DNA from: Bacillota bacterium
GTDB lineage: Bacteria; Bacillota; UBA4882; JAAYXC01
Reading direction: 5' to 3'
Assembly (NCBI GenBank): GCA_012516115.1
Contig: JAAYXC010000076.1
Coordinates: 1 to 47,695, forward strand
Length of the DNA stretch: 47,695 bases
Made by a program: the position numbers and the translations under genes
Part shown: in pieces, positions 1-47,695 of the stretch
Layout: every line of letters starts with the position of its first letter
How positions within the stretch are numbered: the stretch's first letter is position 1
Notes under the pieces: model-generated
Told to the model about the DNA's origin: nothing
The model's input: the letters and a program-made list of their open reading frames with translations, nothing else
Database searches by the model: none

Positions 1-188
1 ATTATAGATATTATTAAAAATTTGTCTCATTTAAAATCATAATTACCCTGCTACAGATGCATTTAATATTCTAGAATAAACAAATTTATGATACTGAATA
101 ATTTAGCATAAAACACTCGGTTCATGTGAAAAATTTGTTTTCATGTATTAATCCGTATTCTATACCATTTTAATCTAAGGTGATCGCC

Positions 189-2978
189 ATGCTCGTCGAC
201 AACCCCATCCTCAATTCTCCATTTGAAGAACCCACTCGCTACTGGGATTATCACGAAGGCCAGCCGGTAATAGTCGAAGGCCGCCGGCCGGCCGGGTACT
301 ACCTGCGCCCCCGCACGCGTGGCGCGCAGGTCTCGATGTTCGAAGAAGAGTTCGTCCCCCTGGAACCGGTGAACACCATCCGCGCGCGGGTGAAGGTCTG
401 GCGCGAGCGCGGCTATCCGGGGGTCACCCCCCTTACCCGGCAGCTCTTGCACCACTGGAACGACCCCGGCCGCGAACGAAGGCTCTTCTTCTGCCAGCGG
501 GAGGCGGCGGAGACTTTGATCTGGCTTGTGGAGGCTTCGCCCGCCGAGAAGCAGGGGATCGTCATCCCCAAAGACAACGGCCTGGTGCGTTACGCCTGCA
601 AGATGGCGACCGGATCCGGGAAGACCGTGGTCATGGGGATGGTCATCGCCTGGCAGGTCATGAACAAACTGGCGAACCCCCAGGACCGCCGCTTCTCCGA
701 CGCCGTGCTCCTCGTCTGCCCGAACCTCACCGTACGGGAGCGCCTGGAGGTCCTCCTCCCCTGGCGGCCCGACAACTACTACGAGCGGTTCGACCTCATC
801 CCCCGCGGCATGCTGGAACGCCTCCAGCAGGGGAAGTTCCAGATCACCAACTGGCATCTCTTCCAGCCCAAGGACGACTCGCGCTCCCGCAGCGTGGTCC
901 AGCGCGGGGTGGAGGGCGACGCCGCCTTCTGCCGCCGCGTGCTGAAGGAGTTGGGGAGCAAAGGGAACATACTGGTCATCAACGACGAGGCCCACCACGC
1001 CTACCGGCCGGCCCCACTCGCCGAGGAGCTGCGGCAGACGCTCGCGGATGAAGAGATCGCCGAGCGCGAGGAAGCCACCGTCTGGGTGAGCGGGCTCGAC
1101 AAGATCCAGGCCGTGCGCGGGATCAACTTCTGCGCCGACTTCTCCGCCACGCCCTTTTACATCAAGGGCTCCGGCTACGAAGAAGGCGCGCCCTTCCCAT
1201 GGGTGGTCTCGGACTTTGGGCTCGTCGACGCCATCGAGTCCGGCATCGTCAAGGTCCCGCGCGTGCCGGTGGACGACAACACCGGCGCCCTGATCCCCCG
1301 TTACTTCCGGTTATGGGAGTACATCAACGGGCAGCTCTCCGCTTCCGAGCGGCAGACCGCGCGCCGCCGGGCCAAGCCCGAGGCCGTCCTGCGCGAGGCC
1401 GAAGGAGCCCTGGCCACCTTGGCCTCCGAGTGGGAGAAGACCTTCGCGGCCTTTAGGGAGGCCGGCTCGCCCGTCCCGCCCGTCCTCATCGTGGTCTGCG
1501 ACAATACCGATCTTGCCAAACTGGTCTATGAACACATCAGTCGGGGCGAGGTAATCCACGAATTGGTGAATACCGACGGCCGGCAGGTCACCTTCCGCAT
1601 CGACAGCAAACTCCTTGCCGAAGCGGAAGCCGCCCTGGAGGGCGAGACGAAGGGGGAGGCCGCCGAGCGGCTGAGAAAGACGGTCGACACCATCGGCAAG
1701 CTTGCATGGGAAGGGGAGGGCGACCCGCCGGGCAAGGACATCCGCTGCGTGGTCTCGGTGGGGATGCTCACCGAGGGCTGGGACGCCCGGAACGTCACCC
1801 AGATCTTAGGGCTGCGGGCCTTCACCTCCCAGCTCCTCTGCGAACAGGTCGTGGGCAGGGGTCTGCGGCGCCTGAACTACGACGATTTCACGGAGCCGGA
1901 GTACGTGGACGTCTACGGCATCCCCTTCGAGGTCATCCCGGTGAAGAAGAAACCGGTGGGCCGGGCCGATGGCCAGCGGGTCTCCACCCTCGTCCGGGCC
2001 CTGCCCGACCGCCGCCACCTAGAGATCACCTTTCCCCGCGTGGAGGGTTATGTCTTCGACGTCAGGAGCCGCCTCCGTCTCAACCTGAAAGCCGTGCCCT
2101 ATCTCCAGATCGATCCTTCGAGCGAACCCACGGAGGTGACCGTCAAGCCGGCCGCCGGGTACCGCATCGGCCGGCCGGACCGCCTCGGCCCGGGCCGGGA
2201 GGTCGTCCACGACCGCAACCCATTCCACCGCGAGAAGAGGCTTCAGGCCAGCGTCTACGAGATCGCCGCCGAGATTACCTGGCGCCTCAAGGAAAAACGG
2301 GAGGAATGGACCGCGCGGCATACGCTCTTTCCCCAGGTCTTAAACTTCGTGTGGGAGTACATCGAGGAACGGGTCGTGGTGGCCGAAGGCGGTTTTCTCG
2401 AAGATATCGCCTTGCTCAAATACAAGCAGCGCATCATCGAACGGCTGCTTGCGGCCATCGAACCGGACACGTTGGGCGGGGAACCGCCGCTTCTGCCGGT
2501 CATCGAACGTTTCCGGCCCACAGGTTCTACCGGGGAGGTGCTCTTTCGCACCAGCCGCCCCACGGTGGGCACGACGAAGAGCCACATCAGCCATGTGGTC
2601 CTGGACGCACCCCAATGGGAGCATAGCGTGGCCTATCAACTGGAGCGGATCCCGGAGGTGATGGCCTATGCCAGAAACGCCCACCTGGACTTCACCATCC
2701 CCTACGAGTGGCAGGGCGTGCGCCACGAGTACCGCCCCGACTATCTCGTCCGCTGGCGGCTTCCGGATGGGGGAGAGGTGAAGGTCATTCTGGAGGTCAA
2801 GGGTTTCGAGACCGAGCAGGACCGCCAGAAGGAGGCCGCGGCGCGGCGGTGGGTGCGGGCGGTGAACCATCACGGCGAATGCGGCCGCTGGGCCTTCACG
2901 GTCTGCCGGGACCCGCAGGGGGTGCGGAAGCAAATCCTGGAGGCGGTTTCGGTATTCATGGTCCCCCCCGCGAGCTGA
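189..2978 (+). CDS. SF2 helicase / PD-(D/E)xK nuclease, type III restriction Res-subunit-like
   Basis: ORF 180..2978. The ATG at 189 lies 4 nt after the SD AAGGTGAT (177-184). Helicase motifs are MATGSGKT (Walker A), NDEAHH (DEAH), FSATP and QVVGRGLRR. The C-terminal 'RPDYLV...VILEVKG' is a PD-(D/E)xK-type nuclease motif as in Res subunits. No mod gene is visible, and the upstream 180 bp is AT-rich non-coding DNA. Confidence 0.8.
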
Positions 2979-3157
2979 CCGCGGCCGTCCGAAACAGCGT
3001 AAGCATCGACTGGTCCTCCCGCGAGAACGTGCGGGCGGGCCTGCGGGTCACTGTGAAGCGGCTCCTGCGCCGGTACGGCTACCCTCCCGAGAAACGCGAC
3101 CAAGCCGCGGATGCCGTGCTCGAACAAGCGGAAGCCATGACGGATGGGGAAAAGTGA
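2975..3157 (+). pseudogene. hsdR: start-less remnant of a type I restriction HsdR C-terminus
   Basis: Only the last ~60 codons of ORF 2708..3157 look protein-like: '[53 protein letters not shown]'. This resembles the conserved extreme C-terminus of HsdR (..DW..RE.VRA.LR..VKR.L.KYGYPPD..). There is no start codon and no upstream gene body. It abuts the stop of the Res-like gene. Confidence 0.55.
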
Positions 3158-3296
3158 GTCATAAGGCACGAGGCGCGAGCTATTAGTCAGTAAGGCGATT
3201 GGTCGCGGGTGACGAAGTATCCGAGAATACCGAAGGCGTTCCTGCCTCCCCTCCATGGCCGAGAGACCATCACGCTTTCGTGCGGGTCTTTCCACA

Positions 3297-3305
3297 TGGT
3301 ACAAT
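3297..3305 (+). promoter_or_regulatory. candidate extended -10 element (TGGTACAAT) upstream of the ImmA/DUF4411 pair
   Basis: TGgTACAAT at 3297-3305, ~58 nt upstream of the ATG at 3363. Only a weak -35 is present. An imperfect palindrome, CTCTTtGTATAgACAAGAG (3320-3338), lies between it and the start and could be an operator for the HTH domain. Confidence 0.3.
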
Positions 3306-3362
3306 AACTTTGGTGGATTCTCTTTGTATAGACAAGAGTGATCTCCGAAATGGGGTGAGGCC

Positions 3363-4514
3363 ATGACCCGGGTAGCCGTCAGCGAGTCCGTACTTCGCTG
3401 GGCGCTGGAGCGCTCGGGCAAGGCCGCCGAACTCAAGCAAAAGTTTGCCAAACTCTCCGAATGGCTGGAGGGCATAAGCCAGCCCACGCTGCGGCAGCTC
3501 GAAGACTTGGCGAAGGCCACCGCGACCCCGTTCGGCTATTTCTTCCTCGCCGCGCCGCCGGAGGAACGCCTACCCATCCCCCACTTCCGTACATTGGGCG
3601 ACGAATCCCCGCGGCGGCCCAGTCCCGACCTCCTCGAGACCGTCCAAACGATGGAGCTGCGCCAGGCCTGGATGCGCGAATACCTTATCGAGCAAGGACA
3701 GGAGCCGCTCCCCTTTGTCCGTTCCGCAGGAATCCAGGATGAACCGCGCCAGGTTGCCAAAGAGATAAGGCGCCTCTTAGGCCTCACGGAAACGTGGGCG
3801 GCCGAGGAGCCCACCTGGGAGGCGGCGCGGCGGGAATTAATAAGAAGAATTGAAGACACCGGCATCCTCGTGGTGGTAAACGGCGTCGTCGGTAACAACA
3901 ACCGCCGCAAGCTGGATCCCACCGAGTTCCGCGGCTTCGTGCTCGTGGATGAATATGCTCCGCTCGTCTTCGTCAACGGTGCCGATGGCAAGGCGGCGCA
4001 GATGTTCACGCTGGCGCATGAATTGGCGCACGTGTGGTTCGGGCGTAGCGCCGCGTTCGATTTAAGGGAATTTCGACCCGCCGATGACGCGACCGAACAG
4101 GCCTGTAATCGGGTGGCGGCGGAATTTCTTGTACCGGAGAATGCGCTGCGCGATCTCTGGCCTCGTCTCCGGCGAGTGTCCGAGCCGTTTGAGGAGATCG
4201 CCCGCCATTTTAAAGTGAGCAGACTGGTCGCCCTCCGAAGAGTTTTCGAACTGGACTTGATTACGAACGATCGCTTTTTTGAGTTTTACCGGATCTATCG
4301 GGAGGATGAGCGCCGTAACCCCGAACGTGAACAAGAGGGAGGCAACTTCTACGCCAACCAGAATCTGCGCCTCGGCCGGCGCTTTGCCGAGGCGGTGATC
4401 CGGGCGGCCCGGGAAGGGAGGATTCTTTACCGCGAGGCGTATCGGTTGACGGGGCTTTATGGGAAAGCCTTTGAGAAGTACGCTGAATTTCTTGGCTTAG
4501 GGGCCTCGCCATGA
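3363..4514 (+). CDS. HTH-domain ImmA/IrrE-family (COG2856) zinc metallopeptidase
   Basis: 383 aa. The N-terminal ~70 aa are XRE-like. The zinc motif HELAHVWF (HEXXH) is followed by 'ACNRVAAEFLVPE', typical of ImmA/IrrE peptidases. SD GGGGTGAGG lies before the ATG. Confidence 0.85.
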   Translation: MTRVAVSESVLRWALERSGKAAELKQKFAKLSEWLEGISQPTLRQLEDLAKATATPFGYFFLAAPPEERLPIPHFRTLGDESPRRPSPDLLETVQTMELRQAWMREYLIEQGQEPLPFVRSAGIQDEPRQVAKEIRRLLGLTETWAAEEPTWEAARRELIRRIEDTGILVVVNGVVGNNNRRKLDPTEFRGFVLVDEYAPLVFVNGADGKAAQMFTLAHELAHVWFGRSAAFDLREFRPADDATEQACNRVAAEFLVPENALRDLWPRLRRVSEPFEEIARHFKVSRLVALRRVFELDLITNDRFFEFYRIYREDERRNPEREQEGGNFYANQNLRLGRRFAEAVIRAAREGRILYREAYRLTGLYGKAFEKYAEFLGLGASP

Positions 4515-5008
4515 GTGGGCAGATATATCTACTTGACGCCAATGTGTTCATCGAGGCCGCCCAGGGTTATTATGCTTTCGAACTCGCCCCGGGTTTCTGG
4601 CAGGCCCTGCTTTATCATGCCGTGAATGGACGGATTCAAAGCATCGATCGCGTCAAGGATGAACTACAACGTATCAATGATGAACTCAAGGATTGGGTGA
4701 ATGGTGACTTTCACGTCTTTTTTGTCTCTACCGACCAACCTGATGTTATTGAGGCTTATCGGAAGATCATGGAGTGGGTGGACCGTTCAAGCCAGTTTTT
4801 AGCGGCAGCCAAAGCTGCATTCGCCAAGGACGCGGATGGATGGCTGGTCGCGTATGCGATGGCCAAGAGCTGCGTGGTAGTTACACACGAACAATTTTCC
4901 CCTGAAACAAAAAGGAGGGTCCCTATTCCGAATATGTGCAAAGCATTTGGTGTACCGTACGTTAACACATTTCAGATGCTTCGCGATCTGGGTGTAAAGC
5001 TCCGATAG
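4511..5008 (+). CDS. DUF4411-like (PIN-like fold) protein
   Basis: 165 aa. The N-terminus 'IYLLDANVFIEAAQGYY' matches the DUF4411/PIN-like acidic first strand. Its start overlaps the ImmA stop (ATGA at 4511-4514), which implies translational coupling. Confidence 0.7.
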   Translation: MSGQIYLLDANVFIEAAQGYYAFELAPGFWQALLYHAVNGRIQSIDRVKDELQRINDELKDWVNGDFHVFFVSTDQPDVIEAYRKIMEWVDRSSQFLAAAKAAFAKDADGWLVAYAMAKSCVVVTHEQFSPETKRRVPIPNMCKAFGVPYVNTFQMLRDLGVKLR

Positions 5009-5060
5009 AGGGGAAAATCCGCATCGCATACGCTCCCGCTCCCCATTCTTCGCCCGGATC

Positions 5061-5109
5061 CCCTCCCCTCTCCCCTCGGGAGAAAGGCCGGGGGTGAGGG
5101 AAATCCCCG
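5061..5109. repeat. GGGGTGAG-type palindromic intergenic repeat, copy 1
   Basis: CCCTCCCCTCTCCCCTCGGGAGAAAGGCCGGGGGTGAGGGAAATCCCCG. It has an inner hairpin TCTCCC/GGGAGA. The 19-mer GGGGTGAGGGAAATCCCCG (5091-5109) is identical to 6330-6348. Confidence 0.65.
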
Positions 5110-5130
5110 GCCGGAAAGGTGGTGACCCCT

Positions 5131-6120
5131 TTGTCCTTCCGCTTCCGCAAGAGCATCCGGATCGCCAAGGGCGTGCGCCTCAACCTGAGCAAGGGCGGAG
5201 TCGGCCTGAGCATCGGCGGCAAAGGCCTCCGCGTGGGCGTCGGTCCCCGCGGCGTTTATACCTCGGCCGGCATCCCCGGCACGGGACTTTATTCCCTCAA
5301 CTACCTCGGAAAAGGAGAAAGGCGAGGCGCGGTTCGGAGGGTTTCCGAAGAAGCCTCCGGCCCCGGCGGCCGAAACATCGAGCTGCCGCCGGAATTGGCC
5401 CCAAGCTCCGCCTCCACCGCCTTGGGCTGCCTGTGGTTTCTCGTTTCCTTGGTTCTTCTTTTCGTCAATTTGCCCCTGGGCGTGCTGGCGTTTATCGCCC
5501 AGATAGCCTGGGCGATCAAATCGGTCAATTCTCCCACCGGTAGGGCGAAGGAGTATTTCCGGCAAGGACAAAGGGCGCTTCAGGGCGGCGAATGGAAAAA
5601 GGCCCTGGAATCATTTTTACGAGTCTTGGAATTCAAACCGGATATCCCTTCCGTCCATCGTACCGTGGCCTTTCTCTATCTAAGGTTGGATAAACCGGAA
5701 GAATCTCTCGGCTATTTCACCAAGTATCTGGACGTTCATCCGGAAGACATTCCGGCCCGACTGGGCTATGCCCTGGCCCTGGAACGTACCGGTAACTACC
5801 GGAAAGCCATCGAAGTCCTGCAAAACCTCCCGCCGGAAACAAGGCAAGAATTACCGGTGATCAATATCCTGGCCCATGCCTTCCTCGGTCTGGGCCGGCC
5901 CGAATTGGCCCTGGAGGTACTGGAGAAAGGTCCCCTCCGCAGCCGGAGGGCAATGGATGAAGACATGAAGCTTTTTCGCTATTTATTGGGTTTGACCTAT
6001 AAAGAACTCGGGGAGCCTAAAAAGGCCTTGAAACAATTTCAAAAGATCTATGTCGAAGACGCCGATTACGAAAACGTCAAAGACATTTTACGCGAATTGG
6101 ACCCTTCGTTTGAAGGATAA
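5131..6120 (+). CDS. DUF4236-domain / transmembrane / TPR-repeat protein
   Basis: ORF 5119..6120. The TTG at 5131 follows the SD AAAGGTGGTGA and gives 'SFRFRKSIRIAKGVRLNLSKGGVGLSIGG', the typical DUF4236 N-terminus. A hydrophobic segment 'LGCLWFLVSLVLLFVNLPLGVLAFIAQIAWAI' follows, and then TPR-like repeats run to the C-terminus. Confidence 0.7.
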   Translation: MSFRFRKSIRIAKGVRLNLSKGGVGLSIGGKGLRVGVGPRGVYTSAGIPGTGLYSLNYLGKGERRGAVRRVSEEASGPGGRNIELPPELAPSSASTALGCLWFLVSLVLLFVNLPLGVLAFIAQIAWAIKSVNSPTGRAKEYFRQGQRALQGGEWKKALESFLRVLEFKPDIPSVHRTVAFLYLRLDKPEESLGYFTKYLDVHPEDIPARLGYALALERTGNYRKAIEVLQNLPPETRQELPVINILAHAFLGLGRPELALEVLEKGPLRSRRAMDEDMKLFRYLLGLTYKELGEPKKALKQFQKIYVEDADYENVKDILRELDPSFEG

Positions 6121-6307
6121 ATACTTGCCGAACGGAGATCTCCGGCCCTGGTTCGGCCCGGGATATCCGCCGGACGAGCCGAGAGTCAAAAGTTCGCGAG
6201 TCGCGCTTCGCGGTTAACGAAGTCAACCCGGCGCATGGCGTCAAAGGATTCGGGCGGTAAAGGCATGAACACACCCTTATACTTCCCGCCTTCCCCTGTT
6301 TCTTTGG

Positions 6308-6348
6308 GCCCCTCGGGAGAGGGGATTAAGGGGTGAGGGAAATCCCCG
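6308..6348. repeat. GGGGTGAG-type palindromic repeat, copy 2
   Basis: GCCCCTCGGGAGAGGGGATTAAGGGGTGAGGGAAATCCCCG. It shares CCTCGGGAGA and the 19-mer with copy 1. Confidence 0.65.
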
Positions 6349-6377
6349 CATTCCGGGGTCCCGTGCTCCACGAATTT

Positions 6378-6422
6378 CCTCACCCCCTTCCCCCCTCGGG
6401 ACAGGAGTCAGGGGCGGTGGAG
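6378..6422. repeat. GGGGTGAG-type palindromic repeat, copy 3 (degenerate right arm)
   Basis: CCTCACCCCCTTCCCCCCTCGGGACAGGAGTCAGGGGCGGTGGAG. The left arm CCTCACCCC is the reverse complement of GGGGTGAGG. Confidence 0.55.
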
Positions 6423-6807
6423 ATAATCCGTTCCGGCCTATCAAGGCGTTTGAACCTGAACAGGGCTGACGGCTGAGCATCGATTCCTATTTCGGGTTCC
6501 AATTTACCCTTTAAAGTCGTTATATCCTATGCCCTGGACCTAAAGTTGCTCTTCCATATTTGAGGGCCATTAGGTTGATCGTAGAAGAATTGCTTGATAA
6601 GGATGCTTCCTTTACCATCCGGAAAGGCCTCAAAGATGACTCTACTTCTGGGTGCCATGTAATTACGGACCTTTTCTGCGTTTCCTTGCACGCATCCGCT
6701 GGTGGTATAAATAGAGCCATAAAATTCATAATACGTACCATCCGTAAATAATAAGAAAAGCTGGGTACCCGGCCATCTTTCCGGGCATTGCCGTCAATTT
6801 TTTCTAA

Positions 6808-6840
6808 GCCCCTCTCCTCGGGAGGGGCCAGGGGTGAGGA
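6808..6840. repeat. GGGGTGAG-type palindromic repeat, copy 4
   Basis: GCCCCTCTCCTCGGGAGGGGCCAGGGGTGAGGA. Confidence 0.6.
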
Positions 6841-6905
6841 AAAGGTTCGGAAACCGCCGCGCGGGGTAAGCTAATAAGGCAATCCCAACACGAGGGCGGA
6901 GATGA

Positions 6906-7631
6906 ATGGCATACCCAGGGGCGGAAGAACGCGCGGCCATGTTTTCCCGGATCGCCGGGCGCTACGACCGGATCAACGCCGTTTTGAGCTGGGGCCTCAT
7001 CGGGCGGTGGCGCCGGGCGCTCCTCCGACATCTGCCGGCGGATTTGCGGCCCCGGGACATCCTGGATCTCTGTTGCGGCACGGGGGCCATGACGGAAATA
7101 TTGACGAGGGCCTATCCCGCGGCCGCCGTTTGGGCCGTTGATTTCGCCCCCGGGATGCTCGAGCGGGCCCGGGGAAGGTTAGCCGGGGCCCGCGGTTCCT
7201 CGCCCCGTTTTCTCCTCGCCGATCAAAACCGCCTGCCCTTTGCAAAAGACTCCTTCGACCTGGTCGTCAACGCTTTCGGCTTGCGGAACTCCGTCTTTCC
7301 CGTGCGGAGCCTGGCCGAGATGCTTCGCGTCCTGCGACCGGGCGGTTGCCTAGGCCTTTTGGAGCTGACCAGACCGGAAGGGGGTTTTTTCGGCCGGCTT
7401 TTTTCTTTTTATTTCTTCCACCTCACGCCGTTTTTGGCGGGAATCCTGGGTGGCGAGAAGGCCGCCTATCGGTACCTGCCGGCCTCGTTGGCGGAATTCT
7501 TCACCCGCGCGGAATTGGCCGCGGTCATCCGCGGCCTGGCCGAAGGCACGCTCTCCGTTATCCCCCTTTTCGGTTCGGTGGTAACGCTTTTCCTCTTCAT
7601 CAAGCCGTCGCGAAAGGGAGTAGATGGATGA
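6906..7631 (+). CDS. ubiE: demethylmenaquinone/ubiquinone C-methyltransferase (UbiE/MenG family)
   Basis: 241 aa. 'MFSRIAGRYDRINAVLSWGL' and the SAM-binding 'LDLCCGTGAMT' are typical of UbiE/MenG. Confidence 0.88.
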   Translation: MAYPGAEERAAMFSRIAGRYDRINAVLSWGLIGRWRRALLRHLPADLRPRDILDLCCGTGAMTEILTRAYPAAAVWAVDFAPGMLERARGRLAGARGSSPRFLLADQNRLPFAKDSFDLVVNAFGLRNSVFPVRSLAEMLRVLRPGGCLGLLELTRPEGGFFGRLFSFYFFHLTPFLAGILGGEKAAYRYLPASLAEFFTRAELAAVIRGLAEGTLSVIPLFGSVVTLFLFIKPSRKGVDG

Positions 7632-8572
7632 GGCACGTGCTGGAGCGGGCGACCCTTTTGACCCTTACCGCGCTGGCCCTCATCGTCGGCCTGTGGGCTA
7701 TTCCGCGTCCGTTACCGCCCCGGGTCTCGCCCGAGACGGTCCAACCAAAGCCCTCGCCGACGGTACCGGCGCCTTCCCCCGAAGTGGTGATCCCCACGGC
7801 GGCGAGGCCGAATTACGCCCCGCTGCGTAAGGCCATGCTCGATTTCATCGCCGGCTATCCGGGGATCAGGTACGGCATTTACTTCAAAGACTTGATAAGC
7901 GGCGCCGCCTTCGGCATCAACGAGTGGCAGGTCTTCCCCGCCGCCAGCACCATTAAGGTCCCGCTCGTCTTATACCTTAACGAACTCGTGGCCGCGGGGA
8001 AGCTCGACTGGCAGGACAAGGTCGTCTACATGAGCGAACTCGATTGGCAGGGCGGGGCCGGGGCGTTGCAGTTCTTCGCCCAGGACGGTTATAAGTACTC
8101 CCTGCGGGTCCTGGCGAACCTAACCATCACCATCAGCGACAACATCTCCACCCGCATGCTCCTGCGCTACCTGGGTAAAGAGAATTTCAAGCGGTACCTA
8201 TGGAGTATGGGGGCGAGTGTCGTTTATCCGGGAGGCCGCAACGAATCCACCCCGCGGGACATGGCCCTCTATCTCGAGGCCGTCCTGAACTTCGCCAAAC
8301 GCCATCCCGACGGCCGCCGGCTCCTGGACGACATGGCCAATCCCATCTGGCACGTGGGTCTTCCCGGACAACTCCCCGATCACATCACGGTGGCCCATAA
8401 AGAAGGGGATCTCCCGGGAGTGGCGGCGGACATCGGCATCGTCTACGGCTCGCGGCCCTATATTCTGGTGGTGATGTCCGAGGGCGTCCCCAACGACGAG
8501 ATCGGGTTCGAGAATATCGCCACCTTGAGCAAGATCGCCTATGATTACCAGGAAAGGCTCGCCGGCCGGTAG
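7628..8572 (+). CDS. class A beta-lactamase-related serine hydrolase, N-terminal membrane anchor
   Basis: The in-frame ATG at 7628 overlaps the ubiE stop (ATGA). The product 'MRHVLERATLLTLTALALIVGLW' starts with a TM/signal segment. SxxK is present (ASTIKV), SDN is present (ISDNIS), and the KTG-like box reads HKEGD. Confidence 0.78.
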   Translation: MRHVLERATLLTLTALALIVGLWAIPRPLPPRVSPETVQPKPSPTVPAPSPEVVIPTAARPNYAPLRKAMLDFIAGYPGIRYGIYFKDLISGAAFGINEWQVFPAASTIKVPLVLYLNELVAAGKLDWQDKVVYMSELDWQGGAGALQFFAQDGYKYSLRVLANLTITISDNISTRMLLRYLGKENFKRYLWSMGASVVYPGGRNESTPRDMALYLEAVLNFAKRHPDGRRLLDDMANPIWHVGLPGQLPDHITVAHKEGDLPGVAADIGIVYGSRPYILVVMSEGVPNDEIGFENIATLSKIAYDYQERLAGR

Positions 8573-8595
8573 ACGCGGGCCCGCCCAAAGGCCCA

Positions 8596-9327
8596 TCAGC
8601 GGCGTAGGCCGATGAGGAAAGGCCAGACCGCGGCGGCGAGGAAGGAAACCGCGCCGAGGGCGACGAAGAACGCGCCCACCGTGGCGTCGTATTGCAGGAG
8701 GTCGAGTTTACCCAAAAGGTAGTTCCAGTCGTGTTCACCGCCGATCAAGGGCAGATTCACGGCCCGGGCGTCGGCGGCGTAACGGGCCACGTTGAGGAAG
8801 GATTGGCCGAGCCAGAAGAGGGCGAACTGGACTCCCAGCGTCCTCCCGCCGCGGGCGAAAGTGAAGGCCGCCACGCCCGGGATGAGGAGTTGCATGAGGG
8901 TTCCGCCGAGGAACCCCACGAACTCCCCAAAGAAGCTGAAAAAGACGTGGCCCGCTTCATGGAAAGGCACGTCTATCCAGTCGATAAACGTAGCCGGGCG
9001 ACAAAGGAGAAAATACCCGCCGGCAAAGGCGAACACGGCGGCCTGGATCCATCGCTGAAGGGAGAATGATGCGGCAGCCGGGCGCTTATCCCGGGTCGTG
9101 GTTTCTTGATGGAACGAAGAAGGGAGGGGTTCGGGTCGCGGAGGTGCGGCCGCAGGCGGCGGCTTCTCCGGGAAGACCTCCGCCAGGAGCGTCTTTCGTC
9201 CTTCTTCGTCTTCCAGTTCGGTCAGGTCGTCGAGGGCGCCGCCGGAGACCAGTTGCGCCAGCTCCTCCCGGGTGAAAGGCCCCAGGCGTTCCCCATCGCG
9301 CAGGACGTAATAACGTGGGACGGTCAT
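8596..9327 (-). CDS. GYF_2 (DUF4339) domain protein fused to an M50B-like polytopic membrane domain
   Basis: ORF 8596..9366. The internal ATG at 9327 is preceded by AAGGGGAAAGGAA. 'YYVLRDGERLGPFTREELAQLV' is a GYF_2 signature. The membrane part carries 'HEAGHVFF' (HExxH). Confidence 0.6.
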   Translation of the reverse strand: MTVPRYYVLRDGERLGPFTREELAQLVSGGALDDLTELEDEEGRKTLLAEVFPEKPPPAAAPPRPEPLPSSFHQETTTRDKRPAAASFSLQRWIQAAVFAFAGGYFLLCRPATFIDWIDVPFHEAGHVFFSFFGEFVGFLGGTLMQLLIPGVAAFTFARGGRTLGVQFALFWLGQSFLNVARYAADARAVNLPLIGGEHDWNYLLGKLDLLQYDATVGAFFVALGAVSFLAAAVWPFLIGLRR

Positions 9328-9442
9328 TTGTTTTGTTCCTTTCCCCTTGTCGGGATCGGCCTTCATCCCTCACCCCGCCGGGGGAATAAAAGTAACGCGT
9401 CCGGCCCCGTCCGTTTTGCCCGCGGCGAACGGCCGTTTTTAT

Positions 9443-10399
9443 CTATACAACCCTGATGGCGAACTGCGGGCAGAGGGGCACGCAGTAACCGCACCGCAGG
9501 CAGAGATGGGGGTCGATGCTTGCCTTGCCTTCGACCATGCTGATGGCGGCATTGGGACATCCGGCGATACAGGTCCCGCAGCCCTGGCAGAGGGAGGCCG
9601 TGACGAGGACCCGTTTCCCGCCGCCGGCGATGGAAGGCGGGGGGCCGGCCGGAGGCTCGCCGGCGAAGAAGGCCACGTTGTAGTCGACCTCCCCGGGGGC
9701 CACCATCCCGAGGGCGATGGCATGGAACGGCACGGTATCGCGGACGAAGGCGATGGATTCGGCGAAGGAGTCGAGCAGGATCCCTCCGGCCAAAACCTTC
9801 ATCAGGTAGACTCCCTTACCCGCCTCGTAGCTCCGGCGGATGGCACATGCCATCTCGGCCACCGTGCCGCCCAGGATCCCGCGGCCCTCGCGGTTGTAAA
9901 GGGGAAAGACCACCTCGATCTCGGGGCGTTCGGCGGCGGCCATGACCGTCCGCACGTCGTGGGTGGAGATCCCCACCGCGCCGATTACCCCCCGCGCGCG
10001 GTAATCCAGGAGACAGCGGAGGGCCCCCGCCCGCTCGTTAAAGACTTCCGGACCCACGCGGGCCGCATGCAGGTGAAAGATGTCGATGCGGTCCACGGCC
10101 AGCTCGCGGAGGGCTTCCTCTACGGCCGCCTCCATCTCTTCGTAGGTCCTGGCCGCGGACTTGGTGGCGATGACCGGCCGGATGCCGCTCGCGCGAATGG
10201 CCTCCCGGATCGGGGCGTAGGTCCGGTAGGCCTGGGCCGTGTCGACGAAACCGATGCCGGCCCGGAGGGCATGGGCGATGAGAGTGGTGCCCTCGGCCAG
10301 GGGCAGATTTTTCTGGAGGGGGCCCATGGGCAGGGCGCCGAAGCAGAGCTCGGTCACCTCGAGGCCGGTGGGGCCGAGAATGGTGCGCTTGAGGGGCAA
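9443..10399 (-). CDS. aldo/keto reductase with C-terminal 2x[4Fe-4S] ferredoxin domain
   Basis: 318 aa. The AKR-like N-terminus is 'LGPTGLEVTELCFGALPMG...FVDTAQAYRTY'. The C-terminus carries 'CQGCGTCIAGCP' and 'CLRCGYCVPLCP' cluster motifs. Confidence 0.85.
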   Translation of the reverse strand: MPLKRTILGPTGLEVTELCFGALPMGPLQKNLPLAEGTTLIAHALRAGIGFVDTAQAYRTYAPIREAIRASGIRPVIATKSAARTYEEMEAAVEEALRELAVDRIDIFHLHAARVGPEVFNERAGALRCLLDYRARGVIGAVGISTHDVRTVMAAAERPEIEVVFPLYNREGRGILGGTVAEMACAIRRSYEAGKGVYLMKVLAGGILLDSFAESIAFVRDTVPFHAIALGMVAPGEVDYNVAFFAGEPPAGPPPSIAGGGKRVLVTASLCQGCGTCIAGCPNAAISMVEGKASIDPHLCLRCGYCVPLCPQFAIRVV

Positions 10400-10624
10400 C
10401 GGATCACCTTCTTTGGTAATGAAGCAATAGGTTTTAATTTTACATTCCTGCTCCGTTTCCTTCTTCGGTCTGTTGCTTTAATGAAGAAAGCATGTTATAT
10501 TTATACTTATCTGTACTTTCCGGACTATAAGGGCCTATCAACCGGGCGCTGCTTATCCAGAGCGGGTGTGCATGGCCGCGTTTATCTATTAAAAGGCTTG
10601 AGGAACGGGGGACGGGGAGTAAAA

Positions 10625-10735
10625 ATGAAGAAGCGAGTCTTTTCCGGTATTCAACCAACAGGTAACATCCATAGAGGTACTTTTGTTGCCGGTCGCGCCT
10701 GGCGCGTTTGGGCTTCTCGGCGGGTGGATGTTTGA
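10625..10735 (+). pseudogene. trpS: 5' remnant of tryptophanyl-tRNA synthetase
   Basis: An ATG preceded by GGGGAG encodes 'MKKRVFSGIQPTGNIHRGTFVAGRAWRVW', which then hits a stop. 'IFSGIQP(S/T)G..H.GNY.GA' is the invariant TrpRS N-terminus with the HIGH region. Only ~36 codons remain and the rest of the gene is absent. Confidence 0.5.
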
Positions 10736-10890
10736 GGAGGGTGATGGCATACGCGGTGGTGGTAGCCCAAAGTAGCCATGACCTCCTTGTCTGCCGGCAG
10801 GCAGATAAAGGCATCCTTATGTACTTCCCTTCGGTAAGATTTCGTCCAAAGCGTCCGGTCTCCCTTCGGCAAGATAGGGATCGCGTTCGA

Positions 10891-10920
10891 TTGACACGCT
10901 GTGGTCCCTTTTGGTATCAT
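10891..10920 (+). promoter_or_regulatory. sigma-A type promoter (TTGACA - 18 nt - TGgTATCAT) for the pur leader
   Basis: TTGACA at 10891-10896. The extended -10 TGGTATCAT is at 10912-10920. The predicted TSS is ~10927, upstream of the riboswitch. Confidence 0.55.
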
Positions 10921-10964
10921 GAATTCGTGGACGCGTTTGACAAACGAAGAGGAGGCCCCGATGG

Positions 10965-11075
10965 TGGGGTAAGAAAGTGCGCCTAGGGTTCCGCCCGCCA
11001 TGCGGCGGGGCCAGGTCCAAGTGGCGCAGGCGCCGAGACGAGGCGCTACACCCTAGAGGGATAAAAGCCCCGGCG
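10965..11075 (+). promoter_or_regulatory. ykkC-family riboswitch aptamer, probably subtype 2b (PRPP)
   Basis: The ordered conserved blocks are CCUAGGGUUCCG (10982-10993), GGUCC (11013-11017), UACAC (11047-11051) and GGGAUAAAAGCCCCGG (11058-11073). Hairpins CCCGCC/GGCGGG and GCGCC/GGCGC lie between them. UACACCC replaces the guanidine-I UACACGG. It sits directly upstream of a purine de novo operon. Confidence 0.7.
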
Positions 11076-11112
11076 GATAGGTTTCTCTTGGCCTATCCGC
11101 TTTTGTTTTTTT
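11073..11112 (+). terminator. intrinsic terminator (riboswitch expression platform)
   Basis: A 9-bp stem GCGGATAGG / CCTATCCGC (11073-11081 / 11092-11100) is followed by TTTTGTTTTTTT. The 5' arm abuts the aptamer 3' end. Confidence 0.75.
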
Positions 11113-11242
11113 GGTGGAAACGTTCTTTCGGCGCGAGATCCGCGTAATCGCGCTCATGGCCCGTGGTTCGCCGCGTGGGCGCGAAAGCGGTTTACGGATT
11201 TTGGGCACTGCTCGCCGGGCCCGTTTGGTGAGGGGTGGTCTC

Positions 11243-12643
11243 TTGGAGCGCGATATCTTCGCCAACCTCAGTCCGCTGGATCACCGGTATTACGCTGGTA
11301 ACCCCGAGCTCTTCGAGGAACTGGCGGAATACTTGAGCGAAAACGCTTATATCCGTTACCAACTCAAGGTGGAGGCGGCCCTGGCCCGGGCCCTGGCCCG
11401 TCGCGGGCTCTGCGCGCCGGCGATCGCCGAGGAGATCGTGGCCGCCTGCGCCGTGGTCACCCCGGAGGAGGTCTACGTGGAAGAGGCGGTCACCCACCAT
11501 AACGTCCGGGCGCTGGTAAACTGCATCCAGCGGCGGGTGGGCCCGGGCGCCAGGCCCTTCGTTCACCTCACCGCCACTTCCGTCGATATCCTGGACACGG
11601 CCAATGCCCTGCGGCTACGGGCGGTGACCGAGGAGGTCGTCCTCCCCAGGGCGGCCGCGCTGTTGCGTCTCTTGATCGAGTTAGCCCGGCGGGAGAAGGA
11701 GACCCTGCAGATGGGCCGCACCCACGGCCAGCACGCGGTCCCCATCACCTTCGGGTTTGCCCTCGCCCAGTATGTGGCCCGTTTCGGCAATAGGCTCGAG
11801 GCCATCGCCGCCGCGGCCAGGGGCTTGCGCGGCAAGATGTCCGGGGCGGTGGGGGCCTATAACGCCAGTTCGCTTTTCTTCCCCGATCCCGAGGCTTTCG
11901 AGGCCGAAGTCCTATCCGAGCTGGGGCTGGCGCCCGCCGAGATTTCGACCCAGATCGTGCCCCCGGAATACCTGGTGGATTATCTCCACGCGGTGGTCTC
12001 GGCTTTCGGCGTTTTGGCCAACCTGGCCGACGATCTCCGCCACCTGCAGCGGACCGAGATCGGGGAGGTGGCCGAGGCTTTCGCCCCCACCCAGGTGGGC
12101 TCCTCGACCATGCCCCATAAGCGGAACCCGTGGAACTTCGAGCACATCAAGAGCCTCTGGAAGGAATTCGTCCCGCGGATGCTCACCCGTTACCTCGATC
12201 AGATCTCCGAACACCAGCGGGACTTGACCAACTCCGCTTCCGGCCGTTTCGCGCCGGAAATCGTGGTGGGTTTCGTGGCGGCCGTGGAAAGGATGAAGAG
12301 CGTTCTGGCCCGCCTGTACGTGGATCGGGAGCAGATGCGGACGAACTTCGCCGCCAGCGCGGAGACGGTCATCGCCGAACCGCTCTATATCTTGCTCGCT
12401 TACCATGGAGAACCCAAGGCCCACGAGACGGTGCGCCTTTTAACCCTGGAGGCCGAGGAAAAGGGCGTTACCCTTCGCCGGCTTTTAACCGAGCACCCGG
12501 AACGTTTTGGCTTCCTGGCCAAAATGTCCGAGGAGCAGCGGCGGATCCTGGCCGAACCCGAGCGTTACACCGGCCGGGCTGCGGCCAAAACCGAGGAAGT
12601 CTGCGCCCGTTGGGAGCGGCGGTTGGCGGAGATGGGGTTTTAA
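11243..12643 (+). CDS. purB: adenylosuccinate lyase
   Basis: ORF 11111..12643. The TTG at 11243 follows GAGGGGTGG. 'LSPLDHRYY', 'GRTHGQHAVPITFG' and 'GSSTMPHKRNP' (fumarate-lyase signature) are present. The exact start is uncertain, because a GTG at 11228 is also in frame. Confidence 0.88.
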   Translation: MERDIFANLSPLDHRYYAGNPELFEELAEYLSENAYIRYQLKVEAALARALARRGLCAPAIAEEIVAACAVVTPEEVYVEEAVTHHNVRALVNCIQRRVGPGARPFVHLTATSVDILDTANALRLRAVTEEVVLPRAAALLRLLIELARREKETLQMGRTHGQHAVPITFGFALAQYVARFGNRLEAIAAAARGLRGKMSGAVGAYNASSLFFPDPEAFEAEVLSELGLAPAEISTQIVPPEYLVDYLHAVVSAFGVLANLADDLRHLQRTEIGEVAEAFAPTQVGSSTMPHKRNPWNFEHIKSLWKEFVPRMLTRYLDQISEHQRDLTNSASGRFAPEIVVGFVAAVERMKSVLARLYVDREQMRTNFAASAETVIAEPLYILLAYHGEPKAHETVRLLTLEAEEKGVTLRRLLTEHPERFGFLAKMSEEQRRILAEPERYTGRAAAKTEEVCARWERRLAEMGF

Positions 12644-12690
12644 AACGAGGAAAGGTCGCCAGGTATTTTATCTGCGCCGGAGGGGAGTCC

Positions 12691-14124
12691 ATGTTTCTGG
12701 AGATGGAGGCCGCGTTGGAAGAGGAAATACGGGAAGAGTGCGGAGTCTTCGGGATCTTCGCCGAAGATCCCGGGCTCGAGGTGGCCTACCTTACCTTTCT
12801 TGGGCTGCTCGGCCTGCAACACCGGGGCCAGGAGAGCGCGGGCATCGCCGTGACCGACGGGACGCGGGTGGCCTGCCATAAGAACCTGGGATTGGTTCGG
12901 TCGGCCTTCCGGCCCGAGGACTTGAAGGGTCTGACCGGTTTTGCCGCCGTGGGGCACGTCCGGTATTCCACCACCGGGACGACTTCCCTGGCCAACGCCC
13001 AGCCGCTCGTCGCCCGCTTCTCCCGGGGGACCATTGCCTTGGCCCATAACGGGAACCTGGTCAATGCCGACGCCCTCCTGGTGGATCTCGAGATGGCCGG
13101 GTCGGTCTTTCAGTCCACCTCGGACACGGAGGTCATCCTGAACCTCCTCGCCCATTTCAGCCGGGAACCTTTTCCGGAAGCCCTCCGCCGGGCCGCCGAG
13201 AGGCTTGTGGGTTCGTATTCCCTGGTGATGATGACCCGGGATACTCTCTACGGGCTTAGGGACCCCCACGGGAACCGCCCGCTTTGTCTGGGGCGCCTGG
13301 AAGGTGGGTACGTACTGGCCTCGGAGAGCTCGGCCCTCTCTTCCATCGGCGCCAAGTTAATCCGGGACGTGGCCCCGGGCGAGCTCATCACGGTCGACCG
13401 GGAGGGGTTGCACTCCGAGATCCTCCTCCCTCCGGCCCGGCGCGCCATCTGCGCCATGGAATTCATCTATTTCGCCAGGCCGGATAGTGTCATCGAGGGC
13501 CGTTCGGTACACGAGGTCCGTAAAGAGCTGGGCCGGGAATTGGCGCGGGTCCATCCCGTCGAAGCGGATCTGGTGGTCCCCGTCCCCGATAGCGGGTACT
13601 CCATGGCCGTGGGTTTCGCCGCCGAGGCAGGTCTGCCGCTGGATATAGGGCTCATCGCCAATCGTTATGTGGGCCGGACCTTTATCCAACCCCAGCAGGA
13701 ACTCCGCAAACAGGGGGTCACGATCAAGCTCTCGCCCATCGAGGCCGTCCTCCGTGGTAAACGGGTGGTCATCATCGACGACTCCATCGTGCGGGGCACC
13801 ACCACGAGCATCCTCATCAGGCTCCTGCGGGACGCCGGGGCCAGGGAGGTCCATATGTGCGTGAGCTCGCCTCCCTATACCAACCCCTGCTATTACGGGA
13901 TCGACGTCCCGGCCAAGCGCGAGCTCATCGCCTCCTCCCATACCGTAGAAGAGATCCGGCGTTTCATCAACGCCGATACCCTCCATTATCTCCCCATGGA
14001 GAGCCTTCCGCGGGCCATCGGCCTGCCCCTCGACCACCTCTGTCTGGGGTGTTTCAACGGGGAATACCCCACCGAGATCCCGCGGGAGAACGTGGGAAAA
14101 AATCGTCTGGAAAAGGGGGTTTAA
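12691..14124 (+). CDS. purF: amidophosphoribosyltransferase
   Basis: The ATG at 12691 follows GGAGGGGAG. A propeptide precedes 'CGVFGI' (N-terminal nucleophile Cys). The PRPP-binding 'VVIIDDSIVRGTT' is present. It lies within the longer ORF 12130..14124. Confidence 0.92.
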   Translation: MFLEMEAALEEEIREECGVFGIFAEDPGLEVAYLTFLGLLGLQHRGQESAGIAVTDGTRVACHKNLGLVRSAFRPEDLKGLTGFAAVGHVRYSTTGTTSLANAQPLVARFSRGTIALAHNGNLVNADALLVDLEMAGSVFQSTSDTEVILNLLAHFSREPFPEALRRAAERLVGSYSLVMMTRDTLYGLRDPHGNRPLCLGRLEGGYVLASESSALSSIGAKLIRDVAPGELITVDREGLHSEILLPPARRAICAMEFIYFARPDSVIEGRSVHEVRKELGRELARVHPVEADLVVPVPDSGYSMAVGFAAEAGLPLDIGLIANRYVGRTFIQPQQELRKQGVTIKLSPIEAVLRGKRVVIIDDSIVRGTTTSILIRLLRDAGAREVHMCVSSPPYTNPCYYGIDVPAKRELIASSHTVEEIRRFINADTLHYLPMESLPRAIGLPLDHLCLGCFNGEYPTEIPRENVGKNRLEKGV

Positions 14125-14125
14125 G

Positions 14126-15154
14126 ATGGGCTGGACCTATCGGCAGGCCGGGGTAGACATCGAAGCGGCGACGGCGTTGAAGAAACGCCTCAAAGAGCTG
14201 GTCAAGAGCACCTTCGTCCCCGGGGTCCTGGGCGAGCTGGGCGGTTTCGGCGGACTCTTCGCCGTGCCCTCCGGGTTCCGGGACCCCATCCTGGTGGCCA
14301 GCACCGATGGAGTGGGCACGAAGCTCAAGATCGCCGTCCTGGCCGGGCGCCACGACACGGTGGGCCGGGACCTGGTCAACCACTGCGTCGACGACCTCCT
14401 GGTCCAGGGGGCCCGACCCCTATTCTTTCTCGACTACTTCGCCACCGGGCGGCTCGTCCCGGCGCTGGTGGAGGAAGTCGTGACGGGACTGGCCGTGGCC
14501 TGTCGGGAGGCCGGTTGCGCCCTGATCGGAGGGGAGACGGCGGAGATGCCCGGGATGTACCGCGAGGGGGAGTACGACCTCGCCGGGACGATGGTCGGGA
14601 TCGTCGAGCGGGAGGCCCTCTTGCCCCGGGGGGATGTGGCCGCGGGCGATCTCGTCCTGGGGCTCGCCTCCAACGGCCTCCACACCAACGGTTATTCCCT
14701 GGTGCGCCGGCTCTGTCTGGAGGAGATGGGGATGCGTCTCGACGAGTACGTCCCCGCCTTCGGCCGGACCCTGGGGGAAGAACTTTTGCGGATCCACCGG
14801 AACTACGAACCCCTCGTCCGGCCCCTCCTGGCCGCGGGGCTGGTCAAAGCGCTGGTCCACCTGACCGGCGGCGGGTACCAGGGGAACATCCCGCGCGTCC
14901 TCCCTCCCGGGCTCGGGGTGCGGATCGATCCCTCGGGGTGGCCGGTCCAGCCGATCTTTTCCTTCTTGGCCGCCCGGGGCCGCATCGCCCGGGAGGAAAT
15001 GTTCCGGACCTTCAATATGGGCCTGGGGCTCCTCCTCATCGTGGCGCCCGCCGTGGAGGAGCGGGTCCGGGAACTCCTGGCCGTCCGGGGCGAGGAGGTC
15101 TACCGCGCCGGGCTGGTGGTCGAAGGCGCAGGGGTGGAGATCGCAGGGGAGTGA
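14126..15154 (+). CDS. purM: phosphoribosylformylglycinamidine cyclo-ligase (AIR synthetase)
   Basis: 342 aa. 'YRQAGVDIEAA', 'GGFGGLF' and 'DGVGTKLK' are typical of PurM. Confidence 0.93.
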   Translation: MGWTYRQAGVDIEAATALKKRLKELVKSTFVPGVLGELGGFGGLFAVPSGFRDPILVASTDGVGTKLKIAVLAGRHDTVGRDLVNHCVDDLLVQGARPLFFLDYFATGRLVPALVEEVVTGLAVACREAGCALIGGETAEMPGMYREGEYDLAGTMVGIVEREALLPRGDVAAGDLVLGLASNGLHTNGYSLVRRLCLEEMGMRLDEYVPAFGRTLGEELLRIHRNYEPLVRPLLAAGLVKALVHLTGGGYQGNIPRVLPPGLGVRIDPSGWPVQPIFSFLAARGRIAREEMFRTFNMGLGLLLIVAPAVEERVRELLAVRGEEVYRAGLVVEGAGVEIAGE

Positions 15155-15211
15155 GTCCCACCCCCATGGTTTGGGAATGGTTTGGGGGAGGGGACGAAAG
15201 ATGCCAGGGGA

Positions 15212-15245
15212 CCTTCTCCTGCCCGGAGAGGGACCCGGGTGAGGT
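15212..15245. repeat. GGGGTGAG-type palindromic repeat, copy inside the pur operon (purM-purN spacer)
   Basis: CCTTCTCCTGCCCGGAGAGGGACCCGGGTGAGG. Confidence 0.5.
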
Positions 15246-15253
15246 GGTGGAAA

Positions 15254-15874
15254 GTGGGTTTGCTCCGGGTGGCGGTCTTCGTCTCGGGCAATGGGTCGAA
15301 TCTCCAGGCCTTGCTGGATAACCTCACGGGCATGGTGGAGTTCGTTTTGGTGCTTGCGAACAAACCCGATGCCTATGCGCTCGTCCGGGCCGGGAAGGCC
15401 GGCGTGCCGACGGCGGTGGTCCGTTACGAGGACTACCCGCATCGCGCCGCCTTCACCCGGGCCATCCTCGACCTGGTCACCGAGAAGAAAGTCGATCTTA
15501 TCTGTCTCGCCGGATTCAACCGGATTCTGGATCCGCTCTTGATCGAGGCCTTCCCCCTGCGCATCATGAACACCCATCCGGCCCTGCTCCCGGCCTTCGG
15601 AGGCGAAGGCATGTTCGGTCGCCGCGTCCACGAGGCCGTCCTGGCCTCCGGAGCAAAGATCAGCGGGGCCACGGTCCACTTCGTTACCGCCGAGACCGAT
15701 AGGGGCCCCATCATCCTCCAGGCGGCGGTACCGGTCTTGGACGACGACACCCCGGAGACGCTGGCGGGAAGGGTCCTCGCCGCCGAACACCGCCTCTATC
15801 CCGAGGCGGTGAGGCTCTTTGCCGCCGGAAGACTCAGAGTGGAGGGGAACCGGGTTCGCATCATCCCGGGCTAA
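15254..15874 (+). CDS. purN: phosphoribosylglycinamide formyltransferase
   Basis: ORF 15182..15874. The GTG at 15254 follows GAGGTGGTGGAAA. 'VAVFVSGNGSNLQAL', 'NTHPALLPAFGG' and 'GATVHFV' are present. Confidence 0.88.
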   Translation: MGLLRVAVFVSGNGSNLQALLDNLTGMVEFVLVLANKPDAYALVRAGKAGVPTAVVRYEDYPHRAAFTRAILDLVTEKKVDLICLAGFNRILDPLLIEAFPLRIMNTHPALLPAFGGEGMFGRRVHEAVLASGAKISGATVHFVTAETDRGPIILQAAVPVLDDDTPETLAGRVLAAEHRLYPEAVRLFAAGRLRVEGNRVRIIPG

Positions 15875-15928
15875 ATCACCTTTTCCCTTTAGCGGGCACT
15901 CCAACCAAGATAGAGGGGGTATTATCGA

Positions 15929-17482
15929 ATGATCGAGATCCGACGGGCTTTGCTGAGCGTCTCGGATAAACGGGGGCTGGTGGAGTTCGGCCGGGGGCTT
16001 CTCCGTTACGGGGTGGAGCTCGTCTCCACCGGAGGGACCTATAACGTCCTGAAAGAGGCCGGCCTACCGGTAACCTACATCTCCGAGGTGACCGGCTTCC
16101 CCGAGATCCTGGACGGCCGGGTCAAGACCCTCCATCCCGCCATCCATGCCGGTATCCTGGCCCGCCGAGACGACCCCCGGCACCTGGCCCAGCTCGAGGA
16201 GGCCGGGATCAAACCCATCGATCTTGTGGTGGTCAATCTCTATCCCTTCGCCGCCACCGTGGCCAGGCCCGGGGTCACGCCGGCGGAAGCCGTCGAGAAC
16301 ATCGACATCGGGGGACCGAGCCTCATCCGGGCGGCGGCCAAAAACCATGCCGGGGTGGTGGTCATAGTCGATCCCGAGACCTATCCCCTCCTCCTGGCGG
16401 AGATGGAAGCCCACGGGGGGAAGGTCACCTTGGAGTTCGCCCGGGCACGGGCGGTGGAGGCCTTTGCCCATACCGCCGCCTATGATGCGGCCATCCACCG
16501 TTACCTGGCGGGGACCGGGGACCAGGTCTTCCCGGCCCTGTTGGAACTGCGTTTTGAGAAGGTCATGGATCTCCGCTACGGCGAGAACCCCCACCAGCGG
16601 GCGGCCTTTTACCGGGATCCGGGTTTTCGCGGTTTCGGCGTAAGCGAGGCCGAGAAGCTCCAGGGGAAGGAGCTCTCCTTCAACAACATCGGCGATGCCG
16701 ACACGGCCATGCACCTGGCGGCCGAGTTCGACCCGCCGACGGTGGTGGCGGTCAAGCATGCCAACCCTTGCGGAGTCGGGACCGGCCCCGACCTTTTGAC
16801 CGCCTTCCGCAAGGCCTACGAGTCCGATCCCGTCTCCATCTTCGGGGGGATCATCGCCGTCAACCGGGAACTGGACGGCGAGACCGCCCGGGCCATGGCC
16901 GAGTTATTCCTTGAGATCGTCATCGCCCCCTCTTTCAGCGAAGAGGCCCGGAAGATCCTGGCGGCCAAAAAGAACCTCCGCCTCCTTCGGCTTGCCTTCC
17001 CCGCGCCGGGTGACCGACCGGGAGAGGGGTTCGATCTCCGGCGGGTGTCCGGGGGGCTCCTGGTCCAGGACCGGGATCTGGCCGACTATCGGCCGGCGGA
17101 CCTGGTGGTCAAGACCAAAAGGCCGCCGACCGAAGCCGAGCTTCACGACCTGGCCATGGCCTGGAAGGTGGTTAAATACGTAAAATCCAACGCCATCGTC
17201 CTCTGGCGGGACGGCAGGACGGTGGGCATCGGTGCCGGCCAGATGAACCGGGTCGGCGCCGCCAGGATCGCCATCGCCCAGGCGGGGGAGAAGGCCAGGG
17301 GGGCGGTCCTGGCTTCGGATGCCTTCTTTCCCATGCCCGATACGGTGGAGGAAGCGGCCAGGGCCGGGATTACGGCCATCATCCAGCCGGGCGGTTCCAT
17401 CCGGGACGATGAGTCCATCGCCGCCGCCGACAGCTTCGGCCTGGCCATGGTCTTCACCGGGATGAGACATTTTAGGCACTGA
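15929..17482 (+). CDS. purH: bifunctional AICAR transformylase / IMP cyclohydrolase
   Basis: 517 aa. 'ALLSVSDKRGLVEF', 'GRVKTLHPAIHAGIL' and 'QPGGSIRD' are present. Confidence 0.95.
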   Translation: MIEIRRALLSVSDKRGLVEFGRGLLRYGVELVSTGGTYNVLKEAGLPVTYISEVTGFPEILDGRVKTLHPAIHAGILARRDDPRHLAQLEEAGIKPIDLVVVNLYPFAATVARPGVTPAEAVENIDIGGPSLIRAAAKNHAGVVVIVDPETYPLLLAEMEAHGGKVTLEFARARAVEAFAHTAAYDAAIHRYLAGTGDQVFPALLELRFEKVMDLRYGENPHQRAAFYRDPGFRGFGVSEAEKLQGKELSFNNIGDADTAMHLAAEFDPPTVVAVKHANPCGVGTGPDLLTAFRKAYESDPVSIFGGIIAVNRELDGETARAMAELFLEIVIAPSFSEEARKILAAKKNLRLLRLAFPAPGDRPGEGFDLRRVSGGLLVQDRDLADYRPADLVVKTKRPPTEAELHDLAMAWKVVKYVKSNAIVLWRDGRTVGIGAGQMNRVGAARIAIAQAGEKARGAVLASDAFFPMPDTVEEAARAGITAIIQPGGSIRDDESIAAADSFGLAMVFTGMRHFRH

Positions 17483-17493
17483 GGGGAGCTGAG

Positions 17494-17943
17494 ATGTCCG
17501 CGCAAGAGATCTATGACATCAATGAGATCAAAAAGATCTTACCCCATCGTTTCCCCTTCCTGCTCGTCGACCGCATCCTCGAGATCGGGGAGAACCGGTG
17601 TGTGGGGCTCAAGAACTTTACCGCCAACGAACCTTTTTCCCAGAAGTACTTCGGCGGAATCTATCCCATGCAGGGGGTCCTCCAGGGGGAGGCCATGGCC
17701 CAGGTGGCGGCCTTCCTCCTATTGGCCAGGGTCGCCCAGCCCGGGGATCTGGCCTACTTCGCCAGCATCGATCGGGTCCGTTTCCGGCGGCCCGCCTTGC
17801 CCGGAGATCAGCTGCGCATCGAGGTGACGGTGGATAAACTCCGCGCCCGGGCCGGGCGCTTTATCGGTCGTTCCTTCATCGACGGGAAGATCTCCTGCGA
17901 AGCCCGTTTTACCTGTATGATGGCACCAAAAGAAGAGAATTAA
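17494..17943 (+). CDS. FabZ-like hotdog-fold protein with the catalytic His substituted
   Basis: 149 aa. 'ILPHRFPFLLVDRILE' and 'EAMAQ' match FabZ. The active-site box NEPFFxGHFPxxPxMPGVL reads NEPFSQKYFGGIYPMQGVL here (His to Tyr, PG to QG). Confidence 0.8.
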   Translation: MSAQEIYDINEIKKILPHRFPFLLVDRILEIGENRCVGLKNFTANEPFSQKYFGGIYPMQGVLQGEAMAQVAAFLLLARVAQPGDLAYFASIDRVRFRRPALPGDQLRIEVTVDKLRARAGRFIGRSFIDGKISCEARFTCMMAPKEEN

Positions 17944-17958
17944 AGCTCTAGGCCTACG

Positions 17959-18000
17959 GCCCCTTTCTCCGACTCGGAGAGGAGGCTTGAAGAGGTGAGG
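17959..18000. repeat. GGGGTGAG-type palindromic repeat, degenerate copy
   Basis: GCCCCTTTCTCCGACTCGGAGAGGAGGCTTGAAGAGGTGAGG. Confidence 0.45.
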
Positions 18001-18074
18001 TTGGGTACAAAAAACCAAGAGAAGATCGTTTTAACCGAAAAGGGTCCGCAAAATTGTTTGTGGGAGGGAGAGAA

Positions 18075-18971
18075 GTGCTTCTCGTCCGTTCGGAACTGCC
18101 CGGCCTGCCGGCCCCGCGGCGGGGGAAGGTCCGGGATATCTACGACCTTGGTTCCCAGCTCCTCATCGTCGCCACCGATCGCGTCTCGGCCTTCGACGTG
18201 GTCCTGCCCGATCCCATCCCGGACAAGGGGCGGGTCCTGACCGGCCTCACCGTCCACTGGTTTGCCCGGACGCGGGAGATCGTCGCCAACCACCTGCTAA
18301 CGGCCGATTTCGCGGAGTTCCCGGCGGTCCTGGCCCCCTTCCGGGCGGTGCTGGCCGGCCGGAGCATGCTGGTCCGCAAGGCCCAGGTGCTACCGGTGGA
18401 ATGCGTCGTCCGCGGGTACCTGGCCGGTTCGGCCTGGAAGGAGTACCGGACGAGCGGAAGGGTGGGTGAACACCTCCTCCCGCCGGGGCTGCGGGAGAGT
18501 GAGCGGTTACCGGAGCCCCTCTTTACCCCCACCACCAAGGCCGCCACCGGCCACGACGAACCGCTTACTTTTGCCCAGGTGGAAAGGTTGATCGGCCGGG
18601 AGCTGGCCGCGCGCGTGCGGGACCTTTCTTTAGCCCTCTACCGCTTCGGCGCCGCCCGAACCGAGGAACGGGGGATCGTCCTGGCGGACACCAAGTTCGA
18701 GTTCGGCCTGGTGGACGGGGAACTCCTGGTGGTGGACGAGATCCTGACCCCGGACTCCTCCCGTTTCTGGCCGCTTGACGGCTACGCGCCGGGGGGACCG
18801 CAACCGAGTTTCGACAAACAGTTCATCCGGGACTATCTGGAGCAGAGCGGTTGGGACAAGCGGCCGCCGGCGCCTTCCCTGCCGACGGAGGTCATTGCCG
18901 GCACGGCGGCGCGTTACCGGGAGGCCTACCGAAGGCTGGTGGGCCGGGAACTGGGAGGGGAAGAAGGATGA
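18075..18971 (+). CDS. purC: phosphoribosylaminoimidazole-succinocarboxamide synthase
   Basis: ORF 18054..18971. The GTG at 18075 follows GGGAGGGAGAGAA. 'GKVRDIYD', 'ATDRVSAFDVVL' and 'LADTKFEFG' are present. Confidence 0.9.
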   Translation: MLLVRSELPGLPAPRRGKVRDIYDLGSQLLIVATDRVSAFDVVLPDPIPDKGRVLTGLTVHWFARTREIVANHLLTADFAEFPAVLAPFRAVLAGRSMLVRKAQVLPVECVVRGYLAGSAWKEYRTSGRVGEHLLPPGLRESERLPEPLFTPTTKAATGHDEPLTFAQVERLIGRELAARVRDLSLALYRFGAARTEERGIVLADTKFEFGLVDGELLVVDEILTPDSSRFWPLDGYAPGGPQPSFDKQFIRDYLEQSGWDKRPPAPSLPTEVIAGTAARYREAYRRLVGRELGGEEG

Positions 18972-20251
18972 AGGTTTTGGTCATCGGGAGCGGCGGCCGG
19001 GAACACGCCATCGTCTGGAAACTGGCCCAGAGTCCCTCGGTGCGAAAGATCTACGCCGCGCCCGGCAACCCCGGTATCTGGGACCTGGCCGCGCCGGTGA
19101 CGGTCGATCATAACAACATCGCGGCCCTGGCCGATTTCGCCGCCGCCGAGGGGATCGACCTCACCGTGGTGGGGCCGGAGATCTATTTGGCGCTGGGGTT
19201 GGTCGACGAGTTTGCCCGCCGGGGGCTTTTGGTCTTCGGGCCGACCAAAGCGGCGGCGGTCATCGAAGCGGAGAAAGCCTTCGCCAAGGACTTCATGGCC
19301 AGGCACCACATCCCCACCGCCGACTACGCGGTCTTTTCCGATTACGAGCGGGCCCGTGACCATCTGCGGGCCCACGGCGCACCGGTGGTGGTCAAGGCCA
19401 GCGGTCTGGCTGGAGGGAAGGGCGCTTTTGTCTGCCAGAGTCTAGACCAGGCCGAAGAGGCTCTTGCCGACCTTATGGTCCGGCGCGTCTTCGGCGAGGC
19501 CGGAGAGAAAGTGGTCATCGAAGAGTACCTCACCGGGGAAGAAGCTTCGTTGCTCGTCCTGACCGATGGCGAGAGGGCCTGGCCTTTCCCTTTGGCCCAG
19601 GATCATAAACGTGCCTACGACGGTGACGAAGGCCCGAACACCGGCGGCATGGGCGCCTACGCCCCGGCCGGGGTCCTTCCGCCGGTAGAGATCGACCGGG
19701 TCATGGAGACCATCGTCTATCCCACTTTAAAAGGTTTGGCGGCCGAAGGCCGGCCTTACCGCGGCGTTCTTTATGTGGGGTTGATGATCGCTCCCTCCGG
19801 GCCGAAGGTCGTCGAGTATAACTGTCGCTTCGGCGACCCGGAGGCCCAAGCGGTCTTGCCGCTTCTGGTGACGGACTTCGCCTCCCTCTGCCTGGCGGCG
19901 GCTGCGGGCCGCCGGCCGGCGGATCCCCCGGTCTTCTCCGGGCAAAGCGCGGTCTGCGTGGTCCTGGCTGCCGGCGGCTACCCCGGCGATTACCGGAAAG
20001 GGGACGTCATCCACGGCCTGGACGTAGCCACGCACCTCTCGGAAGTGCTCGTCTTCCACGCCGGTACGGCCCTGCGCGGCGGCGAAGTGGTCACCGCCGG
20101 CGGTCGGGTGCTGAACGTGGTGGGCCTGGGGCCCGAGTTTACCGTGGCGCGCGAGCGTGCCTACGCGGCCGTCTCCCGGATCGAGTTCGCCGGGATGCAT
20201 TACCGGCGGGACATCGCCTGGCGCGAAATGCGACGGCGGATGTTGTCGTAG
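18968..20251 (+). CDS. purD: phosphoribosylamine-glycine ligase
   Basis: The ATG at 18968 overlaps the purC stop (ATGA). 'MKVLVIGSGGREHAIVWKL' and the ATP-grasp body are present. It lies within ORF 18851..20251. Confidence 0.93.
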   Translation: MKVLVIGSGGREHAIVWKLAQSPSVRKIYAAPGNPGIWDLAAPVTVDHNNIAALADFAAAEGIDLTVVGPEIYLALGLVDEFARRGLLVFGPTKAAAVIEAEKAFAKDFMARHHIPTADYAVFSDYERARDHLRAHGAPVVVKASGLAGGKGAFVCQSLDQAEEALADLMVRRVFGEAGEKVVIEEYLTGEEASLLVLTDGERAWPFPLAQDHKRAYDGDEGPNTGGMGAYAPAGVLPPVEIDRVMETIVYPTLKGLAAEGRPYRGVLYVGLMIAPSGPKVVEYNCRFGDPEAQAVLPLLVTDFASLCLAAAAGRRPADPPVFSGQSAVCVVLAAGGYPGDYRKGDVIHGLDVATHLSEVLVFHAGTALRGGEVVTAGGRVLNVVGLGPEFTVARERAYAAVSRIEFAGMHYRRDIAWREMRRRMLS

Positions 20252-20302
20252 GGCCGCCTCGACGGACCGTATATACCGGTAACGAAAAAGGGGGGGATCC
20301 GC

Positions 20303-20761
20303 CTGACCGAGGTCGAGATCTATACCGACGGCGCCTGTCTCGGGAATCCCGGACCGGGGGGCTGGGCGGCCATCCTCTGCCTGGGGGAACACGAAAAGGA
20401 ACTCTCCGGTTTTGAACCCAGGACCACCAATCAACGGATGGAGCTTACCGCGGCCCTCCGCGGTCTCCAGGCCTTGAAGTACCCCTGTCGGGTCAAGCTT
20501 TACAGCGACAGCGCATACCTCGTCAACGCTTTCCGTCAGGATTGGTTGGGACGCTGGGAGAAGAACGGCTGGATCAACGTGCGAAAGGAACCGGTGGAAA
20601 ACCAGGATCTCTGGCGGGAGTTGCTGCGGATGAACCGCCTTCACCGCATCGAATGGATAAAGGTCCAGGGCCACGCGGATAACGCTTATAACAACCGTTG
20701 CGACGCCCTGGCCCGCGCGGCCATTAGTCGGGGAATGGAGACTGAAACTTCAACGCGGTAA
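20303..20761 (+). CDS. rnhA: ribonuclease HI (apparent non-canonical CTG or ATC start)
   Basis: The frame is open from 20252. 'TEVEIYTDGACLGNPGPGGWAAIL...TTNQRMEL...SDS...' covers the catalytic Asp/Glu/Asp residues, which lie upstream of the first ATG (20438). The SD AAGGGGGGG (20288-20296) is followed by ATC at 20297 and CTG at 20303. There is no ATG, GTG or TTG in that stretch. Confidence 0.75.
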   Translation: MTEVEIYTDGACLGNPGPGGWAAILCLGEHEKELSGFEPRTTNQRMELTAALRGLQALKYPCRVKLYSDSAYLVNAFRQDWLGRWEKNGWINVRKEPVENQDLWRELLRMNRLHRIEWIKVQGHADNAYNNRCDALARAAISRGMETETSTR

Positions 20762-21256
20762 GGAACCCTTCGAGGCTATTCGGGACGAGATAACCCGTTA
20801 AGGTTAACAGATCGTCTTTGGTATGGCACGAGCCCCACCGGATGATCCTGGCGGTGGTGTACCCGGCCGCCTTGACCAGATCGATGGTGTGGGGGTTATA
20901 ACGGCCGAAGGGATAGGCGAAGGCGGTCACGGTGCGCTTGGTCTTTTCCTTCAGGAGGCGCCTGCTGGTGAAGATCTCCGCGCGCAGCTTTTTTTCGTTC
21001 CTAAATACGGATGCGACAGACTATGGGAGCCGATGGGCATGCCGGCGGCCGCTATTTCATTGAGCTGGGCCCAGGAGAGGAAATTTTTTTGCCGATGGCA
21101 TTGGTATAGACAAAAAAGATGGCCACGAAGGGGGCGAGGGTTACCCTGTAGGTCAATATGGGTATAGAGGTGGAGGAGTCTACGTGCCTCCCGGTCTCGG
21201 TACTCGCGCCAGAGAAGAGCTGGAAGAATTACCATGGTAAATAGCGCCAGGAACAA
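20724..21256 (-). pseudogene. decayed polysaccharide deacetylase (NodB/PgdA family)
   Basis: Homology is spread over three frames: an N-terminal TM segment (ORF 20951..21256), then 'PFVAIFFVYTNAIGKK', then 'NFLSWAQLNEIAAAGMPIGSHSLSHPYL', then 'KKLRAEIFTSRRLLKEKTKRTVTAFAYPFGRYNP...' (ORF 20724..20930). The frame switches coincide with A7 runs (plus-strand T7 at 21084-21090 and 20989-20995). No TFDDG motif is found in any frame. Confidence 0.7.
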
Positions 21257-21300
21257 CCATAGGGATGGCTTGCGCCTCTTTTTTCTCCTAGTCCGAATGG

Positions 21301-21425
21301 TTTAAAAGCGGTTGAAAAACCTCAAGCTGGGGTCCAAACTCACCCCCCGGCCCTCTCTTCGATTAAGGGAAAGGTGGTGCCTGCAGGGCGGGGGTGAGTT
21401 CAGGCTTCTTCATAACGCTTTTAAA
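21301..21425. repeat. compound palindromic (MITE-like) element containing a GGGGTGAG-type repeat
   Basis: The inner 11-bp perfect inverted repeat is AACTCACCCCC (21337-21347) / GGGGGTGAGTT (21390-21400). The outer inverted repeat is TTTAAAAGCG (21301-21310) / CGCTTTTAAA (21416-21425). Confidence 0.55.
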
Positions 21426-21556
21426 GAGCTTTTTTCTTAGCCTTTCCCTCCATTAACGTAAAAGTTCCGGCAAGGGCAAGAGGTAAAAATCAAGCCTAAA
21501 AAGAAAAAGCCGCCGATCGCGGCAAGCTTAGAGGATCAAGAATAATAGCAAGGAAA

Positions 21557-22504
21557 TCAGTTGAAGAGCGCGCTGACGGAGATGTTCTGGTGGATCCGGC
21601 GGATGGTATCCCCCAGCAGGGGGGCGACGGAAAGGATCTTGAGGTTGGCCGGACGCCGCTCGGGCGGAATGGCGATGGTGTTTGTGACCACGATCTCCTT
21701 GATGGCCGGGTGGTTGAGCCGTTCCAGGGCCGGCGGTGAGAAGACGCCGTGAGTGGCCAGGATGTGGATCTCCGGCAGCGCCCCCCGGGACAGAAGGGCC
21801 TCGATCACCTGTTCCACGCTCCCCCCGGTATCGATGATGTCCTCGATGATGATGGGCTGCATACCGTCTACTTCGCCGATGACGAAGGTCGTCTGGGCCA
21901 CGTTGTGGGCCGGACGGCGTTTGTACATGACCCCCAGAGGAAGATCGAGCATGGTGGCGAGTTTCTCGGCCTTCTTTACGATCCCCGCGTCGGGGGCGAT
22001 GATCACGCCGTTGGCGATACCCTTGCCCCTGATATACTGGGCCAGCATCGGCAAAGCGGTCATATGGTCCACGGGGATGTTGAAGAATCCTTGGATGGCC
22101 GGGGCGTGGAGGTCCATGGTCAAGACGCGATCCGCGCCAACGGTGGTGATGATGTCCGCGACCATGCGGGCGGTGATGGGCTCACGGGGAGCGGTCTTCT
22201 TTTCCTGGCGGGCATAACCATAATAGGGGATCACCGCGGTGATGCGGCCGGCCGAGGCGCGCTTTAAGGCATCGATCATGATCAGGAGCTCGACCAGGTT
22301 TTCGTTGACCGGTGCCGAAAGGGGCTGGAGCACGAAGACGTCGATTCCCCGCACGCTTTCTTCGTAGCGGACGTATATTTCCCCACTGGCGAAACGGGAT
22401 ATATGCACGCCGCCCAGGCTTATCCCAAGAAAGTCCGCCACTTCCTGCCCCAGGGCAGGGTTGGCCGTCCCGGTAAAGAGTTTCATCTGGCCGTTATGAG
22501 GCAT
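21557..22504 (-). CDS. prs: ribose-phosphate pyrophosphokinase (PRPP synthetase)
   Basis: 315 aa. 'KLFTGTANPALGQEVA', 'YYGYARQEKK' and 'IIEDIIDTGGS' are present. A second in-frame ATG at 22486 is also possible as the start. Confidence 0.93.
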   Translation of the reverse strand: MPHNGQMKLFTGTANPALGQEVADFLGISLGGVHISRFASGEIYVRYEESVRGIDVFVLQPLSAPVNENLVELLIMIDALKRASAGRITAVIPYYGYARQEKKTAPREPITARMVADIITTVGADRVLTMDLHAPAIQGFFNIPVDHMTALPMLAQYIRGKGIANGVIIAPDAGIVKKAEKLATMLDLPLGVMYKRRPAHNVAQTTFVIGEVDGMQPIIIEDIIDTGGSVEQVIEALLSRGALPEIHILATHGVFSPPALERLNHPAIKEIVVTNTIAIPPERRPANLKILSVAPLLGDTIRRIHQNISVSALFN

Positions 22505-22567
22505 CTTTCCCCACCCTTTCCAGGGTCGCGGGGCCGAAAACGTAATTTCGGTCCCTTCGCTTCGCCT

Positions 22568-22759
22568 TTACGCCGATCGCTGGACGCGGCCGGAACGGAG
22601 GCAACGCGTACAGACTCTCAGCCGGCGGGGCGTCCCGTTAACGATGGCCCGGACGTAACGAAGGTTCGGTTCCCAGCGTCGGTGGGTTTTGATGTTGGAA
22701 TGGCTGACCAGGTTACCGTTCTGTTTGGCCTTACCACAGATGGCACACTGTTTGGCCAC
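22568..22759 (-). CDS. rpmB: 50S ribosomal protein L28
   Basis: The GTG at 22759 follows AAAGGGGAAA. '(M)AKQCAICGKAKQNGNLVSHSNIKTHRRWEPNL' is 63 aa. It lies within the longer ORF 22568..22819. Confidence 0.9.
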   Translation of the reverse strand: MAKQCAICGKAKQNGNLVSHSNIKTHRRWEPNLRYVRAIVNGTPRRLRVCTRCLRSGRVQRSA

Positions 22760-22980
22760 GAGGATTTCCCCTTTCGTGCAGAATGACGTGATCAATTTTA
22801 GCACACGCCCCCGGGGCATGCAAGGGAAGACGGGTTTTCTCGACCACGGGCGAATGGGGGGCCAGGCTAAGGAAAAAGCGGTATATTTCTCGTCTTCCCC
22901 GGAGAGAAGGAGATCGCGGGCGGATCACGAACTAAAACACCGATAGTCTTCTCGCCTTCGCCGGAAGGGGGATTCCGGGC

Positions 22981-23217
22981 ATGGAGATCACCAGGGAGCC
23001 GCGTATTCTTGAGATCCTGGAGAAATATCCCCAAAGCCGGGAGGTCTTCTCCGCCCTCGGCATGGGGTGTCTGGATTGCCTGGGCGCCGGTCTGGAGACG
23101 GTGGAGGTCGGTGCCCGGATGCACGGGCTGGACGTGGAGAAAGTCCTGGCCGCCCTCCGGCAGGTCGTGGAGATTAAAGACGAAAAGAGCAGGAATAACG
23201 GGAAGGCCCGAGAATAG
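22981..23217 (+). CDS. DUF1858 domain protein (hybrid-cluster-protein-associated redox disulfide type)
   Basis: 78 aa. 'ILEILEKYPQSREVFSALGMGCLDCLGAGLETVEVGARMHGLDVEKVL' matches the DUF1858 pattern, including the CxxC motif. Confidence 0.7.
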   Translation: MEITREPRILEILEKYPQSREVFSALGMGCLDCLGAGLETVEVGARMHGLDVEKVLAALRQVVEIKDEKSRNNGKARE

Positions 23218-23236
23218 TAATTAAGACTTCGTAGAG

Positions 23237-23620
23237 GTGAAGGCTTTGGCCCGTGAAAACGGCGGGAGTACCCGTTCTCTCGGCGCGATTAACGTTTCCC
23301 CGGAGGCCATCGCCACGGTGGCGGGGATCGCTGCCCTCGAGTGTTATGGCGTGGTCGGGATGGCCGCGCGGAGTTTTCAGGACGGCCTGACGGAACTCTT
23401 GCGCGGCAAGGATAACCTGACCAAGGGGATCGAGGTGAGCATCGAAGGGGACGAGGTAAAGATCGACCTTCACGTGATCGTGGAGTACGGGACGCGCATC
23501 AAGGAAGTGGCGCGGAACGTCATCGAACGCGTCCGTTATACAGTCGAGACGCAGCTCGGGCTGACGGTAGCGGAGGTCAACGTTATCGTCCGTGGCGTCC
23601 GGATAGGCGTCGAAGAATAA
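23237..23620 (+). CDS. Asp23/Gls24 family envelope stress protein
   Basis: 127 aa. 'ISPEAIATVAGIAALECYGVVGM' is typical. It occupies the conserved position before the DAK2 gene and opposite rpmB. Confidence 0.85.
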   Translation: MKALARENGGSTRSLGAINVSPEAIATVAGIAALECYGVVGMAARSFQDGLTELLRGKDNLTKGIEVSIEGDEVKIDLHVIVEYGTRIKEVARNVIERVRYTVETQLGLTVAEVNVIVRGVRIGVEE

Positions 23621-23731
23621 AACGTCGAGGGTTTGCCATGTCCTTCCCCCCCCCCGGGCAAGGAGGCGCAGGGGGGAAGAAGGAAAAAGGAACGCGGTGG
23701 CTTTCGACATCCGGAAAGGGGGTTTCATTGC

Positions 23732-25381
23732 TTGCGCGCGGATCTGGTGGACGGGCAGCGGGTCTGGCAGATGCTCTCGGCCGGGACGACCCTGTTGCAC
23801 GAGCACAAAGAGGAGGGCGATGCCCTAAACGTCTTCCCAGTCCCCGACGGTGACACGGGCACCAATATGTATCTCACCTTCCTCGCCGCGCTGCGCGAGG
23901 CGGAGAAGGTCGCGGCCAAGTTCCATCTCGGCCGGGTGGTGGAAGCGGCCGCCCAGGGGGCCTTGATGGGGGCGAGAGGTAATTCAGGGGTTATCGTCTC
24001 GCAGCTGTTTCGCGGGTTTGCCAAAGCGGTGGCCGGTGCGGAGGGCATCGACCGTCGGGGTCTGGTCGCCGGGTTACAGGGAGCCGTGAACATGGCTTAT
24101 CAGGCCGTACGCAAGCCGGTGGAAGGGACCATTCTCACCGTGGCCCGCGAAGCGGCCAAAGCCGCCGAGGCGGCCCTCCGGCGCGGAGGCAATCTGGTGG
24201 AATTCTGGGAAGAAGTCTGTGCCCATGCCGCTCTGGCCCTGGCCAAGACACCGGAGATGCTGCCCATCCTGGCTCAGGCCGGGGTGGTCGATGCCGGCGG
24301 TAAAGGGCTGGTCGTCTTTATGGAAGGAACGCTCCGGGCGTTAAAAGGGGAAGAAGTGGTGGCGGCGGTCTCCCCCACCGGAACCATTGCCGGGGCGAGC
24401 ATTCCCGTCGCTCCGGGCGAGGACGAACCCATAGATTTGACCTATCGGTATTGTACCGAGTTCCTCCTCCGCGGCCGTAACCTCAACCCGGAACAGATCA
24501 AAGTAGACCTGGCCCCCCACGGGGACTGTCTGATGGTCGTCGGCGACGAAAAGATGGTCAAGATCCACCTCCACACCAACAACCCCGGCCTCATCCTCGA
24601 TTATGCAGTTCGCCTGGGTGAGATGAGCGAGATTCAGATCAACAACATGGTCGAGCAGAGCCAGCAACGGCTGGAGCGCCTGAAACAGGCCCGGTCCGCC
24701 GAGGCCGAAACGACTTCCGAACCGAAAGAGATCGGTATCGTGGCCGTGGCCATGGGCGACGGGCTGGCGCAGATCTTCCGCAGCCTCGGCGTAGACGAAG
24801 TGGTGGAAGGCGGCCAGACCATGAACCCGAGCGCCGAGGACCTTTTACGCAGCGTCGAGCGGGTGGCGGCCAAACAGGTTTTGATTCTCCCCAATAACGG
24901 CAATGTGATCATGACCGCCGGACAGGTAAGCGAGCTCACCGAGCTCCCGGTAGCCGTGGCTCCCAGCAAGTCCATCCCCCAGGGGATCGCCGCTCTCATG
25001 GCCTTTAATCCCTCCGCCTCGTTGGAAGAGAATCTGATGAACATGACCCGGGCCCTGGAAGAGGTCAAGACGGGCGAGGTAACCTATGCTGTGCGGGCCT
25101 CCAACCTTAACGGCCTCGCCATCAAGGAAGGGGATATCATCGGCTTGGTGGAAGACGAACTGGTGGCCGCGGGCCAAAAACCGACCGAGGTCCTCCAGCA
25201 GATCCTCGACCGGATGGTGGACAAAGAGGACGCCCTGATCTCCATTTATTACGGCCGGGATGTGGAGGAAGAAGAAGCGCGGGAGGCTCTGGCCACCCTC
25301 GTCGACCGTTTCCCCGCGGCCGAGATCGAGCTTTATTACGGTGGACAACCCCTTTATTATTATATCGTCTCCGTGGAATAA
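23732..25381 (+). CDS. DAK2 domain-containing protein (YloV-like)
   Basis: ORF 23633..25381. The TTG at 23732 lies 9 nt after GGAAAGGGGG. 'LNVFPVPDGDTGTNM' and 'GARGNSGVI' are present. Length is ~549 aa. Confidence 0.85.
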   Translation: MRADLVDGQRVWQMLSAGTTLLHEHKEEGDALNVFPVPDGDTGTNMYLTFLAALREAEKVAAKFHLGRVVEAAAQGALMGARGNSGVIVSQLFRGFAKAVAGAEGIDRRGLVAGLQGAVNMAYQAVRKPVEGTILTVAREAAKAAEAALRRGGNLVEFWEEVCAHAALALAKTPEMLPILAQAGVVDAGGKGLVVFMEGTLRALKGEEVVAAVSPTGTIAGASIPVAPGEDEPIDLTYRYCTEFLLRGRNLNPEQIKVDLAPHGDCLMVVGDEKMVKIHLHTNNPGLILDYAVRLGEMSEIQINNMVEQSQQRLERLKQARSAEAETTSEPKEIGIVAVAMGDGLAQIFRSLGVDEVVEGGQTMNPSAEDLLRSVERVAAKQVLILPNNGNVIMTAGQVSELTELPVAVAPSKSIPQGIAALMAFNPSASLEENLMNMTRALEEVKTGEVTYAVRASNLNGLAIKEGDIIGLVEDELVAAGQKPTEVLQQILDRMVDKEDALISIYYGRDVEEEEAREALATLVDRFPAAEIELYYGGQPLYYYIVSVE

Positions 25382-25608
25382 GGCTTTTGGACCTTCCATC
25401 GGGAGGCGGTGGCGCTGGCAAAAACAGAGGAAAGGCGGCCGGGGATCCCCCGCAGGCGTTCCCCCGGGACGGCCGGCGGACCCGCCACCTTCGGGGGGGA
25501 AGGCGCCCATTCCCGATCGATGAAGGGGCGCGCGGGATTCTTCGATTATGCCCGCGTCCACGATAAACGTACCGGAGAAGCTCGTTCCAAGCAGGAGGTG
25601 GGGACCAG

Positions 25609-26463
25609 GTGGCCGAGAGAATACGGATTGTGACCGACAGTACGGCCGACCTTCCCGTGGAAGTGCGTCGCACCCACCAGATCGAAGTCGTTCCACTTAA
25701 CGTGCACTTCGGCGAGGAAGTGTTGAAGGACGGGGAGGAGATCTGGGCGGAAGAATTCTACCATCGGTTGAAGACCGAGGGTACCCTGGCCAACACCTCC
25801 CAGCCCTCACCCTCCGAGTTCGTCAAGGTTTACGAACGCCTGGCCGGGGAAGCCGATCATATCTTTTCCATCCACATCTCGGAGAAGATGAGCGGGACCG
25901 TATCCTCGGCCCAACTGGCGGTAGAGATGGTCCGGGATAAAATCGGGGTGACGGGGGTCGACTCCCAGCTTGGCTCCATGGCTCTTGGTTTTACGGTCAT
26001 CGCCGCGGCCAGGGCGGCGCTGGCCGGGGGCCACCGGGGAGAGGTGCTTGCGGCGATCGAAAGGGTCCGGCAGAACCTGGAGGTCTTCTTTACCGTGGAG
26101 ACCATGGCCTATCTCAACCGGACCGGCCGCATCGGAAAGGCCACCGCTTTTCTCGGCAGCCTCCTGAACATCCGCCCCATCCTCTCGCTCGCCGAGGGAC
26201 TCATCGTGCCGGTGGAGAGGTTCCGGGGAAGCGCGGCCAAGGCCAACGTGCGGCTCCTCGAACTCCTGTCCGAGGCCATCGGGGATCAGCCGTGTAGCGT
26301 GGCCCTGGTCCATGCCGACGTGCCGGAGGAAGCGGAACGACTCAAGAGCCTTCTCCCCCGGTACGTCCGGGTCGAGGAATTATTCTATTCCCCGATCGGG
26401 CCCATCGTGGGCGCCCATGCCGGACCGGGCACGATCGGGGTTATGGCGGTGCCCCGCCTCTAG
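25609..26463 (+). CDS. DegV family fatty-acid-binding protein
   Basis: 284 aa. 'IRIVTDSTADLP' and 'TSQPSP' are present. SD AGGAGGTGG. Confidence 0.88.
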   Translation: MAERIRIVTDSTADLPVEVRRTHQIEVVPLNVHFGEEVLKDGEEIWAEEFYHRLKTEGTLANTSQPSPSEFVKVYERLAGEADHIFSIHISEKMSGTVSSAQLAVEMVRDKIGVTGVDSQLGSMALGFTVIAAARAALAGGHRGEVLAAIERVRQNLEVFFTVETMAYLNRTGRIGKATAFLGSLLNIRPILSLAEGLIVPVERFRGSAAKANVRLLELLSEAIGDQPCSVALVHADVPEEAERLKSLLPRYVRVEELFYSPIGPIVGAHAGPGTIGVMAVPRL

Positions 26464-27020
26464 TGCGTATCGTCGGCGGACTTTTTCGCGGTCGTCGTCT
26501 CCGGGGTCCGCGCCATCCCGGCCTGCGGCCTACGGCGGAAAGGGTGCGGAAGGCCGTCTTCGACATCCTGGGGCCGCGCGTGATCGGGGCCATGGTGCTC
26601 GATCTTTTCGCCGGGGCAGGTGGATTGGGGTTCGAGGCTTTAAGCCGCGGGGCCAAGCAGGTCATCTTCGTGTAGCGCGACCGACGGGCCGTAGATCTCC
26701 TCCGTCGTAACCTAAGGGAGCTGGGGTTGACGGAAGGCGGGGAAGTCCGGGTGGTGGTCGGGGATGTCAGGATGGTCTTACCCCGTCTGGCCGAGACCGA
26801 CGGCCGTTTCGACCTTGTTTTGGTCGACCCTCCTTATGAAAAGGGCCTTGCCGCCGAGACGCTGGCCCTGTTGGTCCGGGGTGGGCTTCTGACGCCGGAG
26901 GGCTTATGCGTCGTGGAACACCGGTCAACCGAGACCGTCCTTGCCCCGGAAGGGCTCGTACTGGTGGACCGGCGGGTCTATGGCGACACGGCGGTGAGTT
27001 TTTTCCGGGCCGAGGCGTAA
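26463..27020 (+). pseudogene. rsmD: 16S rRNA (guanine966-N2)-methyltransferase RsmD interrupted by one in-frame TAG
   Basis: ORFs 26463..26675 and 26727..27020 share a frame. The read-through gives '...LDLFAGAGGLGFEALSRGAKQVIFV*RDRRAVDLLRRNL...LVLVDPPYEKG'. The TAG at 26673-26675 replaces the conserved Glu of the 'FVE' motif (GAG to TAG). Confidence 0.8.
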
Positions 27021-27121
27021 CGTTCGGAACCGGCGGCGGTCACGGGTAAGACGGATTTCCCCTGGCCATCCGAGCGGGCTTTGACCCGGCAGAGAAAGGG
27101 GATAAACGGGAGTCGGAGAAG

Positions 27122-27613
27122 ATGAACCACGTGGCGATTTGCCCGGGAAGTTTCGATCCGGTGACCCTGGGCCATCTCGACATCATCGAGCGGGCGGCGG
27201 CCACTTTCAGCCGTACGGTGGTGGCGGTGCTCGACAATCCGGTAAAGAAACCCCTTTTTTCCACGGCCGAGCGTTGTGAGCTTCTGCGCAAGGCCACGGC
27301 GCATCTCCCGGGGGTCGAGGTTAAACATTTCCAGGGCCTTCTGGTGGACTTCGCCCGGGCCGAAGGAGCCAGGGTGATCATCCGGGGACTGCGCGCCCTC
27401 TCGGACTTTGAGGCCGAATTCCAGATGGCCTTGACCAACAAACACCTGGCGCCGGAGATCGAGACGATGTTTATGGTGACGCGGCCCGAATTCTCCTTTT
27501 TGAGCTCCAGCATGGTCAAGGAGCTGGTCCGTTTCGGCGGGAGCGTCGCCGGGTTCGTTACCCCGGAGGTGGAAGAAGCCTTGATGGCCAAAAGGGAGCT
27601 CTTGCAGAGGTGA
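27122..27613 (+). CDS. coaD: phosphopantetheine adenylyltransferase
   Basis: 163 aa. 'AICPGSFDPVTLGHLDII' and 'RGLRALSDFE' are present. Confidence 0.93.
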   Translation: MNHVAICPGSFDPVTLGHLDIIERAAATFSRTVVAVLDNPVKKPLFSTAERCELLRKATAHLPGVEVKHFQGLLVDFARAEGARVIIRGLRALSDFEAEFQMALTNKHLAPEIETMFMVTRPEFSFLSSSMVKELVRFGGSVAGFVTPEVEEALMAKRELLQR

Positions 27614-27619
27614 AGGGTT

Positions 27620-28069
27620 TTGGCGCGGCTTAGTGTGATGATCCTCCTCGACCGACTGGAAGAGCTCCTGGCCGGTGGGTTTCGTCTGGTCGGCCGGTCG
27701 AGGATCGACGCCGAGGCCGCGCTGGAGCTTACCCAGAAAATCCGGGCCGCGCTGCCGGACGAGATCCGGCAGGCCGAATGGTTGACCAGTGAGAAGGAAC
27801 GGCTCCTTTTCGAGGCCCAGGAAGAGGCCAAACGGATCTTGCGGGATGCGGAGAACTACGCGGCCAAGCTCGTCCAGGAGAGCCAGATCGTCCGGCGGGC
27901 CGAGCAGCAGGCCGAGGAGATCCTCGCCGAGGCCAGGCGCGAAGCGGCGGCCATCGAGGAGGAGGCGAAGAAATACGCCCGTCATCTCCTCTCCCAGCTG
28001 GAAGAGAACCTGGAAAGGGCCCTCCGAGTGGTGCGCAAGGGCCGTGAAGAACTTAACGAGGAGGAATAA
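27620..28069 (+). CDS. hypothetical coiled-coil protein (ATPase subunit b/G-like composition)
   Basis: 149 aa. It is rich in E/A/R/K heptad-like sequence ('EAQEEAKRILRDAENYAAKLVQESQ...'). The TTG at 27620 follows AGAGGTGAAGGG. The stop overlaps the cmk start (TAATG). Confidence 0.5.
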   Translation: MARLSVMILLDRLEELLAGGFRLVGRSRIDAEAALELTQKIRAALPDEIRQAEWLTSEKERLLFEAQEEAKRILRDAENYAAKLVQESQIVRRAEQQAEEILAEARREAAAIEEEAKKYARHLLSQLEENLERALRVVRKGREELNEEE

Positions 28070-28776
28070 TGCGTCGTATCTCCATTGCCATCGACGGGCC
28101 GGCGGCTTCGGGGAAGAGCACGGCCGCGCGGATGCTCGCTGAACGTTTAGGCTATATCTACATCGATACCGGGGCCATGTATCGGGCCATCGCCTTAAAG
28201 GCCCTCCGTACCGGGACACCCCTCGACGCGGTGGAGGCCCTGACGGCCCTGGCCGATCGCACCGAGCTGCGGATCCTGGGGACCCGGCCGGCCGCCGACG
28301 GGACTTCCCTCTGCCACCTGGAAATGGATGGAGAAGACGTCAGCGAGGAGATCCGGACTCCGGCGGTGACCCATGCCGTTTCGCCGGTCTCGGCCATCTC
28401 CGGGGTACGACGGGCGCTGGTCCGCCAGCAGCGGGCCATGGCCGCCGCGGGCGGAGTGGTCATGGACGGGCGGGACATCGGCACGGTGGTCCTCCCCCGG
28501 GCCGAGCTGAAGGTCTTCCTCCAGGCCGACCTGAAGGAGAGGATCCGACGGCGGCGCGCGGAGCTCGCTAACCGCGGGATCTTCTTGGACGAGGAAGAGG
28601 TTCGTCGTCAGATCGAAGAGCGTGATTATCTCGATAGCCACCGGGCCGATTCACCTTTGCGGCCGGCGCCGGACGCGGTCGTCCTGGATACGACCAGGCT
28701 CACGGTGGAAGAGGTCCTGGCCCGGCTCTTGGCCCTGGCCCGGGAGAAGGGCGCGGAGGTTCCTGATGCTCTATAG
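28069..28776 (+). CDS. cmk: cytidylate kinase
   Basis: 235 aa. 'IAIDGPAASGKST' and 'YIDTGAMYRA' are present. Confidence 0.92.
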   Translation: MRRISIAIDGPAASGKSTAARMLAERLGYIYIDTGAMYRAIALKALRTGTPLDAVEALTALADRTELRILGTRPAADGTSLCHLEMDGEDVSEEIRTPAVTHAVSPVSAISGVRRALVRQQRAMAAAGGVVMDGRDIGTVVLPRAELKVFLQADLKERIRRRRAELANRGIFLDEEEVRRQIEERDYLDSHRADSPLRPAPDAVVLDTTRLTVEEVLARLLALAREKGAEVPDAL

Positions 28777-29407
28777 GTTCCTCGGTCTTTTCGTGCGGTT
28801 CGTCCTGGCCACCCTTTACCGCTGGCGGGTGGTGGGCCGCGAACGCATCCCCCTCCGCGGCGGTTGCGTGGTGGTGGCGAACCACTGTAACTTTTTCGAT
28901 CCCATCGTTCTGGGCGCGGCCGTGCTCCCGCGCCGCATCGTCAGGTTCATGGCCAAGGCGGAGGTCTTCACCTGGCCGGTCTTGGGCCGGTTGGCCCGTT
29001 GGCTCTACGCCTTCCCGGTTCGCCGGGGTCTGCCCGACCGGCAGGCCATTACCACCGCCTTCAACGTGGTGCGGGAGGGTCACGTCCTGGGGCTCTTCCC
29101 GGAAGGCACGCGTCACCGGGACGGTCGCCTCCACGAGCTTCGGGGCGGAGCGGCCATGGTCCATCTGGCCACCGGGGCGCCGATCGTTCCGGTGGGCCTG
29201 GCCGGGACCGAGCGGTTGAAATTATTCCGTTTCCCCCGCGTGGTGGTCTGGATAGGTGAACCGCTTGTCCTGCCGGATACGGAGAAGATGTCGGAAAAGG
29301 AGGCCATCGCGGCCATCAACATCGTCATCCGGCAGGGGCTGGAGGACTGCCTGGCCCGGGCCCGGAACTTGCAGACCAAGGGGAAGCGGAGGGTCGTGGG
29401 CGCCTGA
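28766..29407 (+). CDS. plsC: 1-acyl-sn-glycerol-3-phosphate acyltransferase
   Basis: The ATG at 28766 lies inside ORF 28622..29407. 'VANHCNFFDP' (HX4D) and 'FPEGTR' are present. It overlaps the cmk 3' end by 11 nt. Confidence 0.85.
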   Translation: MLYRFLGLFVRFVLATLYRWRVVGRERIPLRGGCVVVANHCNFFDPIVLGAAVLPRRIVRFMAKAEVFTWPVLGRLARWLYAFPVRRGLPDRQAITTAFNVVREGHVLGLFPEGTRHRDGRLHELRGGAAMVHLATGAPIVPVGLAGTERLKLFRFPRVVVWIGEPLVLPDTEKMSEKEAIAAINIVIRQGLEDCLARARNLQTKGKRRVVGA

Positions 29408-30249
29408 TGGAAGTGATCGTCGCCCCGCGGGCCGGGTTTTGTTTCGGTGTCAAGCGGGCGGTGGAGATGGCCACGGCCATCGCCGCCAGAGCCGACCGGC
29501 CGGTCTATACCTTCGGCCCCCTCATCCATAACCCGGTGGTGGTCCGATCCCTGGCCGTTCAGGGGGTCGGAGTGGTGGAACGACCGGAAGAGGCCCGGGG
29601 TGGGACGCTCATCATCCGCTCCCACGGAGTGCCCCCCGGGTTCGTGGCCGAGGCCAGGCGGCTCGGGGTGGCCGTGGTCGATGCGAGCTGTCCCTTCGTC
29701 CGTCGGGCCCAGGAGCTGGCGGCGCGTCTGGCCCGTGACGGATATCAGGTGGTACTGGTGGGCGATCCTTCCCATCCGGAGGTGAAAGCCGTGGCGGCGG
29801 CCGCCGGTGGGGCACTGGTGGTACGGGAGGCCGCGGAGGTGGATCCACGGCGACTCCGGTCCCGGGTCGGACTTCTCTGTCAGACCACCCTCGCCGCCGA
29901 AGTCTTGGCCGAAGTGGTGGCCGTCGTGGCCCCCCGATGCCGGGAGCTTTTGGTTCATAATACCATTTGCACGGCTACGGCCCAGCGGCAGAAGGCCGCT
30001 CTGGCCCTGGCGCGGGAGGTGGAGGCCATGGTGGTGGTGGGCGGCCACGCGAGCGCCAACACCAGGCACCTGGCCGAACTCTGCCGTCGGATCGTTCCGA
30101 CCTACCAGGTCGAGGGGCCGGAGGAACTCCGACCGGAATGGGTGGCCGGATGCGCACGGATAGGGCTTACCGCCGGCGCTTCCACGCCGGCTGAGCAGAT
30201 CGAGGCCGTCAAGCGACGGCTCGAGGAAATGTCGCAGGAGGGGAAGTAG
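29407..30249 (+). CDS. ispH: 4-hydroxy-3-methylbut-2-enyl diphosphate reductase
   Basis: 280 aa. 'GFCFGVKRAV', 'IHNPVV' and 'VVGGHASANT' are present. The start overlaps the plsC stop. Confidence 0.92.
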   Translation: MEVIVAPRAGFCFGVKRAVEMATAIAARADRPVYTFGPLIHNPVVVRSLAVQGVGVVERPEEARGGTLIIRSHGVPPGFVAEARRLGVAVVDASCPFVRRAQELAARLARDGYQVVLVGDPSHPEVKAVAAAAGGALVVREAAEVDPRRLRSRVGLLCQTTLAAEVLAEVVAVVAPRCRELLVHNTICTATAQRQKAALALAREVEAMVVVGGHASANTRHLAELCRRIVPTYQVEGPEELRPEWVAGCARIGLTAGASTPAEQIEAVKRRLEEMSQEGK

Positions 30250-30255
30250 GGAAGC

Positions 30256-31443
30256 ATGACCGAGGAACGACAAGGTATTCTAAACGGGCAGGAGTCGGGG
30301 CACGCCGAGGAAGAGGGGCTCTTGGCCGGGACACGGACCCTAAACAGAGGTGAGATCGTAAAGGCCCGCGTGGTCCAGGTCCACGACGATCTGGCCTTCG
30401 TCGATGTGGGCTGGAAATCCGATCTCCCCATTACTAAAGAAGAACTCTCTCTACAGCCGGTGGCCTCGGCCAAAGAGGCGGTCAGAGTCGGCGAGGAGAT
30501 CGAGGTCATGGTGGTCAAGGCCGACGAAGAGGAAGGGATCATCCTCTCCAAAAGACGGGCGGACCAGGAGCGCCGCTGGCGCGAGTTGGAGGAAGCCCTG
30601 GCGCGGGGAGAACCGGTCACCGGCCGGGTGATGGAAGTGGTCAAAGGCGGCCTGGTGGTGGACGTGGGAGTGCGCGGCTTCGTCCCGGCCTCGCAGGCGG
30701 CCCTCTCTTATGTGGCGGACCTGGCCCCCTTTGTCGGCGAGACCTGGACCATGCGCCTCCTCGAGGTCGACCGGGCCAAACGCCGGGTCGTTCTCTCCCG
30801 CCGGGCCATCCTCGCCGAGGAACGGGAAAAGGCGAAGGCCGAGGCCTTTGCCCGGCTCAAAGAAGGGGATGTGGTGGAAGGCCGGGTAACGAGGCTCGTG
30901 AACTTCGGGGCCTTCGTCGACCTCGGCGCCGGGGTCGAGGGGCTTTTGCACGTCTCGGAGATCGCCTGGGAACGGGTGAAGGACCCGGCGGAACGCCTGG
31001 CGGTGGGCCAGGAGATCAAGGTTCAGGTTATCAAGGTCGACCCCGAGGCGAAGAAGATCTCCTTGAGCCTGAAAGCCCTCCACCCGCACCCCTGGACCGG
31101 GGTGGCCGAACGCTTCCCCGAGGGGAGCATCGTGCCGGGCAAGGTGGTCCGTCTGGCCCCGTTTGGCGCTTTTGTCCGCGTGGCCGAAGGGATCGCCGGT
31201 CTGGTCCATCTCTCCCAGCTCGCCGAGCGGCGGGTGGGGAAACCCGAGGAAGTGGTCTCGGTAGGGCAGGAGGTCAAGGTAAAGGTCCTCAAGGTCGACG
31301 AGGCGAACCGGCGGTTGAGCCTCTCCATGCGGGCCGTGACCGAGGAGGCGGCCAAGGAGGAAGTCAAGAGCTTCCTCGAAGGCCAAGAAGATGGAAAAGT
31401 GACCATCGCCGAGCTGGTCCGGCAGAAACAGGAGGGGTCGTAA
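30256..31443 (+). CDS. rpsA: 30S ribosomal protein S1 (four S1 domains)
   Basis: 395 aa. It has repeated S1 OB-fold units ('G..V.G.V....G..VD.G..G..P.S'). The cmk-plsC-ispH-rpsA order is conserved. Confidence 0.9.
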   Translation: MTEERQGILNGQESGHAEEEGLLAGTRTLNRGEIVKARVVQVHDDLAFVDVGWKSDLPITKEELSLQPVASAKEAVRVGEEIEVMVVKADEEEGIILSKRRADQERRWRELEEALARGEPVTGRVMEVVKGGLVVDVGVRGFVPASQAALSYVADLAPFVGETWTMRLLEVDRAKRRVVLSRRAILAEEREKAKAEAFARLKEGDVVEGRVTRLVNFGAFVDLGAGVEGLLHVSEIAWERVKDPAERLAVGQEIKVQVIKVDPEAKKISLSLKALHPHPWTGVAERFPEGSIVPGKVVRLAPFGAFVRVAEGIAGLVHLSQLAERRVGKPEEVVSVGQEVKVKVLKVDEANRRLSLSMRAVTEEAAKEEVKSFLEGQEDGKVTIAELVRQKQEGS

Positions 31444-31458
31444 GACCCCTCTTCCTGT

Positions 31459-31520
31459 ACTCACCCGCGCCCCTTTCTTCGAGTGAAGGGAGGGGGGACC
31501 GCAAGGAACGGGGGGTGAGT
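31459..31520. repeat. GGGGTGAG-type palindromic repeat (long form)
   Basis: The outer arms are ACTCACCC (31459-31466) and GGGTGAGT (31513-31520). The inner 11-bp hairpin is CCCCTTTCTTC-gagt-GAAGGGAGGGG (with two G-U pairs). It aligns with the 21337-21400 copy, sharing CTTCGA.T.AAGGGA. Confidence 0.6.
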
Positions 31521-31736
31521 GGAAAATTTGGTTCGCGGACCTCGTTTATGGCGCCGGAGACGAAGCGCGCCAGGCGAAGATGAAGCTCGTTCCCAGGATG
31601 CGGTCCAGGGGCAGAGTTTATCTGGATCTGAAGGCGGGAAAGGCTTTCCGCGAGGAGTATCGTTGAGGGAAGGGCCAATGGGGACTAACCTTCTCCTTAC
31701 TACGACTACTAAATCAAGCTCTGGGGATGGATTAAA

Positions 31737-31773
31737 TCACCAGGGGGTGGCCCGGAAGGACCGGGGGGCGAGT
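31737..31773. repeat. degenerate GGGGTGAG-type repeat
   Basis: TCACCAGGGGGTGGCCCGGAAGGACCGGGGGGCGAGT. The right arm GGGGGGCGAGT differs from GGGGGGTGAGT at one position. Confidence 0.35.
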
Positions 31774-31880
31774 TGAAACAGAATCCGTCCGTTCCAAAAG
31801 GAGCAGACATGGTAGATGTAGAAGAAAAATAGAATGAAAAATATCTCGGGCTTGGAGATTCCTGCGAGGAGAGGATCCGC

Positions 31881-33503
31881 ATGCGTGCGCGTCTCTGGCT
31901 GCCCGCGTTCCTCGTGACCGTTATTCTCCCTCTTTTCGCCCTCTTGCCTCATCTTTCCGGACCGGCGGGTTTCGTCTCTTCGTTGGCCGATCGTCCGGTC
32001 CCCCTTGTTTCCGGGCCCGGGACAGGGCCTTTTACGGCCGTGTACCTCATCGTCGTCGACGGCCTTCGTTACGATGTGGCCCATTCGACGGCTATGCCCT
32101 TTCTTCGTGGTCTGAAACAGACGGCGGCCTGGGGGAAGGTCCGCGTGGGCCTGCCTTCTTATTCGCGGCCGGGTTATGCCCGCCTTCTGACCGGCGCGTC
32201 GACCGAACTCACCGGGCTGACGATGAACGAACAGACCAAGGCGGCGCCGGTGCCGACCGTTTTTTCCCTCGCCCGCGAGGCGGGGCTTTCGACGGCGGCC
32301 TCCGCCCACTACTGGGTAAAAGAACTCGTGGAGGGAACGTCCGGTCCGGCGGAGGGGTTCTTCCGCGGCCGTTTCATCCAATACGGGTACTTTTACCGGC
32401 AGGACGACGAGCCCGATGCGCGCGTCTTCGCCAACGCCAAGGAAATCGTCCGTCTTGACCACCCGTGGCTCGTTCTCGTCCTGCCCCCTTCGGTCGATGC
32501 CGCCGGCCATCAGAAGGGGGGGCGTTCCCCCGCCTACCGGAAAGCGGCCGCGGCGGTTGACGAGCTTCTGGCCGATTTCTACCATTCCCTGCCCAGGGGA
32601 GAGAAACATCTGGTGATCGTTACCGCCGACCATGGCCACCGGGACGCCGGCGGGCATGGTGGGGAGGAGCGGGATGCCTGTGAAGTCCCCCTCTTTCTTC
32701 TGGGGGAAGGTGTCCGTCCCGGTCGGATGAAAAGCACCATCGACCAGCTGGATATCGTCCCGACGATCGCTGCCGCCCTGGGCCTCCCGATGGCGGGGAG
32801 CATGGGGGGCCGGGTACTCGTGGAGGCGTTTGCGGAGGAGGGACCCTGGGCATCGGCCCAGGCCCGGCTGGCGAAAGCGCAAGAGGCCTATCTTCAGGCG
32901 AATAGCGACTTCTTTTCCGCCTGGCGTTCCGGATCCGGGCTCTCTTTCGCGGAGGTTTGGCGGCGTACCAGAGAGAGAGCCCTGTGGCGTGGAGCTTTCC
33001 GGCGTCTCCCGCTGGCGCTGCTGCTCGGGGGATCGGTGCTGGTCCTTTTCTTCCGCTTCCTTTTTTCCACCAGGACGCGCTGGCCGGTCCTGGCCGGGCT
33101 GGCCTTTCCCCTTTATTTCTACGCCTTTTTTCGCCTCTTGGGCGCGGATTATAGTTATAGTGTTATGCACAGCGCCGGCCATTTCCTCGGTCGTGTTTTG
33201 ATCGCCGCAGGCATGGCCCTGGCCGTCTCTACTTGGGCCGGAGCCAGTCTCCGGCGTGAAGGGGAAGGTTTCCTTCCCTCCTTGGTGGTGGGCCTCTGGA
33301 CGGTAGAGAACGTTCTCTTCTTCATCTCCTGGACGGTGGCCGGTGGCGGTCTGCGGGGCTTCCTCCCCGACCTCGGCTGGCATGTCTTCTTCCTCGTCCA
33401 GGCGGTTCTGCTCCCCCTCACTTCGCTTTATGCATTGTTCGGCTGGTGGTATGAGCTGGGTATCAAAAAGAAGAGGCCGCGAGAAGTTCCGGTATCAACC
33501 TGA
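31881..33503 (+). CDS. alkaline-phosphatase-superfamily (type I phosphodiesterase/NPP-like) membrane protein
   Basis: 540 aa with an N-terminal TM. 'LIVVDGLRYD', 'LPSYSRPGY', 'DAAGHQKG' and 'VTADHGHRDAGGHGG' are metal and nucleophile motifs of the superfamily. The C-terminal ~170 aa are polytopic. Confidence 0.7.
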   Translation: MRARLWLPAFLVTVILPLFALLPHLSGPAGFVSSLADRPVPLVSGPGTGPFTAVYLIVVDGLRYDVAHSTAMPFLRGLKQTAAWGKVRVGLPSYSRPGYARLLTGASTELTGLTMNEQTKAAPVPTVFSLAREAGLSTAASAHYWVKELVEGTSGPAEGFFRGRFIQYGYFYRQDDEPDARVFANAKEIVRLDHPWLVLVLPPSVDAAGHQKGGRSPAYRKAAAAVDELLADFYHSLPRGEKHLVIVTADHGHRDAGGHGGEERDACEVPLFLLGEGVRPGRMKSTIDQLDIVPTIAAALGLPMAGSMGGRVLVEAFAEEGPWASAQARLAKAQEAYLQANSDFFSAWRSGSGLSFAEVWRRTRERALWRGAFRRLPLALLLGGSVLVLFFRFLFSTRTRWPVLAGLAFPLYFYAFFRLLGADYSYSVMHSAGHFLGRVLIAAGMALAVSTWAGASLRREGEGFLPSLVVGLWTVENVLFFISWTVAGGGLRGFLPDLGWHVFFLVQAVLLPLTSLYALFGWWYELGIKKKRPREVPVST

Positions 33504-33619
33504 CCGGTTGATCCCGGTCCCGGCTTACTCCCGGTGGGGGAACCGGGATGGTTCAGTAAACGTCCGGGTTCCAGGCCTGGAGGCCGGGAGGAGATCGAAG
33601 AAAAAAGAAGAAAGTCTTT

Positions 33620-33653
33620 GCGGGGTCGAGGCAAGCCCCCTCGCTTCTTTTTT
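33620..33653 (+). terminator. intrinsic terminator after the phosphodiesterase-like gene
   Basis: GCGGGG-tcgaggcaagc-CCCCtCGC followed by TTCTTTTTT. Confidence 0.5.
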
Positions 33654-33707
33654 ACCCGAGAAAAGGGGCGAGGAACGAGAGCATTTCGCCCGGAAGGAGA
33701 AACGAAG

Positions 33708-34628
33708 ATGCTGCGCCATCTCCCGCATTTTAAAGATTGGTCGGCCGGAGAGCTCCTCGAGCTTTTGGAAAAGGCCCTCTACCTTAAAGAGCACCTGGCG
33801 GATTACGCCGGGATCCTCAAGGGCAAGACCATGGCGATGATCTTTCAGAAGACCTCCACCAGGACGCGGCTCTCCTTCGAGGCCGGGATGACCAGACTGG
33901 GTGGCCATGCGGTCTATATGGACTGGCGGGCCACCAACCTCGTCCTGGCCGAGATCAAGGACGAGATCCGCTACATCGCGGGTAACGCGGATCTGGTGAT
34001 GGCCCGTCTCCTCCACCATAAAGACCTGCTGGAAATGATCGCCTACGCCACGGTACCGGTGATCAACGGGTGCGACGATCGTTACCACCCCTGCCAGGCC
34101 TTCTGCGATCTTCTCACCCTCCGCGAGAAACTGGGTCGCCTCCAGGGGATCAAACTCGTCTACGTGGGCGTCTGGAACAACGTGCTAAACTCCCTGGTCG
34201 ACCTCTGCCACAAGATCGGGGTTTACCTTGTGGCCATCGCGCCCATCGTCAACGAGCCCTCTTGGGATCCGGAACTTTTGGCCGCCGCCGAGCGTTCCGG
34301 GTTCTTCCGGCGGGCGGAAGACCTCCGAACCGAGGTCCGCGACGCCGACGCGGTTTACACGGACTCCTGGGTCGACATGGAATTTTTCCTGGATCCGGCC
34401 TACGAGGCGGAAAAGAAGCGCCGCCTGGAGCTGATGTTGCCCTATCAGCTCAACGCGGCCAATCTGGCCGGTTCCAGGGCGCTCATCATGCACGATATGC
34501 CCATCCACCCCGGTTATGAAATCGACCGGGCGATGATCGAGGACGAGCGGTCGATCATCTTCCCGCAATCCTGGAACCGGATGCACGGCCAGAACGCCAT
34601 CATCCTCAGGTTGCTGGGACTGCTCTGA
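33708..34628 (+). CDS. aspartate/ornithine carbamoyltransferase-family protein with non-canonical second-substrate motifs
   Basis: The ATG at 33708 follows GGAAGGAGAAA, inside ORF 33534..34628. The carbamoyl-phosphate motifs 'STRTR' and 'HPCQ' are present. The OTC 'DxWxSMG' reads 'DSWVDME' and 'HCLP' reads 'HDMP'. Confidence 0.75.
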   Translation: MLRHLPHFKDWSAGELLELLEKALYLKEHLADYAGILKGKTMAMIFQKTSTRTRLSFEAGMTRLGGHAVYMDWRATNLVLAEIKDEIRYIAGNADLVMARLLHHKDLLEMIAYATVPVINGCDDRYHPCQAFCDLLTLREKLGRLQGIKLVYVGVWNNVLNSLVDLCHKIGVYLVAIAPIVNEPSWDPELLAAAERSGFFRRAEDLRTEVRDADAVYTDSWVDMEFFLDPAYEAEKKRRLELMLPYQLNAANLAGSRALIMHDMPIHPGYEIDRAMIEDERSIIFPQSWNRMHGQNAIILRLLGLL

Positions 34629-34668
34629 CCGCGTCTCCGTCGGAGGTTGAAATTCCCTGCCGACCATC

Positions 34669-35760
34669 GTGATCTCCGGTTACTACGGGGCCGGAAACGC
34701 CGGCGATGAGGCCATCCTCGCCGCCATGTTGGCCGCCTTACGCGCCGAAATTCCAGGGGCCGAGATGGTGGTCCTCTCCCGTGACCCGGTGCGGACCATG
34801 GCCGAACACGGGGTAAAGGCGGTGCCCCGGGATCTGGGCCGCCATTTCTTCGACCTCGTCAAGCTCTTCCGCCGGGCCGATCTCCTTTTGAGCGGTGGGG
34901 GGGGTCTCCTGCAAGACAGTTATCCGCCCCGGTTCCTTCCGGCCTCGGTCCTTTACTATCTGGCCGTTTGCCTTCTGGCCAAACTCTGCGGGTGCCGGGT
35001 GATGCTCTACGCCCAAGGTCTCGGGCCTCTCCGGCGGCCTTTTGCCCGTCTGCTCCTCCGGACGATCCTCCCGTGGATGGATCTCATCGCGGTCCGCGAC
35101 GAGGTTTCCCGGGATCTCCTCCATGAGCTGGGGATAATGCGCCGGGTCCACCTGACGGCCGATCCGGTCCTGGCCTGGCGGCCGGATTCGCTTCCGAACC
35201 CCGTACGGTCCGTTCTCCCCGCCGAAAAGCCCTATCTCGCCGTTTCCTTGCGGCCCTGGCCGGAGGAAGAACGCTGGCGGCCGGTGGTGGCCGGCGTGGT
35301 GGAGCGCGCGTTTCGCACCTGGGGAATGGTTCCGGTTTTCCTCCCTTTCGCGCGCGGGGGGGACTTTCTGGTCTGCGCCCGGGTACGGGCATGCATGGCC
35401 GAAGGGTTGCCGGCGATCATCTTGCCGGAACTGGGGCCCGCGGAGCTCTATGCGGCGGTGGCCGGGGCCGGGATGGTCCTGGGCATGCGGCTTCATTCCC
35501 TCATCTTTGCCGCCCTGGACCGCGTCCCGGCGGTGGGTCTGGCCTACGACCCGAAGGTCACCGCGTTTCTTTCCTCCCTCGGCCTGGCCGAGTTGGCGAA
35601 GCCGCTTCGTTCTCCGGAAGAGGAACTCTGGTCCACACTGGCGAAGACCTGGGAAAAAAGGGCAGAGGTCGCGGCCCGGATGGGGTCTTCCCTGCCGTGG
35701 CTGGCCGGGTTAGCCCTGGCGAACGCACGGTTGGCCCGGGGTCTCCTTCGGGAGGATTGA
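34669..35760 (+). CDS. csaB: polysaccharide pyruvyl transferase CsaB
   Basis: 363 aa. 'ISGYYGAGNAGDEAILAAML' and 'GGGGLLQD' are typical of CsaB. Confidence 0.8.
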   Translation: MISGYYGAGNAGDEAILAAMLAALRAEIPGAEMVVLSRDPVRTMAEHGVKAVPRDLGRHFFDLVKLFRRADLLLSGGGGLLQDSYPPRFLPASVLYYLAVCLLAKLCGCRVMLYAQGLGPLRRPFARLLLRTILPWMDLIAVRDEVSRDLLHELGIMRRVHLTADPVLAWRPDSLPNPVRSVLPAEKPYLAVSLRPWPEEERWRPVVAGVVERAFRTWGMVPVFLPFARGGDFLVCARVRACMAEGLPAIILPELGPAELYAAVAGAGMVLGMRLHSLIFAALDRVPAVGLAYDPKVTAFLSSLGLAELAKPLRSPEEELWSTLAKTWEKRAEVAARMGSSLPWLAGLALANARLARGLLRED

Positions 35761-35789
35761 AGACGGAGCCGGGCAAGCTTTTTTGTTTT
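35734..35789 (+). terminator. possible intrinsic terminator at the csaB 3' end
   Basis: GCCCGG (35734-35739) pairs with CCGGGC (35769-35774) around an inner CTCC-TTCG-GGAG hairpin, followed by AAGCTTTTTTGTTTT. Confidence 0.35.
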
Positions 35790-35971
35790 CTCGATGGTTC
35801 GTGTCGTGGCCCGGGATTTATACGAATCAAGGGTCCCGTTCATCGGATCCTTGATTTACCATACGAACACCGCTTCGCCGAAAAAAGAAGCATCCTGTTT
35901 GCCCCCCGGTTAACCTGCCCAGGGCGGAGCGAGAGACTAAGAAGGGATCAGTCGAGGGAGGGAATCCAGCC

Positions 35972-37234
35972 TTGCCAGCCGAGATCATCAGCATCGGGAC
36001 GGAACTCCTCCTCGGAGAGGTGGTGGATACCAACGCCGCCTTTCTCGCCCGGCGCCTGGCGGAACTCGGGATCGACCTCTACTACAAGACGACGGTCGGG
36101 GATAACCTGGGCCGTATTGTAGCCGAGCTCAAGCGGGCCTGGGCGAGATCGGAGATCGTCATCACCACCGGTGGCCTGGGTCCCACCCAGGACGACCTGA
36201 CCCGTGAGGCCGTGGCCGCGCTCCTGGGTGAGGAGCTCGTTCTCAACCAGGAAGAACTGGCGAAGATGCGGGCTTTCTTCGCCCGTCTCGGCCGGATTAT
36301 GACCCCGAATAACGAGCGCCAGGCGATGTTCCCCCCTTCGGCCCGCCCCCTGGCCAATCCCGAGGGGACCGCGCCCGGCCTGGCCGTGGTCAAAGACGGC
36401 CGTTATCTCTTTGCCCTCCCCGGGGTACCGGTGGAGATGGAGCGGATGTTCGACCGGGAGGTCTTCCCCCTTCTCCGCCGACTGGTGCCGGGGTAGCCCC
36501 TTTTCTCCCGGACTTTACGGTTTACCGGGATCGGTGAGTCGGCCATGGCCGCGGCGGTACACGACCTCATCGAGGCCGGCCGGGCACCCACCGTGGCCCC
36601 TTATTTCACCCGCCGGGGCGAGACGAGGCTCCGCCTCACCGTCCGGGCGGCGGACGCCGAAGAAGCCGAGAAGCTTTTCGCCCCGGTGGAGGCCGAAATC
36701 CGGCGACGGTTGGGTCCGCACCTCTTCGGGGTCGATGAGGAGACCCTGGAAGAAGTGGTGGGGCGCCTCCTCAAAGACCGGGGACTTACTCTGGCCACGG
36801 CCGAGTCCTGCACGGGTGGACTCCTCGGCCACCGGCTGACCAATATCCCCGGCAGCTCCGCTTATTATCTGGGCGGTGTGGTAGCCTATGATAACCGCGC
36901 AAAGACCGGGGTCCTGGGGGTCCCGGCGGAGATCCTGGCCGCGCACGGTGCGGTAAGCGCGGAGACGGCCGGGGCCATGGCCGAGGGCGTCCGGCGGCTC
37001 CTGGGAGCCGATCTCGGCCTGGCCAGTACGGGGATCGCCGGTCCCGGCGGTGGTACACCGACCAAACCGGTGGGACTGGTCTACCTCGGCCTGGCCTGGG
37101 AAGGTGGGGTCGAGACGAGACGGCATCTTTTCGGGTGGGATCGGCTCGGGAACAAGGAGGCCGCGGCCCAGGCCGGGCTGGCCTTGGTCTGGGAATGGCT
37201 GACCGGGAGGAGGGAATCCCCGTCCGGCGTTTGA
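35972..37234 (+). pseudogene. cinA: CinA (MoCF-like domain + PncC-type NMN amidohydrolase domain) interrupted by one in-frame TAG
   Basis: ORFs 35972..36496 and 36545..37234 share a frame. The read-through gives '...FPLLRRLVPG*PLFSRTLRFTGIGESAMAAAVHDLIEAGRAPTVAPYF', so the stop (36494-36496) sits just before the conserved 'SR.LRF.GIGES' block. The C-terminal domain has 'AESCTGGLLG'. Confidence 0.8.
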
Positions 37235-37347
37235 GGAGGGCCATTTCAAAGTCTCATCCGGCGGAGGGGGACGGAATAATTTTGATCTGGAAGAGGGCTT
37301 TCCAGCGCCATTGGGGCAATCCTGGATAAAGAGGAGTCGAAGAGGAA

Positions 37348-37509
37348 ATGGCCCGACGGTTCTTTCTCGGCGTGATCCTGTTCGCGGTGGCCGCCGAGGT
37401 CGCCTTCCTCCTGGCCAAGGGGATTCGTTCCCGGCGGATGATCCCGGCGACCGTCTATTTCACCGATCCCCTTGGGGCCTTTTTGCTTTTCCTCGTGTCG
37501 CTTTATTGA
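37348..37509 (+). CDS. possible small two-TM membrane protein (53 aa)
   Basis: An ATG follows GAGGAGTCGAAGAGGAA. The product is 'MARRFFLGVILFAVAAEVAFLLAKGIRSRRMIPATVYFTDPLGAFLLFLVSLY'. It is below the ORF-track length cutoff and no homology was recognised. Confidence 0.3.
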   Translation: MARRFFLGVILFAVAAEVAFLLAKGIRSRRMIPATVYFTDPLGAFLLFLVSLY

Positions 37510-37534
37510 TTTAGAGGTGGTGGAGGAAGAGACA

Positions 37535-38116
37535 ATGGACAAGCCGGCCATGGAGAGGGATTCCCTCCGGCTTTTCGTCGCCCTCTGGCTCCCTGCGCCA
37601 CTGAACAGGGCGGTCCTGGCCCACCTGGACGAACTCCGGCGGGGAAGCCGCGGGGTGCGCTGGGTCCGGCCGGAGCAACTCCATCTTACCTTAAAGTTTT
37701 TAGGCGAGACGCCCCGGACCGAGCTTCCCCAGCTTTTTTCCGCCCTGGCCGAGGTGGCGGCCACGACGCGGCCCTTCTCCCTTAAGCTCGCCCCGGGCGG
37801 AGTCTTCCCGCCGAGCGGGCCGCCCCGGGGCGTTTGGCGCGGCGTTACCCCCGAGGAAGAAGGGGCGGTCCTGGCCGGTCGGGTGGAAGAGGCCTTAATC
37901 CCCCTGGGACATCCCCCGGAGAAGAGGCCCTTCCGGGCCCACCTCACCCTGGGCCGGGCCGAGCCGGGGGCCGTTTTCGATCGCGCCCTCCTCGGCCGGG
38001 ATATCACGGCCGGACCGGCCGTGGTCGGGCGGCTCTCCCTCGTCCGAAGCGAGCTCCGGCCCCGGGGACCGGTCTACACCACGTTGAGGGAATGGCCGCT
38101 GGTCGGCAGGGAATAA
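37535..38116 (+). CDS. thpR: RNA 2',3'-cyclic phosphodiesterase (2H family)
   Basis: The ATG at 37535 follows GAGGTGGTGGAGGAAGAG, inside ORF 37472..38116. Two HxTx motifs are present ('LHLTLKFLG' and 'AHLTLGR'). Confidence 0.85.
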   Translation: MDKPAMERDSLRLFVALWLPAPLNRAVLAHLDELRRGSRGVRWVRPEQLHLTLKFLGETPRTELPQLFSALAEVAATTRPFSLKLAPGGVFPPSGPPRGVWRGVTPEEEGAVLAGRVEEALIPLGHPPEKRPFRAHLTLGRAEPGAVFDRALLGRDITAGPAVVGRLSLVRSELRPRGPVYTTLREWPLVGRE

Positions 38117-38129
38117 GGAGGCGGAGACG

Positions 38130-38417
38130 ATGGAATGGGTCGTCAAAGGACTCCCTCCCGAGGTCAAAGAAGAACTCCTCGGCCGGCTCCGGCGGGCCGA
38201 AGGTCAGCTCCGGGGGATCCAGAAGATGATCGCCGAAGACCGGGGCTGCCATGAAGTCCTGACCCAGCTGGCGGCGGTGAAGGCGGCCGTGGTCCAGGCG
38301 GCCATGACCATCCTCGGTGCCCAGCTCGCCCGGTGCGTCCAGGAAGGGGCCTCCTCCGGCCGGAGCGGCCGGGAGGCGCTGGAGGAGTTCATGGAGATCT
38401 TCAAGAAGTTTTCGTAG
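38130..38417 (+). CDS. CsoR/RcnR/FrmR-family repressor (x-C-x-C fingerprint)
   Basis: 95 aa. 'RLRRAEGQLRGIQKMI' is typical of the family. Cys40 and Cys69 have CsoR-like spacing, but the CsoR His position (Cys69 minus 4) is Gln. Confidence 0.85.
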   Translation: MEWVVKGLPPEVKEELLGRLRRAEGQLRGIQKMIAEDRGCHEVLTQLAAVKAAVVQAAMTILGAQLARCVQEGASSGRSGREALEEFMEIFKKFS

Positions 38418-38448
38418 GCTCCGTGCACCCCCTCCTTCGGATGGGAAA

Positions 38449-38862
38449 ATGCTTGAGGGTTCTTGGTATATCTATATCGGCTACAAGATCCTCGACGAAG
38501 ATGCTTTCAACCTGGCCTTAATCGGCGCTTATTCCACATGGTTCGACATACAAAGCTGGGAAGATTTCTCTTATACTTATTCCCTCGGCATCGGGGCCAA
38601 AGGAACGCTGAATCTCTCCCCCTCGTTCGCCCTTTCGGGACTGGTCTTGTACGGCGTCTTCAACAAAAGCGAGATGACACGGGATGATATCGATGTGGTG
38701 AGCACCGATGACGTCTCTACCCTCTTTTGGGAGTTGAAGGCTGGTTATCAGATGGCCGATTCCTGGTGGGCCTTCGCCACTTATCGGCGGACGGCCCTTT
38801 CCATCGAGAACGTGGATACCACCGCCAGCGGTTTCGGCCTGGGAGTGGAGTACAGGCTCTGA
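38449..38862 (+). CDS. hypothetical beta-strand-rich protein (outer-membrane-barrel-like pattern, no signal peptide)
   Basis: 137 aa with alternating hydrophobic/polar stretches and the terminal 'GFGLGVEYRL'. GC is lower than in the flanks. It is followed by a good terminator. No signal peptide is present, so it may be a truncated gene. Confidence 0.4.
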   Translation: MLEGSWYIYIGYKILDEDAFNLALIGAYSTWFDIQSWEDFSYTYSLGIGAKGTLNLSPSFALSGLVLYGVFNKSEMTRDDIDVVSTDDVSTLFWELKAGYQMADSWWAFATYRRTALSIENVDTTASGFGLGVEYRL

Positions 38863-38895
38863 GTCGAACAGCAGATAGCCATTCTAGAAAAAACC

Positions 38896-38930
38896 GGGGA
38901 AGGCTCGGACGGCCTTCCCTTTAATTTTTA
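38896..38930 (+). terminator. intrinsic terminator
   Basis: GGGGAAGGC-tcggac-GGCCTTCCC followed by TTTAATTTTTA. Confidence 0.7.
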
Positions 38931-39097
38931 TAGCCGGTTTGGGCGAAAATCGTTTTCCGGCGAAGTAATTCTTATCTAGAGGACCATCTCCCGGTATACT
39001 TCGATTTCATCATCTAATATCGTTTGCAGGATTACTTGCCGAGCCGATCCTTCTGTTGTAAACTCATGCTAGAAGATTCTCTTTGATGGGAGCGGCC

Positions 39098-40156
39098 ATG
39101 TCCAACGTAACGATGAAAGATGTCGCCGAGAAGGCCGGCGTCTCCGTCTCTACGGTCTCCAGAGTCCTCAATAACCGGTGCTGGGTACGGCCGGAAGTGC
39201 GTGAGCGCGTCTGGGCCGTAATTCGAGAAATCGGTTATCAGCCGAACCTGGACGCCCAGACCCTCGTCAAGGGCGGCGCGACAAGACAGATCGGCTTGCT
39301 TGTATGGGATATCACCAGTCCTTACTATGCTGAAATCGCTCTCGGAGTAGAAGAGGCCGCTTATCAGGCCGGCTACATGGTTATGCTCTGCAATTACCTG
39401 GACTTTGGGCGCCGGGATGAAGATCGGTATATCGAGGCTTTTCTGCGGCGGAGGGTCGACGGCGTAGTAGTGGCCATGGCTTTAAGCCCGGCCGGAATAG
39501 AAAAGCTTGGACTCATGGTTAAACGCGGGATTAAGGTGGCCGTCTGTCGTGAGCGCGGATGGCTGCGGGTAGATGAAGACGACTACGCGATCGAATTAGG
39601 CCTTAGCGCCGTGGACGTGGATACCCGAGCTGGAATAAAAAAGTCCGTCGACCACCTGGCCACTTTAGGACATACGCGGATCGGCTATCTATTCGGTCCG
39701 TCCGAGATGCCCGGTCAGCCCAGGCTCGAAGCTTTCAAGGCGGCTTTGGCCGAACGGGGTTTGGTATACGACCCGGCGCTGATAATTACCGGTCTCGGTT
39801 ATCGACAGGCTTCCGGTGTACGCGGGATGCAAGAACTAATGGCCCGGCGGGCCGGAGTTACGGCCGTCTTGGCCTTTAACGACCTTATTGCCATGGGCGT
39901 TATGAGTTATTGTTATGAACAAGGTATCCGCATCCCAGAAGACATATCTCTTATCGGTTTTGATAATATTGAACAAAGTATGTATACATGTCCCCCGCTG
40001 ACAACCGTGAATATCCCCAGGGAAGAGATCGGTCGAGAACTTTTCCGTTCTTTATTAAATACGATAAAAGGCGGACATCCGGAAATTCAGATTATCACCC
40101 CTAATTTGGTGTTACGTGGCACGACTGCTTTTGTGCCAGCGCGCATTAGTGAGTAG
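39098..40156 (+). CDS. LacI-family transcriptional regulator
   Basis: ORF 39083..40156, with several in-frame starts (39083, 39086, 39098, 39113). 'VTMKDVAEKAGVSVSTVSRVLNN' is the HTH. A periplasmic-binding-fold body follows. Confidence 0.88.
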   Translation: MSNVTMKDVAEKAGVSVSTVSRVLNNRCWVRPEVRERVWAVIREIGYQPNLDAQTLVKGGATRQIGLLVWDITSPYYAEIALGVEEAAYQAGYMVMLCNYLDFGRRDEDRYIEAFLRRRVDGVVVAMALSPAGIEKLGLMVKRGIKVAVCRERGWLRVDEDDYAIELGLSAVDVDTRAGIKKSVDHLATLGHTRIGYLFGPSEMPGQPRLEAFKAALAERGLVYDPALIITGLGYRQASGVRGMQELMARRAGVTAVLAFNDLIAMGVMSYCYEQGIRIPEDISLIGFDNIEQSMYTCPPLTTVNIPREEIGRELFRSLLNTIKGGHPEIQIITPNLVLRGTTAFVPARISE

Positions 40157-40198
40157 ATTATTTTTCTAAAAGGGGGAAGGGCAATTTTTCGCTTTGAC

Positions 40199-40212
40199 TG
40201 GTAGCGTTTTCA
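40199..40212. promoter_or_regulatory. candidate LacI/CcpA-type operator
   Basis: TGGTAGCGTTTTCA is close to the TGNAANCGNTTNCA half-palindrome pattern. It overlaps a TTGACT -35-like hexamer (40194-40199) between lacI and the transporter genes. Confidence 0.3.
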
Positions 40213-40317
40213 GTTCTCAATGTTTCCGGACAATAAAAAGGGAGGGTGAGAATGGGAAAATGACAGTATAAAAATAGAATGTTTTTGGCTTAAAAGATTT
40301 AAAAAGGAGGTTATAAG

Positions 40318-41577
40318 ATGAAAAACATAAGGTTGTTGGCCCTTTGTGCGGTCATCTCGATCATTGCCGCCAACCTTATAGGAGCGGCCGAAGTAGCCAC
40401 GGTGCGGGTTGCTTTTTGGGGCGGCAACGAAGATCTGGCGGTGAACACCAAAGCCGCGCAAGCGTTTGAAGCAAAGAATCCGGGCATTAAAATTAAGATA
40501 GAACATATCCCTTCTGATTACGATACCAAACTCATGACCATGCTGGCGGCCGGTAATGCGCCGGACGTCGTCCAGCAGGCGGAAGGGATTGCCGTCTTGG
40601 CCAAGAAAGGCGCTTTAATTCCATTAGATGGTTTTATCAGGCAAGACAAGCTTGATCTCCAAGTGTATTTCCCGACCGTGCTTCAGGCCTATCAAGTGGA
40701 CAAGGCCCAGTATGGACTACCCCATCGTTGGGGGCCGATGGTGGTCTATTATAATCGAAAGATCTTCCGTGAAGCCGGTTTATCCGCTCCGAAAAAGGAT
40801 TGGACGTGGGCCGATTTCCGCCAGGCCTGCCTGAAGACGACCAAAGGTGAAGGGGCGAACAGAGTCTGGGGCTTTGCCTGCGCGGGGACCTGGTGGCCGT
40901 GGTATATGGTACCGATAATGTCTTTCGGCAGTCCCATCTTAAACGAAGATCGGAATGCGCCGGCTTTTGACAAAGAAAAGGCGGCCAAGGCCTTGGAGTT
41001 CTTGCACGATTTGATCTGGAAAGACCGTGTCAATCCTACGCCCGCGGAGATGTCCGCCTATCAGATGGGTAACGACCAGCTCTTCGAAGCCGGCAAGGTA
41101 GCCATGAACATGACGGGTTTCTGGGCCATCAACGGTCTCCTCAAATCGGGCATCGAATGGGACGTCGCCTGGATGCCCAAAGGCGAACGGCAGGTTACGA
41201 CGATGTTCGGCGCTTGCTGGGCCATGACCAAGGATGCGCGGAACAAGAACGCCGCCTGGAAAGTCCTCAAGTTTTTCGCCGGGCCCGAATATGCCAAGAT
41301 TTTGGCCGAAGCCGGCCACGACATCCCCTCCATCATCAAAGTCGCTTATTCGCCGACGTTCCTTAACCGGAAGAACGGGCCGAGCGAAAAGACGCTGCGC
41401 ACCATCATCGATATGGTCTCCATTGCCGAATATCCTCCCATCAGCGAGAAATGGAATGTCTTAAACGACGTTACCTGGCCGATCGTGGAGAAGTATTATA
41501 AGAACGAAATTCCCAGCGCCCGTGCGGCCATCGAAGAGATGGAGGCGGCCATTCGGAAAGGATTCGCCCTCCAATAA
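40318..41577 (+). CDS. carbohydrate ABC transporter substrate-binding protein (CUT1 family)
   Basis: 419 aa. It has an N-terminal signal sequence and a typical extracellular sugar-binding-protein composition. SD AAAGGAGG. Confidence 0.85.
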   Translation: MKNIRLLALCAVISIIAANLIGAAEVATVRVAFWGGNEDLAVNTKAAQAFEAKNPGIKIKIEHIPSDYDTKLMTMLAAGNAPDVVQQAEGIAVLAKKGALIPLDGFIRQDKLDLQVYFPTVLQAYQVDKAQYGLPHRWGPMVVYYNRKIFREAGLSAPKKDWTWADFRQACLKTTKGEGANRVWGFACAGTWWPWYMVPIMSFGSPILNEDRNAPAFDKEKAAKALEFLHDLIWKDRVNPTPAEMSAYQMGNDQLFEAGKVAMNMTGFWAINGLLKSGIEWDVAWMPKGERQVTTMFGACWAMTKDARNKNAAWKVLKFFAGPEYAKILAEAGHDIPSIIKVAYSPTFLNRKNGPSEKTLRTIIDMVSIAEYPPISEKWNVLNDVTWPIVEKYYKNEIPSARAAIEEMEAAIRKGFALQ

Positions 41578-41630
41578 TCGACCGCCGGGGTGGCTTCGCC
41601 GCCCCGGCCTTTATCCTGGAGGTGAAGGTT

Positions 41631-42524
41631 TTGGCCCGTGCCACTTCGTTGGAGCATACCGAGAATAAAGAGTTTTGGTTTTTTATCGCCCCCTGGCTCG
41701 TGGGATTTTTTGCCTTTAATTAAATTCCGCTCGTCCTTTCAATCGGGATCAGTCTCACGCGTTGGGATATCCTGACCCCACCGCGGTTTATCGGCCTGGG
41801 AAATTACATTAACCTATTCTCCGATCCCCAGGCCTGGGGGGCCTTGCGGAATACTCTTTATTATACCCTGGTGGGTGTGCCGGCCACTTTGCTTTTCGGG
41901 CTCGGTGTGGCATTATTGGTTAATCAGCCTCTACGGGGCATAGAGATCTTTCGTACTTTGTATTATCTGCCGATGGTCCTTTCCGGAGTAGCTTCCGCCC
42001 TCCTTTGGAAATGGATCCTCAATCCCATGTTCGGGATCTTGAACTATCTTTTAGTCCGGCTTCATCTTCCCGCTTTGGGCTGGCTTACCGATCCCTTCTG
42101 GGCCAAACCGGCCATCGTGGTCTATCGTTCCTGGTATATCGGGGGAACGATGATGATCTTCCTCGCGGCATTACGCGCGATCCCGGCGGTACTTTATGAA
42201 GCGGCCATCGTCGACGGGGCCGGAGCCTGGCAAAAGTTCCGCCACATTACTCTGCCCATGCTTACGCCGGCCATTTCTTTCTCCGCCATCACCGGCATTA
42301 TCAATTCGCTACAGATATTCACCGAGGTATACGTAATGGTCAGCACGACGGCCATCGACCATACCCGGCCGCTTTTGCATTATATTTGGTTAAATGCTTT
42401 CGGGTATCACCGGATGGGCTATGCCTCGGCCTTGGCCTGGTTGCTTTTTATCACCATTCTCCTCATCACCCTGGCCCAGCTGCGCCTCCAGCGCCTCTGG
42501 GTGTACTATGAAGTGGAGCGCTAG
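41631..42524 (+). pseudogene. carbohydrate ABC transporter permease (MalF/UgpA-like) interrupted by one in-frame TAA
   Basis: The TTG at 41631 follows a strong SD, GGAGGTGAAGG. The product reads '..EFWFFIAPWLVGFFAFN*IPLVLSIGISLTRWD..' with the TAA at 41721-41723 inside TM1. The same frame continues into ORF 41844..42524. Confidence 0.75.
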
Positions 42525-42536
42525 GAGGGAAGAACC

Positions 42537-43382
42537 GTGGTCAATCCGGGTCGGGCGATTAAGAAAAGACATTGGTTACAGGCGGGTATCCTTTATATTC
42601 TCAGCCTTGTGTTGGTCGTTTTCTTCGTTGGCCCGCTCTTCTGGATGGTCGTGACTTCGCTTAAATCCCCTGCCCAGCTTTATTCGTATACCATCTTTCC
42701 GCGTCCCATCGCCTGGAATAATTATATTACCGCCCTTCGATCTATTCCTTTCTTCAGGCAATTGACCAATACCGTCATTATCGTCGTGGTCAACGTCGTC
42801 GGCCAACTTCTCTCCTCTTCTTTTGTGGCCTTCGGCTTCGCCCGCCTGCGTTCGCCATGGAAGAATAGACTTTTTGCCCTGGTTTTGGCGACGATGATGG
42901 TCCCCCAAGTGGCGACCTTGATCCCGAGTTACATTCTCTTTAAAGAACTCGGATGGATCGATACCTTTCTTCCGCTCACCGTGCCGGCTTTTACGGCCCA
43001 TCCTTTCAATATTTTTCTCTTGCGCGTCTTCTACCAAGGCATCCCCATCGAGCTCGATGAAGCGGCCAGGGTAGATGGAGCTTCGAGTCTCGCCATCTGG
43101 CACCGGGTAATTCTCCCTCTTTCCAAGCCGGTCTTGACGACCATTGCCGTCTTTACGTTCCAGAACACATGGAACGATTTCATGGGACCGCTCATCTATC
43201 TCCAGACGCCCGAGTGGTTTACGCTCCAACTGGGGCTGGCCTCTTTCGCCGGGATGTATAGCGTGGACTGGGTTTCAATCATGGCCGCCTCCGCCGTCAT
43301 CATGCTCCCGTGTGTCTTGGTCTTCATCTTCGCGCAACGTTTCTTCACCGAATCGCTGGCCTTTGCGGGCCTCAAGGAATAA
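42537..43382 (+). CDS. carbohydrate ABC transporter permease (MalG/UgpE-like)
   Basis: 281 aa with 6 TM segments. The EAA-loop-like motif 'ELDEAARVDGAS' is present. Confidence 0.88.
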   Translation: MVNPGRAIKKRHWLQAGILYILSLVLVVFFVGPLFWMVVTSLKSPAQLYSYTIFPRPIAWNNYITALRSIPFFRQLTNTVIIVVVNVVGQLLSSSFVAFGFARLRSPWKNRLFALVLATMMVPQVATLIPSYILFKELGWIDTFLPLTVPAFTAHPFNIFLLRVFYQGIPIELDEAARVDGASSLAIWHRVILPLSKPVLTTIAVFTFQNTWNDFMGPLIYLQTPEWFTLQLGLASFAGMYSVDWVSIMAASAVIMLPCVLVFIFAQRFFTESLAFAGLKE

Positions 43383-43397
43383 AGGAGGAATAAGCCT

Positions 43398-45275
43398 TTG
43401 GACATTGCCAACCCCGGAGCAATGATGGAAAGAACTTTCACGTGGACAGACGGTTTGGCCTGGGACGGCCAATGCCTGCGCCTCGACGGCGTACCGCAGA
43501 TTCTGCTCGGGGCGTCCGTGTTCTATTTCCGGCTGGCCCGGGAGGACTGGGCCTCACGATTGGCCATGGTCAAGGCCGCCGGATATAACACGATCGATGT
43601 CTACTTTCCCTGGAACTTTCATGAGATTGCCGAAGGGGAATGGGATTTCACGGGGCGAAAGGATGCGGCCTACTTTTTGGATTTGGCCCAAGCGGTGGGT
43701 CTTAAGGTTATCGCCCGGCCGGGACCGTATATTTGCTCGGAGTGGGAAGGCGGAGGTTTGCCGGCTTGGTTGATCGGTAGGGGTTCGGCCCTAAGGCAGA
43801 ACGATCCCGTTTATTTGGAATACGTCCGGCGTTGGTTCGACCGGATCCTGCCGATCCTGGCCTCCCGCCAGGCTCCCAACGGGCCCGTCGTGCTCGTCCA
43901 GATCGAGAACGAACTGGATTTTTTCCCGTGCCACGATGTCCCCGGTTATCTGGAAGAACTCTACCGGATGGCCAGGGAGCGGGGGATTACGGTGCCCATT
44001 ACGGCCTGCATCGGCCAGGGTAATATGGAGGCTGCCACCGGAAACCTAGATCGGCTATGGCCGACGGTCAATCTTTATCCTCCGGATAATGCTCCCGGGC
44101 TTGAGGAAGAGGTTGAGGCCATTGCCGAGAAGCTACGTCAGCGAGGCCTACCTTTGATCATAACCGAGACCGGGCGCAGCCACTTCCTCTTGCGCCGATT
44201 ATTGGCAGGCGGCGCCAAGGGCATATGCGCCTTCTTGCAGGTCGGAGGGAATAATTTCGGCTTGTATGAAGCCGTTAACGATTGGCGGGAACCTGGCGCC
44301 TTCCTGGCCACGGCCAGCGACTTCGGGGGCATGATCGACAGCGGCGGCCGAGTCCGCCCCGAATACTACCACGGACGTGTATTCGGCCTGGCTTTAGGGG
44401 CCATGAGGGACCTCCTTGCCGCAAGTCTCCCCGCCCCGCCCGGCACGGTGGTCTCCTGGAACGACCGGGTCGGTTCGCCGACCAAGGACGGAGGTTATAC
44501 GGTCCGCGTTTTGCGCGCTCCCGAAGGAACAATCTTTGTCATGCCGGCCAATCTCCGGGAAGTCGAAGAGAGCACGCGCCTTAACATAGGCGATTTAACC
44601 GTGCCCCGGCGGGCGAGGTTGGTGCTTCCGCCTTATACGATGCCGATCTTCCCGTTCCATCTGGATTTACGGTCCCGGGGTGTGACCCTCAAACTCGTTT
44701 ATGCCTTAAGCGAATTGGTTTATATGGATCGATTGGGTGATACCCTCGTCGTGGTGGCCCATGGACCCGAAGGAACCGCAGGGGAACTCCTCCTCCGCGG
44801 CCGGGTCGATCTTCTGTATGCGGATGAAGGGATCTCCGTTCGTCGGGAAGGTGACGAGATCTCGCTTCGGTATCCGCACGACCGGGAACGTTTTTGCCAT
44901 CTTGAAACGGATTCGGGCCGGATCTTGTTTGTGTTGACCTCAAGCCGACGCGCCGGGCGTCTTTGGCCGTTACGGGATAGAGATGGCCGGGCATGGTTGC
45001 TTTTTGGGGCCGATTATGTGAATGGCGATGCGGGACAATACGAACTTAAACCTGGATGTGAGCCGCTTTTTTTGCTCGGTCCGGGACGGCCCGAAGAAGC
45101 GGTGCTCTGTCTTCGGCTGGGGGATCTTAATTGGGCAAGGCTCTCCGTAGAACTCGGAGATGTTTGGCAAGAGCTGGAGCTAGCCCCTTTGTCATGCGAA
45201 ATCGGCCTAGTCCCTGGTCAATCCATTCCGCCACCGGCCAGATTATTACCCCTCGGCCCACCGCCTTTGAGGTGA
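43398..45275 (+). CDS. glycoside hydrolase family 35 beta-galactosidase
   Basis: 625 aa. 'YFPWNFHE', 'RPGPYICSEWEGGGLPAWL' and 'QIENE' are GH35 signatures. The TTG at 43398 follows AAAGGAGG. Confidence 0.88.
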   Translation: MDIANPGAMMERTFTWTDGLAWDGQCLRLDGVPQILLGASVFYFRLAREDWASRLAMVKAAGYNTIDVYFPWNFHEIAEGEWDFTGRKDAAYFLDLAQAVGLKVIARPGPYICSEWEGGGLPAWLIGRGSALRQNDPVYLEYVRRWFDRILPILASRQAPNGPVVLVQIENELDFFPCHDVPGYLEELYRMARERGITVPITACIGQGNMEAATGNLDRLWPTVNLYPPDNAPGLEEEVEAIAEKLRQRGLPLIITETGRSHFLLRRLLAGGAKGICAFLQVGGNNFGLYEAVNDWREPGAFLATASDFGGMIDSGGRVRPEYYHGRVFGLALGAMRDLLAASLPAPPGTVVSWNDRVGSPTKDGGYTVRVLRAPEGTIFVMPANLREVEESTRLNIGDLTVPRRARLVLPPYTMPIFPFHLDLRSRGVTLKLVYALSELVYMDRLGDTLVVVAHGPEGTAGELLLRGRVDLLYADEGISVRREGDEISLRYPHDRERFCHLETDSGRILFVLTSSRRAGRLWPLRDRDGRAWLLFGADYVNGDAGQYELKPGCEPLFLLGPGRPEEAVLCLRLGDLNWARLSVELGDVWQELELAPLSCEIGLVPGQSIPPPARLLPLGPPPLR

Positions 45276-45302
45276 CTAGAAGCGGCGGGGTTCGGCAAAG
45301 GC

Positions 45303-46286
45303 ATGGCCTGGGATCGGACGCGCCTAGAGACGGCGCCGGGGGAGGTTCTTTTTTACGCCGGAGCCGCAAGCGACGTCGTCTCGGTATATGTAGGCGAAGA
45401 ATACATCGGGACTTACGTGCCGTGGGGAGAAGAATTGTTTTGTCCACTCCGGCTTACCGGAGGCGTAACCAAACTTACCTTTAGGGTCGAGATATGGGGG
45501 CACACTAACTTTCACCGGCCGCGTTATCCTGTGCTCGCGCTCGGCAGTCCACGGGGGCTGCTGGGCAGGATGGCCTTTTTAAAGCTTTGGCGGAGGTTTT
45601 CCGCGTCGGCCCTCGAGGGGAAGGCGGTCTTTACCTTGGAATTTCCCGAGGATGCGGCGGATACGTTTTGGGTATTGAAGTTCCCGCCGGGCTTACATTG
45701 TTTGGAAATTGATGGCCGCCTTATAGAGGTGAACGATAGGTACGGCTATGTAACCCTTCCCCGTGAACTAGCCCAGGAAGGCCAAAGAAAGATCGTCCTC
45801 CGAACCGGGAAACCCGCCGTAGAACTCTCCGTCTACCGTGCTTTTGCCGAAGGGGAATGGGAGGTCTACGGTCTTGCGGGCCGGGAACTACCGCATTGGC
45901 AACCGGAAGCGAAGGTACCCACCCGTCTACCCTTCCATCTTGCCCCCGGTTCCATCGGCCTTTTTAACCTCCGGTGGCCTGAGTTCCCCTGGACCGAGGC
46001 AGAGGCCGTCCACCTGGTGGTCGATGGCCGGGATTGTAAGCTTACGGTTTGCCTCGGCATGGAAGTGGTCGGACGCCTTTGGCTCCCGTCTTCCGGGCGG
46101 CCCCCCTTTGCCGGCGGGGTGCTCGACGGCTGGCTCTTCGTGCCGCGCGGTTGGCTTGCGGCAAACCCGGAGATGCGGCTCATTATAGAGGCCGTAGGGG
46201 ACCGGCCGGGTTTGGTGAACAGCCTCCACTTGGACGCAATCATACCGTCTACAGTCGTAAAAGTAACGCTTCCTTCAGGCTATTAA
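45303..46286 (+). CDS. hypothetical protein with beta-galactosidase jelly-roll-like segments
   Basis: 327 aa. 'VSVYVGEEYIGTYVPWG' and 'FRVEIWGHTNF' resemble GH35 beta-sandwich domains (..V.VNG..LGRYW.. and ..VENMGRVNYG..). The SD is weak. It is in the same frame as GH35, separated by a single TGA plus 9 codons. Confidence 0.55.
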   Translation: MAWDRTRLETAPGEVLFYAGAASDVVSVYVGEEYIGTYVPWGEELFCPLRLTGGVTKLTFRVEIWGHTNFHRPRYPVLALGSPRGLLGRMAFLKLWRRFSASALEGKAVFTLEFPEDAADTFWVLKFPPGLHCLEIDGRLIEVNDRYGYVTLPRELAQEGQRKIVLRTGKPAVELSVYRAFAEGEWEVYGLAGRELPHWQPEAKVPTRLPFHLAPGSIGLFNLRWPEFPWTEAEAVHLVVDGRDCKLTVCLGMEVVGRLWLPSSGRPPFAGGVLDGWLFVPRGWLAANPEMRLIIEAVGDRPGLVNSLHLDAIIPSTVVKVTLPSGY

Positions 46287-46386
46287 AAATATCAACAAGT
46301 TAGGAGGTGGCGCATGGAAAGAAGACTTGGTAAAGCAACTATAATCTAAAATTAAAATAAAATCTAAAATAAAAAGGAGGATCATC

Positions 46387-47695
46387 ATGAAGAGCATAAG
46401 TGGTCGGTGGCTGTTGTTTATTAGTTTCGTCTTCGTGTTATTTTCCGTTTTGCTTTTCCCGGTATGTGCTGGCGAGGTAGTGAAGATTCATCCCGGCCAG
46501 GAATATCAGATTATAGAAGGTTTTGGCACTTCGCTGGCCTGGTGGGCCAATGTGGTTGGGGGATGGCAGGATTACAACAAAAAAAGGGACATTCTCGATT
46601 TACTTTTTACTACTTCGAGGGGAATTGGCTTGAATATTGTCCGTTATAACATCGGAGGAGGGGAGAATCCGGAACACGAGCATATGAGAGTAGGGGCGGA
46701 GATCCCGGGGTATCAGCCGGCGCCTGGCGTTTGGGACTGGAACGCCGACGCTAACCAGCGCTGGATTCTACAGGAAGCGATTAATAGAGGCGTAACCCGC
46801 TTAGAAGCGTTTTCAAATTCGCCGCCCTATTGGATGACGTATAGTAACTGTTCGGCTGGTTCCACTTTGGGCGGAAACAATCTTAAAGATGATATGTACG
46901 ATGATTTCGCTGAGTATCTTACAGAAGTGGTGAAGTTCTTTAAAGACTACTGGGGAATAACTTTTGACACCCTTAGTATTTTTAACGAACCGATTTCTCT
47001 CTGGTGGACGAGTAGTAATAATCAAGAGGGTTGTCATTTTGACCGAGATAAACAGAATCTTTTAATTAAAGAAGTGCAATCACGACTAGTGGCCAAAAAT
47101 CTTCCCACTAAAATAAGTGTACCTGAAGAATATAGTGTCAATGATACTCTCGACAGCTTCAATTTTTATGACAGCACAGCTAAAAGTTATGTATATCAAA
47201 TTAATACCCACTCTTATTCTGGAGATAAGCGAACCATGCTTAGGAATCTGGCTGCGGAATATGATAAAAGGTTATGGATGTCCGAAGCTGGGGCAGGAGT
47301 AGGTAGCCATGACCATGAAGCGATCGATTCCAGTCTCAGTCTTGCTAATCTCATTCGAAAGGATTTAAAAGAGCTGCAACCTACGGCTTGGGTCTATTGG
47401 CAGGCGGTAGAGGATGAGGATAGGGCAGTGGAATACAATCATAACTGGGGTTTAATCCACGCTACTTTCTCTAGCGGCGAAAATTATTACATAACCAAAC
47501 AATATTATGCCATGGGCAATTACAGTAAATTCATCAGGCCGGGCTATAAGATCATCGGCCTTGACGATAGCAACAACATCTCCCTTGCTGCTTACGACCG
47601 GGCTTCTGGGACATTGGTCATTGTCACTACTAATGATACGACTTCGGATATAAACATAACTTATGATATTACGGAATTTTCCAATGTTCTCGGGC
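46387..47695 (+). CDS. secreted glycoside hydrolase family 30 enzyme (endo-beta-1,6-galactanase-like), 3' partial
   Basis: This ORF is not in the ORF track because it runs off the window. The ATG at 46387 follows AAGGAGG. A signal peptide 'MKSISGRWLLFISFVFVLFSVLLFPVCAG' is followed by 'IEGFGTSLAWWA', 'FNEP' and 'LWMSEAG' (GH30 catalytic Glu contexts). GC is ~42%. Confidence 0.8.
   Translation, partial: MKSISGRWLLFISFVFVLFSVLLFPVCAGEVVKIHPGQEYQIIEGFGTSLAWWANVVGGWQDYNKKRDILDLLFTTSRGIGLNIVRYNIGGGENPEHEHMRVGAEIPGYQPAPGVWDWNADANQRWILQEAINRGVTRLEAFSNSPPYWMTYSNCSAGSTLGGNNLKDDMYDDFAEYLTEVVKFFKDYWGITFDTLSIFNEPISLWWTSSNNQEGCHFDRDKQNLLIKEVQSRLVAKNLPTKISVPEEYSVNDTLDSFNFYDSTAKSYVYQINTHSYSGDKRTMLRNLAAEYDKRLWMSEAGAGVGSHDHEAIDSSLSLANLIRKDLKELQPTAWVYWQAVEDEDRAVEYNHNWGLIHATFSSGENYYITKQYYAMGNYSKFIRPGYKIIGLDDSNNISLAAYDRASGTLVIVTTNDTTSDINITYDITEFSNVLG

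Follow-up and report, generated by a model that had tools for sequence, protein, structure and literature searches.

The window, that is, the whole stretch of 47,695 nucleotides of the Bacillota contig JAAYXC010000076.1 that was analysed, contains two adjacent genes on the forward strand, both intact in the list of open reading frames, which code for proteins of 383 and 165 amino acids (Table 1). As the preliminary description had noted, the start codon of the second gene overlaps the stop codon of the first in an ATGA tetranucleotide, the geometry expected for translational coupling. Upstream lies a restriction endonuclease gene whose product scores 1002 bits against NF046055 (cut-off 800). 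It is followed, just 5' of the pair, by the remnant of a type I hsdR gene, in which ~53 codons from the end of the T1RH-like_C domain are left, followed by the stop codon; in L081, the nearest relative, this remnant is annotated as a gene of 42 aa. On the 3' side of the pair nothing was found other than housekeeping genes and a DUF4236-TPR gene. The position "between restriction genes and remnants" given earlier was therefore correct for the upstream side, with its endonuclease and hsdR remnant, but not for the downstream side, where there are none. No integrase or phage genes adjoining the pair were found in the window. Short G-rich repeats (e.g., GGGGTGAGGGAAATCCCCG) were considered as a mobile-element boundary of the pair and rejected, since they flank the downstream DUF4236-TPR gene instead.

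Table 1. Features of the two-gene module and its upstream flank (positions in the window).
Feature	Position	Strand	Basis or remark
BPTD_3080-family restriction endonuclease (ResIII helicase-type), intact, 932 aa	180–2978	+	NCBIfam NF046055; Pfam ResIII
Type I restriction hsdR 3' remnant	2981–3157	+	PF11867 positions 275–327 of 329, E = 1.1e-21
Conserved leader, ~125 bp	3240–3362	+	Near-invariance in relatives
Predicted antitoxin gene, HTH / ImmA-IrrE (M78) Zn-peptidase, VapB52-like, RmrA-like, 383 aa	3363–4514	+	Pfam, PADLOC, PDB, AF2, Foldseek
ATGA stop/start overlap	4511–4514	+	Read in the sequence
Predicted toxin gene, DUF4411 PIN-like nuclease (VapC52-like), 165 aa	4511–5008	+	Pfam, PDB, AF2, Foldseek

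The leader contains an extended −10-like element (TGGTACAAT, 3297–3305) and an imperfect palindrome (CTCTTTGTATAGACAAGAG, 3320–3338), both picked out by eye, as well as a Shine–Dalgarno-like (SD) element (GGGGTGAGG, 3352–3360). The palindrome lies between the putative −10 and the SD and, taking its conservation into account, is a candidate operator. The leader is nearly invariant across four related loci (L081, L083, L084 and L085). In L085 the two proteins are only 85% and 79% identical to those of the window, yet the leader is kept, while the sequence farther upstream is unrelated; the leader is thus conserved more strongly than the coding sequence. Promoter and operator roles of these elements are putative. 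A scan for consensus sigma-70 promoters between 2900 and 5300 found none, a terminator scan of the same interval gave one unconvincing intragenic site and nothing else, and an inverted-repeat tool run on 3150–3370 reported nothing.

The larger protein matched the Pfam family Peptidase_M78 with E = 1.1e-17 and 64.5 bits (cut-off 22), and the smaller one matched DUF4411 (PF14367) over its full length with E = 2.4e-54 and 183.9 bits (cut-off 23.5). Since both scores are far over the curated cut-offs, the matches are not due to chance, and the ImmA/IrrE and DUF4411 assignments made earlier from the letters alone hold. The previously noted HELAH and 'AAEFLVPE' motifs of the larger protein were located at residues 219–223 (nt 4017–4031) and 252–259, respectively. 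The former provides the HEXXH residues H219/E220/H223, and the third zinc ligand is E245 (nt 4095–4097). All four residues are invariant among 41 homologues, in which F75 and R76, the linker motif at nt 3585–3590, are near-invariant (at least 90% conserved).

The AF2 model of this protein (pLDDT 86.5) has an IrrE/CapP-like core, an N-terminal domain of five helices (about residues 1–62) and a four-helix C-terminal domain (about residues 328–383, nt 4344–4511), with low confidence in the linker 71–87 around F75-R76. Foldseek matched it to IrrE, CapP, PprI and PrpR. The XRE-like character attributed earlier to the N-terminus stands in part: it receives indirect support from the five predicted helices, Foldseek similarity, though weak, to the DNA-binding domain of ImmR and homology to the N-terminal domain of VapB52, but the HTH_3 profile reached only 15.2 bits (E = 0.022), under its 23-bit cut-off. 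In addition, the protein matched a PHROG 'transcriptional regulator' family and 15 RmrA models of PADLOC, which together span about residues 13–318; the best of these (E = 1.7e-13) covers residues 30–310, and since PADLOC has no curated threshold in the tool used, these scores count as moderate only.

The PIN-like nuclease fold suspected for the 165-residue protein was confirmed at the level of structure prediction. Its AF2 model, with a pLDDT of 92.3, adopts a PIN fold, and the top Foldseek matches are FitB/VapC PIN toxins with probability 1.0 and TM scores of 0.55–0.70. The segment that had been read as a first acidic strand, IYLLDANVFIEA, corresponds to residues 5–16. The predicted catalytic acidic residues are D9 (nt 4535–4537), E51 (4661–4663), D109 (4835–4837) and E127 (4889–4891), and all of them, together with D46, are invariant among 48 homologues. 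No PADLOC model matched this protein at E ≤ 0.01, nor at E ≤ 10.

Comparison with the PDB related both proteins, over nearly their full length, to the chains of entry 9VZY, the VapBC52 complex of M. tuberculosis formed by the antitoxin Rv2515c and the toxin Rv2514c (PDB 9VZY, 9VZZ; Singh et al., NAR 2026, PMC13273310). The larger protein matched 9vzy_A with E = 2.8e-20, and with E = 3.4e-25 in the profile search, where residues 6–352 align with residues 2–362 and 31 residues are left beyond the aligned region in both proteins alike. The smaller one matched 9vzy_D, deposited as 'DUF4411 family protein', with E = 7.4e-10, and with E = 3e-15 in the profile search. The two systems also agree in consisting of two genes arranged in the same order. 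The window antitoxin is collinear with VapB52 over the N-terminal domain (NTD), the M78/HEXXH middle domain (MD) and the four-helix C-terminal domain (CTD), with the VapB52 boundaries mapped from the paper to PDB numbering by inference. Its H219, H223 and E245 align with H216, H220 and E245 of VapB52, and its F75-R76 with F75-R76. The window toxin is a PIN protein of the same DUF4411 type with the same acidic residues aligned, D9 with D6 of VapC52. Identity, however, is only 28% to VapB52 and 24% to VapC52, so substrate and trigger may differ from those of VapBC52.

In the VapBC52 study, VapC52 is a PIN tRNase that is blocked by the three-domain antitoxin VapB52 in a 1:2 antitoxin:toxin complex, in which the NTD is essential for binding and the CTD occludes the active site (PMC13273310). 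The crystal complex, ITC and pull-downs established direct stoichiometric neutralisation, with the NTD binding the toxin (PMC13273310). This NTD resembles XRE-type DNA binders (PMC13273310), and the depositors named the chain 'HTH cro/C1-type'. In the presence of single-stranded DNA (ssDNA), VapB52 cleaves itself in a HEXXH-dependent reaction that releases the NTD, the FR motif being the probable cut site (PMC13273310).

The pair is probably a self-contained, horizontally mobile type II-like toxin–antitoxin (TA) or abortive-infection module, with an HTH-ImmA/IrrE (M78) antitoxin, a DUF4411 PIN toxin and a VapBC52-type mechanism. For the pair itself, the analysis established the homology, the predicted folds and the conservation of catalytic and motif residues, together with the strict linkage of the two genes, the geometry of their junction and their genomic surroundings; the biochemical steps are all carried over from VapBC52. 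From the overlap and its conservation, both genes would be transcribed from the conserved leader and translationally coupled, so that toxin would be made only together with antitoxin. By homology to 9VZY, the 383-aa antitoxin most likely inhibits the dimeric 165-aa PIN nuclease; its N-terminal HTH-like domain would be the main anchor on the toxin, and its four-helix C-terminal domain would occlude the toxin active site. A stress or infection signal, most probably ssDNA by analogy with VapB52, CapP and PprI, would then activate the M78 zinc peptidase, and the antitoxin would cleave itself in the exposed linker between NTD and MD, at F75-R76 or close by. The cut would detach the anchor domain and free the PIN toxin, which could cleave tRNAs (or other RNA) and arrest the growth of the cell or of an infecting phage. 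The protease-gated nuclease effector proposed earlier agrees in its logic with the experiments on the homologous VapBC52. The ImmA/ImmR-type model, in which the protease acts on a partner regulator, does not apply, since no separate repressor gene is present and VapB52 cuts itself.

The window antitoxin differs from VapB52 in a regulatory residue. In VapB52, C229 acts as a 'cysteine switch' that occludes the zinc site (PMC13273310). The equivalent position of the window protein is occupied by F232, and this Phe is invariant in the subfamily alignment. Therefore, autoinhibition and activation by ssDNA cannot be mechanistically identical to those of VapB52, and the trigger may differ. C248 is part of the general M78 E-x-x-C-N motif, which is found in IrrE too. 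The cysteine switch, which this subfamily is without, has been proposed to gate both the VapB52 and the CapP proteases; it is a regulatory feature and not one that defines the family.

Pairs of this architecture have been interpreted differently in the past. 'Three-component' TA systems with HTH-DUF955 (COG2856) proteins were predicted computationally by Makarova 2009, and in Matelska 2017 a DUF4411.1 gene downstream of a fused HTH-DUF955 gene, exactly the architecture of the window, is predicted as a toxin with its protease/regulator. These predictions are purely computational, and both sources favour a mechanism in which cleavage of the HTH leads to transcriptional activation. Applied to the window, the HTH would repress the operon and the fused, stress-activated protease would destroy it, so that the main effect would be induced transcription of the PIN gene and not its release from a pre-formed protein complex. 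The HTH-like N-terminal domain and the leader, conserved above the coding sequence and with its imperfect palindrome between putative −10 and SD, are in line with such a scheme. Owing to the stop/start overlap, however, toxin and antitoxin would come from one mRNA and derepression by itself would raise both, and the crystal complex, ITC and pull-downs of VapB52 and VapC52 demonstrate direct neutralisation through the NTD. As the principal mechanism, derepression is thus highly unlikely, although autoregulation may well coexist with direct neutralisation.

The pairing itself proved to be strict. The 80 related loci span archaea and many bacterial phyla, and in every one of them an ImmA-type gene lies directly 5' of the DUF4411 gene on the same strand. 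The junction measures between −14 and +5 bp in 68 of 69 related loci, most commonly as a 4-bp NTGA overlap (35 loci). No conserved small ORF (40–160 aa) was found within 700 bp on either side in the 80 loci, nor any recurrent third family among the larger neighbouring ORFs. The pooled scan of 132 adjacent ORFs gave only two Resolvase and two Recombinase matches; it left out the last four entries and two very long ORFs, an HsdR (L080) and a DEAD/MZB helicase (L064), so that its counts slightly under-estimate the defence content.

These data bear on whether the larger protein could be an anti-repressor of the ImmA/ImmR or IrrE/DdrO type that serves a mobile element or a DNA-damage regulon, with DUF4411 as a passenger or accessory nuclease. 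M78 homology to IrrE/PprI and the PHROG match to a 'transcriptional regulator' family would suit such a role. Nevertheless, there is neither a distinct XRE repressor gene nor a conserved third gene of another kind, the window shows no integrase or phage genes next to the pair, Resolvase and Recombinase genes are scarce among the neighbours, and the DUF4411 gene is linked in 80/80 loci with an overlapping junction, all of which makes this reading barely conceivable. CapP/CapH, a CBASS regulator, and IrrE/PprI-DdrO do have the core fold of M78 plus HTH-type domains in common with the window antitoxin, with ssDNA or DNA damage as the activator of their protease (PprI-ssDNA structure 8SLN). These proteases, in contrast, cleave a separate repressor and thereby switch transcription on, whereas the module has no separate substrate gene and its homologue VapB52 cleaves itself.

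The family is widely distributed, with roughly 570 or more loci in GTDB. Many members lie amid housekeeping genes, including purine-biosynthesis neighbourhoods, and others were found on 41 plasmids. It is also present in phage protein families, and a search of a phage collection returned only one distant match (29% identity). Within the subfamily, identity is about 60–69% between Bacillota, Planctomycetota, Nitrospirota and methanogenic archaea. The pair acts like an independent mobile cassette, sharply bounded and placed in unrelated contexts. The subfamily is unusually conserved and mobile, and it extends over archaea and many non-actinobacterial phyla, in contrast to the M. tuberculosis member.

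This behaviour would also be expected of a purely selfish addiction module, a self-maintaining TA cassette acting by post-segregational killing with no sensing of phages, which would maintain its carrier R-M or defence locus, plasmid or island incidentally. The sharp boundaries, the housekeeping contexts and the plasmids are compatible with it, and so is the frequent transfer implied by identities this high between Bacillota and methanogenic archaea; Matelska 2017 discusses TA modules as stabilising defence islands. In the VapBC52 study, moreover, protection against phage was obtained only with the toxin over-expressed alone, and the native pair of VapB52 and VapC52, when co-expressed, gave none against phage D29 (PMC13273310). 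In this family, phage defence by the native module is therefore only a candidate role. On the other hand, an elaborate signal-responsive protease with invariant catalytic residues would be needless for plain addiction, the linkage to restriction–modification (R-M) genes is strongly localised and operon-internal, and related systems with Zn-peptidase antitoxins (RosmerTA) protect against phages (Millman et al. 2022; Ernits et al. 2023). Pure addiction is accordingly rather unlikely as the full explanation; it and the signal-gated TA or abortive-infection module are not mutually exclusive.

The R-M linkage was evaluated with an internal control, by distance within ±10 kb, and is real across genomes. 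Fourteen of the 80 loci, or about one in six, have the pair inside type I or type IIG R-M operons, typically in the order hsdM-hsdS-[pair]-hsdR, while the remaining 66 are not in R-M operons; the expected association with defence genes was borne out in this localised form. The complete layout occurs in at least six loci (L002, L020, L035, L042, L047 and L067) and partial versions in four more. In the accessible part of Matelska 2017, PIN-like toxins in general are linked to type I R-M operons and DUF4411 is not singled out there.

Such embedding hints at a coupling between restriction and tRNase-based abortive infection, for which the E. coli prr locus offers a parallel, as discussed below. 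The subfamily that lacks the cysteine switch may act as a 'guard' of R-M systems, placed co-directionally between hsdS and hsdR. Its tRNase would then fire when the R-M enzyme is defeated or when restriction yields ssDNA or DNA ends, which would back up restriction with a linked abortive response as a further layer of defence, with trigger and regulation unlike those of VapB52. We consider this extension of the model distinctly unlikely. PrrC, encoded at the prr locus, is a latent toxin that cuts tRNA. Its gene lies within a type I R-M operon, flanked by hsdS and hsdR, and the toxin is silenced by the R-M enzyme itself. The family resembles PrrC in predicted output and, in at least 6/80 loci, in position; in the window only the 3' remnant of hsdR is left, upstream of the pair. 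There is, however, no homology with PrrC, Pfam giving only DUF4411 and M78 for the pair, and the window module carries its own antitoxin.

Similar in organisation is RosmerTA (RmrT/RmrA), a validated class of defence TA with Zn-peptidase antitoxins (Millman et al. 2022; Ernits et al. 2023). Both have two genes and an antitoxin with an HTH and an ImmA-type Zn peptidase, and the RmrA profiles fit the window antitoxin along most of its length. They differ in the toxin, since no PADLOC model, RmrT or other, fits the DUF4411 protein; the Rosmer rule of PADLOC would probably miss this locus. RmrT-D5 of Gordonia phage Kita depolarises membranes and is not a nuclease, and NetFlax gives PIN-like toxins as partners of the ImmA antitoxin node (Ernits et al. 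2023). With canonical VapBC systems the window has the VapC-like fold of its toxin in common, while the usual partner is a small RHH/AbrB/Phd-type protein (about 70–100 aa) and not a three-domain M78 protein of 383 aa.

The preliminary description had taken the pair for a candidate uncharacterised or novel system and DUF4411 for a domain not known to have an experimentally defined role. Neither view can be kept, since the pairing appears in Makarova 2009 and, specifically for DUF4411, in Matelska 2017, and since the structure and biochemistry of a DUF4411/HTH-M78 pair, VapBC52, were reported in 2026 (PDB 9VZY/9VZZ). The pair belongs to this widespread known family, predicted in 2009 and 2017. 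For annotation, the best label for the locus is a module of HTH-M78 antitoxin and DUF4411 PIN toxin, VapBC52-like or Rosmer-like, and a flag as a candidate new defence system is unwarranted.

Finally, the GC content of the toxin gene is low (0.49 vs. 0.61). A recent swap of the toxin was considered and rejected, since no breakpoint appears when identity to L081 and L085 is followed in sliding windows. The same antitoxin/toxin GC gap is present in both relatives and is a property of this small clade; none of 70 other loci has a gap as large.

Both genes of the pair are real and intact in the window, a 47.7-kb MAG contig with Firmicutes/Bacillota annotation, and the ORF positions and motifs claimed in the preliminary description proved exact by ORF translation and Pfam search. 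The antitoxin carries HELAH at residues 219–223 and AAEFLVPE at residues 252–259, toxin residues 5–16 are IYLLDANVFIEA, and the genes are joined at ATGA, the toxin ATG overlapping the antitoxin TGA. The Peptidase_M78 and DUF4411 matches both lie well over the curated Pfam cut-offs. The antitoxin N-terminus, described as XRE-like, is sub-threshold by sequence (HTH_3, E=0.022, 15 bits, below the 23-bit cut-off), but it is consistent with a five-helix N-terminal domain (NTD) in the AF2 model and a weak Foldseek match of this domain to the ImmR DNA-binding domain.

Features of the gene pair and its surroundings in the window
Feature	Position	Strand	Description
Type I hsdR 3' remnant	2981-3157		last ~53 codons of T1RH-like_C domain; PF11867 E=1e-21
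Leader	~3240-3362		~125 bp 5' of antitoxin ATG
Leader element TGGTACAAT	3297-3305		candidate promoter
Imperfect palindrome CTCTTTGTATAGACAAGAG	3320-3338		candidate operator
Antitoxin ORF	3363..4514	+	383 aa; Peptidase_M78 (Pfam E=1.1e-17)
Toxin ORF	4511..5008	+	165 aa; full-length DUF4411 (Pfam E=2.4e-54)
DUF4236-TPR gene	5119-6120		directly 3' of pair; N-terminal DUF4236 domain followed by fused TPR repeats
G/C-rich repeats	5065-5109, 6309-6348, 6385-6424, 6809-6843		short, intergenic

In the PDB sequence search, the antitoxin matched 9VZY chain A ('HTH cro/C1-type domain-containing protein') over residues 6–351 (E=2.8e-20) and the toxin matched chain D ('DUF4411 family protein') over residues 5–154 (E=7.4e-10); with the family profiles, E-values were 3.4e-25 and 3e-15, respectively. 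9VZY and 9VZZ are structures of M. tuberculosis VapBC52 (Rv2515c/Rv2514c; Singh et al., NAR 2026, PMC13273310), to which the antitoxin is 28% and the toxin 24% identical. The match to 9VZY is decisive for the identity of the pair, which belongs to an already known, VapBC52-type kind; the proposal of a novel system is not supported.

VapC52 is a PIN-fold tRNase, and its dimer is bound by one VapB52. The latter comprises an HTH-like NTD needed for toxin binding, a middle domain (MD) that combines a HEXXH Zn-peptidase with a helical HTH motif, and a C-terminal domain (CTD) of four helices that blocks the VapC52 active site. HEXXH-dependent self-cleavage of VapB52, triggered by ssDNA and probably occurring at the conserved F75–R76 of the NTD–MD linker, sets the NTD free, and C229 serves as a 'cysteine switch' on zinc (Singh et al., PMC13273310). 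Related pairs had been predicted earlier. COG2856-Xre fusions in operons with PIN toxins were reported with Rv2515c named (Makarova et al. 2009), and DUF4411.1 found 3' of fused HTH-DUF955 genes was predicted to be a toxin by Matelska et al. (2017), who also discuss type I restriction-modification (R-M) links of PIN-like toxins in general. ImmA antitoxins form a hub with PIN-like toxins among their partners (Ernits et al. 2023), and RosmerTA is a validated defence system with a Zn-peptidase antitoxin (Millman et al. 2022). The PADLOC RmrA profiles of RosmerTA match the window antitoxin, and the toxin gave no match to any PADLOC model, even at E<=10.

In a 48-sequence alignment, toxin residues D9, D46, E51, D109 and E127 are invariant, D9 aligning with VapC52 D6, the residue changed in the inactive D6A variant. 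The toxin AF2 model (pLDDT 92.3, pTM 0.89) retrieved the FitB and VapC PIN toxins in Foldseek with probability 1.0, which bears out the suspected PIN-like nuclease fold. For the antitoxin, an alignment of 41 sequences shows no variation at H219, E220, H223 or E245 and at least 90% conservation at F75 and R76; the VapB52 counterparts of H219, H223, E245, F75 and R76 are H216, H220, E245, F75 and R76. Its AF2 model (pLDDT 86.5) has a low-confidence linker around the FR motif (71–87), a four-helix CTD (329–376) and a core matching IrrE, CapP, PprI and PrpR in Foldseek, structural relatives shared with the published VapB52. By analogy with that system, the best-supported reading is that the pair would be a TA or abortive-infection module of the VapBC52 type, with an antitoxin that cleaves itself, and the earlier intuition of a protease-gated nuclease was largely right. 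Two caveats weigh most on this model. VapB52 C229 corresponds to F232 in the window antitoxin, and since this Phe is invariant across the window subfamily, cysteine-switch gating cannot be identical there. In addition, phage protection in the VapBC52 study was seen only with the toxin over-expressed alone, and the co-expressed pair gave none (Singh et al., PMC13273310).

Scanning one genome per GTDB species gave 570 loci that encode relatives, of which the best 80 were analysed. These are spread over Bacillota, Planctomycetota, Nitrospirota, Bacteroidota, Chloroflexota, Acidobacteriota, Proteobacteria and archaea (Methanothrix, Methanoregula, Nitrosopumilus). An ImmA-type gene lies immediately 5' of the toxin gene on the same strand in 80/80. 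Of the 69 loci in which this gene is full-length, 68 have a junction between −14 and +5 bp; a 4-bp NTGA overlap is the commonest form (35 loci). No conserved third gene, large or small, was found in the flanks of these 80 loci. PHROG contains full-length families for both proteins, and the toxin occurs on 41 plasmids versus only one phage record. Among the 80 loci, identity stays at ~55–69% for both proteins across Bacillota, Planctomycetota, Nitrospirota and archaea that are methanogens or ammonia oxidisers. TA pairs are not usually this well conserved, and the figure points to frequent inter-domain transfer. As for composition, GC is 0.49 in the toxin gene (GC3 0.52) versus 0.61 in the antitoxin gene (GC3 0.72), a gap of 0.117; in 70 other loci of the family the gap averages 0.039 (sd 0.021) and is always smaller. 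A large gap is common to the window and its closest relatives, L081 and L085, and no recombination breakpoint behind it was detected against these two.

The 132 ORFs immediately adjacent to the best 80 loci include 8 HsdR, 6 HsdS and 2 Eco57I/MmeI-type enzymes, and when all 735 ORFs in the flanks were clustered without bias, HsdR, HsdM and HsdS were the only specific recurrent families. As an internal control, imperfect because ORFs are non-independent and many contigs short, R-M ORFs were compared by gene rank: 28/368 at rank <=3 versus 4/367 farther out (Fisher p=1.3e-5). R-M genes were present within the fetched flanks of 14/80 loci, typically in the co-directional order hsdM-hsdS-[pair]-hsdR. 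Of four Pfam-annotated neighbourhoods, one (L087) is a clear defence island, one (L088) is mobile-element-like and two (L086, L089) are housekeeping. Since neighbourhoods are mixed and R-M linkage is confined to part of the loci, the pair is a mobile cassette whose association with R-M loci is real but limited to a minority. Individual loci showed further arrangements: a type I operon with the pair in which HsdM carries a fused GIY-YIG nuclease domain at its C-terminus (N6_Mtase + HsdM_N + GIY-YIG; L002, 4251–6638); a split HsdR, its long part with a SLFN_AlbA_2 domain, followed by HEPN/MNT pairs (L087, 4226–7757); a Macro-domain protein directly 5' of the pair (L020, 7442–8554); and a 1684-aa DEAD helicase with a MrfA Zn-binding (MZB/DUF1998) domain directly 3' (L064, 10500–15551).

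In the window, the pair is preceded by an intact BPTD_3080-family restriction endonuclease, and the hsdR remnant starts 3 nt past the stop of this gene. The same remnant and arrangement are found in the nearest relative, L081 (1544–1672), from an independent metagenome, and therefore the remnant is not an assembly artefact. This suggests that a type I system may have been replaced long ago by the BPTD_3080-family gene, the TA pair staying put.

Comparison with the closest relatives fixed the module boundaries. The leader is nearly invariant in L081, L083, L084 and L085, even with proteins down to 85% / 79% identity and unrelated flanks (in L085, against 78–94% in the coding genes); homology ends just past the toxin stop codon. 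Such conservation implies that the leader is probably a constrained regulatory element; consensus scans called neither a promoter nor an operator in it.

Downstream of the pair, the DUF4236-TPR gene is followed by housekeeping genes. Its product gave a weak PADLOC match to CARF1--CARF_HEPN (E=8e-4), for which the repeats are probably the cause. The G/C-rich intergenic repeats were rejected as a boundary of the TA pair, since they flank the DUF4236-TPR gene instead; REP-like in look and lying on either side of it, they contain GGGGTGAGGGAAATCCCCG twice exactly and four CCCCTCGGGAG-type motifs, some inverted.

Follow-up and report, generated by a model that had tools for sequence, protein, structure and literature searches.

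A probable singlet PRPP riboswitch (ykkC subtype 2b) ahead of a purB-led purine operon in an uncultured Bacillota bacterium

The PRPP riboswitch class (ykkC subtype 2b) was described in 2018 from 257 examples, all of them from Firmicutes and 130 of them singlets (PMC5912903). The purB singlet of H. modesticaldum has been shown to be an ON switch in two ways, by PRPP-dependent read-through with a T50 of 40-90 uM and, in B. subtilis lacking purF, by a lacZ reporter (Sherlock et al. 2018, eLife 7:e33908, PMC5912903). Within the ykkC family, guanidine-I RNAs keep A46, while a pyrimidine at this place marks subtype 2, and sorting on this one position separates the guanidine-related gene contexts (PMC6031431). 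The conserved 5' and 3' tails of subtype 2 pair as helix P0 (PMC5912903, PMC6031431). Position 96 is G in >97% of PRPP aptamers, while in ppGpp aptamers this position is A, C or U or is missing; in the PRPP aptamer, C75 pairs with G96, C77 and C78 touch PRPP, and the G96A mutation brings about a specificity switch of about 40,000-fold (PMC6031431).

We analyzed a 47,695-nt stretch of DNA (the window) from a 2.6-Mb metagenome-assembled genome (MAG) of an uncultured Bacillota bacterium (472 contigs, 90.9% complete), the closest named PurB sequences to which come from Bacillota and Limnochordales MAGs. An earlier note on the window had read positions 10891-11112 as a promoter, a ykkC subtype-2 (probably PRPP) riboswitch and a terminator in front of a purBFMNH-CD operon. 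These positions sit within a gene-poor gap with purB downstream, and the locus is laid out as follows.

9443-10399, minus strand: aldo/keto-reductase/ferredoxin gene, the upstream neighbor of the gap
10891-10896, plus strand: -35 hexamer TTGACA (sequence; promoter scan)
10912-10920, plus strand: extended -10 TGgTATCAT (T10912 G10913 g TATCAT 10915-10920), after an 18-nt spacer from the -35
10955-10970, plus strand: small GC hairpin GCCCC/GGGGU with loop GAUGGU (RNAfold), ending 2 nt before the aptamer
10972-11085, plus strand: predicted PRPP riboswitch aptamer, ykkC subtype 2b (RF00442, R1 model, published consensus, covariation)
11072-11112, plus strand: intrinsic terminator, stem 11072-11083 / 11090-11101, loop UCUCUU (terminator scan; hairpin -19.4 kcal/mol)
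11101-11112, plus strand: terminator U-tract UUUUGUUUUUUU
11113-11242, plus strand: 130-nt spacer between terminator and purB, with no recognizable element
11243-12643, plus strand: purB, adenylosuccinate lyase (TIGR00928), start TTG 11243 after SD-like GGUGAGGGG
12691-14124, plus strand: purF (NCBIfam equivalog)
14126-15154, plus strand: purM (NCBIfam equivalog)
about 15239-15874, plus strand: purN (NCBIfam equivalog)
15929-17482, plus strand: purH (NCBIfam equivalog)
17494-17943, plus strand: fabZ-like gene (NCBIfam)
about 18054-18971, plus strand: purC (NCBIfam equivalog)
18968-20251, plus strand: purD (NCBIfam equivalog)

The near-consensus promoter that had been proposed at 10891-10920 was recovered by a promoter scan, its hexamers matching 11 of 12 consensus positions in addition to the extended -10 TG, and a consensus scan of 800 nt found two promoter-like sites against 0.2 expected from shuffles. 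Judging from the spacing, transcription would start near 10927, ~7 nt past the extended -10, which leaves a 5' leader of 44 nt between this putative start and the aptamer. The GC hairpin within this leader, possibly a 5'-end stabilizer, has a counterpart at the equivalent place in both same-family relatives, without an SD or mini-ORF there. Here, the leader hairpin shares sequence with an SD-like AGGAGG (10950-10955) and with a mini-ORF of three codons, ATG GTG GGG TAA (10961-10972). A ghost or tandem guanine aptamer was also considered for the 44-nt leader and rejected, as no purine-riboswitch match was obtained there and the leader bears no likeness to the 3' halves of guanine aptamers found in tandem relatives.

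Downstream, NCBIfam assignments bore out the gene order previously read as purBFMNH-CD, beginning about 130 nt after the terminator, with the fabZ-like gene lying between purH and purC; tight spacing suggests that purB through purD are co-transcribed. The PurB start, M-E-R-D-I-F, lines up with the N-termini of the relatives' PurB proteins. Since relatives start with M-E/D-R-D and an SD-like sequence precedes TTG 11243, longer versions of PurB from ATG 11156 or TTG 11111 were rejected. The spacer is longer than in most relatives, and a search for a second regulatory RNA within its 130 nt gave no Rfam match at E<=10 beyond noise and a fold z-score of -1.1. A prs gene, placed by the earlier note 10 kb away, was found about 10.4 kb off, at 21557-22504 on the minus strand, and purE and purL lie on other contigs of the assembly.

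To the eye, the RNA carries the ykkC blocks in the order previously described, CCUAGGGUUCCG at 10982-10993, GGUCC at 11014-11018, UACAC at 11047-11051 and GGGAUAAAAGCCCCGG at 11058-11073, and all four fall within a segment that matches a ykkC-type covariance model from end to end. The parts of the aptamer are listed below.

10973-10976 / 11082-11085, plus strand: P0, GAAA with UUUC
10978-10983 / 11023-11028, plus strand: P1
C10991,C10992 / G11014,G11015, plus strand: P1a
10994-10999 / 11004-11009, plus strand: P1b
11029-11034 / 11042-11047, plus strand: P2
11048-11052, plus strand: ACACC box, equivalents of A74 C75 A76 C77 C78 (sequence; published numbering)
C11051,C11052 / G11075,G11076, plus strand: lower P3
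11058-11060 / 11068-11070, plus strand: upper P3
11077-11085, plus strand: 3' tail AUAGGUUUC, with the equivalents of A101, A103, G104 and G105 plus the P0 3' strand UUUC

The blocks that go with the ykkC fold, CUAGGGUUCC, GnCCRAG, ACACC and GGGAYAAAAGCCC, are thus present together with P1, P1a, P1b, P2 and P3, and so are both P0 tails of subtype 2, the 5' tail AGAAAG at 10972-10977 and the 3' tail CGGAUAGGUUUC at 11074-11085. Agreement with the published 2b consensus, nGAAAGYGYRYCU-A-GGGUUCCR...GnCCRAGYGRYRCR...YACACCR..nAGGG-AYAAAAGCCCAGR-nGGR-YAGGUUUCRCUY, is near-complete.

The Rfam search returned a different label. The Guanidine-I model (RF00442) matched 10972-11077 over model positions 1-107, its full length, and its 67.5 bits (E 5.9e-10 for a search of the entire window) exceed the gathering score of 63, while the other ykkC-type Rfam families gave no match over 10850-11250 even at E<=10; matches to CRISPR-DR47, HOTTIP_1 and PhotoRC-I in the same span and at the same threshold were judged to be noise. 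Because the earlier note had itself counted a guanidine-I call by a covariance model against its reading, and Rfam labels this RNA Guanidine-I, we built a separate covariance model, R1, from 39 sequences of the published 2b alignment and two validated constructs, using the published structure with P0 added. R1 scored this RNA at 92.6 bits (E 5.5e-26), with 23 of the 23 modeled pairs canonical. We then searched 40 relatives with RF00442, and secondary matches were fetched. The ykkC RNAs of these relatives fell into three separate classes.

Class A (guanidine-I): GAGAG, ACACGG and GGGAGAU; RF00442 73-91 bits, R1 36-48; found before SMR (Gdx-type) exporters
Class B (the class of this RNA): R1 79-97 bits; found before purB (about 24 cases), purF, purE, purS or glyA
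Class C (A or U at position 96): tail GAAGGAGUCUC; RF00442 lower, R1 51-68; found before ABC ATPase or GNAT acetyltransferase genes

Judged by its sequence, this RNA belongs squarely to class B, its R1 score lying in the middle of the range of that class, and the two same-family relatives (L017 and L024) have near-identical aptamer cores before purB. Across the GTDB class, R1 matches of at least 79 bits were found in 41 of 58 genomes. The guanidine-I call that the earlier note had counted against itself was formally returned, by 67.5 bits against 63, yet we do not take it as a refutation, in view of the scores of the relatives' true guanidine-I RNAs on the two models (class A above). Since the Rfam copy appears to contain no 2b-specific model, the Guanidine-I label is probably just the nearest available one.

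To these scores can be added covariation among 34 class-B RNAs, in an alignment that was fitted to the model and hence leans towards it. In this model-fitted alignment, 98.5% of cells were paired, 10 pairs had double changes, and no shuffle and no slid register came near the observed pairing values. P0, which is no part of guanidine-I, covaries in these class-B relatives: it was 99.3% paired, and pair 3-108 occurred as A-U 19 times, as G-C 11 times and as G-U four times.

The marker and ligand-contact residues were located with the numbering of the T. mathranii NC_014209 row of the published 2b alignment. Since this numbering reproduces every residue named by the structure paper, it was mapped onto 10972-11085 (all on the plus strand), with the following equivalents.

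A5 and G6: A10976 and G10977
G48 and C49: G11021 and U11022 (11021-11022), U11022 being the subtype-2 pyrimidine marker
A74-C78: A11048-C11052
G96: G11072, the position that discriminates PRPP (G) from ppGpp (not G)
A101: A11077
A103: A11079
G104 and G105: G11080 and G11081

The PRPP-contact residues A5, G6, G48, C77, C78, G96, A101, G104 and G105 are all kept, and C49 is replaced by U, as allowed by the consensus Y. G11072 can pair with C11049, as G96 does with C75 in PRPP aptamers, and G96 is invariant in the 39-sequence sample of the published 2b alignment. The alignment to discriminating positions that the earlier note had suggested thus yielded a subtype-2 pyrimidine and a PRPP-type G. 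Its call of subtype 2 is borne out by U11022, the ACACC box and the P0 tails, and its tentative choice of PRPP gains support from G96, the conserved crystal-structure contacts, the R1 score and the purine genes, all of which point to PRPP as the probable ligand. Members of the 2b class stand before genes of de novo purine biosynthesis (or codA) in Firmicutes, and the present RNA, ahead of purine genes in a Bacillota MAG, agrees with this; it was from that phylum that the class was first reported (PMC5912903).

Since the 2a and 2b consensus sequences are nearly alike, down to the ACACC box and the pyrimidine that marks subtype 2, and since the wild-type PRPP aptamer itself binds ppGpp weakly (Kd 91 uM; PMC6031431), we considered whether the RNA could be a ppGpp riboswitch (subtype 2a) that turns the operon on during the stringent response. 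Such a reading is very improbable, however, because position 96 is occupied by G11072 and G96 outcompetes the guanine of the ligand for C75 (PMC6031431). In place of a formal 2a model, the class-C RNAs of relatives, in which position 96 is A or U, served as the contrast: they differ from the present one in their tail, in their ABC transporter/GNAT context and in their R1 scores, which stay far from the 92.6 bits obtained here. Moreover, purine biosynthesis genes, which follow this RNA, are not among the published associations of 2a.

The specificity of the ykkC scaffold changes with single substitutions (PMC6031431), and three near-pocket positions of this RNA depart from the majority consensus. 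The RNA has U49, where C is commoner; C95, where the consensus is A or G; and, in place of the G79-C98 pair of most relatives, a mismatch of C11053 with C11074. These departures could point to a subtype-2 variant retuned to another phosphorylated ligand, or to subtype 2c (nucleoside diphosphates), but each of them occurs in published 2b members or purine-associated relatives. Thus, U49 is shared by five of the 39 sampled published 2b sequences and by all class-B relatives, and C95 by published members and by relative L024. The gene context is canonical for 2b and the R1 score mid-range for the class, so that a retuned ligand seems most unlikely. Nor do we give more than a slight chance to a combined effect, in which U49, C95 and C79-C98 together with the family-specific SD/mini-ORF hairpin abutting P0 would produce an altered ligand preference or a second, translation-linked input.

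A U-rich terminator with a 9-bp stem had been described straight after the aptamer; it is indeed there, and it overlaps the aptamer. The stem has nine Watson-Crick pairs (11073-11081 / 11092-11100), or 12 pairs including G-U (11072-11101). Its 5' arm, 11072-11083, corresponds to aptamer positions 96-107, the nine Watson-Crick pairs using 97-105. Besides G96, A101, G104 and G105, this arm thereby takes in the 3' half of lower P3 and the leading two bases on the 3' side of P0, whose last two bases sit in the terminator loop. With the terminator 5' arm inside the aptamer, the RNA can adopt either the ligand-bound fold or the terminator but not both, and such mutually exclusive folds fit an ON switch, as expected for the class; the placement of this arm thus also supports the ON switch by anti-termination that the earlier note had suggested. 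The overlap is common to all singlet class-B relatives, and in three of them (L019, L023 and L026) the A101-U pair of the terminator stem has changed to G101-C.

When the two conformers of 10972-11113 were compared using ViennaRNA constraints, which consider secondary structure alone, the terminator form reached -61.6 kcal/mol and the aptamer form -45.4 kcal/mol. As the terminator conformer is thus 16 kcal/mol more stable by secondary structure, the default state should be OFF, and ligand-stabilized tertiary structure would have to win during transcription, as the class does in published work (PMC5912903). In the unconstrained RNAfold minimum of the whole leader, CUAGGGU at 10983-10989 pairs with ACCCUAG at 11050-11056, in competition with the aptamer fold. 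This pairing, specific to the present sequence, might reinforce the OFF state, or it might be of no significance.

The competing pairing and the C-C mismatch in lower P3 are also what one would cite for a decaying or constitutive leader, in which the aptamer has lost its ability to switch and the terminator does no more than attenuate transcription. Against such decay, no helix and no ligand-contact residue has been lost, the score is one that class members usually reach, and the element is kept in both same-family relatives and, as noted, in most genomes of the GTDB class; we therefore regard this possibility as highly unlikely. The least probable alternative, to which we give almost no weight, is that the RNA is the guanidine-I riboswitch of its full-length, above-threshold Rfam match, since, in the guanidine-I pocket, A46 is replaced by U11022 and ACACGG by ACACCC (the earlier note had drawn the second of these distinctions, and both the Rfam consensus and the relatives' guanidine-I RNAs agree with it), the 5' GAAAG and 3' YAGGUUUC tails are foreign to guanidine-I (PMC5912903, PMC6031431), the next gene is purB rather than any guanidine-related gene while the relatives' guanidine-I RNAs precede SMR exporters and score high on Rfam and low on R1, and guanidine is not bound by subtype-2 RNAs in published work.

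Together, these results suggest that the element is very probably a singlet PRPP riboswitch of ykkC subtype 2b acting as a transcriptional ON switch; we infer its ligand identity, the transcription start and the anti-termination. When PRPP is scarce, G11072-U11083 would pair with 11090-11101 to form the terminator, and polymerase would halt at the U-tract 11101-11112. When PRPP is abundant, it would be bound together with metal ions by A10976, G10977, G11021, U11022, C11051, C11052, G11072, A11077, G11080 and G11081. This binding would steady lower P3 and P0, and the stabilized helices would sequester the 5' arm and loop of the terminator, permitting read-through into purB-purF-purM-purN-purH-fabZ-like-purC-purD. 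Because the second gene of the operon encodes PurF, which uses PRPP as its substrate, the outcome would be feed-forward activation of purine synthesis.

A genome-wide R1 search found one PRPP-type element. Two further candidates were rejected as chance matches, one on contig C103 (RF00442 23.7 bits, inside an apparent coding sequence) and one on contig C195 (R1 15.6 bits). Searches for a purine riboswitch gave no match in either the region or the genome, nor did a genome search for the ZTP riboswitch (RF01750). Since this 91%-complete assembly contains no purine-type or ZTP riboswitch, the PRPP element may be the only known RNA sensor of the purine pathway in this organism. As far as its sequence tells, the element belongs to a known class, as an ordinary member not listed before, and adds nothing new on the workings of riboswitches. 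Its value lies mainly in annotation. Standard Rfam-based pipelines will mislabel this RNA and many of its class relatives as guanidine-I, a label under which purine synthesis would falsely seem to be controlled by guanidine; on the PRPP reading, feed-forward activation would reach seven purine genes together with the fabZ-like gene embedded among them, in an organism represented by a MAG only.

Compared with guanidine-I (RF00442, ykkC subtype 1), the present RNA has the same P1-P1a-P1b-P2-P3 fold and most of the same conserved blocks, but it differs in A46 to U, in ACACGG to ACACCC, in its added P0 tails, in its gene context and, as we infer, in its ligand. With the ppGpp riboswitch (2a; Sherlock et al. 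2018 PNAS, PMC6003355), it shares a nearly identical consensus and the same anti-termination logic; it has, however, G96, a 2b-type 3' tail and purine genes, whereas 2a elements stand before branched-chain amino acid, glutamate synthase and natA genes.

The numbering of the crystallized T. mathranii PRPP aptamer (PDB 6CK5; Knappenberger, Reiss and Strobel 2018, PMC6031431) maps 1:1 onto this RNA. The two have in common A5, G6, G48, A74-C78, G96, A101, A103, G104, G105 and the P0 strands G2-A5 / U106-C109. From T. mathranii to the present RNA, C49 becomes U, G95 becomes C and U79-A98 becomes C-C; the T. mathranii element also lies in a tandem guanine-PRPP arrangement, whereas no guanine aptamer is present here.

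As for the purB element of H. modesticaldum, differences that are visible at the level of sequence alone are U49, C95, the C79-C98 mismatch, the GC-rich P1b and P2, the 44-nt hairpin leader and the 130-nt spacer, all found here, unlike in that RNA. The arrangement is otherwise much the same: both are singlets with purB as the first gene, their conserved blocks are alike, and in both an intrinsic terminator competes with the 3' portion of the aptamer. They have in common the tail CGGAUAGGUU, part of a 23-nt stretch (from AAAAGCCC) with two differences between the RNAs: it reads AAAAGCCCAGGCGGAUAGGUUCC in H. modesticaldum and AAAAGCCCCGGCGGAUAGGUUUC here. While the terminator 5' arm in H. modesticaldum reaches the GCCC strand of upper P3, it starts at 96/97 in the present RNA, so that only lower P3 and P0 are sequestered.

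Within the purine operon of the window, the riboswitch also precedes a gene between purH and purC:

17494-17943, fabZ-like gene, 3-hydroxyacyl-ACP dehydratase FabZ (NCBIfam NF000582)

This gene matched NF000582 with 138 bits, against an NCBIfam cut-off of 113. Since it begins 11 nt past purH and lies ahead of purC, it is presumably co-regulated by the PRPP riboswitch. Upstream of the aptamer, the leader (10950-10972) carries a consensus Shine-Dalgarno sequence, AGGAGG, followed after 5 nt by a mini-ORF, ATG GTG GGG TAA, the stop codon of which shares the aptamer's first base; both sit on a GC hairpin at 10955-10970. In the two same-family relatives, the hairpin occupies the same place, though neither the Shine-Dalgarno sequence nor the mini-ORF is present, and we therefore regard these two features of the window's leader as probably due to chance.

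We analyzed purB loci of relatives using the 2b model, our covariance model of published subtype-2b sequences. No match was detected upstream of purB at L035, L037, and L039 (1.5 kb each) or at L038 (only 371 nt). These loci belong to named Bacillota/Limnochordales MAGs, the PurB proteins of which are 60-64% identical to that of the window. Thus, the PRPP riboswitch is not universal among the window's nearest named relatives. A further purB locus carries an RNA resembling the window's PRPP-type class (class B), and a PRPP-type riboswitch with a full score on the 2b model (90.4 bits) was found before a different gene:

G006:C35, ~33840-33958, minus strand, class-B-like RNA L016, upstream of purB
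G007:C25:43775-43879, minus strand, PRPP-type riboswitch L010

L016 reached only 67.9 bits on the same model and has lost both strands of P0, the helix formed by the 5' and 3' tails: GAAAGUG is replaced by UUAUCGUG at the 5' end, and CGGAUAGGUUUC by CGGACAGUCUUCUGUCCGCCG at the 3' end. A terminator lies directly 3' of this RNA, which may be a variant that is either degenerating or mechanistically different. Downstream of L010 is glyA (serine hydroxymethyltransferase), not a pur gene, a placement that would tie PRPP sensing to one-carbon supply.

Six ykkC subtype-2 RNAs (L047, L053, L054, L049, L052, and L055, from relatives G005, G029, G021, G023, G039, and G017) have A at position 96 together with the tail GAAGGAGUCUC. 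Several of them precede GNAT acetyltransferase genes (Acetyltransf_3/RimJ-like), which are not among the published gene associations of the ppGpp riboswitch. A guanidine-I aptamer was found upstream of an SMR exporter:

G027:C99:6481-6782, minus strand, guanidine-I aptamer L056

This aptamer appears to be split into two halves: P1 and the beginning of P2 make up the 5' half, and the end of P2 together with P3 makes up the 3' half. An insert of ~110 nt in the P2 loop separates them, with a short inverted repeat at its borders (GUUGCAUUCAA / UUGAAUGCAAC).

The window's family has the singlet form of the riboswitch, and low-GC genera of its class carry a tandem guanine-PRPP arrangement, located before purE (L020, L021, L022, L025, L029, and L030) or purS (L050 and L051). 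At the tandem loci, the terminator is long and overlaps, on its 5' side, the GCCC strand of P3. This tandem arrangement is one that has already been published.
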